Source of the DNA: Acidobacteriota bacterium
Lineage (GTDB): Bacteria; Acidobacteriota; UBA890; WLXD01
NCBI GenBank assembly: GCA_965205505.1
Contig: CBDBHB010000007.1
Location: forward strand, 32,001 to 96,000
Direction: 5' to 3'
DNA length: 64,000 bases
Part shown: in pieces, positions 1-64,000 of the stretch
How the letters are laid out: every line of letters starts with the position of its first letter
Numbering within the stretch: the stretch's first letter is position 1
The notes under the pieces: generated by a model
Told to the model about the DNA's origin: nothing
What the model saw: only the letters and a program-made list of their open reading frames with translations
Database searches by the model: none
Program-made: the position numbers and the translations under genes

Positions 1-2
1 TG

Positions 3-161
<159 letters not shown>

Positions 162-172
162 CCGGAGGAGTA

Positions 173-520
173 ATGCCCGACGACTGCCTGTTTTGCCAGA
201 TTGCAGCCGGCGATCTCCCGGCCACGCTCGTTTTGCAGAACGAGCTCGCCGTAGCCTTCGAAGACGTCAACCCACAGGCGCCGATGCACGTATTGATCGT
301 GCCGCGCAAGCATATTCCGACGCTCAATGATCTCCAAGCCGAAGACCAAGCCTTGGCCGCCGGACTGCTGACAATGGCACGCGACATCGCCCGCGAGCGC
401 GGCTTTGCAGCTTCCGGCTATCGGACGGTCTTCAATTGCAACGCCGACGCAGGGCAGACGGTATTTCACCTCCATCTGCACGTGCTCGGCGGCCGCAAGC
501 TATCCTGGCCCCCCGGCTAG
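173..520 (+). CDS. HIT family nucleotide-binding protein (HinT-like)
   Basis: N-terminal CLFC and HLHLH histidine triad (GQTVFHLHLHVLGG); GGAGG RBS upstream. Confidence 0.93.
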   Translation: MPDDCLFCQIAAGDLPATLVLQNELAVAFEDVNPQAPMHVLIVPRKHIPTLNDLQAEDQALAAGLLTMARDIARERGFAASGYRTVFNCNADAGQTVFHLHLHVLGGRKLSWPPG

Positions 521-562
521 CCCTGCCGTGTCCAGGGCATCTGACGCAGCAACGAGGAGTCG

Positions 563-1300
563 ATGATCCGAGACGAGGAACACAACGGCGTGCGCTTGCT
601 GCGCATGGAGCTCGGGAGCGGCAATGCGCTTGGACCCCGGGCCGTCGAGGCGATCAGCGCAGCGTTGGACGCCGAGCAACGTCCGACCGTGCTCACGGGC
701 GAGGGCGACATCTTCTCGGCTGGCCTTGACCTGGTTGAGCTGGCCGCGTTCTCGCGTGACGAGCTGGCGGCGTTCGTCGAGAAGTTTTCGATACTCATGA
801 CCCGTACGTTGACCACACGGTACCCGCTTGTCGCCGCGGTCAATGGTCATGCCGTTGCCGGTGGCTGTGTGCTCGCCATGGCGTGCGATCGACGCATCGG
901 AACACGCGGTGACTTCAAGATCGGAATGAACGAGATGGCCATCGGACTCACCCTGCCGGCGGTTGTTACCGAGATTCTGCGCGACAAGCTCGCCTCCGAC
1001 CAAGCGCGAACCGTGATCCTGGGGGGAGCTCTCTACGCCCCGCAAGAAGCGCAGCGGGCGGGCCTGCTCGACACTGTCGCCGACAGCGCCGACCAGGCCG
1101 TCGATAGAGCCTGTGAGATAGCCCGCGACCTCGGCAAGTCGCTGGCTGAGTTCGCTACCATGAAGGGCAGCCTCACCGCTCCGATCATGGAGCGTTTTCA
1201 GCAAACGCGCACCGCGCTCGACCGGCGTTTCATCGACTCGTGGTTTGCTCCACCGGCCACGGAGCTACGCGAGAAGATGCTCGAGCGATTGCAGCACTAG
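563..1300 (+). CDS. Enoyl-CoA hydratase/isomerase family protein
   Basis: Crotonase motifs FSAGLDL and AAVNGHAVAGG...LAMACD...GMNE. Confidence 0.9.
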   Translation: MIRDEEHNGVRLLRMELGSGNALGPRAVEAISAALDAEQRPTVLTGEGDIFSAGLDLVELAAFSRDELAAFVEKFSILMTRTLTTRYPLVAAVNGHAVAGGCVLAMACDRRIGTRGDFKIGMNEMAIGLTLPAVVTEILRDKLASDQARTVILGGALYAPQEAQRAGLLDTVADSADQAVDRACEIARDLGKSLAEFATMKGSLTAPIMERFQQTRTALDRRFIDSWFAPPATELREKMLERLQH

Positions 1301-1336
1301 CGTCCATCGCTATGTCGCAACCGGTTGCCTTCGAGC

Positions 1337-2014
1337 TCATTCTGCCCTCGGTGAGACCGGCGTCACAGCGGCGGCGCAAGCCCACACCCGACGCGCACCG
1401 GCCGCGCGCAAGCAACGCACCGCGGCGCGCATCGTCGCCCCGGTCGTAATAACGTCATGCACGAGCACCACATGCCGTGGGCACCCGCGCTGCCGATAAC
1501 GGCGAGCAACGCCGAAGGAATCACGCGTGTTGTGTTCGCGGGCCACCGCTCCACGGCCAACCTGCGGCGCCGTCGGACGAGTGCGGCGTAGTAGCGTACG
1601 CAGCCGCGCCCTCGGCCACGCGTGCGCGAGCCCGCCAGCGATGGCCTGGGCCTGGTTGTGTCCACGAGCCCACTGACGCCGCCAGTGCAGAGGCATTGGA
1701 ACCACAGTGACCGTGCCCGCAGGAAACGACTCGAGCAAGGGGGTCATGGCGCGCCCGAATCGTCGTCCGATGGAAACATACCCGTGGAACTTCAAGGCCC
1801 GAACGAGCGACCGGCACGGCCCTGCGTACACCAGCAGCCCGCGGGCCGGATGTCCCCCGCCCAGATCGAGATGCTGATGACAGCGACGCAAAGCCGCTGC
1901 GCAACGCGAGCACAGAAAAGGCGCCCACGGGTTCCGCGAGGCCGGCGCGTCGCAATGGTGGCAACGCGGCGGCAGAAGGCCGTCGACAAGCGCTCCGAAC
2001 ACCCCGCCCAACAT
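1337..2014 (-). CDS. ComF family protein (zinc ribbon + phosphoribosyltransferase-like domain)
   Basis: LLPPRCxxC...LCxxC, VPMPLH...RGHNQA, VLVHDVITTGAT. Confidence 0.85.
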   Translation of the reverse strand: MLGGVFGALVDGLLPPRCHHCDAPASRNPWAPFLCSRCAAALRRCHQHLDLGGGHPARGLLVYAGPCRSLVRALKFHGYVSIGRRFGRAMTPLLESFPAGTVTVVPMPLHWRRQWARGHNQAQAIAGGLAHAWPRARLRTLLRRTRPTAPQVGRGAVAREHNTRDSFGVARRYRQRGCPRHVVLVHDVITTGATMRAAVRCLRAAGARRVWACAAAVTPVSPRAE

Positions 2015-2080
2015 AGTTGGGTGAGATGGTCACCAGGATGATGGATCGCAGGAAGTGCGGACCGAGCTCCACCGCATCGC

Positions 2081-2437
2081 TCAGCGGGTCGCCGCTTCTT
2101 TGCGCTCCTGACATTCGATACAGAGGGCGGCCCAGGGAATTGCCTTCAGGCGGGTCTCGGTAATTTTCTCGCCACACTCCTCGCAATCGCCGTAGTCGCC
2201 GTTGTCTATACGCTCCAAGGCAGCATCGATCAGCAACAGCCGGGCGCGATCGTTCTCCGAGAGACTGTAGTTGAACTCCTGCGCATACAGTTCGGTAGCG
2301 GTATCGGCGAGGTCCAACGGGCCATCCTCGCTGCTATTGCGGCGCTGCGTCTCCGTCGATCGCTTGAACGCCGTCGCCAGCTCACGCCGACGCTCATCGA
2401 GCAGGGCGCGGAGCCTTTTCTTCAGAACAGCTCTCAT
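2081..2437 (-). CDS. DksA/TraR C4-type zinc finger protein
   Basis: DLADTA coiled-coil tip and YGDCEECGEKI...RLKAIPWAALCIEC. Confidence 0.92.
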   Translation of the reverse strand: MRAVLKKRLRALLDERRRELATAFKRSTETQRRNSSEDGPLDLADTATELYAQEFNYSLSENDRARLLLIDAALERIDNGDYGDCEECGEKITETRLKAIPWAALCIECQERKEAATR

Positions 2438-2452
2438 GACTGCTTAACTCTG

Positions 2453-2932
2453 CTAGCGGTCGTAGGGATGGCCGTGAATGATCGTCATGGCGCGATAGAC
2501 CTGCTCCGCCAATAAAAGCCGGGCCATGTCGTGCGGGACGGTCATCGGCGACAAGCTGACTAACCAGTCTGCCCGTTCGCGGACCGTAGAGAATAGTCCA
2601 TCGGGCCCACCGACGACAAACACCACCGATCGCGCGTCTTCGAAGCACTGGCGGCGGATCAATTCGGCGAACTCGCGCGATGTCATCAGTTTTCCGCCCG
2701 CATCTAGGGCGGCCACCCACGCGGGCTCGAGCTGCCGAATGTGCGACAAGACACGACGGCCTTCGCGCTCCAACCGGTGTCGTTTGGAGTAGCGGCCATC
2801 CTGACGCTCTTCGGCAACGGCAACGATCCGACAGTCGCGATAGCGTTCGATGCGGCCGACGTAGTCAGCAACGCCCGCGACAGCATAGGCGGCCTTGGTC
2901 TTGCCGACCCAACAGAACGAGAGCGTCCTCAC
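2453..2932 (-). CDS. rlmH: 23S rRNA pseudouridine-1915 N3-methyltransferase
   Basis: SPOUT motif FVVGGPDG...SLSPMTVPH...LLAEQVYRA...GHPY; next to rsfS. Confidence 0.93.
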   Translation of the reverse strand: MRTLSFCWVGKTKAAYAVAGVADYVGRIERYRDCRIVAVAEERQDGRYSKRHRLEREGRRVLSHIRQLEPAWVAALDAGGKLMTSREFAELIRRQCFEDARSVVFVVGGPDGLFSTVRERADWLVSLSPMTVPHDMARLLLAEQVYRAMTIIHGHPYDR

Positions 2933-3330
2933 GCCTCGCCGGACGGCTCAGCGGGGACCCACTCCAGCAGGGGCGCGTCGCGCCAGAGTCGCTCGAGCTG
3001 ATAAAAGTCCCGCGACGCCGGCACGAAGATGTTCACGATCAAATCGATGTAGTCGAGCAGCACCCAGCTCGCTTCCGACCGACCTTCGATGTGGTTCGGC
3101 TTGGCGCCCTGACCACGAAGACGCTCGCCTACTGCATCGCAGAGCGCCTGTACATGTGGGGCGCTACGACCGCTGGTGATGATCATGTAGTCAGTGAAGC
3201 TCGATGTCTCCCGCATATCCAGCACGACGCTTCGTTCGGCCTTGTGTTCGTCGAGCACTGCCAATGCCTCGGCGATGATCGGCGGCAAAGCCTTGTCGAA
3301 CCGCCCATTCTGCAGTTCCGACTCGGGCAT
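2929..3330 (-). CDS. rsfS: Ribosomal silencing factor
   Basis: KA...D...TDYMII...HIEG...WVLLDY...FYQLERLW; conserved nadD-rsfS-rlmH order. Confidence 0.93.
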   Translation of the reverse strand: MPESELQNGRFDKALPPIIAEALAVLDEHKAERSVVLDMRETSSFTDYMIITSGRSAPHVQALCDAVGERLRGQGAKPNHIEGRSEASWVLLDYIDLIVNIFVPASRDFYQLERLWRDAPLLEWVPAEPSGEA

Positions 3331-4016
3331 CAGGTCACTGCTGCGGTGGCCACGGCGCTGGCCGCGTAAAGTTCATGCGTGTGGATGTAACGCTCGACCT
3401 CGCTCGTGACGCGATAGCGGACGCTCTCACCTGCCCGCGCCCGACGGCGAATCTCGGTCGACGACAGGTCGAAGTGAACCGCATCCGATAGATATATACG
3501 CAGATCGTTCGGATCGACGTCGGCCGCAGCGTCCCCGCGTGTGTCGGTCAACCGAGTATGGACCGACTCCGGGAGTACCTCGCGCACGCGATCGAAGCTG
3601 TTGTTGGGCCTCGATACAACGATGAAGCTGCAAGCTTCCAGCAGCGCTGCGCTCTCCTTCCAGGTCTCGATTTGCAGGAAGGAGTCCAATCCCGCAACGA
3701 AGAACAAGCGCGTGTCCGCGCCGAGCTCATCGCTGAGCGCCCGCACCGTGTCGATGCTGTAACTCTTGCCGGGCCGATTGACCTCGAGAGCCGATGGCGA
3801 GAAAGCCGGATTCTGGAGCGTGGCGGCTACCACCATCGCGTAGCGATGCGTCGCCGCGGCCAGATCGGGCCGCTCTTTGTGCGGTGGTTCGTTGCAAGGT
3901 ACGAACAACACCTCGCCGAGCGCGAACTGTTCGCGAATCGTCTCGGCAAGGAGCAGATGCCCGAGATGCGGCGGATCAAACGTACCACCGAAGACGCCGA
4001 CGCGCCGTTGTGTCAA
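3330..4016 (-). CDS. nadD: Nicotinate-nucleotide adenylyltransferase
   Basis: FGGTFDPPHLGH, PPHK, SYSIDT, LSSTEIR. Confidence 0.95.
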   Translation of the reverse strand: MTQRRVGVFGGTFDPPHLGHLLLAETIREQFALGEVLFVPCNEPPHKERPDLAAATHRYAMVVAATLQNPAFSPSALEVNRPGKSYSIDTVRALSDELGADTRLFFVAGLDSFLQIETWKESAALLEACSFIVVSRPNNSFDRVREVLPESVHTRLTDTRGDAAADVDPNDLRIYLSDAVHFDLSSTEIRRRARAGESVRYRVTSEVERYIHTHELYAASAVATAAVT

Positions 4017-5068
4017 TCCTCTTCCCTCCTGTCATCGGCGGTTTCCGCAGCAGCACAGACGCCATTTTCCGCCGCGTCGCGCTCGGTCTGTGCGCGGATC
4101 CAGTCAACGAGCGCTTCGAGGCCCATCTTCTCGGCAGCCGAGATCTCACAGTAGGCGATCTGCTCGTCTTCGGCGAGCTGTCGAAGCCGCGTAACGCCCT
4201 CCAGGGGTGGCTCGAGGTCGATTTTGTTGGCAACCAGAATGCGCGGGCGATCGAGCAGATCCTCTCGGTACAACCGGAGCTCGTCGCACAACTCACGATA
4301 ATGGTCCGATGGTGCACCCTCCGAGCTCGCCGCATCAACCAGGATGACCAACGCTCGCGTCCGCTCGATATGGCGCAGAAACGTCAACCCTAGGCCCTCG
4401 CCGCGATGGGCGCCGCCGATCAAGCCGGGAACGTCGGCAATCACGACGCGATTCCAATCTCCGGTATCCAAGACACCGAGGTTGGGCTCGAGCGTGGTGA
4501 ACGGATACGCGCCAACCTTGCCCCGCGAGTCGGTCAATGAGCGTAGCAATGTCGTCTTGCCGGCATTCGGGCGGCCGACCAGCCCGATCGCTGCGATGAG
4601 CTTGAGCTCGAGACGCAGCGCGCGGCGCTCTCCGGGCGATCCGGGGTGGGCGAATCGCGGTGCCTGCCGCGTCGCGGTGGCGAAGCGCGCGTTGCCACGG
4701 CCGCCGCGACCGCCGCAGGCGACGCGAAATCGTTGCTGAAGCCGGTCGAGGTCAACTAGCAGCTCGCCGCTAACGTCGTCATATACCTCCGTACCTGGTG
4801 GCAGGGGAATCTCGACGTCGCTGCCACCGCGCCCATGCTTGTCGCTCCCTCGGCCGTGCGCCCCGCGCGACGACTTGAACAGCTGGCCTCGCCGCAGGTG
4901 GCCGAGATGGTTGTATCCATCGTCGCAGACGAGCCACACGTCACCGCCGTCACCGCCGTCGCCGCCGTTCGGACCCCCGTACGGCACGTACTTCTCACGC
5001 CGAAAGGAAACGCACCCCCGACCGCCGTCACCAGACTGGACGTTAATGCGGACGAGGTCACGAAGCAT
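4013..5068 (-). CDS. obgE: GTPase ObgE/CgtA
   Basis: Gly-rich Obg domain FRREKYVPYGGPNGGDGG; GRPNAGKT, YPFTTLEPNLG, DVPG, NKID. Confidence 0.96.
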   Translation of the reverse strand: MLRDLVRINVQSGDGGRGCVSFRREKYVPYGGPNGGDGGDGGDVWLVCDDGYNHLGHLRRGQLFKSSRGAHGRGSDKHGRGGSDVEIPLPPGTEVYDDVSGELLVDLDRLQQRFRVACGGRGGRGNARFATATRQAPRFAHPGSPGERRALRLELKLIAAIGLVGRPNAGKTTLLRSLTDSRGKVGAYPFTTLEPNLGVLDTGDWNRVVIADVPGLIGGAHRGEGLGLTFLRHIERTRALVILVDAASSEGAPSDHYRELCDELRLYREDLLDRPRILVANKIDLEPPLEGVTRLRQLAEDEQIAYCEISAAEKMGLEALVDWIRAQTERDAAENGVCAAAETADDRREED

Positions 5069-5130
5069 CGGGTTACCATCGGCTTCCCGGAACAGAACAC
5101 TCGAACCGCCAACCAGAGCGTACGCCCGGC

Positions 5131-5388
5131 TCAGGCCTCGGGGAGGACGGAAACGAACTTCCCGCGGTGGCCTTTGTTCTGGAACTTGACGTACCCATCG
5201 GCGGTCGCGAAGAGAGTGTCATCGCGACCCCGGCCGACGTTTGTCCCGGGCTTGTAAGGCGTCCCGCGCTGTCGAATCAGAATCGACCCGCCGGTAACGA
5301 ACTGCCCACCGAATCGCTTCACGCCCAGCCGCTGAGCGTTGCTGTCGCGACCGTTTCGACTGCTGCCCTGCCCCTTCTTATGTGCCAT
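5131..5388 (-). CDS. rpmA: 50S ribosomal protein L27
   Basis: [16 protein letters not shown]. Confidence 0.98.
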
Positions 5389-5392
5389 TTTT

Positions 5393-6118
5393 CTATCCCT
5401 CTCGTCCGCCGGCGAGTCGATCCCGGAGCTCCTTGAGGTCGTCCCAGCGTTCCTCGGCCGCCAGGGCTGCCTGCTCCGGCCAGGTCGTCGGATCGTGAGA
5501 ACGGAGGCGGCCGCCAGCTGCCTCGAGAATCGCCCGAAGCGCCGTTTCGTCGGAGCCAGCGAGGTCGACGAACGTAGCGACTCCGGCGTCCTTCAACACG
5601 CTCTCGATCTTCGGTCCGATGCCTTCGATTCGCTTCAGGTTATCGTCGCCGGGCGACGCGTGCTCGGCAGCAGGCTTCTTGGCAGCGGCCTTCTTCGCCG
5701 GCTTTGCTTCGGCAGCGGGCTTCTTGGCAACCGTCTGTTTCGCCGGCTCCTCTTTGGCGGCGGGCTTCTTGGCGGCCGCTTTCTTGGCCGCCGACTTCTC
5801 GCCGCGGGGCAGCACGATGTCATCGATCTGCAGGGCCGTATACGCCTGCCGGTGCCCGATCTTGCGCCGGTAGCCTTTACGACGCTTCTTCTTGAACGCC
5901 AGCAGCTTCTGCCCGCGACCGACCTCCACCACTGTCGCTTCGACGCTGGCACCGTCGACTACCGGGGTACCAATGTGCACCTGATCATCCGCTGTCACCA
6001 GGCTGACGGCATCGATCGACACTTTGGCGCCGACCTCGTCGCCGAGAAGCTCGACGCGCACGACATCACCCTTGGCTACTCGATACTGTTTTCCACCGGT
6101 GTTGATGACGGCGTACAT
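5393..6118 (-). CDS. rplU: 50S ribosomal protein L21 with Lys/Ala/Pro linker and C-terminal helix-hairpin-helix-like domain
   Basis: [12 protein letters not shown]...GHRQ; extension with PAAKK repeats and [14 protein letters not shown]. Confidence 0.95.
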
Positions 6119-6274
6119 CTGACCAAATCCGATCTTGGGCCGGGAGGAAGCCTGGCTGGGAAGACTCGATAGGCGGCCGGAAAGCGCTTGCGGGGGCGCA
6201 AGCCGATCCCGCCAGGAGAGCTAATCCGCCCCGGCGCGACTGCGGGCGCGCAGGGTACTGAGCCGCAAGCGCTC

Positions 6275-6280
6275 ATTGTA
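6275..6280 (-). promoter_or_regulatory. Putative -10 box (TACAAT) for the rplU-rpmA-obgE operon
   Basis: ATTGTA on + strand = TACAAT on - strand, ~155 nt upstream of rplU in a GC-rich background. Confidence 0.5.
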
Positions 6281-6375
6281 GGGCGAGTCGCGGCCGGCGG
6301 GCAAGCCGCCCGGCGGCCGCGCAGTGTCCGGACCGGGCCGTCAGCAGGCGGGCACGTACAACCACGAGCGACCCG

Positions 6376-7158
6376 CTACTTTTCGTCGCCCCCCATGGCG
6401 AGGCGCTCCAGCGTGCGCTCACGCGCCTCGAGCTTCTCGAAATGACGGTTCAGCTCGCTGATCTGGTCCTGAAGAGAGTCCATGCCGAGGCGTGCATACG
6501 AGAGTTCGTAGACCAGGTTGTGGAGCAGGTGCAGCTGCGTCTCATGACGTCCCTCGAGCTGACCGGTCATCTCCGACAGGTGCCCGCCGACCCAGTCGCC
6601 TGTGCGATCGATCCGCTGGTCCAGGGAGTCTCGGACTGCGGCGACTCGCCGCAACTCGTTCGACTGCTCGTTCAACTGCTGGGTCAGCCATTGGTCCTGT
6701 CGACGCATCTCGTCGAGCACCCGCACGAGCACATGCTCGAGGTTACTCGACGTCCGGAGAACTGGGCGGAGCAGGCGCCGCAGCAGGCCCACTAGGCGAC
6801 CCTTCGAACCTGCGCTTCCAGACGTATAGAGGTCGTGGGCCGGGTTGATGTCTGCCGACGGGGCAGGCTCCAGGTCGGCGTGGGTCACCGATGGCGCAGC
6901 GTCGTCAGGCGGGCGCACCGGCACCGAGCCAGGCGGCGGCTTCACCGACGGCAACCTGACGCGCACCTGCGGCATCTCTTCGAGCACGCCGTGCGGCAAA
7001 TGATGGCGTTCTAAACGCGGGCGCAGCGCGGCGCGGCGTAGCAGTTCCAGTTCGCCCTCGGTGTAGCGCGTGCCCGTTTTCTCTGCGATCCGCGCTTCGA
7101 CCTGGGCTTCGAGCGCCTCTACGTCGATCTCCGGATCATCGATCCTGAAGCGACCCAA
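6376..7158 (-). CDS. Hypothetical coiled-coil protein
   Basis: 260-aa ORF, TTG start with GGAGG RBS, heptad-rich C-terminal half, downstream of the Omp85 gene. Confidence 0.75.
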   Translation of the reverse strand: MGRFRIDDPEIDVEALEAQVEARIAEKTGTRYTEGELELLRRAALRPRLERHHLPHGVLEEMPQVRVRLPSVKPPPGSVPVRPPDDAAPSVTHADLEPAPSADINPAHDLYTSGSAGSKGRLVGLLRRLLRPVLRTSSNLEHVLVRVLDEMRRQDQWLTQQLNEQSNELRRVAAVRDSLDQRIDRTGDWVGGHLSEMTGQLEGRHETQLHLLHNLVYELSYARLGMDSLQDQISELNRHFEKLEARERTLERLAMGGDEK

Positions 7159-7174
7159 GCTTGTCCTCCGCCGG

Positions 7175-10153
7175 TCAGAACAACGGACCGAGGTAAAACT
7201 GGAAGTCCGGGCCGCCGAAGAAATCCTTGCCGTTCGTGCGCTGGGCCCAGAAGAACCACAACGGCAGGCCCATCAGGTTGATGTTGAGCCCGACCCCGAC
7301 TGAGCCCCGAGCATCCGCCAGACGGCCGTTCTCAAACAGCTGGAAGTCGTCATCCTTGAACCAAGCCCCACCGACGTCGGCAAAAATCAGGCCGCGAACG
7401 TTGCGCAGAGCCATCTGACCGCCACGCGCCTCGTAAATCAGCGGGAAGCGGTACTCGAGGTTCACCAGGAAAGCGCGGTTGCCGGAGAAGCGCAGGTAAT
7501 CGTAGCCGCGTAACTGATTCAGACCACCCACGAAGAAAACGGTCGGATGTTCCCCGAAGCTACCCGAACCCCAGAGCCGCACCGCGAACTGGCTGTCCTT
7601 GGTTACCTGGAAGTACTGCCGGATGTCGATCTCGGCGTTGTAGAACCTCAAGCTTCCGACCGCCGGCGATGTCTCGAATCCAAAGCTGACCCGGCGTCCG
7701 GCATATGGCCCGTACTCCTTGAATCGTGCCTTGTCGCCGATCAATTTGATGCCGATCGGCATGTAGGTGCCGCTGTGGAAATTGTCGGCGAACGTCGACA
7801 GGCTTCCACCGGTGCCCTCGAGCAGGAAGGTCGACGGTATGTAGTCGCGGTCGTAGTACCCGACCGAGAACTCGGTGCGCCAGTCGCGGCTGAACGGGTA
7901 ATCGGCGAATAGCTCGCCGCCATCCAGTCCGAAGATCGAGTTGCGATCCAGAGTGCCGTTCGCCGGGTCGAACGTGAAGAAAAACGATCGCTGGCTGGTT
8001 GCCAGTGCACCCCAGTTCCAGCGTTTCGACTGGTTTCGATAGACACCCGTGTAGTTGCGATGACTCTGTATCGAGCCGAGAATCGCCGTAATGCTGTGGT
8101 TGCCGAGCAGATCTTGGAGCTCGATGTACGTATTGGCGAGCACCGTGCCGCCAGCAATACCGCTGGAGTAGCCGCCAGCGACCTGGATGCGGGAAATGTG
8201 CCAGCCGCCGCCGGTCGACTGCGTGCGATTCTGATCGCTAAGCTCGACGTCGGCGATCGCGGCGGCCTCCATCTCCAGCCGGTCGATCTCTTCGTCCGGC
8301 AGTGCCTCGTCTATGGCGACGAACTGCTCTACCGCCTCGGGTAGCTCCATAGTGTAGAGCTCGTACGTTCCATCTCCGTAGTTGCTGAACAGGAGGCTGT
8401 TGGTGTCTGGCAGCTCTTGGGGGAAGAACGTGCCGTGGAGAATATTCGTATATCGGAAAACGGTCTCGGACGCGAGCTCGATCGAGTACAGGTTGTGCTC
8501 GCCGGTTCGATCGGAGACGAAGTACACCCGTGAGCCATCTCTCGAGAAGCTCGGCTGCGTGTCGTTGTAGCGGCCGAACGTCAGCTGCACACGCTCCTGC
8601 GGCCGCGCCAGGTCGATCCGGAAGAGTTTCTTGGCGCCTAGTACGTGTGAGGCGAACACGATGCTCCGACCGTCCGGCGACCAGACCGGCGCGTAGTCGT
8701 AGAACTCATCCTGCGTCAGGTTGTCCAGCGTGTCGTTCGACGGGTCATACAGATAGATGTCGCGTACGCCGTTGCGGTGGGCACCGAAGACGACGCGGCC
8801 ATCCGGCGCGATGCTCGGTGAAAGTGCCTGGTCAAGCTCGGTTTTGAACTTCTTGCGCACCTTGCCGTTCTCGGCATCGATCAAGAAAAGCGTGCGTGTC
8901 GGGGGGGTGCGGGCGAAGAACGCGATGGTGCTGCCGTCCGGCGACCATGACAGATCGTTGCCTGCCTGGAAACCAACCGTCACGCCCTGACCGACTACGT
9001 ACTCGAACTCTCCCTGACGGCCCCCGGTCAGGTTGCGTATCGGTCGACCCGTGGCCAGGTCGAAGGTAAAGGCCTCGATCTGCAGCGTTTTCTTGTTGAG
9101 GGTGATCGCCGCGAAACTGTCACCATCGGGCGACACCACCGGGCTGAACGCCAACTGCCGGTCTTGGAAGGGCACGTCGCCCATCACGTTGCGTGCGAAA
9201 TCGGGCGCCTCCTGGCGGTCGAGCACGTTCGGCAAATAGCGCTCGCGCAACCAGGCACGAAACTCGTTGTTGAACTCCTGCGGCGTGATGTTGAAGGCAC
9301 GCTCGAGATCGCGCTCTATATCCTGCCCGAGATCGCGCCGCACCTCGGCCAGGAAGATCCGCATTCCTTCGTCGCCGTACTCCTCCTCGATGTAGTGCCA
9401 AACGACCTCGCCGAGCACGTAGTCGGTGAAGAAACTGCGATTGTGGGTCATCTGGACAAGCGTCGGAATGTCGTCGGAGAGCACGACATCGCGCAGCATC
9501 ATCTCGTCGAGCGATGTCAGGTCGTCCGATACGTACTCGGCAAAACCCTCCATCACCCAGCCCGGAGGCGACGCGCGCATCGCGGCACCGAGGCGATTAC
9601 CGAAGAAGTAGTCGAACTCGAACAGGTGAGTCACTTCATGGACGATGAGCTTGTGCAATGCGTCGGGTGGATCATCCACCGGAAGCACCAACCGATTCTC
9701 GGTGGGCTCAGCAAACGCCGCCACGCCTTCCGGCAGGAAGAACGGCAGGATGTGCGTCTGCTGAAAGTCCTGGTGGGTCTGGTAGAAAATGATCGGCATC
9801 CGCACCGACATCTGATGGTTCATCTTGCGAGCGACGCGCTGGTAAGCATCCTCGGCGAACGCCACCACGTCGTCGAGATGCTGCTCTTCTTCGGGGTAGT
9901 AGTAGACGTCGAAGTGAGGCGCCGTGTACTTCCAGAAGTCGAACGTCTCGTAGGTGACCTTGTTTCTGCCGAAGTAGCTGCTGTAGGGAGTGTTGATCAT
10001 CTGTCCCGCGGCTTGCGGGGCCAGAGTGACCAACAGGCCCAAGGCGAGCACCGCGGTGACCATGGCGCGCGCCAGGGGCCGCGACGTAGCGCTCGAGAGA
10101 AACTGGCTGTGGGCCTTCGGAGTAGGCATGGCGAAGAGCCTCCCTGTGGTCAA
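7175..10153 (-). CDS. Outer-membrane protein: peptidase MA-like (HEXXH) domain + TolB-like PD40 propeller + Omp85/BamA-type barrel
   Basis: Signal peptide; HEVTH...WVMEGFAEY; repeated WSPDG/FSRDG; GGLNQLRGY, LEYRFPL and LIFADVG barrel motifs; C-terminal Phe. Confidence 0.85.
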   Translation of the reverse strand: MTTGRLFAMPTPKAHSQFLSSATSRPLARAMVTAVLALGLLVTLAPQAAGQMINTPYSSYFGRNKVTYETFDFWKYTAPHFDVYYYPEEEQHLDDVVAFAEDAYQRVARKMNHQMSVRMPIIFYQTHQDFQQTHILPFFLPEGVAAFAEPTENRLVLPVDDPPDALHKLIVHEVTHLFEFDYFFGNRLGAAMRASPPGWVMEGFAEYVSDDLTSLDEMMLRDVVLSDDIPTLVQMTHNRSFFTDYVLGEVVWHYIEEEYGDEGMRIFLAEVRRDLGQDIERDLERAFNITPQEFNNEFRAWLRERYLPNVLDRQEAPDFARNVMGDVPFQDRQLAFSPVVSPDGDSFAAITLNKKTLQIEAFTFDLATGRPIRNLTGGRQGEFEYVVGQGVTVGFQAGNDLSWSPDGSTIAFFARTPPTRTLFLIDAENGKVRKKFKTELDQALSPSIAPDGRVVFGAHRNGVRDIYLYDPSNDTLDNLTQDEFYDYAPVWSPDGRSIVFASHVLGAKKLFRIDLARPQERVQLTFGRYNDTQPSFSRDGSRVYFVSDRTGEHNLYSIELASETVFRYTNILHGTFFPQELPDTNSLLFSNYGDGTYELYTMELPEAVEQFVAIDEALPDEEIDRLEMEAAAIADVELSDQNRTQSTGGGWHISRIQVAGGYSSGIAGGTVLANTYIELQDLLGNHSITAILGSIQSHRNYTGVYRNQSKRWNWGALATSQRSFFFTFDPANGTLDRNSIFGLDGGELFADYPFSRDWRTEFSVGYYDRDYIPSTFLLEGTGGSLSTFADNFHSGTYMPIGIKLIGDKARFKEYGPYAGRRVSFGFETSPAVGSLRFYNAEIDIRQYFQVTKDSQFAVRLWGSGSFGEHPTVFFVGGLNQLRGYDYLRFSGNRAFLVNLEYRFPLIYEARGGQMALRNVRGLIFADVGGAWFKDDDFQLFENGRLADARGSVGVGLNINLMGLPLWFFWAQRTNGKDFFGGPDFQFYLGPLF

Positions 10154-11262
10154 TAGATCAAGTAGCGATTCTGCTCCGAGCGTCGGGGCGTGATGGCATC
10201 GAGGAGCTGAGGCAGCAGTTGCTCGAAGGTCTCGAAGACAGCGTCCGCATTCGAGACGGACTCGTCGGCGGGAAATGATGTCTCGGCTTCGAGCGTGCCA
10301 TCGAGGAGTCTGGAGCCGTCCTCGCCGCGGAGCACGAGATAGTCGTAGGTGAGCTTGTAGACAACGTTGTCCTGGAACCGAGCGACTTCGCGTATCTCGC
10401 CGTCAGGGGAGCGGATGCGCTCGCGCACCATCTCGGACCTCGGCTCGGTATTGAGGCCGAGCGAGCCGGTGAGGATCAGATCTGCTCCGGCCTCCTCGGC
10501 ACGCTCTACCCAGAAAGCAGCATCATCCAAGATGGCCTTGCTGCGGCGCACTGGATCAAACTGCTGCTCCAGCTGGTCCTGTGTCTCGAAGAACGTGCGC
10601 TGCGTGATGCGGCGGCGCAAGTATCGTACGGCGACGTCGTTGAGGTTGGACTCCGAATCGTCGCGCGGCACGAAGTTGCCGATGAGGATGCGACTGTAGC
10701 CAGCCAGATTGGGACCCTGATCCGGGACCGAGATCATGATCTCCAGAAACCCGAGCGTCGTCGGAGCTCCTGGATACTCCTGACTAACGATCCCTGTGGG
10801 CTCCGCCGCCGACGGGTTCTCGTCGACCGCCTCCGCGTCGTCGGTCATCTTATCGGCATCTATCCGTTCCCAGATCGGGAAGAACTGCCCGTGGTTGCGC
10901 AGCACGTAGAAGCGCTCGTCGGGCTCGGCCAGACTCAGAGCTCTGTCGTAATGCTCCTTGGCTGTATCGAACTCGCCCTCGCGCTCGAAACGAACCGCCA
11001 GATTGTTGAGGGCGCGCGTGTTCACGCTGGCGACGGCGAGTGCCTTTTGCCAGCGGAACTCAGCTTCTTCCCAGTACCCTTGATCGGCGGCCGCCGCCCC
11101 CGCACGCGTCTGGTTGCCTGGCCTCTCCACCGGCGTCATGGCGCAGGACACGCCGATGCTCAAGGAGAGAACTGTCGCAGCTACAGCGACCGCCCGTGCG
11201 CCCGCGCCACGACGCATTACGGTTGGACGCCGCTTCCTACTGGTCTCGCGATAAGGAGACAT
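10150..11262 (-). CDS. TPR-containing lipoprotein
   Basis: GGAGG RBS, lipobox GVSC, TPR helices (ALNNLAV...GEFDTAKEHYDRAL); overlaps the start of the Omp85 gene. Confidence 0.75.
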   Translation of the reverse strand: MSPYRETSRKRRPTVMRRGAGARAVAVAATVLSLSIGVSCAMTPVERPGNQTRAGAAAADQGYWEEAEFRWQKALAVASVNTRALNNLAVRFEREGEFDTAKEHYDRALSLAEPDERFYVLRNHGQFFPIWERIDADKMTDDAEAVDENPSAAEPTGIVSQEYPGAPTTLGFLEIMISVPDQGPNLAGYSRILIGNFVPRDDSESNLNDVAVRYLRRRITQRTFFETQDQLEQQFDPVRRSKAILDDAAFWVERAEEAGADLILTGSLGLNTEPRSEMVRERIRSPDGEIREVARFQDNVVYKLTYDYLVLRGEDGSRLLDGTLEAETSFPADESVSNADAVFETFEQLLPQLLDAITPRRSEQNRYLIY

Positions 11263-11366
11263 AGGCCTCCAGCCTGTCGGACGAAGAGGGCGCAGGCAAG
11301 GCTGCCTACCATGCGGCGAGACAGCCTACCAAGGGGACCCGGAACATACTGGCGTGCTCGTAAGGA

Positions 11367-12389
11367 TTGAGTCTACTGATCTGTGGCTCGCGCTCGCAAG
11401 CGATACCCGTGCCCGGCGGCACACCGAGTACCTCGCGCGCCGCTGGTCGATGGCCGTCCCCTGGTGTTGTGAGCAGCACACTACGGCACTGTGAAGCATC
11501 GCGGGCGGAGAACCCGGAGTGGCCGAATGCGACGACCGTCCACCGAGGTAGCGATTCTTATCCCGAGCTTCTCAGCGCCATCCCTGATTCGCCCGGACTG
11601 CTACACGTGCAGGGGCGACTCGCCAGTCGCCCCTGTATCGCGGTGGTTGGTTCCCGCGCCTGTTCCGCCTACGGTCGCAGCGTAGCCACACGCCTCGCGG
11701 CAGATCTGGCTCGAGCCGGCCTGGTCGTGGTCTCTGGGCTGGCGCGCGGCATCGACGTCGCCGCGCACCGCGGGTGCATGGATGCGGGGGGCATGACGAT
11801 CGCCGTGCTCCCCGGCGGACTGTTTCCAGTTTACCCACGGCAGCATGTCGCGCTGGCACGCCGAATCGCCGCTTCCGGAGCGCTGGTCGCTGAGCACGAG
11901 CCCGGAACCGAGGTTGCTCGCTGGCACTTTCCCAAGCGCAACCGGATCATCGCCGCGTTGTCGTGGGCAACGGTGGTAGTCGAGGCGGCGGCCCGCAGCG
12001 GGGCACGCATCACGGCCAATCTGGCGCTCGAGTACGGCCGCGAAGTGCTGGTCGTGCCGGGTCCGATCACCTCTGCGACTTCCGCGGGGTGCCACGCGTT
12101 GCTCGCCGATGGCGCCCACCCATGCACGGGCATGGCCGATATCCTCGACCATCTACCAGCAGCCGTGACCGCCGATCTGCAACCTCCGCCGCCGCCTTCG
12201 CCGCCCGTTGAGCTCGACACACCGGCACGCGCGTTGCTCGAGCTACTGCGCCGCCGGGGCGAGCTCGGCACATCGAGAGTCGCCGAGTTGCTCGGGTGGT
12301 CGTTGGTCGATACGTTGGCAACTGTAACCAGCTTAGAGTTGCGTGGGATGGTCCGCATACGGCCAGGCAACAGAATCGAGTCCTGCTAG
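11367..12389 (+). CDS. dprA: DNA-processing protein DprA (true start probably downstream of 11367)
   Basis: YPELL..IPDSP, IAVVGSR, VSGLARGID, FPKRNRII, VEAAARSG; upstream of topA. Confidence 0.92.
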   Translation: MSLLICGSRSQAIPVPGGTPSTSRAAGRWPSPGVVSSTLRHCEASRAENPEWPNATTVHRGSDSYPELLSAIPDSPGLLHVQGRLASRPCIAVVGSRACSAYGRSVATRLAADLARAGLVVVSGLARGIDVAAHRGCMDAGGMTIAVLPGGLFPVYPRQHVALARRIAASGALVAEHEPGTEVARWHFPKRNRIIAALSWATVVVEAAARSGARITANLALEYGREVLVVPGPITSATSAGCHALLADGAHPCTGMADILDHLPAAVTADLQPPPPPSPPVELDTPARALLELLRRRGELGTSRVAELLGWSLVDTLATVTSLELRGMVRIRPGNRIESC

Positions 12390-12451
12390 ACTCAGCCGCC
12401 GCACGCATGCTCGTGCCCACTTCCTTCGTTGGGCTAGTATCAGAAACCATC

Positions 12452-15106
12452 ATGACCAAGCGCCTCGTTATCGTCGAATCACCGACCAAGGCGAAGACCC
12501 TGTCGAAGTTTCTCGGCTCGGAGTTCATCGTCGAGTCGAGTGTCGGCCATATCCGCGACTTGCCCGCCAACGCCGCGGAGATCCCCAAGCGGTACAAGGG
12601 AGAGTCCTGGGCGCGCCTCGGCGTCCAGGTCGACGAGGCGTTCAAGCCACTTTACGTCGTCCAGCCGGCGAAGAAGGCGACCATTGCCGAGCTCAAGCGC
12701 GCCCTCAAGCAAGCCGACGAGCTGCTGCTCGCTACCGATGAGGACCGCGAGGGCGAGGCGATCAGCTGGCACTTGATCGAGGTCCTCAAGCCTAAGGTCC
12801 CGGTGCGCCGCATGGTGTTCCACGAGATCACGCGCCGTGCCGTACAGGCGGCGCTCGAGCAAACTCGTGAGATCGATCACAACCTTGTTGAAGCGCAGGA
12901 AGCGCGCCGCATCATCGACCGCCTCTACGGCTACTTGGTGTCGCCGGTGCTGTGGCGCAAGGTCGCTCCGCGCCTCTCCGCCGGACGCGTCCAGAGCGTG
13001 GCGATCCGCATGCTCGTAGAGCGCGAGCGCGCCCGGATGCGATTCCGCGCCGCCGAATACTGGGACCTTACCGCCGAGTTCACAACCGGTGCCGGCGATA
13101 AGTTTGACGGTCGACTGCAGACCCTCGAGGGCGCGCAGCTCGCTCGGAGTGCCAACTTCGATCCCGATACCGGCAAGCTGAAAGACGACAACATCCGCAT
13201 GCTGGATGCGGAGACAGCTGCGACGCTGGCCACGGAGCTCAAGAGCGCTAGCTTCAGCATCGACGCGATGCACGAGCAGCCATTCAAACGCTCCCCGGCG
13301 CCGCCGTTTACCACCTCGACGCTGCAGCAGGAAGCCAACCGCAAGCTGCGCTTCCACGCACGCCGCACGATGCGCGCCGCGCAGCGCCTCTACGAGAACG
13401 GCTTCATTACCTACATGCGGACAGACTCGGTGACGCTATCTAGCGAAGCTCTCGAGCAAACGCGCGCCAGCATCGCCACTACGTACGGTCCCGAGTTTCT
13501 GCCCGACGCGCCGCGCAGGTATCGGAACAAGGTGAAGAACGCCCAGGAGGCCCACGAGGCCATACGTCCCGCCGGCAGCCGCATGGTACCGGTCAATGAA
13601 GTGCGGTCGGCGCTGAGCGAGGACGAAGCGCGCCTCTACGATCTGATTTGGAAGCGGACGATGGCATCGCAGATGCCCGACGCCAAGGGACGCCGCATGA
13701 CCGTCCACGTAACCGCAAGCGGCCCGCGAGACGCACGCTTCGTATCGCACGGCAGCGTTATCGACTTTCCCGGATTTCTGCGCGCCTATGTCGAAGGTCG
13801 GGCAGACCGCGCGGAGGCGCTCGCCGATCTCGACCGCCTCCTGCCACCGATGAATGTCGGCGAAGATGTGCTCGCCGCGCTCAGCACCGAGGACCATCAC
13901 ACAACACCACCCCGCCGTCTCACCGAAGCGGGGCTAGTCAAGGCGCTCGAGGAGTCCGGCATCGGGCGGCCGAGTACCTATGCCTCGATCATCGATACGA
14001 TCGAGCGGCGCGAGTACACCTTCCGCAAGGGCAACGCGTTGGTGCCAACATTCACCGCGTTCGCCGTGGTCAAGTTGATGCAGGAGCATCTCGAGCATCT
14101 CATCGACATCGACTTCACGGCCCGCATGGAGGATCGGCTCGACGGTATTTCACGCGGCGAGCACGAGCCGTTGCCGTATCTGAGGGAGTTTTATTTCGGC
14201 AATGGCATGCCCGGCCTGAAGTCGTTGATCGAGAACAAGGTCGAGGAAATCGATCCTCGCCAGGTGTGCTCGATCCCGTTGGGCACTGACGATGCAGGCT
14301 GGGACATCGTGGTTCGCGTAGGACGCTACGGGCCTTTCTTACAGCGCGGCGATCTGACCGCCAACATCCCCGACAAGACCTGCCCGGACGAGCTCGTCGT
14401 GGAACGCGCCACCGAGCTTATCGACGAGGCCCAAAAGGGGGACGAGCCCATCGGGTCCCACCCCGAGTCTGGGCTCCCCGTATACGTGAAACTTGGACGC
14501 TACGGCCCATACGTGCAGCTTGGCGACCCGGACCCCGACAGCAAGACCAAGCCCAAGATGGTGTCGCTACTCAAGGGAATGTCGCCGGCCGAGGTCTCAA
14601 TCGACGTCGCCCTCGAGCTCCTGAAGTTGCCCAGGGTGGTCGGGCAGGACGCCGATGGTGAGGACATCGTCGTCCACCTCGGCCGCTACGGCCCCTACAT
14701 CAAACGCGGCACCGATACCCGCAGCCTGACCGACGACGATAGCGTGCTGAAGCTACCTCTCCAGCGAGCGCTCGAGTTGTTGGCGCAGGAGAAGAGGCGG
14801 GGCCGGGCCGCCGCTAGCCAGATCAAGATCTTCGAGAATGTCGAGCAGCTCGGAGGTGCCAGCATAAAGCTACTCGCTGGTCGCTATGGACCCTACGTCA
14901 CCGACGGCGAGATCAATGCATCCCTACCCAGGGACATGACCGAGCCGACCGAGCTGTCGCTCGAGCAAGCGCTCGATCTACTAGCGCAACGTCGCGAGAG
15001 CGGACCGGTGCGTCGTAAGAAGAAGACCAGGACAAGAGCGAAGAAAAAAACCAAGCGGAAGGCGAAGAAGAAGACCAGCAAGAAGAAGGCGGCTAAGAAA
15101 GCTTGA
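12452..15106 (+). CDS. topA: DNA topoisomerase I with GRYGPY-type C-terminal repeats and Lys-rich tail
   Basis: LVIVESPTKAK, ATDEDREGE, SAGRVQS, ITYMRTDS, AHEAIRP; start placed at ATG 12452. Confidence 0.96.
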   Translation: MTKRLVIVESPTKAKTLSKFLGSEFIVESSVGHIRDLPANAAEIPKRYKGESWARLGVQVDEAFKPLYVVQPAKKATIAELKRALKQADELLLATDEDREGEAISWHLIEVLKPKVPVRRMVFHEITRRAVQAALEQTREIDHNLVEAQEARRIIDRLYGYLVSPVLWRKVAPRLSAGRVQSVAIRMLVERERARMRFRAAEYWDLTAEFTTGAGDKFDGRLQTLEGAQLARSANFDPDTGKLKDDNIRMLDAETAATLATELKSASFSIDAMHEQPFKRSPAPPFTTSTLQQEANRKLRFHARRTMRAAQRLYENGFITYMRTDSVTLSSEALEQTRASIATTYGPEFLPDAPRRYRNKVKNAQEAHEAIRPAGSRMVPVNEVRSALSEDEARLYDLIWKRTMASQMPDAKGRRMTVHVTASGPRDARFVSHGSVIDFPGFLRAYVEGRADRAEALADLDRLLPPMNVGEDVLAALSTEDHHTTPPRRLTEAGLVKALEESGIGRPSTYASIIDTIERREYTFRKGNALVPTFTAFAVVKLMQEHLEHLIDIDFTARMEDRLDGISRGEHEPLPYLREFYFGNGMPGLKSLIENKVEEIDPRQVCSIPLGTDDAGWDIVVRVGRYGPFLQRGDLTANIPDKTCPDELVVERATELIDEAQKGDEPIGSHPESGLPVYVKLGRYGPYVQLGDPDPDSKTKPKMVSLLKGMSPAEVSIDVALELLKLPRVVGQDADGEDIVVHLGRYGPYIKRGTDTRSLTDDDSVLKLPLQRALELLAQEKRRGRAAASQIKIFENVEQLGGASIKLLAGRYGPYVTDGEINASLPRDMTEPTELSLEQALDLLAQRRESGPVRRKKKTRTRAKKKTKRKAKKKTSKKKAAKKA

Positions 15107-15160
15107 GCCCAGGCGCTACGATACGCCGCTCCCGAACTCCCCGGTCATAGTTTCGCGCCG

Positions 15161-16525
15161 ATGAGCACCTATCCTGTGGTCACCGTCGTCGGCGGCGGCA
15201 TGGCCGGGTGCGAGGCCGCCTGGCAGCTCGCTCAACGCGGCATTAGCGTCCGCTTGTACGAGATGCGGCCCGGACGGCCGACGCCAGTACACAAGAGTGC
15301 GTATCTCGCGGAAATGGTGTGCAGCAATTCCCTGCGGTCCGACGGGCTCGACAACGCCGTCGGTCTATTGCACGAGGAAATGCGCCGCCTGGGGTCGCTG
15401 TTCATGGCGGCCGGCGACCGCAACCGGGTCCCCGCCGGGAAGGCGTTGGCGGTCGATCGCTGGAAATTCGCGCAGGACATGACCGCCACCATGGAAGCAG
15501 CGAGCTCAGTAGAGATTATTCGCGAGGAGGTGCGCGAGATTCCCGCGGGACCGACGATCGTAGCCACCGGCCCTCTGACATCGGAGGCACTCAGCAAGTC
15601 GATAGAACGCTTCGCGGGCAGCGAGGATCTCTACTTCTACGACGCGGTATCGCCCATCGTACGCGCCGATTCTGTAGACACCGAACGGACGTTTCTTGCC
15701 AGCCGCTACGACAAGGGTGGAGCCGACTACCTCAACTGCCCAATGACCGAAGAGGAGTTCGATCGCTTCTACGAGGCTCTGATGGACGCCGAGCTCGCCG
15801 AGTTACAGGAATTCGAGAAGGGACTCTTCTTCGAAGGCTGCCTACCGATCGAGGAACAGGGGCGTCGCGGCCGCAAGACGCTTCTGTTCGGCCCGATGAA
15901 ACCGGTGGGTCTCATCGACCCGCGTACCGGGCATCGTCCGTTCACTGTTGTCCAGCTTCGACAGGATGACCTTGCCGCCCAGCATTACTCCCTGGTCGGC
16001 TTCCAGACGCGCATGAAATGGGGCGAACAGGACCGGGTGCTACGGCTTATTCCGGCGCTCGAGAAGGCCGAGTTCGTACGCTTCGGTGTGGTGCACCGCA
16101 ACACGTACATCAACGCGCCCCGAACGCTGGCCGAGACCCTGCAAACGCGCGCCCGTGGTGACCTCTTCTTCGCCGGGCAGGTGGCAGGGACCGAGGGTTA
16201 CGTCGAATCCGCGGCCGGTGGCCTGCTGGCGGGAATCTATTGCAGCATGCTGTTGCTCGACGGCGAGATCGAGCCCGTACCCCGGACCACAGCCTTGGGG
16301 TCTTTAGCGTTCTATGTGAGCCACGCCAGCGCGGTAAACTATCAGCCGACGAATATAACCTTCGGCATCATGCCGGAGCTCGAAGAGACGACGCGTGGGC
16401 GCAGAAACCGTAAGCAGCGCCGTGAGGCACGCTCGCGCCGAGCACTTGACGAGCTCGACAAGTGGATCGAACGTGTCAGCGGCCGTTTGCGCCTGTCGGC
16501 GACCGCGCGGCAAGCTATCCGCTGA
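15161..16525 (+). CDS. trmFO: Folate/FAD-dependent tRNA (uracil-54) methyltransferase
   Basis: GGGMAGCEAA, EMVCSNS, FEGCLPIE, FGPMKPVGL, FAGQ..GTEGYVES. Confidence 0.96.
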   Translation: MSTYPVVTVVGGGMAGCEAAWQLAQRGISVRLYEMRPGRPTPVHKSAYLAEMVCSNSLRSDGLDNAVGLLHEEMRRLGSLFMAAGDRNRVPAGKALAVDRWKFAQDMTATMEAASSVEIIREEVREIPAGPTIVATGPLTSEALSKSIERFAGSEDLYFYDAVSPIVRADSVDTERTFLASRYDKGGADYLNCPMTEEEFDRFYEALMDAELAELQEFEKGLFFEGCLPIEEQGRRGRKTLLFGPMKPVGLIDPRTGHRPFTVVQLRQDDLAAQHYSLVGFQTRMKWGEQDRVLRLIPALEKAEFVRFGVVHRNTYINAPRTLAETLQTRARGDLFFAGQVAGTEGYVESAAGGLLAGIYCSMLLLDGEIEPVPRTTALGSLAFYVSHASAVNYQPTNITFGIMPELEETTRGRRNRKQRREARSRRALDELDKWIERVSGRLRLSATARQAIR

Positions 16526-16530
16526 CGAGG

Positions 16531-17205
16531 ATGACGATGTCTACGACCGTCCGCCCAGCCGTGCTCATCTTCGCGGTGGCAGCCTTAGCGTTCTCTTTGG
16601 GCTATGTGGCCTTCCCGCACTCCGAGGACGAGCATTATCCGGGCCTAGGCCTCGCGAGCGACCTCTCCGGCCTGTCACTGGACCCAGGCACTACCGCACC
16701 GGCGTTCGTCGTCAATCATCTTGATGGCTCTCCGCTGGCGTCGACCGACCTCGAGGGTAAGATCGTCGTGGTCGATTTCTGGGCGACCTGGTGCGCCCCC
16801 TGTCTGACCGAGATACCGCACTACAACAGCCTGCACGAGGAGTACGCGGATAGAGGCGTGGAAATGCTGGGCATCACCCTGCAATCCGGAAGCCAGGAGC
16901 AGGTGAGCGAGTGGATCTCCCGCCCGGTTCGCGTCGGCACGCAGGAGTTCTCGCTCGACTACCCCGTGGTGATGGGCAACGCCGACGTCGAGGCCTCGTG
17001 GGGTCCGATTTACGGGTTCCCGATGACCTATCTGGTCGACTATGAGTGGAAGATCCGCAAGAAGTGGCTGGGAGCGGTAGCCAACAAGAGCGAGCAGCTC
17101 CGGTACCTGATCGACGAGCTCATCGCTGAGCGCGCCGACGCCGGCGGCGAGGCATCGCGTGCCGGAGCAGGGGCGGATGGTGCAGTCGACCGCGACGGCG
17201 GCTGA
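16531..17205 (+). CDS. TlpA/ResA family thiol-disulfide oxidoreductase
   Basis: N-terminal TM segment, VVDFWATWCAPC, cis-Pro YGFPMT. Confidence 0.9.
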   Translation: MTMSTTVRPAVLIFAVAALAFSLGYVAFPHSEDEHYPGLGLASDLSGLSLDPGTTAPAFVVNHLDGSPLASTDLEGKIVVVDFWATWCAPCLTEIPHYNSLHEEYADRGVEMLGITLQSGSQEQVSEWISRPVRVGTQEFSLDYPVVMGNADVEASWGPIYGFPMTYLVDYEWKIRKKWLGAVANKSEQLRYLIDELIAERADAGGEASRAGAGADGAVDRDGG

Positions 17206-17229
17206 ACTGCCTCCGCTGCAGGACGCCAC

Positions 17230-18264
17230 GTGACCAGCGCGCGTTTGCTTGGCCGCGATGGGTTCCTTCAGGCGTTACACCTGGAAGACGCGGCCTCCGA
17301 ACACACGCTGCGAGCCTATCGAACCGACCTCGACCAGTTCGCCACTTTCCTATGGGCGTGGGAATCGGGAAAGGAAGCCGACTACCGTGGCAACGCGACC
17401 GGCCGGCAGACGAGCGACGGCCGCCGCGTGTCCGCAGCGGCGATCACCGCTGCTTCGGTACGCGCCTGGGCAGCCCGCATGCACGCGGCGCGACTGTCGC
17501 CGGTTACGGTCGGACGGAAGCTGGCCGCAGTCCGCTCCTTCGCCAGCTACCTGTGTCGCGAGGGAGTTCTGACCATGAATCCGGCCCGCCAGGTGCACAA
17601 CCCCAAAGTGGCTCAACGATCGCCGGCCTTCCTCACCGAGGGCGAAGTCACCAAATTGCTCGAGTTCGATGACGATTCAGCGCTCGGTGCACGCGATCGC
17701 GCCGTCCTGGAGTTGCTCTACGCGACCGGCCTGCGAGTGAGCGAGCTGGCCGGGCTCGCGGTCGAGAATGTGGACGTGGCGGGACGCTCTCTGCGCGTCG
17801 TCGGCAAGGGCGACAAGGAGCGCATCGTTCCGTTCGGCAAGCCGGCGTCAGCCGCTCTGCGCGCCTGGCTACCGATTCGCCAGCAGTGGCTCGACAACCC
17901 GCCGAAGACGGCGCGAGGATCGGCCGAAGTGCGCACCGACGCCATGGGAGCTTTGTTCTTGAGTCAACATGGACGGCGCATCGACCCTGCCGCGTTGCGG
18001 CGGGTGTTAGCGCGCCGACTCGAGGAAGCCGCCCTCACGAAACGCGTTGCCCCACACGCCTTGCGACACTCGTTTGCGACCCATTTGCTCAATGCCGGTG
18101 CCGACCTGCGGGCCATCCAAGAGCTTCTGGGCCACGCGTCGCTCGCCTCTACACAGCGGTACACGCATTTGTCGACTCGTCAGCTGCAAGACGTCCATAG
18201 GCGCTCGCACCCGCGCGCTCGGCGACGCGACCCTAACGCCCGACAGACCCGCACGGGACGCTAG
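17230..18264 (+). CDS. xerC: Tyrosine recombinase XerC-like
   Basis: LLYATGLRVSEL, GKGDKER, HALRHSFATH, LLGH...TQRY; conserved trmFO-xerC-hslVU context. Confidence 0.9.
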   Translation: MTSARLLGRDGFLQALHLEDAASEHTLRAYRTDLDQFATFLWAWESGKEADYRGNATGRQTSDGRRVSAAAITAASVRAWAARMHAARLSPVTVGRKLAAVRSFASYLCREGVLTMNPARQVHNPKVAQRSPAFLTEGEVTKLLEFDDDSALGARDRAVLELLYATGLRVSELAGLAVENVDVAGRSLRVVGKGDKERIVPFGKPASAALRAWLPIRQQWLDNPPKTARGSAEVRTDAMGALFLSQHGRRIDPAALRRVLARRLEEAALTKRVAPHALRHSFATHLLNAGADLRAIQELLGHASLASTQRYTHLSTRQLQDVHRRSHPRARRRDPNARQTRTGR

Positions 18265-18323
18265 TGCTCCTCTAGCAGGGTGCTGAAGAACTCTGCTAAC
18301 AGAGGTTTGTTGCGGGCCACTAG
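18261..18323. repeat. Stack of CTAG-delimited element-end remnants
   Basis: CTAG at 18261, 18272 and 18320; CTAGCAGGGTGCTGAAGAA end and an AACAGAGGTTTGTTGC-GGGCCACTAG fragment resembling the MITE TIR. Confidence 0.55.
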
Positions 18324-18595
18324 TGGCCTGTAACAGATGATCGTTGCGTATCGTGGTGGCGAAATGGGTCCGGATGCCAGGCGCGACGACGAGACGATGT
18401 TTGCCCATCTTCGAGGAGGAGCAACGCCGCAGACGGGCCGATTTCGCCGCCATCCTCCGGACAGATGGGCAGTTGCGGGCGATATCGGCGTTGCGCCTCG
18501 TCGACGATACCCACTGCATCGCCTTCCTCTCCGCGCCTTGAGCTTGCCCCCATCTCGTCCCAGCAATATGCAACGAACCTCTGACTCAGGCCACT
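18320..18595. mobile_element. MITE copy A (~278 bp, CTAG-bounded; right CTAG split by the IS110-family insertion)
   Basis: Left TIR CTAGTGGCCTGTAACAGATGATCGTTGCGTATCG; diverged right TIR CAATATGCAACGAACCTCTGACTCAGGCCACT; body nearly identical to 52835-53113. Confidence 0.88.
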
Positions 18596-18609
18596 TCTAT
18601 GAGAAGGCC

Positions 18610-18855
18610 TAGTTCGGTCAAGGGCAATGTGGTGGCCAGCGAAGAATCGATCTGCACGCCATGCTCCTATTCGCACTCTGGTGGACGAGGATTCAGGTCG
18701 TCCGGTGCATTCTGGGGTCCGTCCCGATTCGAGGCGCTGCAATCTAGCTGCCGAGCTCGAAGCTCGTAGTGACCTTCGCAGTCGCCCGGACCGGGCGGTC
18801 AGATCGATAACCGTTGGGTCGCGTCGCCCTACCGACCTCCTGGTTGCGGGTTAGT
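18610..18855 (-). ncRNA. Putative bridge/seek RNA of the IS1111-group element
   Basis: ~250-nt non-coding end downstream of the transposase; ATCGATCTG/CAGATCGAT closing stem, CGCCCGG/CCGGGCG hairpin, and a 10x10 internal loop whose strands match the target site. Confidence 0.75.
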
Positions 18856-19898
18856 TCATGCTGCTGAAACCTCTACAGGTGCGCGCAACGGTTCGTACTC
18901 GTCTCCACTCAGCCACAGTCGGTGCAGCACAACGGCGAGCTTACGGGCGACAGCAACTGCTGCCTTTTTGTTGCCATGAGGACCACCGCGTCCGGCCAGC
19001 TTGAGCCCCCAGCGTCTGAGCTCAGTATCGGGCCCGAAGGGGCCCAGGATGTAATGCGCCGAGCCCACCAACAGGCGTCGGAGCATTTTGTCGCCCGCCT
19101 TGGTTATTCGTAGCGCAGGGTCCTTGTCCCCCGACTGCCGTTTCTTCGGTCTCAGTCCCAGGTACGGGCCCACGGCTCTGGAGGTATTGAACCGCTCCGG
19201 CTCCTCGAGCGTCAGCACATACGCCAGTGCGGTCAGAGCTCCGACCCCGGCCACTTGCTGGAGCTGCTGTGTCTCCGGGTATCGCCCCTGGCACAGCTGC
19301 ACGATCTGACGCTCGTATTGCTGGATGTTGCCCGTCAGCATGGCGATCGTTTCAAGCACCGGCTCGAGCGCTCCCTTGAGCCGCTCCGGTATGTGCTCTG
19401 GCGCGGTGCGCGCGAACGCCGGCGTCGAGCACCTGGGAATACGACAACCGGCCGACTTGACCGCACCACGCACATGGCTCACCAACTGCGTGCAGCTCTT
19501 TACCAGAGCATCTCGGCTCCGAATCACGGCTAGATCCGCTCGCGCTTGTCTGCCTCGATGCTGCACCGTCTTAAGCAGCTTTGGGTCCATTCTGCCCACT
19601 CGTGCCAGGTGCTCGGCATCCAACCGGTCGGTCCGTGCTCGCCATAGATCAGCTTCAGCCGCCTCGGGTTAGCCACCAGCACCTCATGACCCAGTTGCTT
19701 CAACTGCTCACTCATCCACGGCGAGTGCGTTCCAACCTCCAGCACTACTCGAGCGGGCTCCTCGCACCCGAACCGCCTCGCCAGCCCCTCCGGGCTCGTC
19801 CTCACCCGCCCTTCCTCCATCACCCTGCCCTTACTGTCGAGCACGCACATACGGCTGTACCGGTCGCTTACGTCCAGTCCAATCGTTACACTTGTCAT
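18856..19898 (-). pseudogene. IS110 family transposase/recombinase, frameshifted near 19635
   Basis: ORF 19530-19898 carries IGLDVS and VVLEVG; the second frame resumes TDRLDA...GVGALTA...YLGLRPKKRQSG...ITKAGDKMLRRLL...VAVARKL. Confidence 0.9.
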
Positions 19899-19899
19899 C

Positions 19900-19983
19900 G
19901 GCCAACCTCCTTGGGCTTCGAGCCCGTTACGTTTGAAGAAACGTTTGCAGAGCCGTCAGGCTACTGCGTTCAGGAGGTTGGCC
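19900..19983 (-). promoter_or_regulatory. 12-bp inverted repeat able to sequester the transposase Shine-Dalgarno
   Basis: GGCCAACCTCCT (19900-19911) / AGGAGGTTGGCC (19972-19983); on the mRNA the 3' arm contains AGGAGG just before the ATG. Confidence 0.7.
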
Positions 19984-20070
19984 TTCTCATCTCATCTAGC
20001 AGTCACGGGGTCCACCGCGGCGACGCCGGCGGCGAGACACTGGAGCGGACCCGCAGCCGCAGACGCGCCT

Positions 20071-20079
20071 TGCTACAAT
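20071..20079 (+). promoter_or_regulatory. Putative extended -10 promoter (TGcTACAAT) for hslV, possibly leaderless
   Basis: TGCTACAAT ends 6 nt before ATG 20086; no SD visible. Confidence 0.55.
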
Positions 20080-20085
20080 CGACGC

Positions 20086-20631
20086 ATGACGAGTCGGTTC
20101 CACAGCACCACGATCTGCTGCGTGCGGCGCGGCGCTCAGGTCGCCATGGGCGGTGATGGTCAAGTGACGCTCGAGCACACGATCATGAAGGCCGGCGCCC
20201 GCAAGGTTCGCCGCATGTACAACAACATGGTATTGGCAGGCTTCGCCGGCTCGGCCGCCGACGGCCTGGCGCTGTTCACCCGCTTCGAGGGGAAGCTCGA
20301 GAGCTTCAATGGGAACCTGCGACGCGCCGCCGTAGAGCTGAGCAGCGACTGGAGAACCGAAAAGAGTCTTCGGCATCTTCAGGCACTGCTCGTCGTCGCC
20401 GACGCCGAGACATCGATCCTCTTGTCCGGTACCGGCGACGTCATCGAGCCAGATGACGGAATCCTGGTAATCGGCTCAGGTGGCTCGGTGGCCCTCGCCG
20501 CCGCCCGCGCGCTCATCGCCCACACCGAGCTCGACTCCGAGTCTGTCGTACGAGAGGCGTTGTTGATCGCGGCGAGCATCGACATCTACACGAACGAGAA
20601 AATTCGGGTCGAAGTGCTGGAGGCACGATGA
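20086..20631 (+). CDS. hslV: ATP-dependent protease subunit HslV
   Basis: HSTTICCV...GDGQVT...GFAGSAAD...IGSGG...IDIYTN. Confidence 0.96.
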
Positions 20632-20689
20632 GGACGCAGAACCGTCGCAGCGTTAAGTCAGCCGGGCCGCCGGCGAGCAGCTGGTAGAT

Positions 20690-22081
20690 ATGGCGATTTC
20701 ACTTCCCGAGAAGCTCGAACCCAACGCCGGCGAAGTCGGCGAGCTCACGCCGAGACAGATCGTGGAGCTACTCGACAGGTATGTCATCGGACAGCGAGCC
20801 GCCAAACGGGCGGTTGCCATCGCCATCCGCAATCGCTTCCGTCGATTGCGGCTGCCAGCCGATCTGGCCGACGAAGTGGCGCCCAAGAACATACTCATGA
20901 TCGGCCCGACCGGCGTCGGCAAGACCGAGATATCCAGGCGGTTGTCGCGGTTGACCGGCTCGCCATTTCTCAAAGTCGAGGCGACCAAGTTCACCGAAGT
21001 CGGTTATGTCGGTCGTGACGTCGAATCGATGGTACGAGATCTGCTCGATATAGCCATCGAGATGGGGCGACAGGAGCATGCGGTGGAGGTCGAAGCCCGG
21101 GGGCGACGGCAAGCCGAGGACCGCTTGCTCGACGTGCTGCTGCCGCCGGTACCAATCGCTCGGACGGCGGGCAAAGACACCGACGCGACGCGACGCGCCA
21201 CGCGGGAGAAAATCCGTGCCCAACTACTCGCCGGCGCCCTCGACGACCGCATGGTGGAAGTGGACGTTCCCGACAACCGCTCACCGTCGTTCCAGGTATT
21301 CACCGGCCAGGGTAGCGACACGATGGACGTTAGCCTGAAAGACATGTTGCCGGGCGTGTTCGGTGGCGGGCGTGGCGCCACGAAGCAGCGTCGCATGTCG
21401 GTACCGGAGGCGCTGGAACACCTCACTCGAGAGGCCTCCGACGCGCTCATCGACGAAGACGAAGTAATTCGCGAGGCGCTCCAGAGGGCCGAGTCGTCGG
21501 GCATCATCTTTCTAGACGAGATCGACAAGATCGCCGGGCGGGAGGGATCGCGAGGCCCGGAGGTGTCGCGCGAGGGAGTACAGCGCGACATCCTGCCGAT
21601 CGTCGAGGGCACGGTGGTGAAGACCCGCAACGGCATGATTCGCACCGATCACATACTTTTCCTTGCCGCCGGCGCGTTTCACGTCTCCAAGCCGAGCGAT
21701 CTCATCCCCGAGCTGCAGGGCCGTTTCCCACTGCGGGTGGAGCTCGACGCGCTTGGCCGCGACGATCTGGTACGCATTCTCACCGAGCCGGAGAACTCGC
21801 TGGTGCGGCAGTACTGTGCGTTGCTCGAAACCGAGGGTGTGCACGTCGAGTTCACCGATGACGCGATCGAGGCCATCGCCGAGTTAGCGGAGACGGTCAA
21901 CGAGCGCACAGAGAACATCGGCGCGCGACGACTACACACGATGATGGAGCGTGTGGTGGAGGAGTTGTCGTTCGAAGCACCCGAGCGAAGCGGCGAATCG
22001 ATAACGATCGACGCTGCCTACGTGCACGACGCGCTTGCCGATATCGTCAAGGACGAAGACTTGTCGAAGTACATCCTGTGA
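20690..22081 (+). CDS. hslU: ATP-dependent protease ATPase subunit HslU
   Basis: [53 protein letters not shown]. Confidence 0.97.
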
Positions 22082-24294
22082 AGAGTCGCGGCACCTTGGT
22101 CGGCGCACTCGCCATTTTGGCGGCGGGCTGCGGCGCGCGAGGGGCACCCATGGCACCACTACGGATAGTGCCGCCGTCGCTACCCGGCGCCGAAATCTCG
22201 CAGCTGGGAACACGCGCCCTGGTGCGATTCCTGCCCATCGCCGAAATCATCTACATGGGCGACGAAAACGAGATAACGATCGAGCGCGCCGAGATCCTCA
22301 TGCTCACCGAGCGTTACCCGGCTCTCACCGCACCGATTCTGGCACAGGGGCTCGATCGCGAGCGTACCGCGCGTCTTGAGCTCACACGTCGTGCCGTCGC
22401 ACTAGCAGCCGAGAGCGCCGAAGCGCGTCGCCAGGCGGAAGAACGACTCGCCGCTGAGGCAGCAGCAGCAGCAGCCGGCATCGAGCTCCCGCCTGAAGAA
22501 GTAAGCGCGCCCGAGGACGAACTAGCCGAGGATGAAGAGCTCATCACCGAGGAACAGCGATTGCTCAACCTACTGCCGGGCGGCACGTTGCGCGAATGGC
22601 GGGAGGCCGGCCTCGAGGGCGATATCCTCGTGGAGGCGGCGCGGTGGTTCGACGAAGCGGTCGATGAGCTCTGGGACCTGCTCGGCATGCCGACCGCAAT
22701 CGTCGATACGCGCCGGCCGCCGCAGCTACCGCTACCATCGTTGATCATTGAGAAGGCTGCCCAGCTGACACGTACGCACCCGTACGAAGGGAGCGTCGAG
22801 GTTGCCAATTTCTTGGCCCGCGCTGCAGTCGTTGCAACGATTCCGTTCGAAGACATCAACGACTACATGGTCAACGGAAGGGTGCGGATCGACTACAACA
22901 TCGGGACATCGTCTAGCGGGCCAGTACGCACGCGTTACTACTTCGCCGCCCGCGCTGTCGACACCAAGGGTAACGAGGGGAGCATCGACACGATCATGGC
23001 CCTCGCCCCGGGGGGTGTACCGCTGGCGCCGACCGATCTGGAGGTCGAGGTCACGCCCGGAGGAACTCGGCTCAACTGGACGGCGCCCGCCGGTGATGTC
23101 TGGGGCAACCTCCTCGACTCCGATGAGATCAGCTACAACATCTACCGTCGCATCGTCGACTCGGAACTCGTCTCCGTGAAACCGATCAACTTTGGACCGA
23201 TTGTCGGCACCGAATACCTCGACAGCACCATGTCGTGGGGCGACCGCTACCTCTATGAGGTGCGTCCAGTAGCCACGCCGCCGACCAGCGACTACACGTC
23301 GCTGCTGGTCGAACCCGACCCGGCCCAGCAGGTGACGGTTGCTCCGGCCATCCCGTTGCCGGCGCCGCCGATCAACCCGGCGTTGCTGGGGGCGACCGGG
23401 CGCACGGGCCCGATCAAGGAGGGCAGCGGCGCGCTGACGCCGCCCGTGTACGTGGTCGACGACTTCAAGCCCGACACGCCACTGGCCCTACGGGCCGTTC
23501 GAGCCGCAACGCGAATCACGTTACGCTGGACCGCTTCCTATGCGACCGACCTGGTTGGTTATCGAGTATACCGTCGCCAGCTGATCGACGATCCGTGTGA
23601 CCCAAGGTACATGCCGGACGATGCTGAGGCCGCCGCCGTCGCCGCCGCCACCGACGACGAAACCACCGACGACGCCCCTGACGAAACCACCGACGAGGGT
23701 GGCAACGAATCCGGCTGCCTGGATGCCGTCTTTGCGGCAGCTGATGATGAAGAGGCCGCTGAAGACGACATCGTCCGCGTCGAAGGCGCACCTGACGACA
23801 GCAGTGCGAGCGACGAGCCGCACGAAGAAGAGGACGTTGCAGAAGACGACATCGCAGCAGGGGCCGACGACGCGGACGAGGCCACCCCCAACACGACCGA
23901 TGCCGCCGACGAGGGTGGCGATCCGATTGACGAAGCGGAGGGTGACCGACCGAGCAACGACGCCGAGGATGACGACAACGCTGAGGACAACAACGCAGGC
24001 GACAACGGCGCAGAGAGCGACGAGCCGGCCGACGAGAATGCCGAGACCGAGACCCAGACCGAGACCGACGATGGTGACGAGCCCGTCGGCCGGCGTCGAC
24101 GCGGCAACGAGCTCGTAGCCGGCGGCTGGGAGATGCTGACCGCCGTGGTGATAAGCGAGGTACGCTACACGGATCCCACCGGATCTAACGACACGGCTTG
24201 GGAATTCGTTGTCGAGGCGGTCGATGACTCAGGCAATGTCAGCATGCCGGGCCTCGTCAAGGTCCGTCTCGAGAACGAAGTCGAAGAGCAGTGA
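22078..24294 (+). CDS. Large lipoprotein with fibronectin type III-like domains and a long Asp/Glu-rich insert
   Basis: Lipobox [10 protein letters not shown]; Fn3 patterns LNWTAP..YNIYRR..YLD..YEVRPV and LRWT..GYRVYRR..YTD..FVVEAVD..GN.S; GTGA overlaps with hslU and dapF. Confidence 0.8.
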
Positions 24295-25346
24295 GCGCGG
24301 CGCGCCGTCAGCCGCTCGAGTTCAGTCACTACTCCGGCGCGGGCAACGATTTCATCGTGCTCGACGAGCGTCACGGAGCATCGTCGGCACACGCGTCAAC
24401 GCAGGCCAGGGCACTGTGTCGACGCGGGGTTTCGGTGGGTGCCGACGGGCTGATCCTGATCGGCGTGAACGGCCTGGACGCTGGAGTCTCCGGACGCATG
24501 CAACTATGGAATGCGGACGGAACATCGGCGGAGTTCTCGGGCAACGCGGCGCGCTGTGCGGTGCGCTATCTCGTCGACGAAGGACTCGCAGCCGGGCAGG
24601 TGCGCCTGCAAACCGGGATCGGTGTGGTCAACGGCCATGTCGATGGCACCAACGTACGCGTCGACGTACCAGTTACGGCAGCGGTCTGGCCTCAGCGTCG
24701 CATCCGTGTCGAAGGTCGGGATCTCGTCGGAACATACGTCCAGGTCGGTGTTCCGTTCTTCGTGCTGATGCATGAGGACCCGGACGACCTTCCGGTGCGC
24801 TACCTCGGTCGCGCCATCCGCAATCATCCAGACCTGAAGCCCGCCGGTGCCAACGTCGATTTCGCCCGCGTCGACGATGAGCAAAACCTCTACTTTCGCG
24901 TCTACGAGCGCGGCGTCGAGGCCGAGACGTTGAGCTCCGGCACCGGCAGCATCGCCGCGGCGCTGGCTGCAGCCGCTGCGCATCGCGCCGCTTCGCCGAT
25001 CGCCTGCCACGCACGCGGCGGCACGCTCACGGTACGGTTTCGTGCCGCTACAGCAGCTGCTGCCGAGGCGGCCTCGCCCGTGGTTGACGCTGATACCGGC
25101 GCCGCATCCGACACAACAACGGCGACCAGCCACGCGGCGCCAGGTGACCAACAGACCGGCGCCGCGGAGAACGATGAGACGCCGTCGATAGCGGAACCGG
25201 CGTCGACAACAGAACGGCTCGACGCTCCCGGGCTGCCTCGCGTGGCCGTAGGGACACCGTTGCGGTTCGCCCACATCCAGGTTGAGGGCGACACCCGCCA
25301 GGTCATGCGCGGGACTGCCTTTGTCGACGCAATGCGGCTGGAATAG
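24291..25346 (+). CDS. dapF: Diaminopimelate epimerase family protein (both catalytic Cys positions are Ser)
   Basis: GAGNDF, VGADGLI, NADG..AEFSGNAARC, GANVDF, RVYERGVEAETLSSGTG. Confidence 0.85.
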   Translation: MSAARRQPLEFSHYSGAGNDFIVLDERHGASSAHASTQARALCRRGVSVGADGLILIGVNGLDAGVSGRMQLWNADGTSAEFSGNAARCAVRYLVDEGLAAGQVRLQTGIGVVNGHVDGTNVRVDVPVTAAVWPQRRIRVEGRDLVGTYVQVGVPFFVLMHEDPDDLPVRYLGRAIRNHPDLKPAGANVDFARVDDEQNLYFRVYERGVEAETLSSGTGSIAAALAAAAAHRAASPIACHARGGTLTVRFRAATAAAAEAASPVVDADTGAASDTTTATSHAAPGDQQTGAAENDETPSIAEPASTTERLDAPGLPRVAVGTPLRFAHIQVEGDTRQVMRGTAFVDAMRLE

Positions 25347-25443
25347 GGCTCAGCGGCTGGTCCGTCAGCGCGGTGCCAAGCGCCGCGTTACCCCGGCGCT
25401 CCATGAACGCATCGACCCGGAGCCCGAGTCCGCATACCTGGTC

Positions 25444-27300
25444 TCAGGGCAACACCGGCACAGCCCTTTCATTCGTGGGCAGCAGGCATCGCGGCACCGG
25501 GAGATCCGCGTCCTCGGCCTGCTCCGTCCAGGCAATCAGCCGACCGGACCGATCGAACGTCGCCGATCGGTTGTCCCAGTCCCAGCGCCGGACGACGTTA
25601 TCGTGGCGCGCCGTGGGCTCCCCCCAGGCAGCCAGGACGTGGCGGTATTCCATCTCGAAGTCGAGCTCCGCTGCCAGGATCATGCGACGCAGCTCCTCTT
25701 CCAACCGCTGGCCGGCGAACGTCCGCCACACCCTCGACAGTTCAGATGGGGGCTTGGTGCTGATTGCCAGCGACGTGCGCGTATAGCGTGTGGTCGGCGC
25801 ATACAGATCGACGCGTACCCTTCGCAACAAGACCGGCGCCGGCGCCAGAACCTTCGGCCAGTCCGTCGGGGCCAGCGTCACCCGCTCGAATATTGCGCTG
25901 CCGACCTCCCCCACTGCAATGCTTCGATCTGCTGGCAAGAGGCGTACGGTGATCTCTTCGGCGTCGTCGGGGATGGTCACCACGAGGCTCGCCGTTCCGG
26001 GTAGGGCGCCCACTGTCCCGCTCCCGGCCTCACGCAGGTCGCCGGCCTCGATCTCGAAACCGACGGTGACCGTCGAGGTAGTGCCGTCGAGCGTGGGGCC
26101 GGCCCTGGCCACAACGTCGAGCCTGAGCTCACGGCCGCGCAGCCGCCGGCTCATGGCCACCGGCAACTTCTGTTCGAGGTAGACGGCCTGGCGCCGATTG
26201 TTGTCCTGGAGGAGCACTCCCGTCGGAAGCGCTGACGGCACCACGCGCCGCGGTAGGGCGCTATCGTCGGTCGCCGCCGGCCAGAGGCGTGGGGTGAGAT
26301 CGAACGAGCCGAGGAACCGGTCTTCCTCACGCCGAACACCGGGAGCCAAGCACGCGGGAGCGCTCGGGGGCGCATTGAGAGCGCCGGCCGCCAACCCGTG
26401 AGGATCCAGGGCGCCGGCCAGGCGCCAACAGGGTAGAACAAACCCGGTTATCTCGGCAGGCAGGTTCGGATCCAGCTGTAGCTGGCTGTTACCGAGTAGT
26501 CCGAGCACCGGCAACTTCGAGCGCAGTCGGCCGAGCGATTCCCACTCATGCTCACCACGGCGAAACACGAACGGCAAGATCGATGTCACGTGCAGCGTCC
26601 CGAAGCTCGCCTCCTGAGGCCACGGGCCCAACGCTTCGCGACCGCCGAGCAAGCTGACCGCTTCGTCGACCACCCGCGAAGGCACGGACCAAGCCGGAAC
26701 CGCCAAAGTCTCACCGACGTCGCGTACTTCGCTGGCGTCCAACTCCAAGGTGTTCGTCCACCATTCGAGCTCGACTGTGAGCGGCCGGCGCAACGACGCC
26801 AGGTACAGATCGAACGACGACAGCGGAGGATCCGGTGGCGGGAGGCCAGTAATCAAAGCGGCGATGACCGCCGACTGGAACGCCGCGCTCGCCGATTCCA
26901 GATCCTCGCCGCTGGGGCGTTCAGTGGGAACTGCAGGCGCCGCGACGTCGCGCAGCAAGGAGATTGGGCCAACCCGGTCCTGCAGCTCCTCGACGGTGGC
27001 CGCGACCACGTACCATTGCTGCCGCCGCGACCAGCTCTCGGGGTCGCCAACCATCTCCCACTCGCGCCCGAAAGTATCGGTGGCCTCGCCCAGGTACAGG
27101 AAGACCTCCCCGGCGTCGAAAGCAAACAGCTCGTCGTCGGTCACCTCGGCGGTGGCGCGCAAAGCGCCCGCCTCGAGCGCGATCGCGTACATCGGCTCTT
27201 CGATCGGCTCGCGTGTCCCGGGGGGCGGTGTCTGTGCGTAGCTCTCGGCCGCGATGAACGCGAGGACGAGCGCGGTGCGCACGAACCGAAACCGTTTCAT
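25444..27300 (-). CDS. Hypothetical secreted protein
   Basis: 618-aa ORF with signal peptide (MKRFRFVRTALVLAFIAA), ATGA overlap with the upstream gene. Confidence 0.75.
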   Translation of the reverse strand: MKRFRFVRTALVLAFIAAESYAQTPPPGTREPIEEPMYAIALEAGALRATAEVTDDELFAFDAGEVFLYLGEATDTFGREWEMVGDPESWSRRQQWYVVAATVEELQDRVGPISLLRDVAAPAVPTERPSGEDLESASAAFQSAVIAALITGLPPPDPPLSSFDLYLASLRRPLTVELEWWTNTLELDASEVRDVGETLAVPAWSVPSRVVDEAVSLLGGREALGPWPQEASFGTLHVTSILPFVFRRGEHEWESLGRLRSKLPVLGLLGNSQLQLDPNLPAEITGFVLPCWRLAGALDPHGLAAGALNAPPSAPACLAPGVRREEDRFLGSFDLTPRLWPAATDDSALPRRVVPSALPTGVLLQDNNRRQAVYLEQKLPVAMSRRLRGRELRLDVVARAGPTLDGTTSTVTVGFEIEAGDLREAGSGTVGALPGTASLVVTIPDDAEEITVRLLPADRSIAVGEVGSAIFERVTLAPTDWPKVLAPAPVLLRRVRVDLYAPTTRYTRTSLAISTKPPSELSRVWRTFAGQRLEEELRRMILAAELDFEMEYRHVLAAWGEPTARHDNVVRRWDWDNRSATFDRSGRLIAWTEQAEDADLPVPRCLLPTNERAVPVLP

Positions 27301-28001
27301 GCGATGCTCTCGCCGGGCTCGATCGCCAGCACCTCGACATCGAGACCACGCTTCTCACACTCTTGGCGAAGCTCTTGAGGCGTCCCCGCCAGCACCGGCC
27401 AGGTACCGTAGTGCATCGGTACGACGCGCCGAACGCGGAGCAGCTCGCATGCCTTGGCGGCAGACCGCGGGCCCATCGTGTAGTTGTCGCCGATGGGCAG
27501 CAGGGCGATGTCGGGGGCATACAGCTCGGCGATGAGAGCCATGTCGCCGGCATGATAGATGCTCGTCCCATCGTCGAAGCTGAGCACCAGCCCTGCGGGC
27601 ACGCCGCCGTACAGCATTCGATCGCCGTCCTGGATCCCGGCGGTATGCGTCGCGTGCACCATCGTGATCGACACACCGTCCAGTTGCACGGTACCGCCGA
27701 TGTTCATCTCCACGACCACGTCGGCAGCAATCCCTTGACCGCGCAGCCAGGTGGCCAACTCGACGATCGCCACGACGGCGCTCGGGCCGTTCTCGGCGCA
27801 CACCTGGAGAACGTCGCCAACGTGATCGACGTGACCGTGAGTGATGGCAACGATGTCGAGGCGCTCGAATGACTTCAGCGCATCGGGACACCGAGGGTTG
27901 CTCATCACGAACGGATCAATGAGCACAGTGCTGCCGGTGGGCCCGGTCAGCAGGAATGTCGAGTGACCCAGCCAGGTAATGGTGACCCCAGGCGATGACA
28001 T
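27297..28001 (-). CDS. UPF0173-like metal-dependent hydrolase (metallo-beta-lactamase fold)
   Basis: ITWLGHS, LIDPF, THGHVDH, YHAGD, LLPIGD.YTMGP, VPMHYGTWP. Confidence 0.9.
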   Translation of the reverse strand: MSSPGVTITWLGHSTFLLTGPTGSTVLIDPFVMSNPRCPDALKSFERLDIVAITHGHVDHVGDVLQVCAENGPSAVVAIVELATWLRGQGIAADVVVEMNIGGTVQLDGVSITMVHATHTAGIQDGDRMLYGGVPAGLVLSFDDGTSIYHAGDMALIAELYAPDIALLPIGDNYTMGPRSAAKACELLRVRRVVPMHYGTWPVLAGTPQELRQECEKRGLDVEVLAIEPGESIA

Positions 28002-28056
28002 TGCCGATCTCCAACCTCGAACGACGCGGCGCACGAATCGATTCTATGCCTTCTGC

Positions 28057-29115
28057 CTAGCAGGCCGTGGTGACTCGACTATCAACGTGAAATGGCAACG
28101 GAGTGACCTGCGCTATGGAGCCGTCGTCGACCTGCACTTCAGCGCCCGGATCGGCGAGCTCCCGGCGCACGTAACCGAGTCCGATAGGTCCGTGGAGATC
28201 GGAGATCGCGGTGCTCGTCACGTTGCCGGCGTCTCGTCCGCCGCTGGACAACGTCGCGCCCGGCACGATGCCCGCCGTGAGACGAAGGCCGCATAGCAGT
28301 CGATTGACGTGGCCACGGTAGTGAATTCGCGAAACCGTCTCCTGTCCCAGGTAACATCCCTTCTCGAAGTCAATCGCGCCCTCCAGTCGTGCCTCCTGCG
28401 GCAGCTCGTTACCGGTTAGCTCGGCACCGTGCTCGGGCACTCCCGCTTCCACGCGCAGCACCTCGGAGACATCGCGACCGACGGGGCGTGCGCCCTCGTC
28501 GCCGAGCTCGCGCACAGCAAGCCACAGCGCGCTGGCTTCCGACTCGGGCAAGGCGATCTCAAAGCCGCCTGGCAGTCGCCCGGTTCGTAGCGACCGCAGG
28601 CCGCTGCCACAGGCCCGACGGATGGGCGTTGTTGGAGGCACCACCCCGAGCACATCGGCAACGGATTGGTGGTCCGGGCCGATCAAGGCGAATGACACCA
28701 GCGGGACGACGTCAATGTGCACCGCGGAGCGCAACACGTAGCGTTGCAGCCCGTCTGCCACGCCCGCGATCACGCCCGCGTCGGATCCGACGAGCACGGC
28801 TGCATCCTCTACCCACAGGTCCAAGCTCGCCTGCACCCTGCCGCGGTTGTCTAGCAGCAGGCCGGGAGCGCCGTCGCCCGGTTGGAGGGCTTGGACATTG
28901 GCGGTCAAGAGTCGATGAAGAAACGTTAGTCGCTCATCGCCCGTTACTCGCAGATAGGCGCGCCACGGTTGCCACAGCAGCGCGGCTCCGTCGCGGGCTG
29001 CACGCAGTTCGCCCTCCGGATCGCCGTACGACGTCGCGTAGAACAAGCCATTGGCCTCGCGGAGCTCTGCCCCGGCAGACCGCTGCATGTCTGCAAAGGC
29101 GGTGGCCAAACTCAC
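28057..29115 (-). CDS. YgfZ/GcvT family folate-binding protein
   Basis: LRVTGDER..FLH, RVEAGVP..G.E, KGCYLGQE signature. Confidence 0.9.
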   Translation of the reverse strand: MSLATAFADMQRSAGAELREANGLFYATSYGDPEGELRAARDGAALLWQPWRAYLRVTGDERLTFLHRLLTANVQALQPGDGAPGLLLDNRGRVQASLDLWVEDAAVLVGSDAGVIAGVADGLQRYVLRSAVHIDVVPLVSFALIGPDHQSVADVLGVVPPTTPIRRACGSGLRSLRTGRLPGGFEIALPESEASALWLAVRELGDEGARPVGRDVSEVLRVEAGVPEHGAELTGNELPQEARLEGAIDFEKGCYLGQETVSRIHYRGHVNRLLCGLRLTAGIVPGATLSSGGRDAGNVTSTAISDLHGPIGLGYVRRELADPGAEVQVDDGSIAQVTPLPFHVDSRVTTAC

Positions 29116-29621
29116 TCGGGCCGCGGCGCAGCCGGACGCAAGACAATGCTGACGGTGGCGCCGACCTGGACGGGGCCCGCTCGGCCCTCTAGGTCACCCT
29201 CCTGGCGACTGAATGCGTCGCCGTCCTGATCGAGCCGAGCGATGATATCGAGGTCGCCGACCAAGGGAGTCCCAGGGATCATCGAGTCGGCTTCGGTGAT
29301 GCTGAAGCTGACGGGCACCTCCGCCGGCATCGGCTTCACCGCCAGCGGCGGGCCGGCCTCGCGACCCGACACACGCACGATGATGTAGAGGACACCCTCC
29401 GGAACGGCTCCCACTGTCGGATCGACATTCACCGTCCCCTGGACCCCTGGCGGCGACGCTACCGACGGGCGCGCGCCGGGATCGGCGGGTGGCGGCGGCG
29501 GCGGAATCGTCGCGGCTTCCTCGCGATCGATGGTCTCGACGTTGCGTGACACACAGCCGGCGCAGAACACGGTAACGCTCAACAGCAGCGGCACGATGCA
29601 ACGACAGCGCAGATCGCTCAT
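29112..29621 (-). CDS. Lipoprotein resembling the C-terminal periplasmic domain of CcmI/CycH
   Basis: Lipobox CAGC; LYIIVR...GPPLAVK...PVSFSI...SMIPG...IARLDQDGDA...GDLEG. Confidence 0.6.
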   Translation of the reverse strand: MSDLRCRCIVPLLLSVTVFCAGCVSRNVETIDREEAATIPPPPPPADPGARPSVASPPGVQGTVNVDPTVGAVPEGVLYIIVRVSGREAGPPLAVKPMPAEVPVSFSITEADSMIPGTPLVGDLDIIARLDQDGDAFSRQEGDLEGRAGPVQVGATVSIVLRPAAPRPE

Positions 29622-29698
29622 GAAGAGTGCCTTCGGGGGTCGCGAGGGGGTGGGCCCGAATGGATCCCACTGCGCCGATCTTATCCCAAAGTCGGACG

Positions 29699-29927
29699 TC
29701 AGCCGTGGCCCAACAACTCACTGTACAGCGCCAGAAACCGCTGTGTTGCTGCCTTCCAGCTGAACTCCTCGTCGAGCAGTCGACGCCCGGCGGCACCCAT
29801 TCTCGGTGCGTCCGATACCACCGCGCGCTGCAGCGTCGCGGCCAACGCAGCACCATCGCCAGGCGGCACTAGGTACCCGGTTCGCCCGTCCTCGACCTTG
29901 TCCGGGAGTCCGCCGGTGCGCGAGACG
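29699..29927 (-). pseudogene. C-terminal fragment of a GT4 glycosyltransferase
   Basis: SRTGGLPDKVEDGRTGYLVPPGD...MGAAGR...FSW...Y with no N-terminal part. Confidence 0.75.
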
Positions 29928-30262
29928 CCCGCCCCCACGGTCACCATCCAGAAAGGTTTCTTCGGCGGACCTCTTCGCGATCCTGCTGTTAGCCTCAACG
30001 GTTCTGCTCTGGAGGAAGATCATCATCCCGGAGCTGTTGTGGGCGTACCGACGCTACCTGCCCGTCGTTCTACCAGCGACGCTGATGGCGGCGGCCGGCC
30101 TGCTGGGCGTTTGCGCCGAGCGTGCTTGGCTGCAGCTGCGCGGAAGGCATCGTCGCATGCCGGCGGTCGCGGCGGCGCTGGCAATCGCCCTGGTGGTGCC
30201 GGCCGCGAGTTGGATCACCTGGCGCTCCTGGACCTATGGCGCTCGCTATGCTGAGATCCGTG
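29928..30262 (+). pseudogene. Internal fragment of a polytopic membrane (GT-C-like) protein, inverted relative to its neighbours
   Basis: LFAILLLASTVLLWRK..PELLWAYRRYLPVVLPA... hydrophobic helices with no proper start or stop; boundaries approximate. Confidence 0.5.
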
Positions 30263-30360
30263 ACCTTCGACCCCCGACGCGCGAACAAACGCCAACCGAA
30301 GACAAACGCCCCGCCGAGGGCCACGACTACCCAGGCGGCCAGCCCGACGTCGGCTATCAT
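30255..30360 (-). pseudogene. N-terminal stub of a membrane protein
   Basis: ATG overlaps the stop of the upstream GT (ATGA); MIADVGLAAWVVVALGGAFVFGWRLF, then coding sense is lost. Confidence 0.5.
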
Positions 30361-31673
30361 GGGTCGGCCGTCATCCCGACAGCGTGCGGCGCTACGTTCG
30401 CCAAGCAGCCGCGGATGAGGTGCCGCTCCGCATCGGTAGCATTCGACGGCACGCAGCGCTGGTGGAGCCGCCTGCGCAACAGCTTCCAGGTCGCCTCGGA
30501 GCGGCGGGCGGGAGTGGTACAAAGCTCGTGTGCACGCTCCAGCTCGGCCTCCACGGATGCGGCGATGGAGGTCGCATCGGCCCCGGCGACAATCAAGCAC
30601 CGTCCGGCCTGCCGCAGCGCTGCAACAAGCGCGTCGTCGTCGAGCAGGTTATCAACGGTGACAAAGAGCGCTTGCCCCATGGCACGCCCAGGGGCAAGCC
30701 TGGGCGCGACGTCTCGCGGCAAGAACTCGTAGTGTGGTGCGTCCGCCACCAGCGTCAGCGCGCCGGCGGCGAGCGCTCGGTACAGCACCGCGCGCTCGTA
30801 TGCCACCGGCTCGGGCGCCGCCGCAATCACGATGTCGGCACCGTCCGTTACCTGCCGGAGCTCGGCGGGCGAGGGTGACAGATGCCATTCGATGCGCCCA
30901 TCGAGCCCGGCCCGCGACGCCGCCGGACCAGCAATCGCCTGATGGATGATCTCCGGCGTCACATAGCGGATCGAGAGATCAGACCGCTTCTCTAGCAGCC
31001 GGGCTAAACCCGACATCAGCGGCTGCGGCCAGCGGGAGCTCGCGGACACAACCGTGACGATGCCTTGCGTGTCGGAGTGTTCCGACGGCGCTCCCAGAAC
31101 ACCTGCGTCGATGGGTAGCTCGACGTGCTCGACTGTAACGCCCTGCCGCCGCAGCTGCGCGGCGATCGGCGCTGTTGCGGCCAGCATCCGGTGGTGTTGC
31201 GACATGGCGCGCACCAGCGGATCGTAGCGCTCGTAAAGTGCGCGGCTACCCCAACCCCCGGCAACCGCAGCGCCGACTCGAGCACCGAGCTTCGGAACAG
31301 TGGCTTCGAGCGCCTCGATGTAGGCGTCCCAGCGCCCCAGAAGCGCCAAGCCACCGACTAGCATGTGATGCATAGCCGGATCGAGGATCCAAGCCACGCC
31401 GGCGCAACGGCCTGCCAGGAGGTAGCTCGGCTCGTACGGAAGAAAATCGCGCCCGAGCGGGTAGAGAGCCGTGTCGAACTCCCTGTGCCTGTGGCGCTCG
31501 TCGAAACGCAAGTAGTGGAACGCCGGCGCCGGTAAATCGCCCTCTCGCAGGCGAGTGGATTCGACGAAAACCTCGACGTCCACTCGCGCCGCCAACGCAC
31601 GCACGACGGCATCGAGCTGTCGCGCTACCAGGGCTCGCGGATCGATACTCGGCAGCGTGATCGCGACGCGCAC
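30357..31673 (-). CDS. Glycosyltransferase-like protein (divergent GT-B)
   Basis: Layout similar to 35867-37135 (VEVF...ALYPLG...WILD..MH); lies in a GT operon; GTG start inferred. Confidence 0.65.
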   Translation of the reverse strand: MRVAITLPSIDPRALVARQLDAVVRALAARVDVEVFVESTRLREGDLPAPAFHYLRFDERHRHREFDTALYPLGRDFLPYEPSYLLAGRCAGVAWILDPAMHHMLVGGLALLGRWDAYIEALEATVPKLGARVGAAVAGGWGSRALYERYDPLVRAMSQHHRMLAATAPIAAQLRRQGVTVEHVELPIDAGVLGAPSEHSDTQGIVTVVSASSRWPQPLMSGLARLLEKRSDLSIRYVTPEIIHQAIAGPAASRAGLDGRIEWHLSPSPAELRQVTDGADIVIAAAPEPVAYERAVLYRALAAGALTLVADAPHYEFLPRDVAPRLAPGRAMGQALFVTVDNLLDDDALVAALRQAGRCLIVAGADATSIAASVEAELERAHELCTTPARRSEATWKLLRRRLHQRCVPSNATDAERHLIRGCLANVAPHAVGMTADP

Positions 31674-31675
31674 AT

Positions 31676-32731
31676 CTACTCCAGGGTGGAGGTCAACGCC
31701 GCGATCGCCTTCGGCCAGCTGACCCGGTCGCGTACCATCTCCCGCCCCTCGTGCCCCAGGCGCTCGCACAGGGCCCGGTCCTCGTACAGCACGTCGATGC
31801 GGTCGGCGAGGGCACCAGGATCGGGCTCCACCACGAAGCCGGTCGCGCTGTCGCGCACGAACTCGAGCACGCCGCCCGAATCTGTCGTCGTCACGACCGG
31901 ACGCCCAGCGAAGAACGCCTCGAGGGTCGTGAAGCCATAGTCCTCATCAAGCGGCGTCAGCGTCATTGCAAAACAACCAGCCATCAACTCCAGCACGTCC
32001 TCGTCCGCAGCGAAACCCAGAAAATCGACGCGGTCTTCGAGGCCCAGGTCGGTGACCAGCTCTTCGAGCCGCGCGTGGTCCGGCCCGCGTCCGGCGATGC
32101 GCAAGCAAACCGGATTGCGCGTGCGGGCCAGGGCCTGGATCGCCAGATCCAGCCGCTTGATGCGATCGAGCCGTCCAACGTAGAACAAATAGTCACCGTA
32201 CGCGCCGACCCTCAGTCTCTGGTGCAGGGGAGGCGGTGCGTAGAGCGGCGTCGCCTCGACGCCGCAATAAAGCTGTAGTCGGCTGGCGGTGTTCTGACTG
32301 TTGGTGAACAGTGCCCTGGTTTCGGATAACGCCTCCATGTCGAGCTCGAACAAGGCATCGCGAAGCGCCACCTCGTCATCAGCCAATCGGAAGTTGCCGA
32401 ATGGTGTCGGGTGCAGATCGTAGACTTCGCGCTGCTGGTGGAATATCCAGGCAACCTTGTTGCGGTGCCGAGCCAGATACGATGGATATTTCGTGGCGAT
32501 CAGCAGGTCGACCTCGCCGGGAGCGGTTGCCTCGAAGTTAGCCAGCCGCCACGCCATCGCCTGCTCGAGCGACGAGACAGTTCCCGTCCAGGTGTACGGC
32601 AGGGTTACCAGCTCCACCTCGTGGCCGGCCTCGGTGAGCGCCGCCACGGTGAGCTCGGCATGTAGCTCGGCGCCACCGCGAAGAAAGGGAACCTGCGGCG
32701 CAGCGACGATGATGCGGTAACTTCGGCTCAA
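31676..32731 (-). CDS. Glycosyltransferase family 4
   Basis: QVPFLRGGAE, VGRLDRIKR, EDYGFTTLEAF..GRPVV...GG..EFV. Confidence 0.92.
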   Translation of the reverse strand: MSRSYRIIVAAPQVPFLRGGAELHAELTVAALTEAGHEVELVTLPYTWTGTVSSLEQAMAWRLANFEATAPGEVDLLIATKYPSYLARHRNKVAWIFHQQREVYDLHPTPFGNFRLADDEVALRDALFELDMEALSETRALFTNSQNTASRLQLYCGVEATPLYAPPPLHQRLRVGAYGDYLFYVGRLDRIKRLDLAIQALARTRNPVCLRIAGRGPDHARLEELVTDLGLEDRVDFLGFAADEDVLELMAGCFAMTLTPLDEDYGFTTLEAFFAGRPVVTTTDSGGVLEFVRDSATGFVVEPDPGALADRIDVLYEDRALCERLGHEGREMVRDRVSWPKAIAALTSTLE

Positions 32732-34290
32732 GACGTCTGGCCGGTCGCGTCTACCCGCGAGGCGATGAGCGCATATTCCTGCGGCGCAGCATACATCTCG
32801 TTCACCTGATCGATCCGCAGGTTGAGCTCCCGCACGACCGCCAGGCTGCTAGCGTGCTCGACGAACGGAGTCTCCTCCACTCTTGCTACCTGGGCCACTT
32901 CTGGTACTTCAGCCTGGTACACGATGTCGACATCCGTAAGGCCACTCCGGTGCGCCATGAACGACAGCAGTTGCGGATGAACCGGGCGCGTATGAGTGGG
33001 ATCGAGTACGTAGGCGCGTACGAGCGCGAACAGGCTCTCGGGGTTGATCGTCTCGACCACCAACCGGCCGCCAGGGGCCAGGCGCGAAGCCGCCAGGTCG
33101 GTGAGCCGCGACCAGTCGGGGGGAGGAATGTGCTCGATCACCTGGGCGAGGAATATCCCGCCCAGCGACCTCTCCGGGCGCGCCGCCAGCCAGTCGAACA
33201 GATCAGCGCACTCCGCCTGCAAGCCGCGCTCCGCGCAACTTTCCACGTCAGCAGCGTTGAGTTCGACCCCGATAGCCTCGGTTCCGGCGGCCTCCAGCAA
33301 CTCGAGAAACTCGCCCCGCCCGCATCCCAGATCGGCAACCGGCCCCGGAACTCCTTCGAATCGCCCGACGTGCGCGCTCATGCGCCGGGTGATCTCCGCT
33401 TCGTCACCTCGGAAACGGAGCTGGAAGGCACGATAGTCCTCGTCGCGCATCCATTCACGCAACCGCCGCCAGAGCTCGCCATCGAGGTGCTGCGCGGCAC
33501 CGCCGCCCGCTGGCTGCGACTCTGACTTGGAAGCTGCCTGCACCTGCTCGAGTACCCGGGCCAGCTGCGTCCGCGTCTCGAGAAGCTCCGCCTCGGCGAT
33601 GTTCGAGGTGCGCGACTGCAACTGTTCGAGGACCTTGTCCTTTTCGTCGAAACGAGCGTCGATCGCCTGCGCCCGCTCTACGAAGCGGACCTCCAGGAAG
33701 TGCATGCGCTCGGCATGTTTGTCGTACAAATCGTCGAGGGCGCCGCGCAGCCCCCAGAGTTCTTCCTCCAGCGCGTCAAAGAGCACGCCCTGGCGATCAC
33801 GCAGCGCTTCGTCGTAATTGGACAGGGCCGCTTCCAGCCGCGCTTCCAGCTGGCGTGGGTCCCGTGCCAGATCGAAGAGCGAGTCGTGAATCGCGACCAG
33901 GCGCTGCTCGACAGCGGCGCCGAGCTCGTTGAGGTGCCGTACAACCTCGGCGTTGAACTTCTCCTGGCGTGCAAGATAGGGGTCCAAGATCGGTTGCACG
34001 AAGGGCCGCGCGAGCCGTCGCAGCAGGGTCAGCAGCGGCCCGATCACCGGTACCTTCGAACCCAGCTCCGTCGGATCCGTGATCACCGCCAGATCGTTTG
34101 CGGCTATCAGGTGATCCGAGTGCGTAATGCGGGGCTCGGTGACAGGCGGCGGTATGTCGGGGGCGACCAGCTCGAGCCGAGAGACTGGGGACATTCCGTC
34201 GGCGATACGAGGCGGAGGCGCCGCTTTCAGCTCGTCCCGGATCTGGTCGCGAACCCGCTCAAGTCGCCGTGCGATCTCGTTCTGGTCCAT
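32728..34290 (-). CDS. Class I SAM-dependent methyltransferase with N-terminal coiled coil (glycan-capping type)
   Basis: FQLRFRG, ADLGCGRGEFL, QVIEHI, LAPGG.LVVETINP, DPTHTRPVHP. Confidence 0.85.
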   Translation of the reverse strand: MDQNEIARRLERVRDQIRDELKAAPPPRIADGMSPVSRLELVAPDIPPPVTEPRITHSDHLIAANDLAVITDPTELGSKVPVIGPLLTLLRRLARPFVQPILDPYLARQEKFNAEVVRHLNELGAAVEQRLVAIHDSLFDLARDPRQLEARLEAALSNYDEALRDRQGVLFDALEEELWGLRGALDDLYDKHAERMHFLEVRFVERAQAIDARFDEKDKVLEQLQSRTSNIAEAELLETRTQLARVLEQVQAASKSESQPAGGGAAQHLDGELWRRLREWMRDEDYRAFQLRFRGDEAEITRRMSAHVGRFEGVPGPVADLGCGRGEFLELLEAAGTEAIGVELNAADVESCAERGLQAECADLFDWLAARPERSLGGIFLAQVIEHIPPPDWSRLTDLAASRLAPGGRLVVETINPESLFALVRAYVLDPTHTRPVHPQLLSFMAHRSGLTDVDIVYQAEVPEVAQVARVEETPFVEHASSLAVVRELNLRIDQVNEMYAAPQEYALIASRVDATGQTS

Positions 34291-34332
34291 GGCGTGCCTC
34301 AAGCCGGAATCTCTGCCCGCGGCGGGTCAGAG

Positions 34333-35634
34333 CTACCGACCGACGGAAGTGTAGTCGAAGTCCAGCTCGCGCATCCTGGCCGGCTCGTAGACGTTTCTCA
34401 GGTCGACGACCACCGGGCTCCGCATACTGGCACGCAGCCGCCCGAGGTCGAGGTTGCGGAACTGGTTCCACTCTGTGGCAATCACCACAACATCGACTTC
34501 GGCGCACGCAGTGTATGCATCGTCGCAGTAGATGACGCGATCTCCGAGGGCAGCGCGGGCGTTGTTCATCGCGGCAGGGTCGAAGGCCTGGATGCTCGCG
34601 CCCTCTGCCAGCAGCCCCTCGGCTATTGCGATGGCCGGACTGTCGCGCGTGTCGTCGGTGTTGGGCTTGAAAGCGAGCCCGAGCAGCCCGACCCTGGTGC
34701 CGTCGAGAGCCCCTACCGCGGCGCGAATCTTGTCGATCATCAGCGTGCGCTGACGCGCGTTGGCCGCCAGCGCGGCGCGCCCCACCATGAAGTCGTAGCC
34801 GCCCTCCGCGGCCGTAGCGACCAGCGCGCTGACGTCCTTCGGAAAGCACGAACCGCCGAAGCCGGGGCCGGGATGAAGAAACTTGGACGAGATTCGGCCA
34901 TCCAGACCCATCGACCGGGCAACGACATGAACGTCGGCACCCAATCGCTCACACATGTTGGCGACCTCGTTGATGAAGGTGATCTTGACGGCCAGGAACG
35001 CATTGGATGCGTACTTGATCATCTCAGCTGTCGGCACCGACGTAACCACGATCGGCGTCTCGATCAGGTACAGCGGCCTATACAGAGCCTCCATCATCGC
35101 CGCGGCGCGCTGCGAGTCGACACCGATAACGATGCGATCCGGTCGCATGAAGTCCTCGACGGCGGACCCTTCGCGCAGGAACTCGGGGTTGCTGGCGACG
35201 TCGAAATCGGCATCGTCCCCAGCATGCTCGAGAATAAGCCGTCTGATGCGCTCACCGGTGCTAGGCGGCACCGTGCTCTTCGTAGCGATGACCTTGTAGC
35301 CGTTGAGGTGACGGCCAATGTCCGCAGCTACGGCGTCGATGTAGGTCAGATCAGTGCCGCCGTCGTCACGGGCCGGAGTGCCCACGGCGATGAAGACGAC
35401 ATCGGCATCGCGAATGGCGGCACCGATATCGGTGGTGAAGGCCAGGCGACCGGCCGCGACGTTCTGGACGATCTTCTCCCCCAAACCAGGCTCATAGAAC
35501 GGCACGCCACCGGCCGACAGCTGGGCGATCTTAGCTTCATCGATATCGCAGCAAGTAACGTCGATGCCAAAGTCCGCGAAACACGTGCCCGACACCAGGC
35601 CTACATACCCCGTGCCGATCATGGTGACCTTCAT
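34333..35634 (-). CDS. ugd: UDP-glucose/GDP-mannose 6-dehydrogenase
   Basis: IGTGYVGL, KSTVPP, SNPEFLREG, GFGGSCFPKD, GLAFKPNTDD. Confidence 0.93.
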   Translation of the reverse strand: MKVTMIGTGYVGLVSGTCFADFGIDVTCCDIDEAKIAQLSAGGVPFYEPGLGEKIVQNVAAGRLAFTTDIGAAIRDADVVFIAVGTPARDDGGTDLTYIDAVAADIGRHLNGYKVIATKSTVPPSTGERIRRLILEHAGDDADFDVASNPEFLREGSAVEDFMRPDRIVIGVDSQRAAAMMEALYRPLYLIETPIVVTSVPTAEMIKYASNAFLAVKITFINEVANMCERLGADVHVVARSMGLDGRISSKFLHPGPGFGGSCFPKDVSALVATAAEGGYDFMVGRAALAANARQRTLMIDKIRAAVGALDGTRVGLLGLAFKPNTDDTRDSPAIAIAEGLLAEGASIQAFDPAAMNNARAALGDRVIYCDDAYTACAEVDVVVIATEWNQFRNLDLGRLRASMRSPVVVDLRNVYEPARMRELDFDYTSVGR

Positions 35635-35866
35635 CAGGATCCTCGGCGCCTCGCGCCCTGAACATGCCCGCAGCAACGCCAGCGAGTGGCTAGCCGATTG
35701 CGTCAGAGCTCTCGTAGGTGGGGGTTGCCGCAGTGTGGACATCCGCCGAACTCACCCGGTCACGCGCGGTCGGAGCCGCTCGGCGGCAAGAGACAAAAGC
35801 TTGCGGGGCGAGCGTGGCAGGAGAAGCGAAAGGATATCGCAACATCCGAGCGCGTGACGCGCTGCC

Positions 35867-37135
35867 TCATGATTCGTCACCGGCGGCGAGCGCCTGTCCG
35901 ACCGCCGCAACGTAGCTGGCAGCCATTGCCTCGCGGGTGATGGTGCGCGCGGCCCACCGCTGCGCCTCCGCAGCCGCTCGGCGGCGCGCTATGGGATCCG
36001 CCAGCCATTCGATGAGCGCTGCCCGTAGCGACGCCTGCTCCTCGTCAGCCGTCCCGGTCGGAACACGTTGCACGGCATCGGCCGGAATACCGCGCAGATG
36101 GATGAGGTCGTGAATCACCGTGGGTGTGCCCGATTGCAGCAGTTGCTGCTGGGCGCCAGACGAGGCTCTGGCAGTCGGATAGCGAAGGTTGATCGCAATG
36201 TCGGTGGCACGCATCAGGGCACCGAAGTCGAGATCGCTGACCCGCCCGGTCCAGTGCATCCGGTGGCCGAGGCGGCGCGCCGCGGGCAGCCGAGCGAGCT
36301 CCGACTCGGCGGAGCCTACCGCCACGAAGACGAACTCGTGGTCGTCCGCGATGTCGGCTAGCACGTCGAGGATCATCGCAATTCGATGCTCGGACCCCAT
36401 GTGGCCGAAGGTCCCGATAAGCGGCCGCTCGCCATTCGCTCCGAGATCGGCTCTCCAGGTCGCGACCAGGTCGGTTGGGGGATCCGGCACGGGTAGCCAA
36501 TGCACAACCGAGTCGATCTGCACCTCGGGTAACTGGGCGCGCAACCAGCGGGCCAGCAGATCGCCGTGCACCACCGTGACAAGATTGGCCCGCACCAGGT
36601 CCTCACACATTGGAAAGTTCCAGTACAGAGCGGGCGTGCCGAACCCGCCGACAACCAAATGGCCGATTTCGTTGGCCACGTCGGGCCGGCCGCGTTGCAG
36701 CGCAGCCCGGTAGCCGTCGAGATCGTGGCTGCGCAGGTGGTGCGCCGCGCGCGACGGGTGAAGGACAACATCATGCAGCACCAACAGACCCGGCTTCTGC
36801 TGCATGATAGGCGTCACGTAGTGGTGTGCTTCGCTGTTTCCTATGTGATAGACGGCTAGGTCATACGGTCGCATCCTCTGCCGCCGCCACCACTGCTCAT
36901 GCGGCAGGACCCGCTGCCGACGTCCGACCCACCGGCCGGTGCGGAGACGCTCCTCGGCAAAGACATCGATCTGCCAACGAGCCGGGAGCACGTCCAGCAA
37001 GCCAGCGACATAGTCAGCGATGCCGGTCGGCGCCGGCGGCATCGGCGAGAACATGGCGAGGCGTAGCGGTCGCTCGGCGAGAGCCCCGCTCAGACCGGCG
37101 GTGGACGCCCGCACCGCCCCCGTTCCCCCGCTCAT
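35867..37135 (-). CDS. Glycosyltransferase (GT-B)
   Basis: FSPMPPAPTGIADY, YHIGNS..H, LVLHD, INLRYPT. Confidence 0.8.
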   Translation of the reverse strand: MSGGTGAVRASTAGLSGALAERPLRLAMFSPMPPAPTGIADYVAGLLDVLPARWQIDVFAEERLRTGRWVGRRQRVLPHEQWWRRQRMRPYDLAVYHIGNSEAHHYVTPIMQQKPGLLVLHDVVLHPSRAAHHLRSHDLDGYRAALQRGRPDVANEIGHLVVGGFGTPALYWNFPMCEDLVRANLVTVVHGDLLARWLRAQLPEVQIDSVVHWLPVPDPPTDLVATWRADLGANGERPLIGTFGHMGSEHRIAMILDVLADIADDHEFVFVAVGSAESELARLPAARRLGHRMHWTGRVSDLDFGALMRATDIAINLRYPTARASSGAQQQLLQSGTPTVIHDLIHLRGIPADAVQRVPTGTADEEQASLRAALIEWLADPIARRRAAAEAQRWAARTITREAMAASYVAAVGQALAAGDES

Positions 37136-39987
37136 GTGGTTCCGACGGGAGCTCGTCGCAGGACGGGCGCAAGAAACCGACCGGTGGCCGAGGCGCCGAC
37201 CTGCGCGACCTCCCCCGGGGTGCCTGCAGCGACGATCCGGCCGCCGCCGTCACCACCCTCGGGTCCGAGGTCGACAATCCAATCAGCGTACTTAATCACC
37301 TCGAGATTGTGCTCCACCACGACGACGGTATTTCCCTGATCGACGAGCGCATCCAGCACCTGGAGCAGGCGCCGTACGTCCTCGAAATGAAGCCCGGTGG
37401 TGGGCTCGTCGAGGAGGTACAGCGTCGAGCCGGTGGCGCGACGCGACAGCTCCTTGGCGAGCTTCAGCCGCTGCGCCTCGCCGCCGGAAATCGTCGTGGC
37501 CGGCTGGCCGAGGTGCAGATACCCGAGACCGACCTCCTGGAGCGCCAAAAGTTTCTGGGCGATTGCGGGAACCGCACCGAATTGCTCCGCCGCCTGATCG
37601 ATGGTCATTTCCAGGACCTCGGCGATGTCGTGGCCGCGATACTTCACCTCCAGCGTTTCGTCGTTGTAGCGACGCCCCGAGCACTCGTCGCACAGCGTGT
37701 ACACGTCAGGCAGGAAGTGCATCTCGATCTTCTTCAGGCCGGCTCCGCGGCATCCCTCACAACGCCCCCCCGCTACATTGAACGAGTACCGCCCGGGACC
37801 GAAGTCTCGCACCTTGCTTTCTGGCAGCGAAGCGAACAGCTGTCGGATGGGAGTGAAGGCCCCCGAGTACGTGGCCGGGTTGGAGCGCGGCGTGCGGCCA
37901 ATAGGCTCCTGGGTGATATCGATGACCTTGTCGATGGCCTCGATACCGTCGATCCCGTCGTGCTGTCCGGGGCGCGCAGCGGCGCCGTTGAGATGCTGCG
38001 CCAGCGCCCGGTAGAGCGTCTCCTCGACCAGGCTGCTCTTGCCCGAGCCAGACACGCCCGCCACCACGACGAAGCAACCAAGAGGCAGCTGCACGTCGAT
38101 GCCCTGGAGGTTGCGATGACGAGCGCCACGAACGACAAGCCAAGTAGGGCCGCCCTCGGCACGCGGCAGTGGCTGACGACGACGCGCCGGAATCTCGATG
38201 CTGCGACGCCCCGACAGATAGGCGCCGGTCAGTGAATGCGGATGGTCAGCGACGTCCTCGGGTGGTCCCTGGGCTACGAGGTAGCCTCCGTGTTCGCCGG
38301 CTCCTGGTCCGAGATCAACGACCCAGTCGGCGGCACGGATGGTCTGTTCATCGTGCTCGACCACGACCACGGTGTTGCCGAGGTCGCGAATTGCCTCGAG
38401 AGCCTCGATCAGCCGGCGGTTGTCGCGCGCGTGCAATCCGATGCTCGGCTCGTCGAGGACGTACAGAACGCCTCGCAGGCGAGTGCCTATCTGTGTCGCG
38501 AGACGGATGCGCTGGCTCTCGCCACCGGCCAGGCTACGCGCTGGTCGGTCGAGGCTGATGTAGCCCAGGCCAACCTGGCGCAGAAATCCCAGACGCTCAC
38601 CCACCTCTTTCAGGATCGGCTCGGCGACGGGAGCTTGCCGCCTCTGCACCTTCATCTGGCCGATCGTGCTTTCGGCCTCCGCGATAGTCAGCGCAGAGAG
38701 CTCCGCTATCGACATGCCACCGATGCGCACCGACAAGCTCTCGGGCCGCAGACGGGTACCGGCACAAGCATCGCACGCGCCCTCGTGAAGATAGGGTTCC
38801 AGCCGCTTCAGAACACGGGTCGACTCGGCATTTTGGAGGGCGCGCTGCAGCCACGGCACGACCCCGCGAAAGCCACGCGCCAAGCTCTTGTCGAGATAGT
38901 CGCCCTTGAGACGGAACTTGATCGGCTTGCCATCGTCGGGTCCGTGCATCAAGAGATCACGGAAGCGTCGCGGCAAGGCATTCCAGCGCTTGCGAATGTC
39001 AACCTCCTCGACGCGTGCGAGAGCCCGCAGAAACGCTCGCGGGTAAGCGTCCCCCCGCCAGGGCGCGATGGCTTCGTCTAGCAGGCCGAGCTCGGCGTCC
39101 GGCACGATGCGGTCTGGGTCGAATCGCCGGTCCGTTCCCAGGCCATCGCACACAGAACATGCGCCGCGCGGGCTGTTGAAGGAAAAAGAGCGCGGCTCGA
39201 GGTCCGGGAGGCTGATCCCACAACGCGGGCAGGAGAGCTTGTTGGAAAAGAGGTGATCCCCCTCTCCGACTACGTTGATGATTACTACACCGTCACCAAA
39301 CTGCAGGGCTGTGTCGATGGCGGCGTGCAGCCGGTCGCGTACCTTGGGGCGCAGCACGAGGCGATCGACGACGACTTCGATGTCGTGCAGTTTGTTGCGG
39401 TCGAGCTTGATGGGCTCGCCACCGAGCTCGCGAACGCGTCCATCGATTCGTGCGCGCGCATATCCACTGGTAGCGAGACGCGCTAATTCGGCGCGATACT
39501 CGCCCTTTCGACCGCGAACGATCGGCCCCATGATCTGGAGCTTTGCCCCTTCGGGTAGAGCTAAGACCCGCTCAACGATCTGTCGGCCAGTTTGCGAAGC
39601 GACCGGACGATCGCAGCGCGGGCAGTGTGGTGTGCCAACGCGGGCGTACAGCAGGCGTAGAAAATCGTAGATCTCCGTAACGGTGCCGACTGTCGACCGC
39701 GGATTACGGCTCGTCGTTTTCTGGTCGATCGCGATCGACGGTGAAAGGCCTTCGACGAGGTCGACGTCGGGCCGCTCCATCTGTTCCAGGAACTGTCGGG
39801 CGTAGGCCGACAACGACTCCACATAGCGACGTTGACCCTCGGCGTACAAAGTGTCGAATGCCAACGATGACTTGCCTGATCCTGACGGCCCGGTGACCAC
39901 GATCAGGGCAAATCGCGGCAAGTCGAGATCGAGGTCCTTGAGATTATGCTGCCTCGCCCCCCGAACTTTAATGCGATCGATACTCAC
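37132..39987 (-). CDS. uvrA: Excinuclease ABC subunit A
   Basis: GARQHNLK, two Walker A ([18 protein letters not shown]), zinc fingers, DEP motifs. Confidence 0.98.
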
Positions 39988-40167
39988 GAAGTTTTGGCCT
40001 TAACTATCGATATTGGTCGGTATTTACCCCGGACCTGCGACACTGCGACGCCTGGCGGCGGCGAAGGCTAAGATCGTCCAAAGCGTCGCCCGGCCCCACG
40101 TGCTGTCCGTGCCCCCGAGCCCAGGATTTCGACGGAAGCACAGCTGACCAAATCTAGCAAAGTCGCC

Positions 40168-41103
40168 ATGCGGTCGAAAGCGAGCAGCTCGACGGAAAAC
40201 AACATCGAGGCCGGGACCCTCTACGTCGTAGCCACGCCGATCGGCAATCTGGGAGACCTCACGCGGCGGGCGGAGCAGGTGCTCGGGGGCGTCGACGCGA
40301 TCTTGGCGGAGGACACTCGGCGTACCCGCCGGTTGCTATCGCACCTTGGCATTTCGGCGCGCCTCGAGGCCCACCACGAGCACAACGAGGCCCGTACCGT
40401 GCCCAGGTTGATCGAACGGTTGCGCGCTGGGGCGTCGCTCGCCCTGGTCAGCGACGCCGGAACGCCGGCAGTGGCGGATCCTGGCTACAGGCTCGTTCGC
40501 GCCGCGATCGACGCCGGCGCTGGGGTCGTGCCGGTGCCCGGCGCCAGCGCGGTTCTTGCGGCGCTCGTCGGATCGGGCCTGCCGACGGACCGATTTACCT
40601 TCGTCGGATACCCACCGCGCAAGGACGGTGCGCGCCGGCGATTTCTGCACGAGCTGTCGGCCACTGCAGGCACATTGGTGCTGCTGGAGTCGCCGCGCCG
40701 AATCGGGGCCACGTTGGTAGCAGCCGCAGAGATCCTGGGCGACCGGCAGGCAGCACTGGCCCGCGAGCTCACCAAGCTGCACGAAGAATTCCGACGCGGC
40801 AGCCTGGCCGAGCTCCTGGCGACGTTGGAACACGACGTTCGCGGAGAGATCACCCTGTGCATCGGGCCACCGGATGACAGGCCGGGGCCGGCGCCCGACG
40901 ACGACCAGCTACGGCGTAGCTACGCAGACAAGCTCGAGGCCGGCATCGAGCGCAGCCAGGCACTGCGGCAGCTGGCGGCGGAATCCGGCTTGCGTCGCCG
41001 TGATGTCTACGGCGCATTACACTTGCAGCCGCCCGAGGGCGTCGACGAGAAGGCCGCGCCCCCGACGACAACCGACGAACCCGACTCCGGAGCCACGGAA
41101 TGA
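40168..41103 (+). CDS. rsmI: 16S rRNA cytidine-1402 2'-O-methyltransferase
   Basis: LYVVATPIGNLGD, AEDTR, VSDAGTP..ADPG, RELTKLHEE. Confidence 0.95.
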   Translation: MRSKASSSTENNIEAGTLYVVATPIGNLGDLTRRAEQVLGGVDAILAEDTRRTRRLLSHLGISARLEAHHEHNEARTVPRLIERLRAGASLALVSDAGTPAVADPGYRLVRAAIDAGAGVVPVPGASAVLAALVGSGLPTDRFTFVGYPPRKDGARRRFLHELSATAGTLVLLESPRRIGATLVAAAEILGDRQAALARELTKLHEEFRRGSLAELLATLEHDVRGEITLCIGPPDDRPGPAPDDDQLRRSYADKLEAGIERSQALRQLAAESGLRRRDVYGALHLQPPEGVDEKAAPPTTTDEPDSGATE

Positions 41104-41531
41104 AACGCCTGCTGCCCGTCATTGCGATCGTGCTTGCTACCGCCGCCTGCAGCCCGCCATCCGGCGAGGAGCTCGTTCAGAAGGTCATGGAGCAGAGGAA
41201 CAAGTACGACGCCACGCCGCAGTCGTGGATTGTGCGCCCTGACAACACCATTTACATCGAGGTACTGGTGGTGAACAACAACCTCGAGGGGGGCCTACGA
41301 ACGCTCACGGTGCTGGTCGAGCAGCTCGACGCCGATGACAGCGTGCTCAAGAGCGAGCGCGTGCCAATGGACGTGGTGTCGCTGACTGCCGGTCTCGGCA
41401 AGAACCTCGGCGTCAGCGTCATGGCCGTGAGGCCCGATGTGGAGTACGTGCGTTTGCTCGTCGAGGCCGCTCCGGACGCCAATACGTGGCCGGACTTCCC
41501 CGAGTTCGGCGCCGTCCGTCCCCGCGACTGA
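41100..41531 (+). CDS. Hypothetical lipoprotein
   Basis: Lipobox TAAC; ATGA overlap with rsmI. Confidence 0.75.
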   Translation: MKRLLPVIAIVLATAACSPPSGEELVQKVMEQRNKYDATPQSWIVRPDNTIYIEVLVVNNNLEGGLRTLTVLVEQLDADDSVLKSERVPMDVVSLTAGLGKNLGVSVMAVRPDVEYVRLLVEAAPDANTWPDFPEFGAVRPRD

Positions 41532-41541
41532 GCGCAATCCG

Positions 41542-41643
41542 GCAGGCCGTGGTGGAAGTGTCGCCTGCCAGTGTTGTGAGCCAGGGATCCGCCTCGCTCG
41601 CGCTCGCCACAATAGGCAACGATCATCTGTTACAGGCCACTAG
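41542..41643. repeat. Hybrid MITE remnant
   Basis: Begins GCAGGCCGTGGTGGAAGTGT (19/20 identical to 53113-53132) and ends with the MITE TIR GCAACGATCATCTGTTACAGGCCACTAG. Confidence 0.75.
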
Positions 41644-42305
41644 GAAGCGGGCGCGGTGAAGAGCTGTCGGTGGCCCTCCAGGATCCGCGCCTTCGCTTCG
41701 GCGTCTGGCTCCATCGTCTCCACGCCGCGTTCGTGGGTACCGCCAAGCAGAATGCCGTCGGAGCGCGGAAACATGTAGAGCTCGTCCTTGATGGCGATGT
41801 AGTCCACCTCCGGCTGTGGCAGGAGTACCGTGAGCTGCCCCTTCACGGGGAGCATCTCGACGTCGTCACCGTCCACCCACGTCGCTGCAGGACGCGAGCT
41901 GTCGCCAGGCCGACCGCTCCGCAGCCGATAACGGCGCACCGTCGCGTATCCGCGCCCGCAGCGATCTCCTCGGCTAGGAGCGCGGTGCCCCAGGAAAGCG
42001 TCACCCCACCGCCCCCGTGCCTATAGTTGTGCACCTACAAGCTTGCGATCGAATCGCTCCGCCTCGACGCGAAAGCCCGACGGCCTGAAGGGGCGAAGGC
42101 CAACGACGGTACGGATCTCGCGGCTCGGGTCGACGCGCACTGGAATGAACGTGCGGGCGCGCCCTGGTGCCCAAACGATGCTCCTACCACCGTCTAGCGC
42201 CCCCGGGGCGCTCGCGGCGATACGATCGCGCCGGGCGCAACCGAGGCCGAATCCGCCCGCGGCGGCCAGCCCGCCCAGGTTCCGCAGCAGCGTTCGCCGG
42301 TCCAT
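41640..42305 (-). pseudogene. Tat-exported, circularly permuted D-amino acid oxidase-like gene, disrupted
   Basis: MDRRTLL Tat signal; VGLRPFRP; +1 shift near 42035; VHNYRHGGGGVTLSWG; AVIGCGAVG; internal deletion near 41866; PVKGQL...YMFPRSDG. Confidence 0.82.
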
Positions 42306-42345
42306 GGGCTGCCATCATAGCGGCAACACTGCGACAACTGGACCT

Positions 42346-43119
42346 CTACGATTGCACCACGCAGATGACATAGACGGTGTAGGCAGCCTCGTCCGGCCCG
42401 CTGAACTCCTTCACGTTCTTGACCGTACCCGTCCAGGCGTTGGCGGCAGTCGAGCCGTTCGACGAGATGACCAGCAGACCTCCCGAGACGTGGGAGGCAG
42501 CGCTCAGAGTAACACCACCCGCTACAGCTCTCTTGGAGGCCGTCGGACACAACACCGTCTGGGTATCGGTCTCATCGAAGCCAAGGCCGGCGATATCGGT
42601 GGTGATCGAGTCGCGTTCCAGCCCGATCGCGAGCGCAACGCTCGTGCCATCGGGGCCAGGCGGTCCGGCTGGGCCCTGTGGGCCAGTAGCGCCATCAGGT
42701 CCGGCCGGGCCCCGAGGTCCCGTGGCGCCCTGAGGCCCGCGCTTGCCATCCTTCTCGATATAGACCTCGAACTGTTCTTCCTGGCCGCCGTTACAGCGCA
42801 CCGAGAGCAGGTGCGACACACCGATCTCGATGTCGCGATGCTCGAAGGCGAGCACCATGCGCCCCTTGGCCGACGAGATCACCGTCAACGGGTCGCCGCC
42901 GAGGAACACCGCCTTCACGGCGTCGGGCGATCCACACAGGCGAACCCCCCAGACGACGATCTGATCGACCGTGAAGTCAACGTGGGCGGTCATGATGTTT
43001 GGCCGTTTGGCGGCATCACGCGCCTGTTGCGCGGTTGCCACGCCGGCGATGAGCAGGAGTGCGAATGCGGCGATGCTACCTATCAATCGGCCGAGCAAGG
43101 TTGGTACCGCAGCGCTCAT
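42346..43119 (-). CDS. Secreted protein with short collagen-like Gly-X-Y segment
   Basis: Signal peptide; GKRGPQGATGPRGPAGPDGATGPQGPAGPPGPDG; C-terminal Cys-containing beta domain. Confidence 0.8.
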   Translation of the reverse strand: MSAAVPTLLGRLIGSIAAFALLLIAGVATAQQARDAAKRPNIMTAHVDFTVDQIVVWGVRLCGSPDAVKAVFLGGDPLTVISSAKGRMVLAFEHRDIEIGVSHLLSVRCNGGQEEQFEVYIEKDGKRGPQGATGPRGPAGPDGATGPQGPAGPPGPDGTSVALAIGLERDSITTDIAGLGFDETDTQTVLCPTASKRAVAGGVTLSAASHVSGGLLVISSNGSTAANAWTGTVKNVKEFSGPDEAAYTVYVICVVQS

Positions 43120-43936
43120 CACGACGGATCCACGCAGGTCACGTGCACTGTGTAGCTGGGGGAACCTGCCGTCGGGGCGCCAGACACATTCTTGCCGGTC
43201 CCCGTCCAACCCGTGGTGCCGCTAGGGCCGTTCGAAGCGAGAACCAGGAGGCCGTCGTCAGCCAACGAGGCCGCGTCGATCGTCACTCCGCCGCTAATCG
43301 CTTCCTTGCCCTGCGTCAGGCAGTTGACCACCGTCGTGTCGGTGGCTTCTGTGGCGAAGGGTTGCGGCAGCGTTTTCGTAAACGAGGTTGATCTCGAGCC
43401 CGAGTGCGCCGCCGGTGCCGTCGGTGCCGGCTGGACCCTGGGCACCCGGCGGACCCTGAGCGCCCTGAGCCCCCGGTGGCCCCTGAGCACCTGCCGATCC
43501 CTCGGCGACCGGCGATCCCTCGGGTCCCTGTGGCCCCGGTGGCCCGCGTCGCCCCGTGGGACCCGGCGGGCCCTGCTTGCCTGCCCTCTCGATATAGACC
43601 TCAAACTGCTCTTCTTGGCCCACCGGTGCAGCGGATCGAGAGCAGGTGCGACACACCGAACTCGATGTCGCTGCGCTCGAAGTCCAGAATCATCAGCCCC
43701 TTCTTGCTGGATATGACCGTCAGAGGGTCGCCGCCCAGAAACACCGCCTCGACCTTGTTTGGGGTGGTGCACAGCCGCACACCGCCGACCACGAGCTGGT
43801 CACGGGTGAAGTCGACAAACGCTGTCTTGACGTTCGGTAATTTCTCTGCGGCGCGCGAACTCTGCTGTGTGATCGCCGGGCCGGCTCAAACGATGAATAC
43901 GATCGCCGCGGCGATTCGGATCGATCGAGAAAACAT
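43119..43936 (-). pseudogene. Disrupted tandem paralog of the collagen-like protein
   Basis: Shares AVFLGGDPLTVISS.KG and [10 protein letters not shown] with 42346-43119; premature TGA in the signal peptide; +1 shifts near 43620 and 43380. Confidence 0.82.
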
Positions 43937-44265
43937 GTTGTTGCTCCGGTAATCGGCTCGCGGAGGCGGATCGGTTGGCGCTGACCGCTAACGCCAGCCG
44001 CCTATCCTCGTCTCCGCGATGGTCGTTGCCTTCCCGCGTATTGCGGTTTCAGGAGCCAGCGTAGGAAGGCCTCGCGGCGAACAAAAGACGCTGCCTCGGG
44101 TCCGTCGGCCAACCGAGGCCCTAGAGGAGCGGTAGTGGCGCTGGCTCCTCAGCACCGACTGCGGCGACGTCTGGTCCGGGCGCTACCGGGCTAGCCCGGG
44201 GCCGCGAGCACGAGGTCGATCTGCCGGCCCGGCGGCGAGCCGCAGGTACTCAGCGCGCTGCGCGA

Positions 44266-45270
44266 TCAGTCGTTGTCGTCGCCAGCTACGATCGCTTCTA
44301 CCGCCTCGACCGCCGCCTCCGAGGTTACCCCAGCAATCGAGTTGAGGCAGTCGAGCAAGTTGCTGCAATCCAACGACGGATCGTCGAGCGGAGTCGCTGC
44401 CAGAACCTCGGCGGGTATGTCCCGCGCCGAACGGTAAGCGCGAACCATGCGCTCAAACCACGCCGGGTCGAGGGTCGAGTCTTGCGCAGTCGGGTAGTAG
44501 ACAGCGTTGCCCTCGGTAACCTTCAGGTGCTCAACCGCACTCGCCAGCGATTCACGATAGCGCTCCCGGTCGGGAGCCGCGAACTGTCCGGCGCTGGCCC
44601 GCAGGTAATCGACCGCGCGCTGCCAGACGACGGGATCCGGCTCCATGTCGCGCTGTCGCCCATAGGCTTCCATGCGCGCCAGCGAGCGCTTCCATTCATC
44701 TGGCGAGTACATACCCGGGTGCGGTGGCTGGTGACAGGCCGAGCAGGCTTGCAGGTACGCGCCGCCGCTCTCGCTTCGCAGGTTGGGAAACTGACCGTTC
44801 TCGGCGTAGCTGCGCACGATCGCGGTGCGATAGCGGCTGTTGACCTGCGCCGCGATGGCCGCCGGATCGTGGGCGCCATGCTGCTCGATGAGTTGGCCGG
44901 CGACTACCGCCTCCTCGAGACATGTCGCGCAGGCAGCCGCGTGCTGCGATCGATAGCAGTCGACCACGCCGGTGTGTCCGTATAGCTCGCATGGACAATA
45001 GCAAGCGATCTTTTCGAGCACCTCAGGGTGATCGCGGGCGACACGGTAGGCCACCGGAATCCGTTGCAGGTAATCGAGCGGTATGAAGTCTTTTCGCGGC
45101 GCCGCGGCGGCGGAAGCGCCGCTGTTCGGTTGGTCGGGCGTGCCGGCGGTAGCGGCGGGGGCGCTGCCGTCGTCCGCGGCGAGCGCCGACGAACCGCCCG
45201 TGGGTTGGCTGCCACATGCGGCCACCGTGACCATCGCGGCGCCGATGAGCAAAAGCTGCCTTGCCCTCAT
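44266..45270 (-). CDS. Lipoprotein with PCYCGC-like domain fused to a c-type heme (CXXCH) domain
   Basis: Lipobox VAAC; LEKIACYCPC...H..VVDCY...HAAACATC; CSACH...P..Y...W...RM. Confidence 0.75.
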   Translation of the reverse strand: MRARQLLLIGAAMVTVAACGSQPTGGSSALAADDGSAPAATAGTPDQPNSGASAAAAPRKDFIPLDYLQRIPVAYRVARDHPEVLEKIACYCPCELYGHTGVVDCYRSQHAAACATCLEEAVVAGQLIEQHGAHDPAAIAAQVNSRYRTAIVRSYAENGQFPNLRSESGGAYLQACSACHQPPHPGMYSPDEWKRSLARMEAYGRQRDMEPDPVVWQRAVDYLRASAGQFAAPDRERYRESLASAVEHLKVTEGNAVYYPTAQDSTLDPAWFERMVRAYRSARDIPAEVLAATPLDDPSLDCSNLLDCLNSIAGVTSEAAVEAVEAIVAGDDND

Positions 45271-45336
45271 CGTGTTCACTCCTCGCATCGACTGCCCCGT
45301 CCCAGCACGTCCGTCTTTGATCTGTCCGTGCGCGGC

Positions 45337-46440
45337 TCAGCGCCGCGAAGGCACCACCGCGTCTTCCGACTCCTCGCTAGCTTCCCACAGTGCAAGGATT
45401 CCCTCAAAGCGCGAATCGACGATCTCTATAGTCGCTCTGTCGCGAAGATTACGGACGTACTCGTTCATGCGCACCTGTGACTTGGCCGACGTCAGCCGCT
45501 GTCGTATCGACTCCCGCGCATCGTCGAGCTCGGCGATATCCTGCTCGCTGCGCTCGACCACCTTGACGATCGAAAAGCCGAACGTCGTCTCGATGGGGTC
45601 CGAGAACGACCCCACCGGCAGCGCCGGAACCGTGGCTGCCAGACCTTCAGTCAGATCGTCGACGGCAATGAAGCTGCCCGTATCGGCGACGTGTTGACCG
45701 TTGACGTACTTCTCCCCCACGGCGCTCGCGTCCTCGCCGGCCTGAACTTCGGCGGCGGCGGCGAACGCCTGCTCGCGCAGCGAGCCTGGCTCGCCGATGA
45801 ACACCAACTGCTCGAGCCGCACCTGTTCCGGCACGGTGAACTGATCCCGGTTGTCGGCGTAGTAATCGTTGATCTCGGTCTCGGAAACGAAAATCTGCCG
45901 CTGCACCTCATCGAAAGCGAGGCGCTGCTGGCGTAGGTTGTCGCGCAACTGCTCGCGGAGCTCGTCCATGGTGAGCCCCATCTGCTTCAGCGCGATGTCG
46001 AGCTGTGCGTCCGTCTCAAAGCCGTTCGTATCGCGCAGGTTCTGGATCTGACGATCGACCATGTTGGCGTCGACCGTGATGCCGACCAGGTCGGCGCGCT
46101 GCAGCATCATCTTCTGATCGACCATCCCGGCGAGGATTTGCGTAGTCAAGATCGGCATCTGCGCTGTGATCTCCTCCTCCGGGAATTGCTGGCGCAAGAG
46201 CGCGATTCGATCCTCGACTACGGAACGTAGCTCGGTCAACAGGATCGGGTCTCCGTTGACCTTTACCAGCACCATATTGATGACGTTGTCAGGCACACGC
46301 ATCGCACTTGTCGCCGCTAGCAGCGCATCCTCGGTCGCCTCTTGCGCGAGTGTCTGCGCCGGCGTGACGAAAGCTGCCGCGGTGAACCAGGCGGCACAGA
46401 ACACCGCGGTCGGGCGCGACATGCCGGGATTCTCGTTCAT
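45337..46440 (-). CDS. SurA/PrsA-like peptidyl-prolyl isomerase chaperone
   Basis: Signal peptide; VKVNGDPILLTEL SurA-N; parvulin-like SDPIETTFGFSIVKV; downstream of mfd. Confidence 0.85.
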   Translation of the reverse strand: MNENPGMSRPTAVFCAAWFTAAAFVTPAQTLAQEATEDALLAATSAMRVPDNVINMVLVKVNGDPILLTELRSVVEDRIALLRQQFPEEEITAQMPILTTQILAGMVDQKMMLQRADLVGITVDANMVDRQIQNLRDTNGFETDAQLDIALKQMGLTMDELREQLRDNLRQQRLAFDEVQRQIFVSETEINDYYADNRDQFTVPEQVRLEQLVFIGEPGSLREQAFAAAAEVQAGEDASAVGEKYVNGQHVADTGSFIAVDDLTEGLAATVPALPVGSFSDPIETTFGFSIVKVVERSEQDIAELDDARESIRQRLTSAKSQVRMNEYVRNLRDRATIEIVDSRFEGILALWEASEESEDAVVPSRR

Positions 46441-46660
46441 CGTCTCGTCTCGGCGGGTTGTGGGCGACGCGGGCCGGTCTCCCGGATCGCGTGCAACGAC
46501 GTCAGTGTGGGAAGGCTGGGAGCGTCGGCGGTGCCGTAAGATGGCGACGAAATACCGTGGATCAGCGTATCACGGGGCGGATGTGGCCTTCATGCGGCAT
46601 ACAGCGGCGTTCGCTACCGGTGAAAGTGTGCACCGATACCTGGCCGCGGTTGGTGCAGTA

Positions 46661-49600
46661 TCAGCGGAGCGCATCGAGAACCTCCCGCACTGCTTCCATG
46701 CGTCCCGCCGGGCTGTGGGGATCCATCGCCACCAGCAGCCCATCTGGTGGCGAGAGCGTCCAGCTACGCTCGCTTTCCACTTTCGCGATGAGCCGATCTG
46801 TGGCGATCGGCGCGTCTCCCGAAAGGCGTATCAGCACGCCATCGCCCTTGCGCTCGACGCCCAACACGCCGAGTTCTTCAGCGACCAGCCGCAACGAAGC
46901 ATAGGCGAACAGTTGCTCGACCTCGGGTGGTACCGCCCCGTAGCGATCGCGCAGCTCGGCTTGTAGCTGCTCCAGCTTGTCCTCGGTACGAGCCGAAGCC
47001 AGGCGCTTGCTTACCATCAATCGCTGTAATGGGTCCTCGATGTAGCCGATGGGTATTTGCAGATCGACGCCGAGGCTCAGTTGAGCGCGATGCGCCGGGG
47101 CCACCGGCTCGCCCTTGAGCTCGTGCACGGCCTCCTCGAGCATTCGAGCGTACAGCTCGAAGCCCACCGCCGCGATGTGGCCGTGTTGACGCTCGCCCAG
47201 CAACGCGCCGGCACCGCGGATCTCGAGGTCCATGGCAGCGAGGCGAAACCCTGATCCCAGGTCAGAGAACTCCTGGATGGCACGCAACCGCTTCTTCGCC
47301 ACTGGCGTCAGCGTGTCGACTGGCGGAACCACCAGATAGGCGTACGCTCGCCGCGTCGATCGACCGACTCGTCCACGAAGCTGATAAAGCTGCGCCAACC
47401 CGAAGGTATCGGCGCGGTTCACGATGATGGTATTCGCCATGGGGATATCGAGGCCGTTCTCGATGATCGCCGTGGTGATCAGCACGTCGGCGCGCCCCTC
47501 GACAAAGTCGAACATTGCGCGTTCGAGCTCCGCCTTGGGGAGCTGCCCGTGCACCACACGAAACTCTGCCTCCGGAACGAATTCCTTCAGCGCGGCAGCG
47601 ACGCGATATATCGACTCGATTCGGTTGTGCACGAAGAACGCTTGCCCGCCGCGCGACAACTCCTCGTGCAGCGCGTCGGCGATGATCTCGCGATCGTACG
47701 GAACGATGTGGGTGGCTATGGCGTAGCGATCCTTCGGCGGCGTCTCGATGACACTGAGATCACGCACCCCGAGGAGCGACATCTGCAGGGTCCGCGGAAT
47801 TGGGGTGGCGGTCATCGCAAGCACGTCGATGCTGCGCTTGAGTCGCTTGAGTCGTTCCTTCTGTCCCACACCGAAGCGCTGCTCCTCGTCGACCACCAAC
47901 AAGCCCAGATCCTTGAACTCCACGTCCTTGCCGAGTAGACGGTGGGTGCCCACCGCCACGTCGACGCGACTGTCGCGAATAGCGGCCACGGTGGCGCGGA
48001 TCTGCGCCGAAGTGCGAAACCTCGACAGCAGATCCACTCGCACGGGAAACGCGGCGAAACGGGCCTGTAGGGTGCGCCAGTGCTGGTAGGCAAGAACGGT
48101 GGTCGGCGCCAGGAACGCTACCTGCTTACCTTCCATGACGGCCTTGAAAGCGGCGCGCATGGCAACCTCGGTCTTGCCGTAGCCGACGTCGCCACACAGG
48201 AGCCGGTCCATCACGGCGCCCGACTCCATATCGGCCTTGACGTCGGCAATGGCGGCGAGTTGGTCGCTTGTCTCGTCGTATTCGAAGCTATCCTCGAGCT
48301 CTCGTTGCCAGGCAGTATCGGACCCGAACGAGTACCCCACCGCCGCCTTGCGCCCGGCGTAGAGCTCGAGCAGGTCACCTGCCAGCTCGCGTAGCGACTC
48401 GCGCACGCGGCCCTTGACCTTGCTCCAGCTGGTGCCGCCCAACTTGTCGATCTTCGCTCGGACTTCTTCGCCAGCTTGATACTTCTGTACCAGATAGAGC
48501 TGCTCCAGAGGCAAGTACAACCGATCGCCGGCGCGATACTCGATCTCCATGAACTCCGACGTCGAGTCGCCCACGGGAAGCTGACGCACACCCGCAAAGC
48601 GGCCGATGCCATGGTCCTCATGGATAACGAAATCTCCCGGCTGGAGATCGCGGAAGTCACCCCTGAACGCGTCCCCACGAAAACGACGTGTTCGCCCCGG
48701 CGGGCGACTGCGCCCGAACACCTCCGCGTCGGTGCCGAGCCAGAACCCGATGTCCGGCAGCCGGAACCCGGCCGACAGATCACCGCAGCCGATTCGACAC
48801 GTTCCCGGCTGCAGCGGCGCCGCCTCGACCGACGACGATGTGCGCTTCGAGTCGTCTAGAAGCAGCTTCGCAGGTACTCCATAGCCTTCGAGAATCTCCG
48901 CCAAGCGTTCGGCCTTGCCGGCTTTCGACAGCACGAACGCCACTCGCTCACCGGCATCGAGCTCGAGCTTCAGGCTGTGCGCGAGCTCTGCCAATCGTCC
49001 GCGATAGCCGGTAACGCTCTGCGCCGTGTGCGCAATGCCGTCGCCCACTCCCGATGCGAGCACCGTAGTCCGTATGCGCATGGCGCCAGATTTCTTCGCC
49101 AGCGCGCGCTCCAGGTCGTGCACCAGCTCGTCCGGGAGCGGAGCGTCCTGGCCAGCCGCGAGTGCCTGGTGATAATGCTCGTCGAGGTATTCGTGCCAGC
49201 GCTCGGCATTGCTGTCGATGATCTCCGGCTCGATCTCTGCCCACGCCGGGTCGGGGAGGTAGTCGACCAGAGCCGCCTGCAACCTGCCGTGGTCCTGTGC
49301 CACCTCAGCGGGGTGGTCTGCCGCACGGGACGTGGCCGGGGGGAGCTCGAAGTCATCGGCCGAACGCATCGAACGCTGATCGCGCGGATTGAACTCGCGA
49401 ATCGACTCGATCTCGTCGCCGAAGAAATCCAGGCGGACCGGATGTTCGCGGGTCGGCGGGAATATGTCGACGATTCCGCCGCGGACGGCAAACTCCCCCA
49501 ACGACTCCACCAGCGTCACGCGCCGATAACCGGAGTCCACCAAATGGCGGGTCAGCTCCCCCGGGTCGATCTCGGCCCCTGTGCCGAGCCGCAGCGATCG

Positions 49601-50017
49601 ATCGCGAAAGCGTTCGGGCGACTGAATGCGCTCCATCCAGCAGCGCACCGGTGCGAGAAGGATGTCGACGCGACCGCGGCTGCATCGGTCGAGCGTTTGG
49701 AGCCGCTCGCGCACGATGTCGTCGTGCGGTGGCACGGCGCCGTACGGGTTGACCTCGAGGGGAGGAAACGCGACCACCGTGCCGGCTCGACGCTCGTGAA
49801 AGAGACGCAGGTCGAGAAGCACCAGCTCCAGGTCGAGATCCGCCGGAACGACGACGGCCAGCGAACGCGATGCCGCAATCTGGACCTCGCTCAACACCGC
49901 AGCCAGGTGGCTACCGCTCAGCCCCTCGAGGCGCACGTCTTCCCTGGTGCGCACCGCCGCCAAGGTCGCAGCCATCGCGGGACGCTCCCGCAGCGTGGCG
50001 AGAATGGCGTCGAGCAT
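46661..50017 (-). CDS. mfd: Transcription-repair coupling factor
   Basis: GEFAVRGGIVDIF, VIHEDHGIG, CGDVGYGKTEVA, DEEQRFG, QLRGRVGR, DLEIRGAG; start placed at ATG 50017. Confidence 0.96.
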   Translation of the reverse strand: MLDAILATLRERPAMAATLAAVRTREDVRLEGLSGSHLAAVLSEVQIAASRSLAVVVPADLDLELVLLDLRLFHERRAGTVVAFPPLEVNPYGAVPPHDDIVRERLQTLDRCSRGRVDILLAPVRCWMERIQSPERFRDRSLRLGTGAEIDPGELTRHLVDSGYRRVTLVESLGEFAVRGGIVDIFPPTREHPVRLDFFGDEIESIREFNPRDQRSMRSADDFELPPATSRAADHPAEVAQDHGRLQAALVDYLPDPAWAEIEPEIIDSNAERWHEYLDEHYHQALAAGQDAPLPDELVHDLERALAKKSGAMRIRTTVLASGVGDGIAHTAQSVTGYRGRLAELAHSLKLELDAGERVAFVLSKAGKAERLAEILEGYGVPAKLLLDDSKRTSSSVEAAPLQPGTCRIGCGDLSAGFRLPDIGFWLGTDAEVFGRSRPPGRTRRFRGDAFRGDFRDLQPGDFVIHEDHGIGRFAGVRQLPVGDSTSEFMEIEYRAGDRLYLPLEQLYLVQKYQAGEEVRAKIDKLGGTSWSKVKGRVRESLRELAGDLLELYAGRKAAVGYSFGSDTAWQRELEDSFEYDETSDQLAAIADVKADMESGAVMDRLLCGDVGYGKTEVAMRAAFKAVMEGKQVAFLAPTTVLAYQHWRTLQARFAAFPVRVDLLSRFRTSAQIRATVAAIRDSRVDVAVGTHRLLGKDVEFKDLGLLVVDEEQRFGVGQKERLKRLKRSIDVLAMTATPIPRTLQMSLLGVRDLSVIETPPKDRYAIATHIVPYDREIIADALHEELSRGGQAFFVHNRIESIYRVAAALKEFVPEAEFRVVHGQLPKAELERAMFDFVEGRADVLITTAIIENGLDIPMANTIIVNRADTFGLAQLYQLRGRVGRSTRRAYAYLVVPPVDTLTPVAKKRLRAIQEFSDLGSGFRLAAMDLEIRGAGALLGERQHGHIAAVGFELYARMLEEAVHELKGEPVAPAHRAQLSLGVDLQIPIGYIEDPLQRLMVSKRLASARTEDKLEQLQAELRDRYGAVPPEVEQLFAYASLRLVAEELGVLGVERKGDGVLIRLSGDAPIATDRLIAKVESERSWTLSPPDGLLVAMDPHSPAGRMEAVREVLDALR

Positions 50018-50094
50018 TGCGTAACCAACCGTCGAGAGCGTATCTGCCGAAGGGACACCGCAGCCGCCGTTACGTCTTCCGGCGTGCGGCCGGC

Positions 50095-50586
50095 CTATTC
50101 GGCCGGCGTCAACGGTACAGCACGGATGCGCGCGACGATGTCCGTAGTGGAATAACCCGGCACTAGGTCGAGAAACACGACTTCGCCGCCGACCGACCGC
50201 GCGACTTCCGCTTCGGGCATCGCTCGGTTCCGCCATTCAGCGCCTTTGGCGTAGACGTCTGGGCGTAGGGTGGTGATCAGTTCGGCCGGCGTGTCTCCAT
50301 CAAACGGCACGACATGGTCGACCCACCGAATCGCGCGGAGAAGCTCCATCCGCTCCGCAAGGGGCACGATGGGACGATCTGCGCCCTTCAGTTGTCGGAC
50401 CGACTCGTCACTGTTGACGCCAACGACGAGGCAGTCGCCGAGCGCGCGGGCTTGCCGTAGACCTTCCAGATGTCCGGGGTGCAGCAGGTCGAAGCAACCG
50501 TTGGTGAAGACGATGCGCTCGCCGCATTCGCGGTGCCGCACCAGCGCCGCGGCGACGTCCGAGCTATCGTCCGGCCGCTTAGCCAC
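50095..50586 (-). CDS. HldE/RfaE-type adenylyltransferase (cytidylyltransferase family)
   Basis: VFTNGCFDLLHPGH, GVNSDESVRQLKG..RP, YSTT; GTG start inferred. Confidence 0.88.
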   Translation of the reverse strand: MAKRPDDSSDVAAALVRHRECGERIVFTNGCFDLLHPGHLEGLRQARALGDCLVVGVNSDESVRQLKGADRPIVPLAERMELLRAIRWVDHVVPFDGDTPAELITTLRPDVYAKGAEWRNRAMPEAEVARSVGGEVVFLDLVPGYSTTDIVARIRAVPLTPAE

Positions 50587-51976
50587 CGTCGTCCGGGGCT
50601 GCTGTGCCCCGATCAATACCGCCCAGTACCTTCCAGCGCACGCCGCCATCGAACTCCCACGCATGCGGCAATCGCGCCACCCCGACATCGCCGATGTCGG
50701 AGTTGAGGCGGAACGAGTAAAGGCCGCGATGATAGTCGTAGGGATTACCATCGCGGCGGTGAACGGCGACGTCGAGGTAGTAGTTGCCCGCCACCAGGTT
50801 TATCGCCGGCATGCGTACCCGGATTGTCCCGGCGCCACGCAGCTCGCTCGGCTGAAACCGCTCGATATCGGTGTTGGTTCCGTAACAGGAGACGCCGTTG
50901 GCGTTGAAGATACCGATTCCGAAAACGAAGTCCCCGACAGGCTTCTCGGCTCGATACGCGATCTCTATTGTCATCGCGTCGCCGGTAGAAAACACGTGTC
51001 CGGCATCGTCTTCGGCATTGAGAAAACGGACTTCATCGATCTGTACTTCGCCACTGCCCCATCGGCCAGACTCGTACGGGGCTGCCACCGAGGCATCGAC
51101 CTGTTCGGGGATGCCGGCGTCGTCGGCTAGTGGGTTGTCGCCGGCCGCGGCCTCGGCGATCCGTTTGCGCTCGGCGCGCGTAATCTCGCTCTCTTCCTGC
51201 TCGGCCACCCAATCGAGGTACTGGTCGACCACCCGCACCGGATCGCCGATGGCCGCAACGGCACCGTGGTTAATCCAGGCAGCACGGTCACACAGTTGCC
51301 GTATCGTCTCCATACCGTGGGTCACCAACAGAATCGTTTTACCGCGCCGCTTGAACTCGCCGATCTTGTCAAGACACTTGTGGACGAACGCTTCATCGCC
51401 GACCGCCAAGACCTCGTCGATGACGAGAATATCCGGGTCCACGTGGATGGCTACCGAGAAGCCCAGTCGCATGTACATTCCCGACGAGTAATTCTTCACG
51501 GGTGTGTCGATGAACTCCTCGAGCTCAGCGAACGCGACGATCTCGTCGAAACGCAGCTCGATCTCGCACCGCGACAGCCCCAGCATGATGCCGTTGATAT
51601 AGACGTTCTCGCGTCCTGAGATCTCTGGGTGGAATCCGGCACCAAGCTCGATCAGGGCCGAGATCCTACCGTCGAGCGCGACCCGCCCTTCGGTGGGCTT
51701 GGTGGTGCCGGCGACGATCTTCATCAGTGTGCTCTTACCGGCGCCGTTGGCTCCGATCACGCCGAAGGTTTCGCCGCGAGCGACCTCCAAGCTGACGTTC
51801 TCGAGCGCGGTGAACACCTCGTCCGGCTTCAGGAGCTTGAAGAGGTTGCGGCCCACGAAGGCACTCTTGAGGGTGAGAAATCTGTGCGACTGGGCGATGC
51901 GCCGATAGCGTTTGGTGACGTCGACGACACGAATCGCGGGCTCCTTCACTTTGCCCGCAGACGAGACTGGATTCAT
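50579..51976 (-). CDS. wzt: Polysaccharide ABC exporter ATPase Wzt with C-terminal carbohydrate-binding domain
   Basis: GANGAGKST, GAGFHPEISGREN, YSSGM, DEVLAVGD; Wzt_C-like C-terminal beta domain. Confidence 0.9.
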   Translation of the reverse strand: MNPVSSAGKVKEPAIRVVDVTKRYRRIAQSHRFLTLKSAFVGRNLFKLLKPDEVFTALENVSLEVARGETFGVIGANGAGKSTLMKIVAGTTKPTEGRVALDGRISALIELGAGFHPEISGRENVYINGIMLGLSRCEIELRFDEIVAFAELEEFIDTPVKNYSSGMYMRLGFSVAIHVDPDILVIDEVLAVGDEAFVHKCLDKIGEFKRRGKTILLVTHGMETIRQLCDRAAWINHGAVAAIGDPVRVVDQYLDWVAEQEESEITRAERKRIAEAAAGDNPLADDAGIPEQVDASVAAPYESGRWGSGEVQIDEVRFLNAEDDAGHVFSTGDAMTIEIAYRAEKPVGDFVFGIGIFNANGVSCYGTNTDIERFQPSELRGAGTIRVRMPAINLVAGNYYLDVAVHRRDGNPYDYHRGLYSFRLNSDIGDVGVARLPHAWEFDGGVRWKVLGGIDRGTAAPDDGG

Positions 51977-51977
51977 G

Positions 51978-52784
51978 TCAAACCTCCTCCGCAAAGGAGT
52001 CACGCAGTCGGTCGAAGAAGTTGTACGCGGCGATGAAGAGAACGACGGACAACACTGCTGTCAAGCCCAGCCGGCGCCAATGAACCATCTCGCCGACGAA
52101 AATGGCGGCGTGGTAGCCCTCGATGATGTGCGTCATCGGGTTGAGCTGCAGAACGAGCGGTGCCCAGCCGCCTGGGTCATTCTGCTCGGCTAGTGCCAAC
52201 GGGTAGATCACTGGTGACCCGAAGAACCACAGCGTCAGAATATTCGCCAATAGGTCGCGCACGTCGCGGTAATGTACGGTCAGCGCCGACAGAAACAACG
52301 CGAATGCGAGCGTGAACAGCATCTGAACCATGATTACCGCCGGGAGCCACAACGCATGAAGGCTGACGCTCTGCGGTTTGAAGACCACCCAGAACGCCAA
52401 GTAGATGGGCAGCCCAAGCAGGAAGTTGACCCCGTTCGAGAGCACGCTCACCACCGGCAGCACCTCGGCCGGGAAGATGATCTTCTTGATCAGGCTACCG
52501 CCCGTTAGGAGCGAATTAGCGGACTCGGCAAGCGCCCCTGAGAACCACGTCCACGGCAACAGACCACAGAACAGATAGAGCGCGAACGGGTCAGTTCCCT
52601 CCCCACGCATGGGTATGAGCACATACGTGAACACGAACGTGTACACCCCCAAGAGCAGCAGTGGGTTGATGAACGACCACAGGAATCCGAGCATCGACCC
52701 GCGGTACCGGGCTTTCAGCTCGCGGACGACCAGTGTCTGCACCAGTACACGGTGCTGCCACAGACGCCCCAATGCATGCCACAT
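51978..52784 (-). CDS. wzm: Polysaccharide ABC exporter permease Wzm
   Basis: RELKARYRGSMLGFLW..NP, LIKKIIFP, YRDVR, PVIYP, LNPM. Confidence 0.9.
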   Translation of the reverse strand: MWHALGRLWQHRVLVQTLVVRELKARYRGSMLGFLWSFINPLLLLGVYTFVFTYVLIPMRGEGTDPFALYLFCGLLPWTWFSGALAESANSLLTGGSLIKKIIFPAEVLPVVSVLSNGVNFLLGLPIYLAFWVVFKPQSVSLHALWLPAVIMVQMLFTLAFALFLSALTVHYRDVRDLLANILTLWFFGSPVIYPLALAEQNDPGGWAPLVLQLNPMTHIIEGYHAAIFVGEMVHWRRLGLTAVLSVVLFIAAYNFFDRLRDSFAEEV

Positions 52785-52811
52785 GCGATCGTGTCCTGAG
52801 GGAACGGGGTT

Positions 52812-52838
52812 CTAGTGTCCTGTAACAGAGGGCACTAG
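52812..52838. repeat. 27-bp collapsed MITE (two TIR tips joined)
   Basis: CTAGTGTCCTGTAACAGA-GGGCACTAG, sharing its CTAG with MITE copy B. Confidence 0.65.
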
Positions 52839-53113
52839 TGACCTGTAACAGATGATCGTTGCATATCGTGGTGGCGAAATGGGTCCGGATGCCAGGCGCG
52901 ACGACGAGACGATGTTTGCCCATCGTCGAGGAGGAGCAACGCCGCAGACGGGCCGATTTCGCCGCCATCCTCCGGACAGATGGGCAGTTGCGGGCGATAT
53001 CGGCGTTGCGCCTCGTCGACGATGCCCACTGCATCGCCTTCCTCGCCGCGCCTTGATCTCACCCGCAAATCCCATCTGCGATATGCAACGATCATCTGTT
53101 ACAGGGCAACTAG
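52835..53113. mobile_element. MITE copy B (279 bp, CTAG at both ends)
   Basis: 27-bp perfect inverted repeat CCTGTAACAGATGATCGTTGCATATCG inside CTAG ends; body nearly identical to copy A; no transposase. Confidence 0.9.
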
Positions 53114-53183
53114 CAGGCCGTGTTGGAAGTGTGGCCCGCAGCGGGGCACTGCTTTCGCCGAATCAAAACTCAGTTGATGGTAG

Positions 53184-54314
53184 CTACTCGATCGCTACCG
53201 CGACGCCGTCTATCATCTCGTACATGCGGTGGAACTTGCGCACGTCGCCGTTGTCGTCAAAATCCGTCGCCCCGGTTACCCCCGGGTAGGGGTTCATCCC
53301 ATTCAGGTAGAACCTCAACTCCTGCGGATCGAGCCCCGCTTCCCGAATTGCCAACGCGAGGATGTTCATTGCGTCGTAGCCGTGCGCCGCATACGCGTCG
53401 GGTGTCATTCCGTACTGCCCGTCGAACGCGGCAACGAACTGACGCACGTTCTCGTCGGCGCTCTCCGGATCCCACGACGGCAACGGGAACCGGAGCCCCT
53501 CGACGCTGGCCAGATCGGCTTCCTGCAACTCGGCTGGCAAGAAAGCGCCGGTGGCAAACAGGGCGGCGTCGCTGCCCGCGTCGCGCAGCGCCCGCGCCAC
53601 CGCGGCTGTGTCGGCCGTATACCCGCCAATGTAGACGGCGGGCGGGTCCACGGACTCGATCGATTGCGTGAGCCGCGCATAGTCCTCGGCTGCGGCCGTG
53701 GCCGGATAGCTCTCCTGGCCGATTTCGCGCCCTCCCAGAGTCCGGAACCGCCGGATGAACGAGGTGATGTGTCCGAGTCCGAACTCGCTCTGCTGGGCGA
53801 TCACCGCGGCCTCACGCAAGCCGGTCTTGTTGAAGATGTGGTCGGCGGTGTTCAGCGCCTCGAGGTCGTCGCTCGGATAGTTGCGATAGATGAAATCGCC
53901 CGCATCGCTGAGCTTGGGCGCCGACGACGACGGTGACATGAGAACTATGCTCGCCTCCTGGAACAGCGGCGCGATTGCCAGCGTTACATCGCTGACATCC
54001 GCACCGATTGCGGCGACGACACCGGTATCGAGGATCTCGCGTGCGGCCTGAACGCCGACCGCACGATCGCTCTGCACGTCGCGGCTGATCAACGTGATCG
54101 GCTTCTGGCCGCCCTCGAAGATCTGCATGCCGCCAGCAGCATTGATCTCGCTGACCGCCAAATCGACACCGCGTTGAATCGAGTTGCCATAGGGTGCGCC
54201 CGATCCCGTGAGAGAGAGGATGACGCCGATTTTGACGTCCGGACTCTCTTCGCCACACGCGGCGCTAGCGGCGGCCAGCAAGACGATTGCCGCCGTGATC
54301 GAGAAACGTTTCAT
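53184..54314 (-). CDS. Branched-chain amino acid ABC-type substrate-binding lipoprotein (LivJ/K-like), orphan
   Basis: Lipobox SAAC; KIGVILSLTG..A.YG, EINAAGG, YAAHGYDA, GVTG...FD.NGD. Confidence 0.88.
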   Translation of the reverse strand: MKRFSITAAIVLLAAASAACGEESPDVKIGVILSLTGSGAPYGNSIQRGVDLAVSEINAAGGMQIFEGGQKPITLISRDVQSDRAVGVQAAREILDTGVVAAIGADVSDVTLAIAPLFQEASIVLMSPSSSAPKLSDAGDFIYRNYPSDDLEALNTADHIFNKTGLREAAVIAQQSEFGLGHITSFIRRFRTLGGREIGQESYPATAAAEDYARLTQSIESVDPPAVYIGGYTADTAAVARALRDAGSDAALFATGAFLPAELQEADLASVEGLRFPLPSWDPESADENVRQFVAAFDGQYGMTPDAYAAHGYDAMNILALAIREAGLDPQELRFYLNGMNPYPGVTGATDFDDNGDVRKFHRMYEMIDGVAVAIE

Positions 54315-54330
54315 GCCGGACCTCCTGGGG

Positions 54331-54810
54331 TCAGTCTGCCGCCGAGCGCTCGCCGGGTATCGGCATCTCGGTCGTCTCGATAGCGCTCCGAGTCGGCTTG
54401 ATACCTTGCGCCTTGGCAATACGCAACCGGGCGAGCGAGCGCTCGAGCGCGAAACCTGCGCGCCGCGAGTCTGTTTCGTCGTCTGGCGTCGCCAGCCGTG
54501 CCTGGGCGCGCTGCGCCGCCGCTTCGGCACGGGCGATATCGATTTCATGTGCTTCCTCAGCGGTCTGCGCTAACACGCTGACGCCGACGGGGCCGACCTC
54601 TGCGAAGCCGCCCGCCACCGCCAACAGACCGTCCTGGCCGGTAGCGGTGACGTACCGCAGCTCGCCGACCCCCAGCGCTGTCATGTAACGGGCGTGGCGT
54701 GGAAGGACGCCGAACTCACCGTCGATACCGGGAGCAGTGAGCTCGACGACGTCTTCGTCGACGATCGCACCTTGCGGGGTTACCACCTCGAGATGAAAGC
54801 TCTCAGCCAT
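54331..54810 (-). CDS. atpC: ATP synthase F1 epsilon subunit
   Basis: LEVVTPQG...PGIDGEFGVLPRH...GGFAEV; C-terminal extension. Confidence 0.93.
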   Translation of the reverse strand: MAESFHLEVVTPQGAIVDEDVVELTAPGIDGEFGVLPRHARYMTALGVGELRYVTATGQDGLLAVAGGFAEVGPVGVSVLAQTAEEAHEIDIARAEAAAQRAQARLATPDDETDSRRAGFALERSLARLRIAKAQGIKPTRSAIETTEMPIPGERSAAD

Positions 54811-54823
54811 CGGTTCTATCCTG

Positions 54824-57302
<2,479 letters not shown>

Positions 57303-57308
57303 CTTCGC

Positions 57309-59428
<2,120 letters not shown>

Positions 59429-59461
59429 CGCGTCAGGGTTTTTCGGCCGCGCAACTGCGCG

Positions 59462-60208
59462 TCACGAGACCGTTTCTCCCAGGCTGTCGAGATGCTCGCG
59501 TACCAGCCGCCTTTGGTCATCGGCGCTGAAGTTGTCTTGCAAAATTCGCTTGGCGGTCGAGACTGCCAGATCGGCAATATGCGCCTGGAGAGCCCGCCGC
59601 GACCGCACTATTTGCGTGTCGAGGTCGCGGTTGGTTGATGCGCGAATGATCTCCGCGTCGGCGCTCACCTCCGCGATCAGGCGATCTTTGTCACGCACGG
59701 CGCTCTCCCGGGCCTCGGTTAACAAAGCGGCTGCCTCTTGTTCTACGCGCGCCAAGCGGTCTGCCGACTCAGCCAGCCGCGACTGTGCGGTCTCCTGCTG
59801 TTGTTGTGCCAGATCACGTGCCTCGACCAGCTGCTGGAAGCGCGTGCCGAGGACTTCGCGCAGTCCATCGAACTCGAAGTTCTCGCGAACGAACGGCGGC
59901 GCGACGACCAGCACCCAGTAAAGCAGAATCAGCAGCAGCACGAAGTTGGTCCACTTCATCGCGTATTCGGGCCAGGGAGGTCCGGCGTGCTCGGCGGTGG
60001 TGTCCTCCTCCCCGTGTTCTTGAGCGCCCGCGTGTTCCTGAACGCCGGCGACGGTTTCGCCAGCGACAGCGCTGCCCGCGGCGGGCTGCGACGACGAGAG
60101 CATCTCCTGCGCCGCGGCTGCCAGCGGGGCGTTGGCGCCGCTGAGCGTCACCACGAGCGCCATGCCTGCAATACAGCTTGCGAGCTTGCGGGTCTTGTCG
60201 TTGATCAA
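59462..60208 (-). CDS. atpF: ATP synthase F0 subunit b with N-terminal extension
   Basis: TM helix KWTNFVLLLILLYW followed by a long coiled coil; position before atpH. Confidence 0.82.
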   Translation of the reverse strand: MINDKTRKLASCIAGMALVVTLSGANAPLAAAAQEMLSSSQPAAGSAVAGETVAGVQEHAGAQEHGEEDTTAEHAGPPWPEYAMKWTNFVLLLILLYWVLVVAPPFVRENFEFDGLREVLGTRFQQLVEARDLAQQQQETAQSRLAESADRLARVEQEAAALLTEARESAVRDKDRLIAEVSADAEIIRASTNRDLDTQIVRSRRALQAHIADLAVSTAKRILQDNFSADDQRRLVREHLDSLGETVS

Positions 60209-60657
60209 CTGTCGGCGCCTCCGCTGCTCACCGGTCGAGCGAGAATCCGGTCGGCGATCTGCTTGGCGAGGTCGCCGGCATCAGCCTCCAGCTGTTGCCG
60301 AGCCTCGTTGATCTGCGTGTCGATCTCGGCCTTCGCCTCCTCTACCGTGCGCGCCGCCTCGGCGCGCGCCTCACCCAACAGCCGCTCGCGTTCGGCGCGA
60401 GCCTCCGCTTGGGCGTGCTGACGAATCCCGTAGGCTTCTTTGCGCGCTGTGGAAACTCGTTCCTCCACTTCTGCGAGTCGCTCTTCCTGGATGCGCACTG
60501 CGTTTGCGAAGGCCTCACTGGCTCCGTCGATCTCAGCCTGTCGCTTCGCAAGGATCGCGGTGAGCGGTCCGAACAGCCACCGGTTGGCGATGATCACCAT
60601 GGCGATGATCGTCGCGGCGACGAGTGCGATCGTGGGCAAGTGCGGGAAATTGTCCAT
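60205..60657 (-). CDS. ATP synthase F0 subunit b'
   Basis: TM helix + LFGPL..IL.KR + coiled coil; first gene of the atp operon. Confidence 0.82.
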   Translation of the reverse strand: MDNFPHLPTIALVAATIIAMVIIANRWLFGPLTAILAKRQAEIDGASEAFANAVRIQEERLAEVEERVSTARKEAYGIRQHAQAEARAERERLLGEARAEAARTVEEAKAEIDTQINEARQQLEADAGDLAKQIADRILARPVSSGGADS

Positions 60658-60800
60658 CGAGGTCGAGGTCTCAGCTGCCGGTTATCTGCGGCCCCGTCGG
60701 TGGCGCGGGGCGGGCGAGGTTTGCAGAGTTCGAGCGGACACAGAACAGGTGAGCCCGGTTGCCAGCGAAAGACGGCTGAGGAACAAAACGGCCGCCCATG

Positions 60801-61178
60801 TCACTCGAGCATAGCGATCATGCGGCTGAGTTCTCGCGCCACGGAAGAGCGACAAGACTCATCGGCGAGAGATTCTATCAGCCGTGTCGAAAGGTCGGCA
60901 AGCAACCGCGAGACCGCTTCCGTGACAATCGCCTCGACCTCGCCGGTGAAAGCGTCAACCTCTACCGTGAGCTGCGCTTCCCACTGCTCCCCCGCCGTGT
61001 CGTCGACCTTCAAGATAACGACCGTAGCGTCGCTGCGATACTCGTAAAGGTGCGGCCCACTCAACCCAGAGGCTCCGACCTCGAGGCGACATCCGCGTCG
61101 CTCGAGAGCCGCCGCGAACGAGTCGCGAATCAGGTCGATGAAGCTCTCGCTGCCGAGGTAGGAGCACGCCGTCAGCAT
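60801..61178 (-). CDS. Hypothetical protein
   Basis: Co-oriented ORF filling the gap between the Mrp subunit and atp genes; start uncertain. Confidence 0.5.
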   Translation of the reverse strand: MLTACSYLGSESFIDLIRDSFAAALERRGCRLEVGASGLSGPHLYEYRSDATVVILKVDDTAGEQWEAQLTVEVDAFTGEVEAIVTEAVSRLLADLSTRLIESLADESCRSSVARELSRMIAMLE

Positions 61179-61189
61179 CAGAGCCGGCC

Positions 61190-62881
61190 TCAAAAGAAAT
61201 AGAGCAGCAGCAAGATCGCCAGGAGGACAGCGACCCACAATGCCATGCTGCCGGTCGGCCAGGTGCGCTCAAGGATCCCCTCCGGCCCGTGATGCCGGTG
61301 AACCGTCTGCAACGTGGCGGTAATGCGTCGCCCCGCTCTGTCGAGCACTCCGTTCCAGAGGCGGGCGCCGGCGCGGATGACGGGCGCTAGCGTGCTCGGC
61401 ACGAGACGCCGGTAGATCCAATCACTGTCCAGGTTGACCGATCTCAACTCCGGGGGATACAGCCCGACCCAGTTTAGCCAAGCGAAGGCAACGGCGGACC
61501 AGAACAGAAGCTGGAGCTGCGTGATGACATGGGTCGCGGTGTAGGGCTCGTAGTCAACCTGAAACGGCAGAACGCCGTAGAGCAGCGACGGGAAGACACC
61601 GATTCCGATGCATAGCGAAGCGGCCAGCCCCATGGCGATCAGCATGTTGCGCGGCGCCTCTTTGCAGCGGATTCCCGAGTCGTGTGCGAAGAAGGCGAAA
61701 TAGGGAATCTTGATACCGGAATGGTGGAAGACGCCGGCCGACGCAAACAGCAGCACGAAGTAGACGAACGTGTAGTGATTTTCAGCGGTCGCAGAAATGA
61801 TCAATGACTTGGTGGCGAAGCCGCTGAAGAACGGAAACGCGGAGATCGAAGCGGCCCCGACGATACAGAAACCGGTCGTCCACGGCATCGACTTGTAGAG
61901 TCCGCCGAGCTCCGAGCCCTTCATCGTGCCGGTGCGTAGCAGCACCGCCCCCATCGACATGAAAAGCACACCCTTGAAGAGAATGTCGGCGAACGCGTGA
62001 GCAGCGGCGCCGTTGAGTGCCAACTCGGTACCGATGCCGACCCCGACGACCATGAACCCCAGCTGGTTGTTCATGCTGTAGGTCAGCACCCGACGGAGAT
62101 CGTTGACGATCACGGCGAAGAAGATCGGAAAGGCGGTCATCGTGACGCCGATCCAGACCAGCAACTCGGTCCCGGGGTAGCCTCGTGCCAGCGCGTAGAT
62201 TGCCATCTTGGTGGTGAAGGCGCTCAGAAACACCGTCCCGGTCACGGTCGCCTCTGGATAGGCGTCCTCGAGCCAGTTGTGCAACAGCGGAAAAGCACAC
62301 TTGATGCCGAAGGCGATGAAAATGAGCCAGCCACCCAGGCCGCTGAGCCCCAGATAGTCGAACGCGAGCGATCCGGTTTCGTGGACGTGGGCCAGGGCCC
62401 CAGCAAGCAGCAGCACGCCGGATGTTATTTGGAAGATCAAGTAGCGCATGCCGGCCCGATACGACCGCTCGCTGCGGCGTGCCCAGATCAAGAAGACGGA
62501 GGAGACCGCGGCCATCTCCCAGTAGACGAAGAGCGTGATCAAGTCGCCCGCGAAAACCGCGCCAATGGCGCTGCCCGCGTACGCGAATGCGGCGACGTGT
62601 TGACCGGTGTCCTTGACCCGAAGGGCGAAGATCATGCCGAGGAACGCGGCGATGTGGAAGATATAGCCGAACACGAGGCTCAGCCGGTCGACGCGGACGG
62701 GCGTCAGCGAGTAGTCGAAGACGGAGAGCTGCACGAGATCCCCGTGCGACACCGCCAGCAACTGGAGGAAGCCCAGGAGCGGTATCAGGAGCATGTAGGC
62801 CGCCCGAACGCGCCCGCGCAGAAGCGGGATCAGCAACCCTCCGAAGATCAGCAGCCAGCCGGGCGGGATGCTATCGATCAT
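61190..62881 (-). CDS. Mrp/Mnh Na+/H+ antiporter subunit D-like
   Basis: Polytopic; WE, GIKCAFPLLHNWL.DAYP, FTTK, HAFADILFKG. Confidence 0.88.
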   Translation of the reverse strand: MIDSIPPGWLLIFGGLLIPLLRGRVRAAYMLLIPLLGFLQLLAVSHGDLVQLSVFDYSLTPVRVDRLSLVFGYIFHIAAFLGMIFALRVKDTGQHVAAFAYAGSAIGAVFAGDLITLFVYWEMAAVSSVFLIWARRSERSYRAGMRYLIFQITSGVLLLAGALAHVHETGSLAFDYLGLSGLGGWLIFIAFGIKCAFPLLHNWLEDAYPEATVTGTVFLSAFTTKMAIYALARGYPGTELLVWIGVTMTAFPIFFAVIVNDLRRVLTYSMNNQLGFMVVGVGIGTELALNGAAAHAFADILFKGVLFMSMGAVLLRTGTMKGSELGGLYKSMPWTTGFCIVGAASISAFPFFSGFATKSLIISATAENHYTFVYFVLLFASAGVFHHSGIKIPYFAFFAHDSGIRCKEAPRNMLIAMGLAASLCIGIGVFPSLLYGVLPFQVDYEPYTATHVITQLQLLFWSAVAFAWLNWVGLYPPELRSVNLDSDWIYRRLVPSTLAPVIRAGARLWNGVLDRAGRRITATLQTVHRHHGPEGILERTWPTGSMALWVAVLLAILLLLYFF

Positions 62882-63182
62882 AGTAGTCTTCGCCCCGGCC
62901 TACGATCTTGCGCAGCTGCTTGGCAGCCAGCACCAGGAGCACGCAGGAGACAAAGCCGTAGAAGCCGAAGAATCCAACGACGCGCTCAATTGCATACTCG
63001 ATGTGCTTTTCGTAAAACAGGTCCGCCGCGACTAAAAGAGCACAGACGATCCAAAGGCCGCTGTATATCTTGCGGACGTTTCGCGCGTCGTCGAGCCAGT
63101 ACTTTTTCTCGCCCCGTGCGGGCTCTGGCGCGGCGTCTTTCGAACGCTCCATGTGGCCATCGGTGTGACTGTCGTCTTGCAT
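62871..63182 (-). CDS. Small membrane protein of the Mrp cluster
   Basis: Two TM segments, GFFGFYGFVSCV...R.EDYYD; lies between antiporter subunits. Confidence 0.75.
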   Translation of the reverse strand: MQDDSHTDGHMERSKDAAPEPARGEKKYWLDDARNVRKIYSGLWIVCALLVAADLFYEKHIEYAIERVVGFFGFYGFVSCVLLVLAAKQLRKIVGRGEDYYDR

Positions 63183-63196
63183 GGCTCGCTAGTGTC

Positions 63197-64000
63197 CTAC
63201 TGCGGCTTCACGATCGGTGTTAACAGCTGGTAGAGGTCATCGGCGAAGAAGAAGAGAGCCAGGCAGCCTGCGGCCGTTGCGCAGAGCGCTACCAGGCAGA
63301 AGATCGGCGCTTCCCTGATCGGCGATCCGCCTTCTGTCCCGAGCGCCGCACCCTGGGGTACACCATCGATGGGGTCGACGTCGGGTGCCGACTCCGGAGG
63401 GGCAACGAAAAATGCCCGCGCCACGAGTGGCATCAAGTACGCGACGTTCAGCAGCGAGCTGATCATCAGAACGGCAACGAAGATGGCCTTCTCCGCTTCG
63501 AGCGCCCCGAGGGCCAGGAACCACTTGCTCCACGCACCACCGAAGGGCGGCAAGCCGATAACACTGAGCGAGCCGATGAAGAAGGCCGTCATGGTAATCG
63601 GCATGGTACGGCCGATGCCGTCCATGTCGCTGATCTCGGTCTTGTGGGCCGCCACGTAAATCGCCCCGGCGCAGAAAAAGAGGGTGATCTTGCCGAAGGC
63701 GTGCATGGCGATGTGCATGCTGCCGCCCAGGACACCGGCACTGGTCGCCAGCGCTGCGCCGAGAACGATGTATGCGAGCTGGCTCACCGTCGAGTAGGCC
63801 AGGCGCGCTTTGAGGTTGTCTTTGGTAAGGGCCACCAGCGACGCCGCGACGATCGTGAACGCGGCGACGTACATGAGCCAGATGCTCAAACCCGTGTCGG
63901 TGAGCAGCTCGAGCCCGAAGACGTAGACGATGATTTTCATTACCGTGAACACGCCGACCTTGACCACCGCAACGGCGTGGAGAAGCGCGCTCACCGGGGT
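63197..64000 (-). CDS. Mrp/Mnh antiporter subunit D family, C-terminal part (truncated by window edge)
   Basis: PVSALLHAVAVVK, RLAYSTVSQL, HAFGKITLFFCAG, GLPPFGG..SKW. Confidence 0.88.
   Translation of the reverse strand, partial: TPVSALLHAVAVVKVGVFTVMKIIVYVFGLELLTDTGLSIWLMYVAAFTIVAASLVALTKDNLKARLAYSTVSQLAYIVLGAALATSAGVLGGSMHIAMHAFGKITLFFCAGAIYVAAHKTEISDMDGIGRTMPITMTAFFIGSLSVIGLPPFGGAWSKWFLALGALEAEKAIFVAVLMISSLLNVAYLMPLVARAFFVAPPESAPDVDPIDGVPQGAALGTEGGSPIREAPIFCLVALCATAAGCLALFFFADDLYQLLTPIVKPQ

What the first reader, a model, noticed from the sequence alone, without database searches (positions are those of the whole stretch)
18586..20003. RNA-guided IS1111-type element inserted precisely in a MITE terminus (hyperparasite system)
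Seen: left junction ...CAGGCCA-CT|TCT-ATGAGAAGGCC; right junction GGCCTTCTCAT-CTCAT-CT|AGCAG. Removing 18596-19997 restores CAGGCCACTAG, the exact MITE end seen intact at 41633-41643. IRs 3 and 7 nt from the ends, a 2-nt core and a long downstream non-coding end are IS1111-group hallmarks. Established: IS110/IS1111 members use a non-coding RNA to select targets such as REPs, attC sites and transposon TIRs. Inference: this element is programmed against the TIR of a resident MITE family, giving it many safe landing sites and probably immobilising the MITE. I do not recognise this pairing as described.
Basis: partly seen in the sequence, partly recalled or inferred. Interest (0 to 1): 0.9.

Follow-up and report, generated by a model that had tools for sequence, protein, structure and literature searches.

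The report
RNA-guided insertion sequence targeting MITE ends
This is a copy of a jumping gene of the IS1111 type that carries its own guide RNA and uses it to land, about 30 times in this genome, at the very end of another small mobile element; a clear natural example of a known mechanism, not a new one.

Summary
Observation confirmed. Window 18596-19997 is a 1402-bp IS1111-group (IS110 family) element on the minus strand: 11-bp subterminal inverted repeats, 7-nt and 3-nt extensions, a 2-nt core, a 260-nt non-coding end downstream of a DEDD transposase. This copy has a 4-bp deletion; 10 of 27 full-length copies in the genome are intact. All 31 copies with that end lie at AGG(C/T)CACT|AG in one orientation; 25 abut the terminal repeat of a 278-bp MITE family.

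New here: the MITE derives from IS630-type elements that insert at CTAG. The crossover falls in that flanking CTAG, one base outside an intact MITE repeat, so "immobilising the MITE" is not supported.

The non-coding end folds into a conserved loop. Its 5' side (AGGUCACUA) pairs with the target and its 3' side (CUAG) with the other strand. In 17 related elements these loops change with their flanks (0 of 100,000 random pairings match as well). A U-G wobble fits use of AGGCCACTAG (30 of 139 sites) and avoidance of AGGACACTAG (0 of 87).

Precedents exist: IS1111 in Coxiella QMITE2, IS4321/IS5075 in Tn21 repeats. Verdict: new member of a known kind. The RNA and transposition are inferred, not observed.

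The parts
18320..18595 (+). MITE, 276 of its 278 bp. CTAG at 18320-18323 and the CT of the second CTAG at 18594-18595. Terminal repeats are CTAGTGGCCTGTAACAG... and ...CTGACTCAGGCCACT(AG). Its left end (18320-18329) is a second, unoccupied target site.
   Evidence: 34 loci with an alignment of 250 bp or more, and 182 loci with any hit in the genome; 58-73 matches in three same-genus genomes. The right terminal repeat is 22 of 24 identical to the end of a resident IS630-family element.
18596..19997 (-). IS1111-group insertion sequence, 1402 bp, a frameshifted copy of a 1406-bp element.
18596..18609 (-). Right end on the transposase strand: 3-nt extension (AGA) plus the 11-bp subterminal inverted repeat GGCCTTCTCAT.
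   Evidence: Extensions of 7 and 3 nt are the IS1111 rule stated in PMC11187229 (introduction).
18617..18622 (-). TTGACC, a possible -35 half of a promoter completed only when the ends join in a circle. CTTGAC is invariant in 7 of 7 aligned relatives.
   Evidence: invariant columns. No complete sigma-70-like promoter was found in the linear copy. The promoter role is inferred.
18664..18670 (-). AUAGGAG, a donor-matching segment: it has the sense of the element's last 5 nt plus the core AG, with one G for A.
   Evidence: the A/G position changes together with the element end (ATAGA or ATGGA) in 17 of 17 related elements.
18672..18708 (-). Conserved stem-loop (GCACC...GAGUGC enclosing a variable hairpin) between the target loop and the donor-matching segment.
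   Evidence: pairs at columns 125-135/145-161, with several compensatory changes.
18725..18793 (-). Target-binding module of the predicted guide RNA: outer stem, internal loop, inner hairpin (18752-18766).
   Evidence: consensus fold of 7 relatives; 16 of 29 pairs have compensatory changes. (single-sequence fold gives the same shape).
18767..18775 (-). 5' side of the loop, AGGUCACUA. It pairs with T-AG-TGGCCT on the transposase-strand target (one U-G wobble; exact for the variant site AGGTCACT).
18744..18747 (-). 3' side of the loop, CUAG. It has the sense of the top strand (left flank CT plus core AG) and pairs with the bottom strand.
18856..19898 (-). Transposase gene broken in two frames (19530-19898, 122 aa; 18856-19623, 255 aa) by a 4-bp deletion next to 19633. 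Intact copies encode 348 aa.
   Evidence: (contigs of other runs carry 4 more bases behind 19633).
19899..19997 (-). Left end, 99 nt: 7-nt extension (19991-19997), inverted repeat (19980-19990), and a 12-bp stem that pairs the ribosome-binding site GGAGG with the inverted-repeat region.
   Evidence: (-48.3 kcal/mol, z -5.85, 0 of 200 shuffles fold as well).
19998..19999 (+). AG, the second half of the CTAG split by the insertion.
41607..41643 (+). Solo terminal-repeat fragment of the MITE family with an unoccupied target CAGGCCACTAG (41633-41643).

Best explanation
Window 18596-19997 is one of about 31 copies of an unnamed IS1111-group insertion sequence. The group belongs to the IS110 family and has a DEDD/RuvC-like recombinase. 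The element most likely moves as a circle. It recombines at a 2-nt core (CT on the window's + strand, AG on the transposase strand) with a target chosen by an RNA from its own 260-nt downstream non-coding end. That RNA has an internal loop. The 5' side (AGGUCACUA) pairs with one target strand across the core and the last six bases of the MITE repeat. The 3' side (CUAG) pairs with the other strand across the core and the two bases beyond. A further segment (AUAGGAG) matches the element's own right end plus the core. The word specified, AGG(C/T)CA-CT-AG, is the last bases of the terminal repeat of a 278-bp IS630-derived MITE plus the CTAG into which such elements insert. The crossover therefore falls in the flanking TA, and the MITE repeat stays intact. 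The MITE family offers over a hundred gene-free landing sites, of which about a fifth are occupied. Shown: anatomy, copy number, site and orientation specificity, protein family, conserved RNA fold, guide/flank co-variation in relatives. Inferred: that the RNA is made and bound, the circle and its junction promoter, and current activity. The window's own copy cannot make transposase but keeps ends and guide, so intact copies could move it.
For: Protein: Pfam DEDD_Tnp_IS110 (64.6 bits) and Transposase_20 (62.3 bits). NCBIfam NF033542 'IS110 family RNA-guided transposase' scores 205.5 bits against a cut-off of 140. It is distantly related to the solved bridge recombinases ISCro4 and IS621. Anatomy: 11-bp subterminal repeats, 7-nt and 3-nt extensions, 99-nt upstream and 260-nt downstream non-coding ends, 348 aa, and GLRPKKRQSG fitting GL-P----SG. 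These are the hallmarks stated in PMC11187229. Specificity: 31 of 31 left junctions at AGG(C/T)CACT, and 27 of 29 right junctions followed directly by AG. 25 of 31 abut the MITE-family terminal repeat, 17 of them with 80 bp or more of MITE. Guide: a 9-nt match at non-coding position 81-89. Consensus fold of 7 relatives has 29 pairs, 16 with compensatory changes. Own-flank match runs are 9, 10, 9, 10, 10, 7, 9 nt against at most 6 for foreign flanks; 0 of 1854 derangements reach the sum, and the same holds for the 3' side. With 17 elements, 0 of 100,000 random assignments reach the observed sums for either side, and the donor segment co-varies in 17 of 17. Natural specificity test: 30 of 139 AGGCCACTAG sites are occupied, 1 of 3 AGGTCACTAG, and 0 of 87 AGGACACTAG (Fisher p 2e-7, copies not independent). 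This is as expected if the guide U pairs with G or A but not T. Guide positions are invariant in the 27 full copies. MITE origin: a resident IS630-family element (NF033545, 272.9 bits) has CTAG-flanked ends 22 of 24 identical to the MITE end.
Against: No RNA, circle junction or new insertion was observed. The public runs laid were contigs only and showed no circle joint. RNA-library contigs cover the element, but that does not show transcription. Rfam has no matching family (0 matches at E up to 1). The single-sequence fold of the whole non-coding end is not exceptional (z -1.62). Only one donor-matching strand was found; my first candidate for the second (CUCGUC) turned out to be part of a conserved hairpin stem. 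In the 17-element set the cognate flank is the strict best for only 9 of 17 (5' side) and 4 of 17 (3' side). This is partly because some relatives share targets, and 3 or 4 relatives match weakly or with a 1-nt bulge. The 3' side pairs with only 4 nt here. 17 of 27 full-length copies have a broken reading frame.
Confidence: 0.85

Rival explanations
1. The transposase protein alone reads the site (as classical site-specific recombinases do). The matches between the non-coding end and the target are coincidental or serve only regulation.
For: No RNA was observed here. The 3'-side match is only 4 nt. Some relatives match weakly.
Against: Loop sequences change with the flanks in 17 related elements while the stems and the protein stay conserved (0 of 100,000 random assignments). 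G011's element has the same ends and 63-68% identical protein, but a different flank and a correspondingly different loop. The RNA requirement has been shown experimentally for four IS1111 family members (PMC11187229, abstract and sections read).
Confidence: 0.05
2. The conserved left flank is not a target but part of a larger composite. On this view the MITE end travels with the element, or the element inserts at random and only copies in MITEs survive selection.
For: Two loci (C7:50320-51997 and C7:280329-282006) carry a 100% identical MITE plus the same deletion variant of the element.
Against: There are 109 AGGCCACTAG sites without the element. The MITE family is abundant in three same-genus genomes in which no full copy of the element was found. 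The flank similarity ends at different distances: 17 long, 8 of 15-33 bp, 6 with none beyond about 10 nt. The junction is at the same nucleotide and in the same orientation in 31 of 31 copies, which selection alone would not give.
Confidence: 0.04
3. One reading: the element acts as a hyperparasite that disables the MITE by occupying its terminal repeat.
For: The element does live almost only on MITE-family ends (25 of 31). The insertion replaces the A of the flanking TA, which some Tc1/mariner-type transposases need for efficient excision (recalled, not checked here).
Against: The crossover is outside the MITE's last base and the repeat is intact. A full MITE has two ends and usually only one is occupied: the left end of this very MITE, window 18320-18329, is free. 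No test of MITE mobility was possible.
Confidence: 0.15

Closest known systems
IS1111 of Coxiella burnetii and its QMITE2 target (PMC5896051; passages read)
   Same: It is an IS1111-group element and a MITE family serves as its landing site. 20 of 21 IS1111 copies lie in QMITE2, comparable to 25 of 31 here.
   Different: IS1111 enters an internal palindrome (a GTAG REP) of QMITE2, whose direct repeats are 7-11 nt and variable. Here the site is the outermost bases of the terminal repeat plus the fixed CTAG of an IS630-type MITE, and the crossover is outside the MITE.
[quoted passage not shown]
   Same: IS1111-family members with subterminal repeats whose target is the terminal repeat of another transposable element.
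   Different: Their hosts are large Tn3-family transposons on plasmids, and the site is inside the 38-bp repeat (recalled). Here the host is a chromosomal MITE family with over a hundred copies, and the site straddles repeat and flank.
ISEc11, ISKpn4, ISPst6, ISPa11 and their seekRNAs (PMC11187229; abstract, introduction and six result sections read)
   Same: Downstream non-coding region; a top-strand match 5' of a bottom-strand match, the two overlapping at the insertion point; natural reprogramming between relatives (ISEc11 / ISXne4), just as between this element and G011's.
   Different: A different target and a different clade: no named relative was identified here. The RNA is predicted, not purified.
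IS621 / ISCro4 bridge recombinases and bridge RNA (PMC11208160, passages read; PDB 8WT6 and 9T56)
   Same: DEDD recombinase; guide loops that read both strands around a 2-nt core (CT in IS621, recalled; CT on the window's + strand here).
   Different: IS621 is IS110-group: its RNA is encoded upstream and it has two clear loops. Protein similarity is remote (E 6e-8 to 6e-9, C-terminal half only). Here only one donor-matching strand was found.

Membership tests
IS1111 group of the IS110 family | N-terminal DEDD (RuvC-like) catalytic domain | tested here: met
   PF01548 at 64.6 bits (cut-off 29), residues 6-149 of the intact protein. NF033542 at 205.5 bits (cut-off 140). The individual D/E residues were not mapped.
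IS1111 group of the IS110 family | C-terminal PF02371 domain with a GL-P----S(T)G motif; protein of 330-350 aa | tested here: met
   PF02371 at 62.3 bits. GLRPKKRQSG is present in the 348-aa product. Criteria taken from PMC11187229.
IS1111 group of the IS110 family | Subterminal inverted repeats of about 11-13 bp with extensions of 7 bp (left) and 3 bp (right) | tested here: met
   ATGAGAAGGCC / GGCCTTCTCAT, 11 bp and perfect; 7 nt and 3 nt to the ends. Criteria from PMC11187229 introduction.
IS1111 group of the IS110 family | Longer non-coding region downstream of the transposase gene | tested here: met
   260 nt downstream against 99 nt upstream.
IS1111 group of the IS110 family | One specific target, one orientation, no target duplication | tested here: met
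   31 of 31 left junctions and 27 of 29 right junctions fit. Removing the element restores the uninterrupted site.
IS1111 group of the IS110 family | Guide RNA with a top-strand match 5' of a bottom-strand match, overlapping at the insertion point | tested here: met
   AGGUCACUA (non-coding positions 81-89), then CUAG (109-112), overlapping at the core. They co-vary with the flanks in 17 relatives. This is sequence evidence only.
IS1111 group of the IS110 family | Circular intermediate with abutted ends that creates a promoter | not testable with these tools
   Only contigs were available and no circle joint was listed. An invariant TTGAC lies about 20 nt from the right end in 7 of 7 relatives.
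IS1111 group of the IS110 family | The RNA is made, binds the transposase and is needed for movement | not testable with these tools
   Needs RNA sequencing or purification and a transposition assay.
Two-loop bridge RNA (IS621 type) | A separate donor-binding loop with guides for both donor strands | tested here: inconclusive
   One donor-sense segment, AU(A/G)GAAG, co-varies with the element end in 17 of 17 relatives. No convincing partner for the other strand was found.
MITE derived from IS630-family elements | Short, many copies, terminal inverted repeats like those of an autonomous element | tested here: met
   278 bp; 34 loci with 250 bp or more aligned and 182 loci with any hit. Its end is 22 of 24 identical to the end of a resident IS630-family element with 2 copies (NF033545 at 272.9 bits). 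Lack of a coding gene was judged from size only.
MITE derived from IS630-family elements | Insertion at CTAG with duplication of TA | tested here: inconclusive
   All copies, and two resident IS630-type families, begin and end with CTAG. The one orthologous site compared (G004, without MITE) has a single CTAG there, but the G000 site also holds another small repeat, so the comparison is not clean. That IS630 duplicates TA within CTAG is recalled.

The most novel reading that the evidence does not exclude
A clade of IS1111-type elements may specialise, by re-writing one RNA loop, on the CTAG-flanked termini of IS630/Tc1-mariner-type MITEs: transposon-on-transposon parasitism as a lineage strategy. 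Two of the relatives examined do this with different guides. One is this element, with its crossover in the flanking TA. The other is the metagenome element L062/L063, with its crossover 7 nt inside the repeat of a roughly 175-bp CTAG-flanked MITE. A single U-G wobble lets this guide accept two repeat variants (C or T) while excluding a sister repeat family that differs by one base (0 of 87 sites). This would be a natural read-out of guide mismatch rules.
Probability: 0.3. Interest if true: 0.55.

Novelty: new member of a known kind. Interest (0 to 1): 0.4.

Why it matters
It gives a well-populated natural data set for how an IS1111-type guide reads its target. One genome holds 31 insertions, 109 free cognate sites and 87 free one-mismatch sites. 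In addition, 17 related elements have re-written loops. The data suggest which positions are read (six bases, the core, and one or two more) and that U-G wobble is tolerated while U-T is not. Such rules matter for bridge/seekRNA genome-editing tools. The case also shows MITE ends acting as gene-free landing pads that allow an insertion sequence to reach about 30 copies. The mechanism itself is already established, so the gain is a new, unnamed family member and a new target class, not a new principle.

Tried and rejected
Rfam: no family matched window 17000-21500 at E up to 1.

Folding the whole 265-nt end alone was not informative (z -1.62). The structure came only from the alignment of relatives.

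A first candidate for a second donor guide, CUCGUC, was rejected: one search shows it is one arm of a conserved, compensating hairpin.

A sigma-70 scan of the linear copy found 0 promoters. The junction promoter could not be scanned because I did not type a joined sequence.

The look-up of sequencing runs and read laying: 20 of 24 listed runs from 12 studies hold part of the stretch, but the four laid are contigs. No circle junction or precise-excision joint was listed. RNA-library contigs cover the element without showing transcription. No support either way for activity.

Search for an autonomous partner with exactly the MITE's GGCC ends: 8 candidate pairs. Only one is a transposon, and it has the sister end GTGTCC. 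The other two that I fetched are ordinary genes lying between repeats.

Inverted partners of the target in five other relatives: none found. Flanks are short for three of them.

11 of 25 further loci did not fit my search pattern for the non-coding end and were left out. L034, L035, L036 and L068 (27-35% identity) were not analysed beyond a look at L034 and L036, which lack the motifs.

Literature: searches found no paper describing an IS110/IS1111 element aimed at IS630-type MITE ends. Supplements are closed, so the target tables of PMC11187229 and PMC11208160 may list such a case unseen. ISfinder could not be queried.
Full report
WHAT IS THERE. The window is G000:C7:32001-96000. Between xerC (17230-18264) and hslV (start near 20087) lie two nested mobile elements. 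The first is a 278-bp repeat with imperfect terminal inverted repeats, at 18320-18595 plus the AG at 19998-19999. The second is a 1402-bp element at 18596-19997 that splits the repeat's last four bases, CT|AG. The uninterrupted word CAGGCCACTAG stands at 41633-41643. There, however, it belongs to a solo 37-bp repeat fragment and not to a whole MITE.

THE ELEMENT. The coding strand is the minus strand. In this copy the gene is in two frames, 122 and 255 aa. Whole-genome BLAST found 33 pieces, 27 of them full length.
- 10 of the 27 are 1406-1407 bp with an open 348-aa frame.
- 12 of the 27, this one included, share a 4-bp deletion next to window 19633.
- The other 5 carry other frame breaks.

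The intact product matches Pfam DEDD_Tnp_IS110 and Transposase_20. It also matches NCBIfam NF033542, 'IS110 family RNA-guided transposase', at 205.5 bits against a cut-off of 140. It is remotely similar to the solved bridge recombinases ISCro4 and IS621. On the coding strand the element starts AGATGAG-ATGAGAAGGCC and ends GGCCTTCTCAT-AGA: an 11-bp perfect subterminal repeat with 7-nt and 3-nt extensions. It has 99 nt of non-coding sequence upstream and 260 nt downstream. The protein carries GLRPKKRQSG. These are the IS1111-family hallmarks listed by Siddiquee et al. (PMC11187229).

SITE SPECIFICITY. All 31 pieces that keep the right end abut AGGCCACT (30) or AGGTCACT (1). Of 29 that keep the left end, 27 are followed directly by AG. 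CT (AG on the coding strand) is the only dinucleotide shared by target and element end, so it is the core. AGGCCACTAG also occurs 109 times unoccupied, against about 13 expected. Of the 31 junctions:
- 17 abut 80 bp or more of the MITE family;
- 8 abut only 15-33 bp of its terminal repeat;
- 6 abut nothing BLAST recognises beyond about 10 nt.

The word that is read is therefore short.

THE HOST REPEAT. The 278-bp repeat has 34 loci with 250 bp or more aligned, and 182 loci with any hit. It gives 58-73 matches in three of four same-genus genomes and 2 in the fourth, a fragmented assembly. Its end is 22 of 24 identical to the end of a resident 1185-bp element (two copies). That element's 381-aa product is an IS630-family transposase (NF033545, 272.9 bits). 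That element, a second IS630-like family (4 copies) and the MITE all begin and end with CTAG. This fits the IS630 habit of inserting at CTAG and duplicating TA (recalled). The closest relative genome, G004, has a single CTAG and no MITE at the orthologous xerC-hslV spacer. The G000 spacer holds a further small repeat, so this empty-site comparison is not clean. On this reading the crossover CT|AG lies in the flanking TA, one base beyond the MITE's last base, and the MITE repeat is intact.

THE GUIDE. Scanning the downstream non-coding end for pairing with the target gave one outstanding hit. AGGUCACUA (non-coding positions 81-89; window 18767-18775, minus strand) pairs with T-AG-TGGCCT, with one U-G wobble. 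Twenty nucleotides downstream, after a hairpin, lies CUAG (window 18744-18747), which has the sense of left flank plus core. This order, a top-strand match followed by a bottom-strand match overlapping at the insertion point, is the one reported for IS1111-type seekRNAs (PMC11187229).

Relatives supply the test. A same-order genome (G011) carries an element with 63-68% identical protein and the same ends, but different flanks. Its loop reads CGGACUCUA and GAGUAG, matching its own flanks T-AG-AGTCCG and GAGT-AG. Six more elements came from a metagenome scan and a genome scan. The seven non-coding ends align with invariant stems and variable loops. The consensus fold has 29 pairs, 16 with compensatory changes. 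It consists of an outer stem, an internal loop carrying the two guide sides, an inner hairpin, a second conserved stem-loop, and then a conserved AU(A/G)GAAG.

Own-flank match runs are 9, 10, 9, 10, 10, 7, 9 nt, against at most 6 for foreign flanks. For both loop sides, 0 of 1854 derangements reach the observed sum. A phylum-wide search (20 of 401 genomes with a match at E 1e-70 or better) added ten more distinct elements whose non-coding end fitted my pattern; 11 of 25 loci did not fit and were left out. With 17 elements, 0 of 100,000 random assignments reach the observed sums. The cognate flank is the strict best for only 9 of 17 (5' side) and 4 of 17 (3' side), because some relatives share targets and a few match weakly. 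AU(A/G)GAAG follows the element's own end (ATAGA or ATGGA) in 17 of 17, so it is a donor-matching segment. I found no partner for the other donor strand.

A NATURAL MISMATCH TEST. The genome holds 87 free AGGACACTAG sites, the ends of the sister repeat family, and none carries the element. In contrast, 30 of 139 AGGCCACTAG sites and 1 of 3 AGGTCACTAG sites are occupied (Fisher p 2e-7, copies not independent). The variable base faces the guide's U: U pairs with A, wobbles with G, and does not pair with T. The guide bases are invariant in all 27 full copies.

HISTORY AND ACTIVITY. No full copy was found in the four same-genus genomes. G004 keeps three fragments, one of them a 40-bp right-end stub still attached to CTGACTCAGGCCACT. 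The association is therefore older than this strain's expansion. Contigs of other public runs carry mainly the intact (4 bases longer) form. No circle or excision joint was seen, and contigs cannot show RNA ends. Activity is inferred from 98-100% identity among copies and from the 10 intact genes.

COMPARISON AND VERDICT. The element passes every IS1111 membership feature that could be tested. RNA guidance of this family is established (PMC11187229; PMC11208160). Landing on other mobile elements has precedents: IS1111 in QMITE2 (PMC5896051) and IS4321/IS5075 in Tn21 repeats (reference title only). New here are an unnamed clade, its guide architecture, the target class (IS630-type MITE end plus CTAG), and the in-genome mismatch data. 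My searches found no description of this pairing, but supplements and ISfinder were out of reach.

Noticed in passing
window 19899-19983 (minus strand): The 99-nt upstream end folds into a 12-bp stem that pairs the ribosome-binding site GGAGG with the inverted-repeat region (-48.3 kcal/mol, z -5.85). By eye, relatives keep the pairing with changed bases. It looks like a translational lock on read-through transcripts.
   Followed up: partly
G000, 12 of 27 full-length copies, e.g. window 19633/19634: The same 4-bp deletion, with linked base differences, is shared by 12 copies at different loci. A transposase-dead subfamily seems to have spread, presumably moved by the intact copies.
   Followed up: partly
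G000 genome-wide; flank just after CTAG: Occupied sites rarely have TG after CTAG (1 of 27, against 43 of 111 free sites; p 2e-4). They are enriched for T at the second flank base (11 of 27 against 12 of 111; p 7e-4). The T fits two more pairs with the 3' loop side (AG-CUAG). TG sites are mostly places where another repeat abuts. Unexplained.
   Followed up: partly
window 18265-18319: Between the xerC stop and the MITE lies another short CTAG-bounded repeat (…CTAG CAGGGTGCTGAAGAACTC… GCGGGCCA CTAG). Similar sequence flanks other MITE copies. CTAG-type repeats stack head to tail and share their CTAG.
   Followed up: no
L083 = G000:C9:2198353-2199737; also C9:1373288, C7:596981, C8:138219, C9:688138: There are two IS630-type families. 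One has 2 copies with ends CTAGTGTCCTGAGTCAG. The other has 4 copies with ends CTAGTGTAGCGTC…. No autonomous copy with the MITE's exact GGCC end was found.
   Followed up: partly
L077 1491-1530, L076 about 1470-1553, L075 (genome G004): The nearest genome has only stubs of the element. One is a 40-bp right-end stub at a MITE end. Another is a left-end stub followed by ACTAG.
   Followed up: partly
L062 about 1090-1254 and 2686-2694; L063: A 60%-identical relative, seen at two sites in metagenome contigs, sits 7 nt inside the terminal repeat of a roughly 175-bp CTAG-flanked MITE-like repeat (15 of 16 inverted match).
   Followed up: partly
G000:C6:11751 and C6:191362; C6:424494 and C6:512432: Pairs of copies share 40 bp of one flank but differ on the other side. 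Possible causes are recombination between copies, or ends of further repeat families.
   Followed up: no
L038 / L033 (G011:C1:3908161-3911885): The G011 relative's gene is split by about 2.7 kb of inserted DNA between residues about 150 and 146. The insert was not examined.
   Followed up: no
window 17230-20631: About 1.7 kb of mobile DNA (the 278-bp MITE plus the 1402-bp element) separates xerC from hslVU. These genes are about 100 bp apart in G004. The element's gene points against them. Any effect on hslVU expression is unknown.
   Followed up: no
window 52835-53113: Another full-length member of the MITE family (91% identical). Its ends are not among the exact AGGCCACTAG sites.
   Followed up: no

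What the first reader, a model, noticed from the sequence alone, without database searches (positions are those of the whole stretch)
18737..18781. Readable target-binding loop: guide strands match the MITE end
Seen on the - strand: CUGCGA-[AGGUCACUAC]-GAGC-UUCGA-GCUC-[GGCAGCUAGA]-UUGCAG, i.e. stem, symmetric 10x10 loop, hairpin. AGGTCACTA is identical to the TIR of MITE copy B (52836-52844, reverse strand) and 8/9 to the occupied site AGGCCACTA, where the mismatch would be a G-U wobble. GGCAGCTAG matches the opposite strand of the site (GACTGCTAG) at 7/9, including GCTAG across the core. This is the left/right target-guide layout of bridge RNAs and predicts a target of about AGGYCACTAGC. It could be a new programmable recombinase.
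Basis: partly seen in the sequence, partly recalled or inferred. Interest (0 to 1): 0.85.

Follow-up and report, generated by a model that had tools for sequence, protein, structure and literature searches.

The report
Guide RNA loop of an IS1111-type element
The hairpin is the target-reading loop of the guide RNA of a jumping gene from the known IS110/IS1111 family, which uses it to insert next to the ends of a small repeat scattered through this genome, so it is a new member of a known kind.

Summary

The hairpin lies in the 3' non-coding region of a 1402-bp IS110-family element of the IS1111 type. It has 11-bp subterminal inverted repeats and its long non-coding region is downstream of the transposase gene. 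The genome holds about 30 copies.

A covariance model of the stem-loop hits 76 of 83 sources, once each, downstream of the transposase gene. The stems keep pairing through compensatory changes while the loops vary. The loops covary with each element's own flanks. In the non-redundant set the 3' arm matches the left flank at 4.26 of 6 positions against 1.49 for other elements' flanks. The 5' arm matches the right flank at 5.65 of 7 against 3.89. None of 10,000 permutations reached either value.

In this genome all 31 right ends abut TGGCCT or TGACCT and none abuts TGTCCT. Occupancy rises with left-flank match. The target is CT-AG-TGRCCT, the junction between a MITE inverted repeat and its CTAG flank.

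A second module carries a donor guide that agrees with the right end in 59 of 59 elements.

This is the seekRNA/bridge RNA layout published in 2024. The window's own copy has a frameshifted transposase.

The parts
18594..19995 (-). IS1111-type insertion sequence, 1402 bp counted with one copy of the AG core. The left end ATGAGATGAG starts at 19995 and the right end ...CTCATAGA-AG stops at 18594.
   Evidence: Boundaries come from 30 left and 31 right junctions of the genome's copies. The conserved ends in 80 metagenome homologs agree.
19996..19997 (-). Left copy of the AG core. It is the AG of the flanking CTAG at 19999-19996.
   Evidence: AG precedes ATG(A/G)GATGAG in the genome's copies and in the homologs.
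19980..19990 (-). Left subterminal inverted repeat, ATGAGAAGGCC.
   Evidence: Read. Conserved in the homologs.
18599..18609 (-). Right subterminal inverted repeat, GGCCTTCTCAT.
   Evidence: Read. Conserved in the homologs.
18856..19898 (-). Transposase gene, broken in this copy into ORFs 19898-19530 and 19623-18856 by a 4-nt deletion at about 19633. The intact form is 348 aa (P0001).
   Evidence: Contigs of runs X1, X4 and X16 carry the 4 nt.
18727..18791 (-). Target-binding module of the guide RNA: outer helix, bulged A, helix CUGCG/UGCAG, two-arm internal loop and apical hairpin. The finding (18737-18781) lies inside it.
   Evidence: Model R1 scores 72.2 bits here and this is its only hit in the window.
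18767..18775 (-). 5' arm of the loop, AGGUCACUA. [quoted passage not shown] CUA could also pair with TAG.
18742..18751 (-). 3' arm of the loop, GCAGCU-AG-AU. It has the same sense as left target + AG core + the first two bases of the element, so it is complementary to the bottom strand.
18664..18671 (-). Left-donor guide AAUAGGAG, just 3' of the conserved helix UGCAC (18709-18705) / GUGCG (18676-18672). It has the same sense as the right end CATAGA-AG, with one G for A.
   Evidence: Alignment. The R position of the right end and of this segment agree in 59 of 59 elements.
18713..18720 (-). Tentative right-donor guide region, GGACCCCA.
   Evidence: One position agrees with the left end in 25 of 33 elements. 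The window's own copy is discordant there. GGAC may instead pair with GUCC at 18791-18788.
18587..18593 (-). Right target TGGCCTG, the first bases of the MITE inverted repeat.
18324..18593 (-). MITE of about 270 bp with terminal inverted repeats (TGGCCTG...CAGGCCA), flanked by CTAG (far side at 18323-18320).
52835..52844 (+). Unoccupied MITE end CTAGTGACCT. Its right half pairs perfectly with the 5' arm.

Best explanation
The hairpin is the target-binding loop of the seekRNA/bridge RNA encoded in the 3' non-coding region of an IS1111-type, IS110-family insertion sequence.

Inferred mechanism, by analogy with the published systems: the RNA binds the element's DEDD transposase. The 5' arm of the loop (AGGUCA, possibly extended by CUA) pairs with the top strand to the right of the AG core. 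The 3' arm (GCAGCU-AG) pairs with the bottom strand to the left of the core and across it. A second module (AAUAGGAG, and less surely GGACCCCA) reads the element's own ends. Recombination at the AG core then inserts the circular element.

Shown here: the structure is conserved through compensatory changes. Both loop arms change together with the flanks in relatives. In this genome the insertion sites follow the guide, including tolerance of a G-U pair, exclusion of a U-T mismatch, and a graded effect of left-flank match.

Not shown: that the RNA is made, that it binds the protein, or that changing the loop changes the target.

The natural target is CT-AG-TGRCCT, the junction between the inverted repeat of a ~270-bp MITE and its CTAG flank.
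For: Protein: NF033542 'IS110 family RNA-guided transposase' at 205.5 bits against a cutoff of 140. Pfam PF02371 and a sub-threshold PF01548 match on the two ORF pieces.

Element: 28 full-length copies, 10 of them with an intact 348-aa ORF. The subterminal inverted repeats are 11 bp. The non-coding region is about 260 nt downstream of the gene and about 100 nt upstream.

RNA structure: model R1 hits 76 of 83 sources, once each, on the transposase strand. On that alignment 87.6% of cells pair against 79.4% in shuffles, 114 cells have changes on both sides against 30.5, and 0 of 500 shuffles reach the observed values. Helix 1 is 95.5% paired and 5 of its 10 pairs show compensatory changes.

Guide covariation. 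In the non-redundant set, an element's own left flank matches its 3' arm at 4.26 of 6 positions against 1.49 for other elements' flanks (19 loci). Its own right flank matches the 5' arm at 5.65 of 7 against 3.89 (20 loci). None of 10,000 permutations reaches either value. The full set of 34 and 37 loci gives the same result.

This genome: 31 of 31 right ends abut TGGCCT (30) or TGACCT (1). Among the 217 unoccupied CTAG-flanked pattern hits, 75 are TGGCCT, 59 TGTCCT and 2 TGACCT. Fisher's test on G/A against T gives p = 3.6e-7.

Occupancy by the number of contiguous core-proximal left-flank matches (occupied / unoccupied): 0 matches 1/220, 1 match 1/67, 2 matches 18/88, 3 matches 5/21, 4 matches 4/0.

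The loop module is identical in 30 of 31 copies.

Donor guide: 59 of 59 elements agree between the right end and the segment after GUGCG, including the single CATGGCAG/AATGGCAG pair in L063.

Literature: in IS1111-type seekRNAs the top-strand match lies 5' of the bottom-strand match and the two overlap in the target (PMC11187229, section 9). Bridge RNAs are predicted in the right end of IS1111 elements (PMC11208160, passages).
Against: No direct evidence of the RNA. Contigs of two metatranscriptome libraries from one study cover the element, but contigs cannot show transcription or RNA ends. No sigma-70-like promoter was found. Rfam has no match here.

The left-target guide fits this genome's sites poorly. 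The mean is 1.83 of 5 matches at positions -7 to -3, and no occupied site matches more than 4 contiguous bases.

The CU that follows the right-target guide is not conserved in relatives.

The right-donor guide is weak. The window's own copy is discordant at the tested position.

The fold energy alone is unremarkable (z = -1.6 and -1.9).

The homologs are related to each other and the genome's copies include duplicated flanks, so the p-values overstate independence.
Confidence: 0.9

Rival explanations
1. An ordinary hairpin after the transposase gene, such as an mRNA-stabilising or terminator-like structure, whose loop resembles the insertion site by chance.
For: The fold z-scores are weak. In this one copy the matches are only 8 of 9 and 7 of 9.
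Against: The loops change with the flanks across relatives, and 0 of 10,000 permutations reach the observed match. Site occupancy in the genome follows the guide. No T-run follows the hairpin: the one terminator-like site found, at 19912-19926 (+), is not at the finding.
Confidence: 0.03
2. The transposase protein, not the RNA, recognises the MITE end, for example its inverted repeat as a structure. On this reading the loop match is a relic of captured target DNA.
For: 24 of 31 right ends continue into a recognisable MITE repeat. The left guide fits poorly.
Against: Seven of 31 right ends keep only TGGCCT plus 0-3 bases and then diverge from the MITE, so a short sequence is enough. MITE ends with TGTCCT are never used (0 against 59 available). 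Relatives with other loops sit in unrelated sequences. The family is experimentally RNA-guided (PMC11187229 abstract and section 9).
Confidence: 0.04
3. The loop is a working guide, but it reads the flanks of the resident copy for excision (donor-flank recognition) rather than choosing new targets.
For: The 3' arm continues as AG-AU, which matches the occupied left junction (AG-AT of the element) and not the empty site (AG-TG). Siddiquee et al. had to change the seekRNA and the donor flank together (abstract).
Against: This adds to target choice rather than excluding it. About 30 insertions at sites sharing the guide-matched bases show that targets are chosen.
Confidence: 0.03

Closest known systems
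IS1111-type elements with seekRNA (ISEc11, ISPa11, ISKpn4, ISPst6; Siddiquee et al. 2024, PMC11187229)
   Same: DEDD transposase of about 340-350 aa with the GL-P----SG motif (YLGLRPKKRQSG in P0001). Subterminal inverted repeats. Long non-coding region downstream of the gene. Guide RNA whose top-strand match lies 5' of the bottom-strand match, with the two overlapping at the insertion point.
   Different: The guide and target sequences differ. I could not measure protein identity to those elements because no sequences were at hand. The best annotated plasmid relatives are at most 36.7% identical. Nothing here was tested at the bench.
IS621 bridge RNA (IS110 group; Durrant et al. 2024, PMC11208160; PDB 8wt6)
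   Same: A two-arm internal loop reads both strands of the target around a core dinucleotide, and a second module reads the element's ends. There is weak sequence similarity to the IS621 and ISCro4 transposases (E = 6e-8 and 6e-9 over residues 188-340).
   Different: [quoted passage not shown] Here the RNA is in the right end and the arm order is reversed. The core here is AG. The donor-reading bases flank a helix rather than sitting in a simple internal loop, as Durrant et al. note for many IS1111 orthologues.
[quoted passage not shown]
   Same: An IS1111/IS110-family element specialised on the repeat ends of other repeated or mobile DNA. I saw only titles in the reference list of PMC11208160 and the ISPpu9 abstract in the listing.
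   Different: The target here is the junction of a small non-autonomous MITE and its CTAG flank. I read none of those papers beyond title or abstract.

Membership tests
IS110 family transposase (NCBIfam NF033542; Pfam PF01548 + PF02371) | The protein matches the family models above their cutoffs. | tested here: met
   The intact copy P0001 scores 205.5 bits against a cutoff of 140. The window's C-terminal ORF scores 63 bits on PF02371 against 21.3. Its N-terminal ORF scores 26.6 bits on PF01548, below the cutoff of 29, because it is truncated by the frameshift.
IS110 family transposase (NCBIfam NF033542; Pfam PF01548 + PF02371) | Conserved catalytic acidic residues in the N-terminal domain and the SG of the G--P----SG motif. 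| tested here: met
   In 40 aligned homologs E54, D92, D95 and G258 are invariant, and D9 and S257 are at least 90% conserved. The motif reads GLRPKKRQSG. Which residues make up the DEDD tetrad is my inference, not a structural test.
IS1111 group | Subterminal inverted repeats of 7-17 bp. | tested here: met
   ATGAGAAGGCC at 19990-19980 and GGCCTTCTCAT at 18609-18599, 11 bp each, set in from the ends by 5 and 5 bases. Conserved in the homologs. The definition is from PMC11208160.
IS1111 group | The long non-coding region lies downstream of the transposase gene. | tested here: met
   About 260 nt downstream (18855-18594) against about 100 nt upstream (19995-19899). The criterion is from PMC11187229, section 6.
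IS1111 group | Transposase related over its full length to that of IS1111. | not tested
seekRNA / bridge RNA | Conserved secondary structure with variable internal-loop arms. | tested here: met
seekRNA / bridge RNA | Loop arms complementary to opposite strands of the target on either side of a core, and covarying with the target. | tested here: met
   across homologs. within the genome.
seekRNA / bridge RNA | Donor-binding segments that match the element's ends. | tested here: inconclusive
   The left-donor guide is clear (59 of 59 concordant). The right-donor guide is weak (25 of 33, and the window copy is discordant).
seekRNA / bridge RNA | The RNA is expressed, binds the transposase, and is needed and sufficient to set the target. 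| not testable with these tools
   Only contigs of RNA libraries were available.

The most novel reading that the evidence does not exclude
This element is a specialised parasite of another mobile element. Its guide reads the junction that exists only where the MITE's inverted repeat meets its CTAG flank, so every MITE end is a landing pad.

The roughly 30 natural insertions also show that a six-base right-target pairing (tolerating G-U but not U-T), plus the core and only two to four left-target bases, is enough in vivo. That would be a natural map of how little pairing an IS1111-type recombinase needs, which bears on off-target rules for engineered bridge recombinases.
Probability: 0.45. Interest if true: 0.5.

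Novelty: new member of a known kind. Interest (0 to 1): 0.35.

Why it matters
It confirms that a guide loop can be read straight from raw sequence and its target predicted correctly.

The element adds an unstudied clade to the RNA-guided IS110/IS1111 recombinases. Homologs are 48-71% identical, and 590 of 599 candidate stretches in soil and sediment metagenomes encode relatives. Identity to annotated plasmid copies is below 40%.

The genome also offers a natural specificity data set for such recombinases: about 30 occupied sites against several hundred unoccupied near-cognate sites.

It does not open a new mechanism.

Tried and rejected
Rfam: the only match in 17500-21000 was mir-639 at E = 5, which I treat as noise. 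Nothing matched at the finding. This means no match to a curated family, not absence of an RNA.

A single-protein scan of genome contigs gave one relative at 43% identity. It was too distant to use, apart from the model hit in L031.

Relatives' genomes: 0 of 4 same-genus genomes and 10 of 60 other genomes had a match at E <= 1e-20, none above 68% identity. No empty site could therefore be recovered from a sister genome. That tally includes the unpublished genome G047. No other claim here rests on G047, and its locus L039 was not used.

The promoter scan found no sigma-70-like site. This says little for an organism whose promoters may differ.

Read laying: no circle junction and no empty site was seen in the contigs of four runs. 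The two RNA-library runs cover the element but cannot show transcription.

A first regex for the stem-loop missed most homologs because their apical hairpins vary in length. I replaced it with a looser anchor and then with a covariance model.

In the covariation counts, 46 of the 81 sources examined (window + L062-L141) had a stem-loop caught by the regex. Of those, 34 had a usable left flank and 37 a usable right flank. The rest were dropped because the contig ended or the junction motif was not found. The non-redundant set of 25 was made by a greedy filter on guide similarity.

I considered that the CUA after AGGUCA pairs with TAG. Relatives do not conserve a core complement at that place, so I leave this open.

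I considered the conserved TTGAC at 18621-18617 as the -35 box of a junction promoter. It was not tested.

I could not see the supplementary tables of PMC11208160 and PMC11187229. They list predicted bridge RNAs and targets of ISfinder elements and may already hold a near relative. I ran no search to show that this element is unnamed in print, and ISfinder was not available.

An earlier count said 11 of 28 copies are intact. The count is 10 of 28.

Full report
**What is at the coordinates.** On the - strand, 18781-18737 reads CTGCGA-AGGTCACTAC-GAGC-TTCGA-GCTC-GGCAGCTAGA-TTGCAG. The fold of 18790-18730 gives the outer stem and the apical hairpin. Its energy is not unusual (z = -1.6; the whole 274-nt non-coding region has z = -1.9).
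- TAGTGACCT at 52836-52844;
- AGGCCACTA at 18329-18321 on the - strand;
- GACTGCTAG at 20004-19996 on the - strand.

**Context.** The hairpin lies about 75 nt after the stop codon of an IS110-family transposase gene on the - strand. In the window the gene is split into two ORFs, 19898-19530 and 19623-18856. They match PF01548 (26.6 bits, below the cutoff) and PF02371 (63 bits).

The genome holds 33 BLAST pieces of the element, 28 of them full length. Ten of the 28 encode an intact 348-aa protein. That protein, P0001, scores 205.5 bits on NF033542, 'IS110 family RNA-guided transposase'.

Twelve of the 28 copies, the window's among them, share one 4-nt deletion that shifts the frame. Five share another 1-nt deletion. 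Contigs of three public runs carry the undeleted form.

**Boundaries and target.** The 30 left and 31 right junctions show a variable flank, then CT-AG, then ATGAGATGAG on the left. On the right they show ...CTCATAGA-AG followed by TGGCCT. The element is therefore 1402 bp (19995-18594) with an AG core on each side. It has 11-bp subterminal inverted repeats and a long 3' non-coding region. This is the IS1111-type layout (PMC11187229, section 6; PMC11208160, passages).

In 24 of 31 cases the right flank continues as the inverted repeat of a ~270-bp MITE. The MITE's ends are nearly always preceded by CTAG. In the window the MITE is 18593-18324, with CTAG again at 18323-18320.

**Is the loop a guide? 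Relatives.** A protein search found thousands of homologs. A metagenome scan with an alignment of 40 of them (A1) returned 80 loci at 48-71% identity. Their 3' non-coding regions hold the same stem-loop: CTGCG, a variable arm, a hairpin of variable length, a variable arm ending in AG-A(T), then TGCAG.

A covariance model built from 12 of them hit 76 of 83 sources, once each, on the transposase strand. In six of the seven misses the contig ends within 178 nt of the stop codon.

On the 76-row alignment the stems pair in 87.6% of cells, against 79.4% in shuffles and 29-48% when the partners are slid. There are 114 cells with changes on both sides against 30.5 in shuffles, and 0 of 500 shuffles reach the observed values. 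That alignment is fitted to the model, which favours the structure. The MAFFT alignment of 12 shows the same pattern.

The arms track each element's own flanks. Using a fixed register for the 3' arm and a sliding window for the 5' arm, applied alike to own and foreign flanks, the results were:

| Set | Arm and flank | Loci | Own flank | Other elements' flanks |
|---|---|---|---|---|
| Non-redundant | 3' arm vs left flank | 19 | 4.26 of 6 | 1.49 of 6 |
| Non-redundant | 5' arm vs right flank | 20 | 5.65 of 7 | 3.89 of 7 |
| All | 3' arm vs left flank | 34 | 4.68 of 6 | 1.96 of 6 |
| All | 5' arm vs right flank | 37 | 5.57 of 7 | 4.10 of 7 |

None of 10,000 permutations reached any of these four own-flank means.

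**Is the loop a guide? This genome.** The loop module is identical in 30 of 31 copies, so the copies test one guide against many sites.
- Right target: 30 of 31 right ends are TGGCCT and 1 is TGACCT. None is TGTCCT, although 59 of the 217 unoccupied CTAG-flanked pattern hits are TGTCCT, against 75 TGGCCT and 2 TGACCT (Fisher p = 3.6e-7). The guide base there is U. It pairs with A, wobbles with G and cannot pair with T.
- Left target: 27 of 29 left flanks end in CT.

Counting every AG-TGRCCT in the genome, occupancy rises with the run of core-proximal matches to GGCAGCT:

| Contiguous matches | Occupied | Unoccupied |
|---|---|---|
| 0 | 1 | 220 |
| 1 | 1 | 67 |
| 2 | 18 | 88 |
| 3 | 5 | 21 |
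| 4 | 4 | 0 |

For 3 or more matches against fewer than 3, Fisher p = 4.9e-5.

Even so, the distal left-guide bases fit poorly, with a mean of 1.83 of 5 at positions -7 to -3. No site with five or more left matches exists in the genome. Some flanks are shared between copies, so the sites are not all independent.

**The rest of the RNA.** Downstream of the loop module the relatives share an invariant helix UGCAC/GUGCG around a variable hairpin. Directly after GUGCG comes (A/G)AT(A/G)GAAG. This repeats the element's right end, CAT(A/G)GA-AG. The A/G choice agrees in 59 of 59 elements (9 A-A, 50 G-G). The one element with CATGGCAG has AATGGCAG (L063). In the window this left-donor guide is AAUAGGAG (18671-18664), with one G where the end has A.

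A right-donor guide is less clear. One position of GGA(C/U)C(Y)CA agrees with the left end in 25 of 33 elements (p = 0.004, not independent). The window's copy disagrees, and GGAC may instead pair with the 5' GUCC. Durrant et al. note that many IS1111 orthologues carry their donor-binding bases in a multi-loop.

**Comparison with what is known.** Siddiquee et al. found that IS1111-type seekRNAs carry a top-strand match 5' of a bottom-strand match, that the two overlap in the target, and that the order is the reverse of the IS110 type (abstract and section 9). [quoted passage not shown] The window's loop has the IS1111 order.

The protein is only distantly similar to the solved IS621 and ISCro4 transposases. 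It is at most 36.7% identical to annotated plasmid copies.

So this is a new member of a known kind. I could not check ISfinder or the papers' supplements for a named relative.

**Verdict.** What remains inferred is expression, protein binding and programmability. The window's copy cannot make transposase, but it keeps an intact guide module and could be moved by the ten intact copies. Interest is moderate to low because the mechanism has been known since 2024. The natural specificity data, and the habit of landing on MITE/CTAG junctions, are the parts worth a follow-up.

Noticed in passing
window 19633 (- strand gene); genome copies: Twelve of 28 full-length copies at different loci share the same 4-nt frameshifting deletion, and five share a 1-nt deletion. 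Other SNPs are distributed in a mosaic pattern. Defective copies have therefore either been moved in trans or homogenised by gene conversion.
   Followed up: partly
window 18324-18593 and genome-wide: There is a large MITE population. 242 unoccupied matches to the repeat-end motif were found (up to 2 mismatches allowed, so some are chance hits), nearly all preceded by CTAG. There are two main repeat types (TGGCCTGTAACAGATGATCG... and TGTCCTG(TAACAG/AGTCAG)AGG...). Only the first type is used by the IS. The CTAG flank looks like a target-site duplication. I did not look for the autonomous partner.
   Followed up: partly
window 52813-52850 (+): Two MITE ends lie in tandem: CTAGTGTCCTGTAACAGAGG followed by GCACTAGTGACCTGTAACAG. 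The second is one of only two CTAGTGACCT sites in the genome, and both are unoccupied.
   Followed up: partly
window 18617-18621 (- strand): TTGAC, about 25 nt before the right end, is conserved in nearly all aligned homologs. It could be the -35 box of a promoter completed when the ends join in a circle, as reviewed for this family (PMC13604230 passage). Not tested.
   Followed up: no
window 19933-22081 (+): The IS sits just upstream of two + strand ORFs (19933-20631 and 20690-22081). From memory they look like hslV and hslU. No family search was run on them.
   Followed up: no
G000 C6:423088 / C6:513835; C6:11743 / C6:191370; C7:9909 / C6:424503 / C9:1326058 / C9:1598968: Several IS copies share an identical flank on one side only. 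This suggests recombination between copies, or duplicated segments, or assembly duplicates.
   Followed up: no
G011:C1:3908161-3911885 (L033, L044): The closest relative in the searched genomes (63-68% identity) is split into two parts about 2.7 kb apart, so it appears to be interrupted. Its stem-loop is still found by the model at L033:2201-2265.
   Followed up: no
G000 C9:2702236: One copy has three ATGAG units at its left end instead of two.
   Followed up: no
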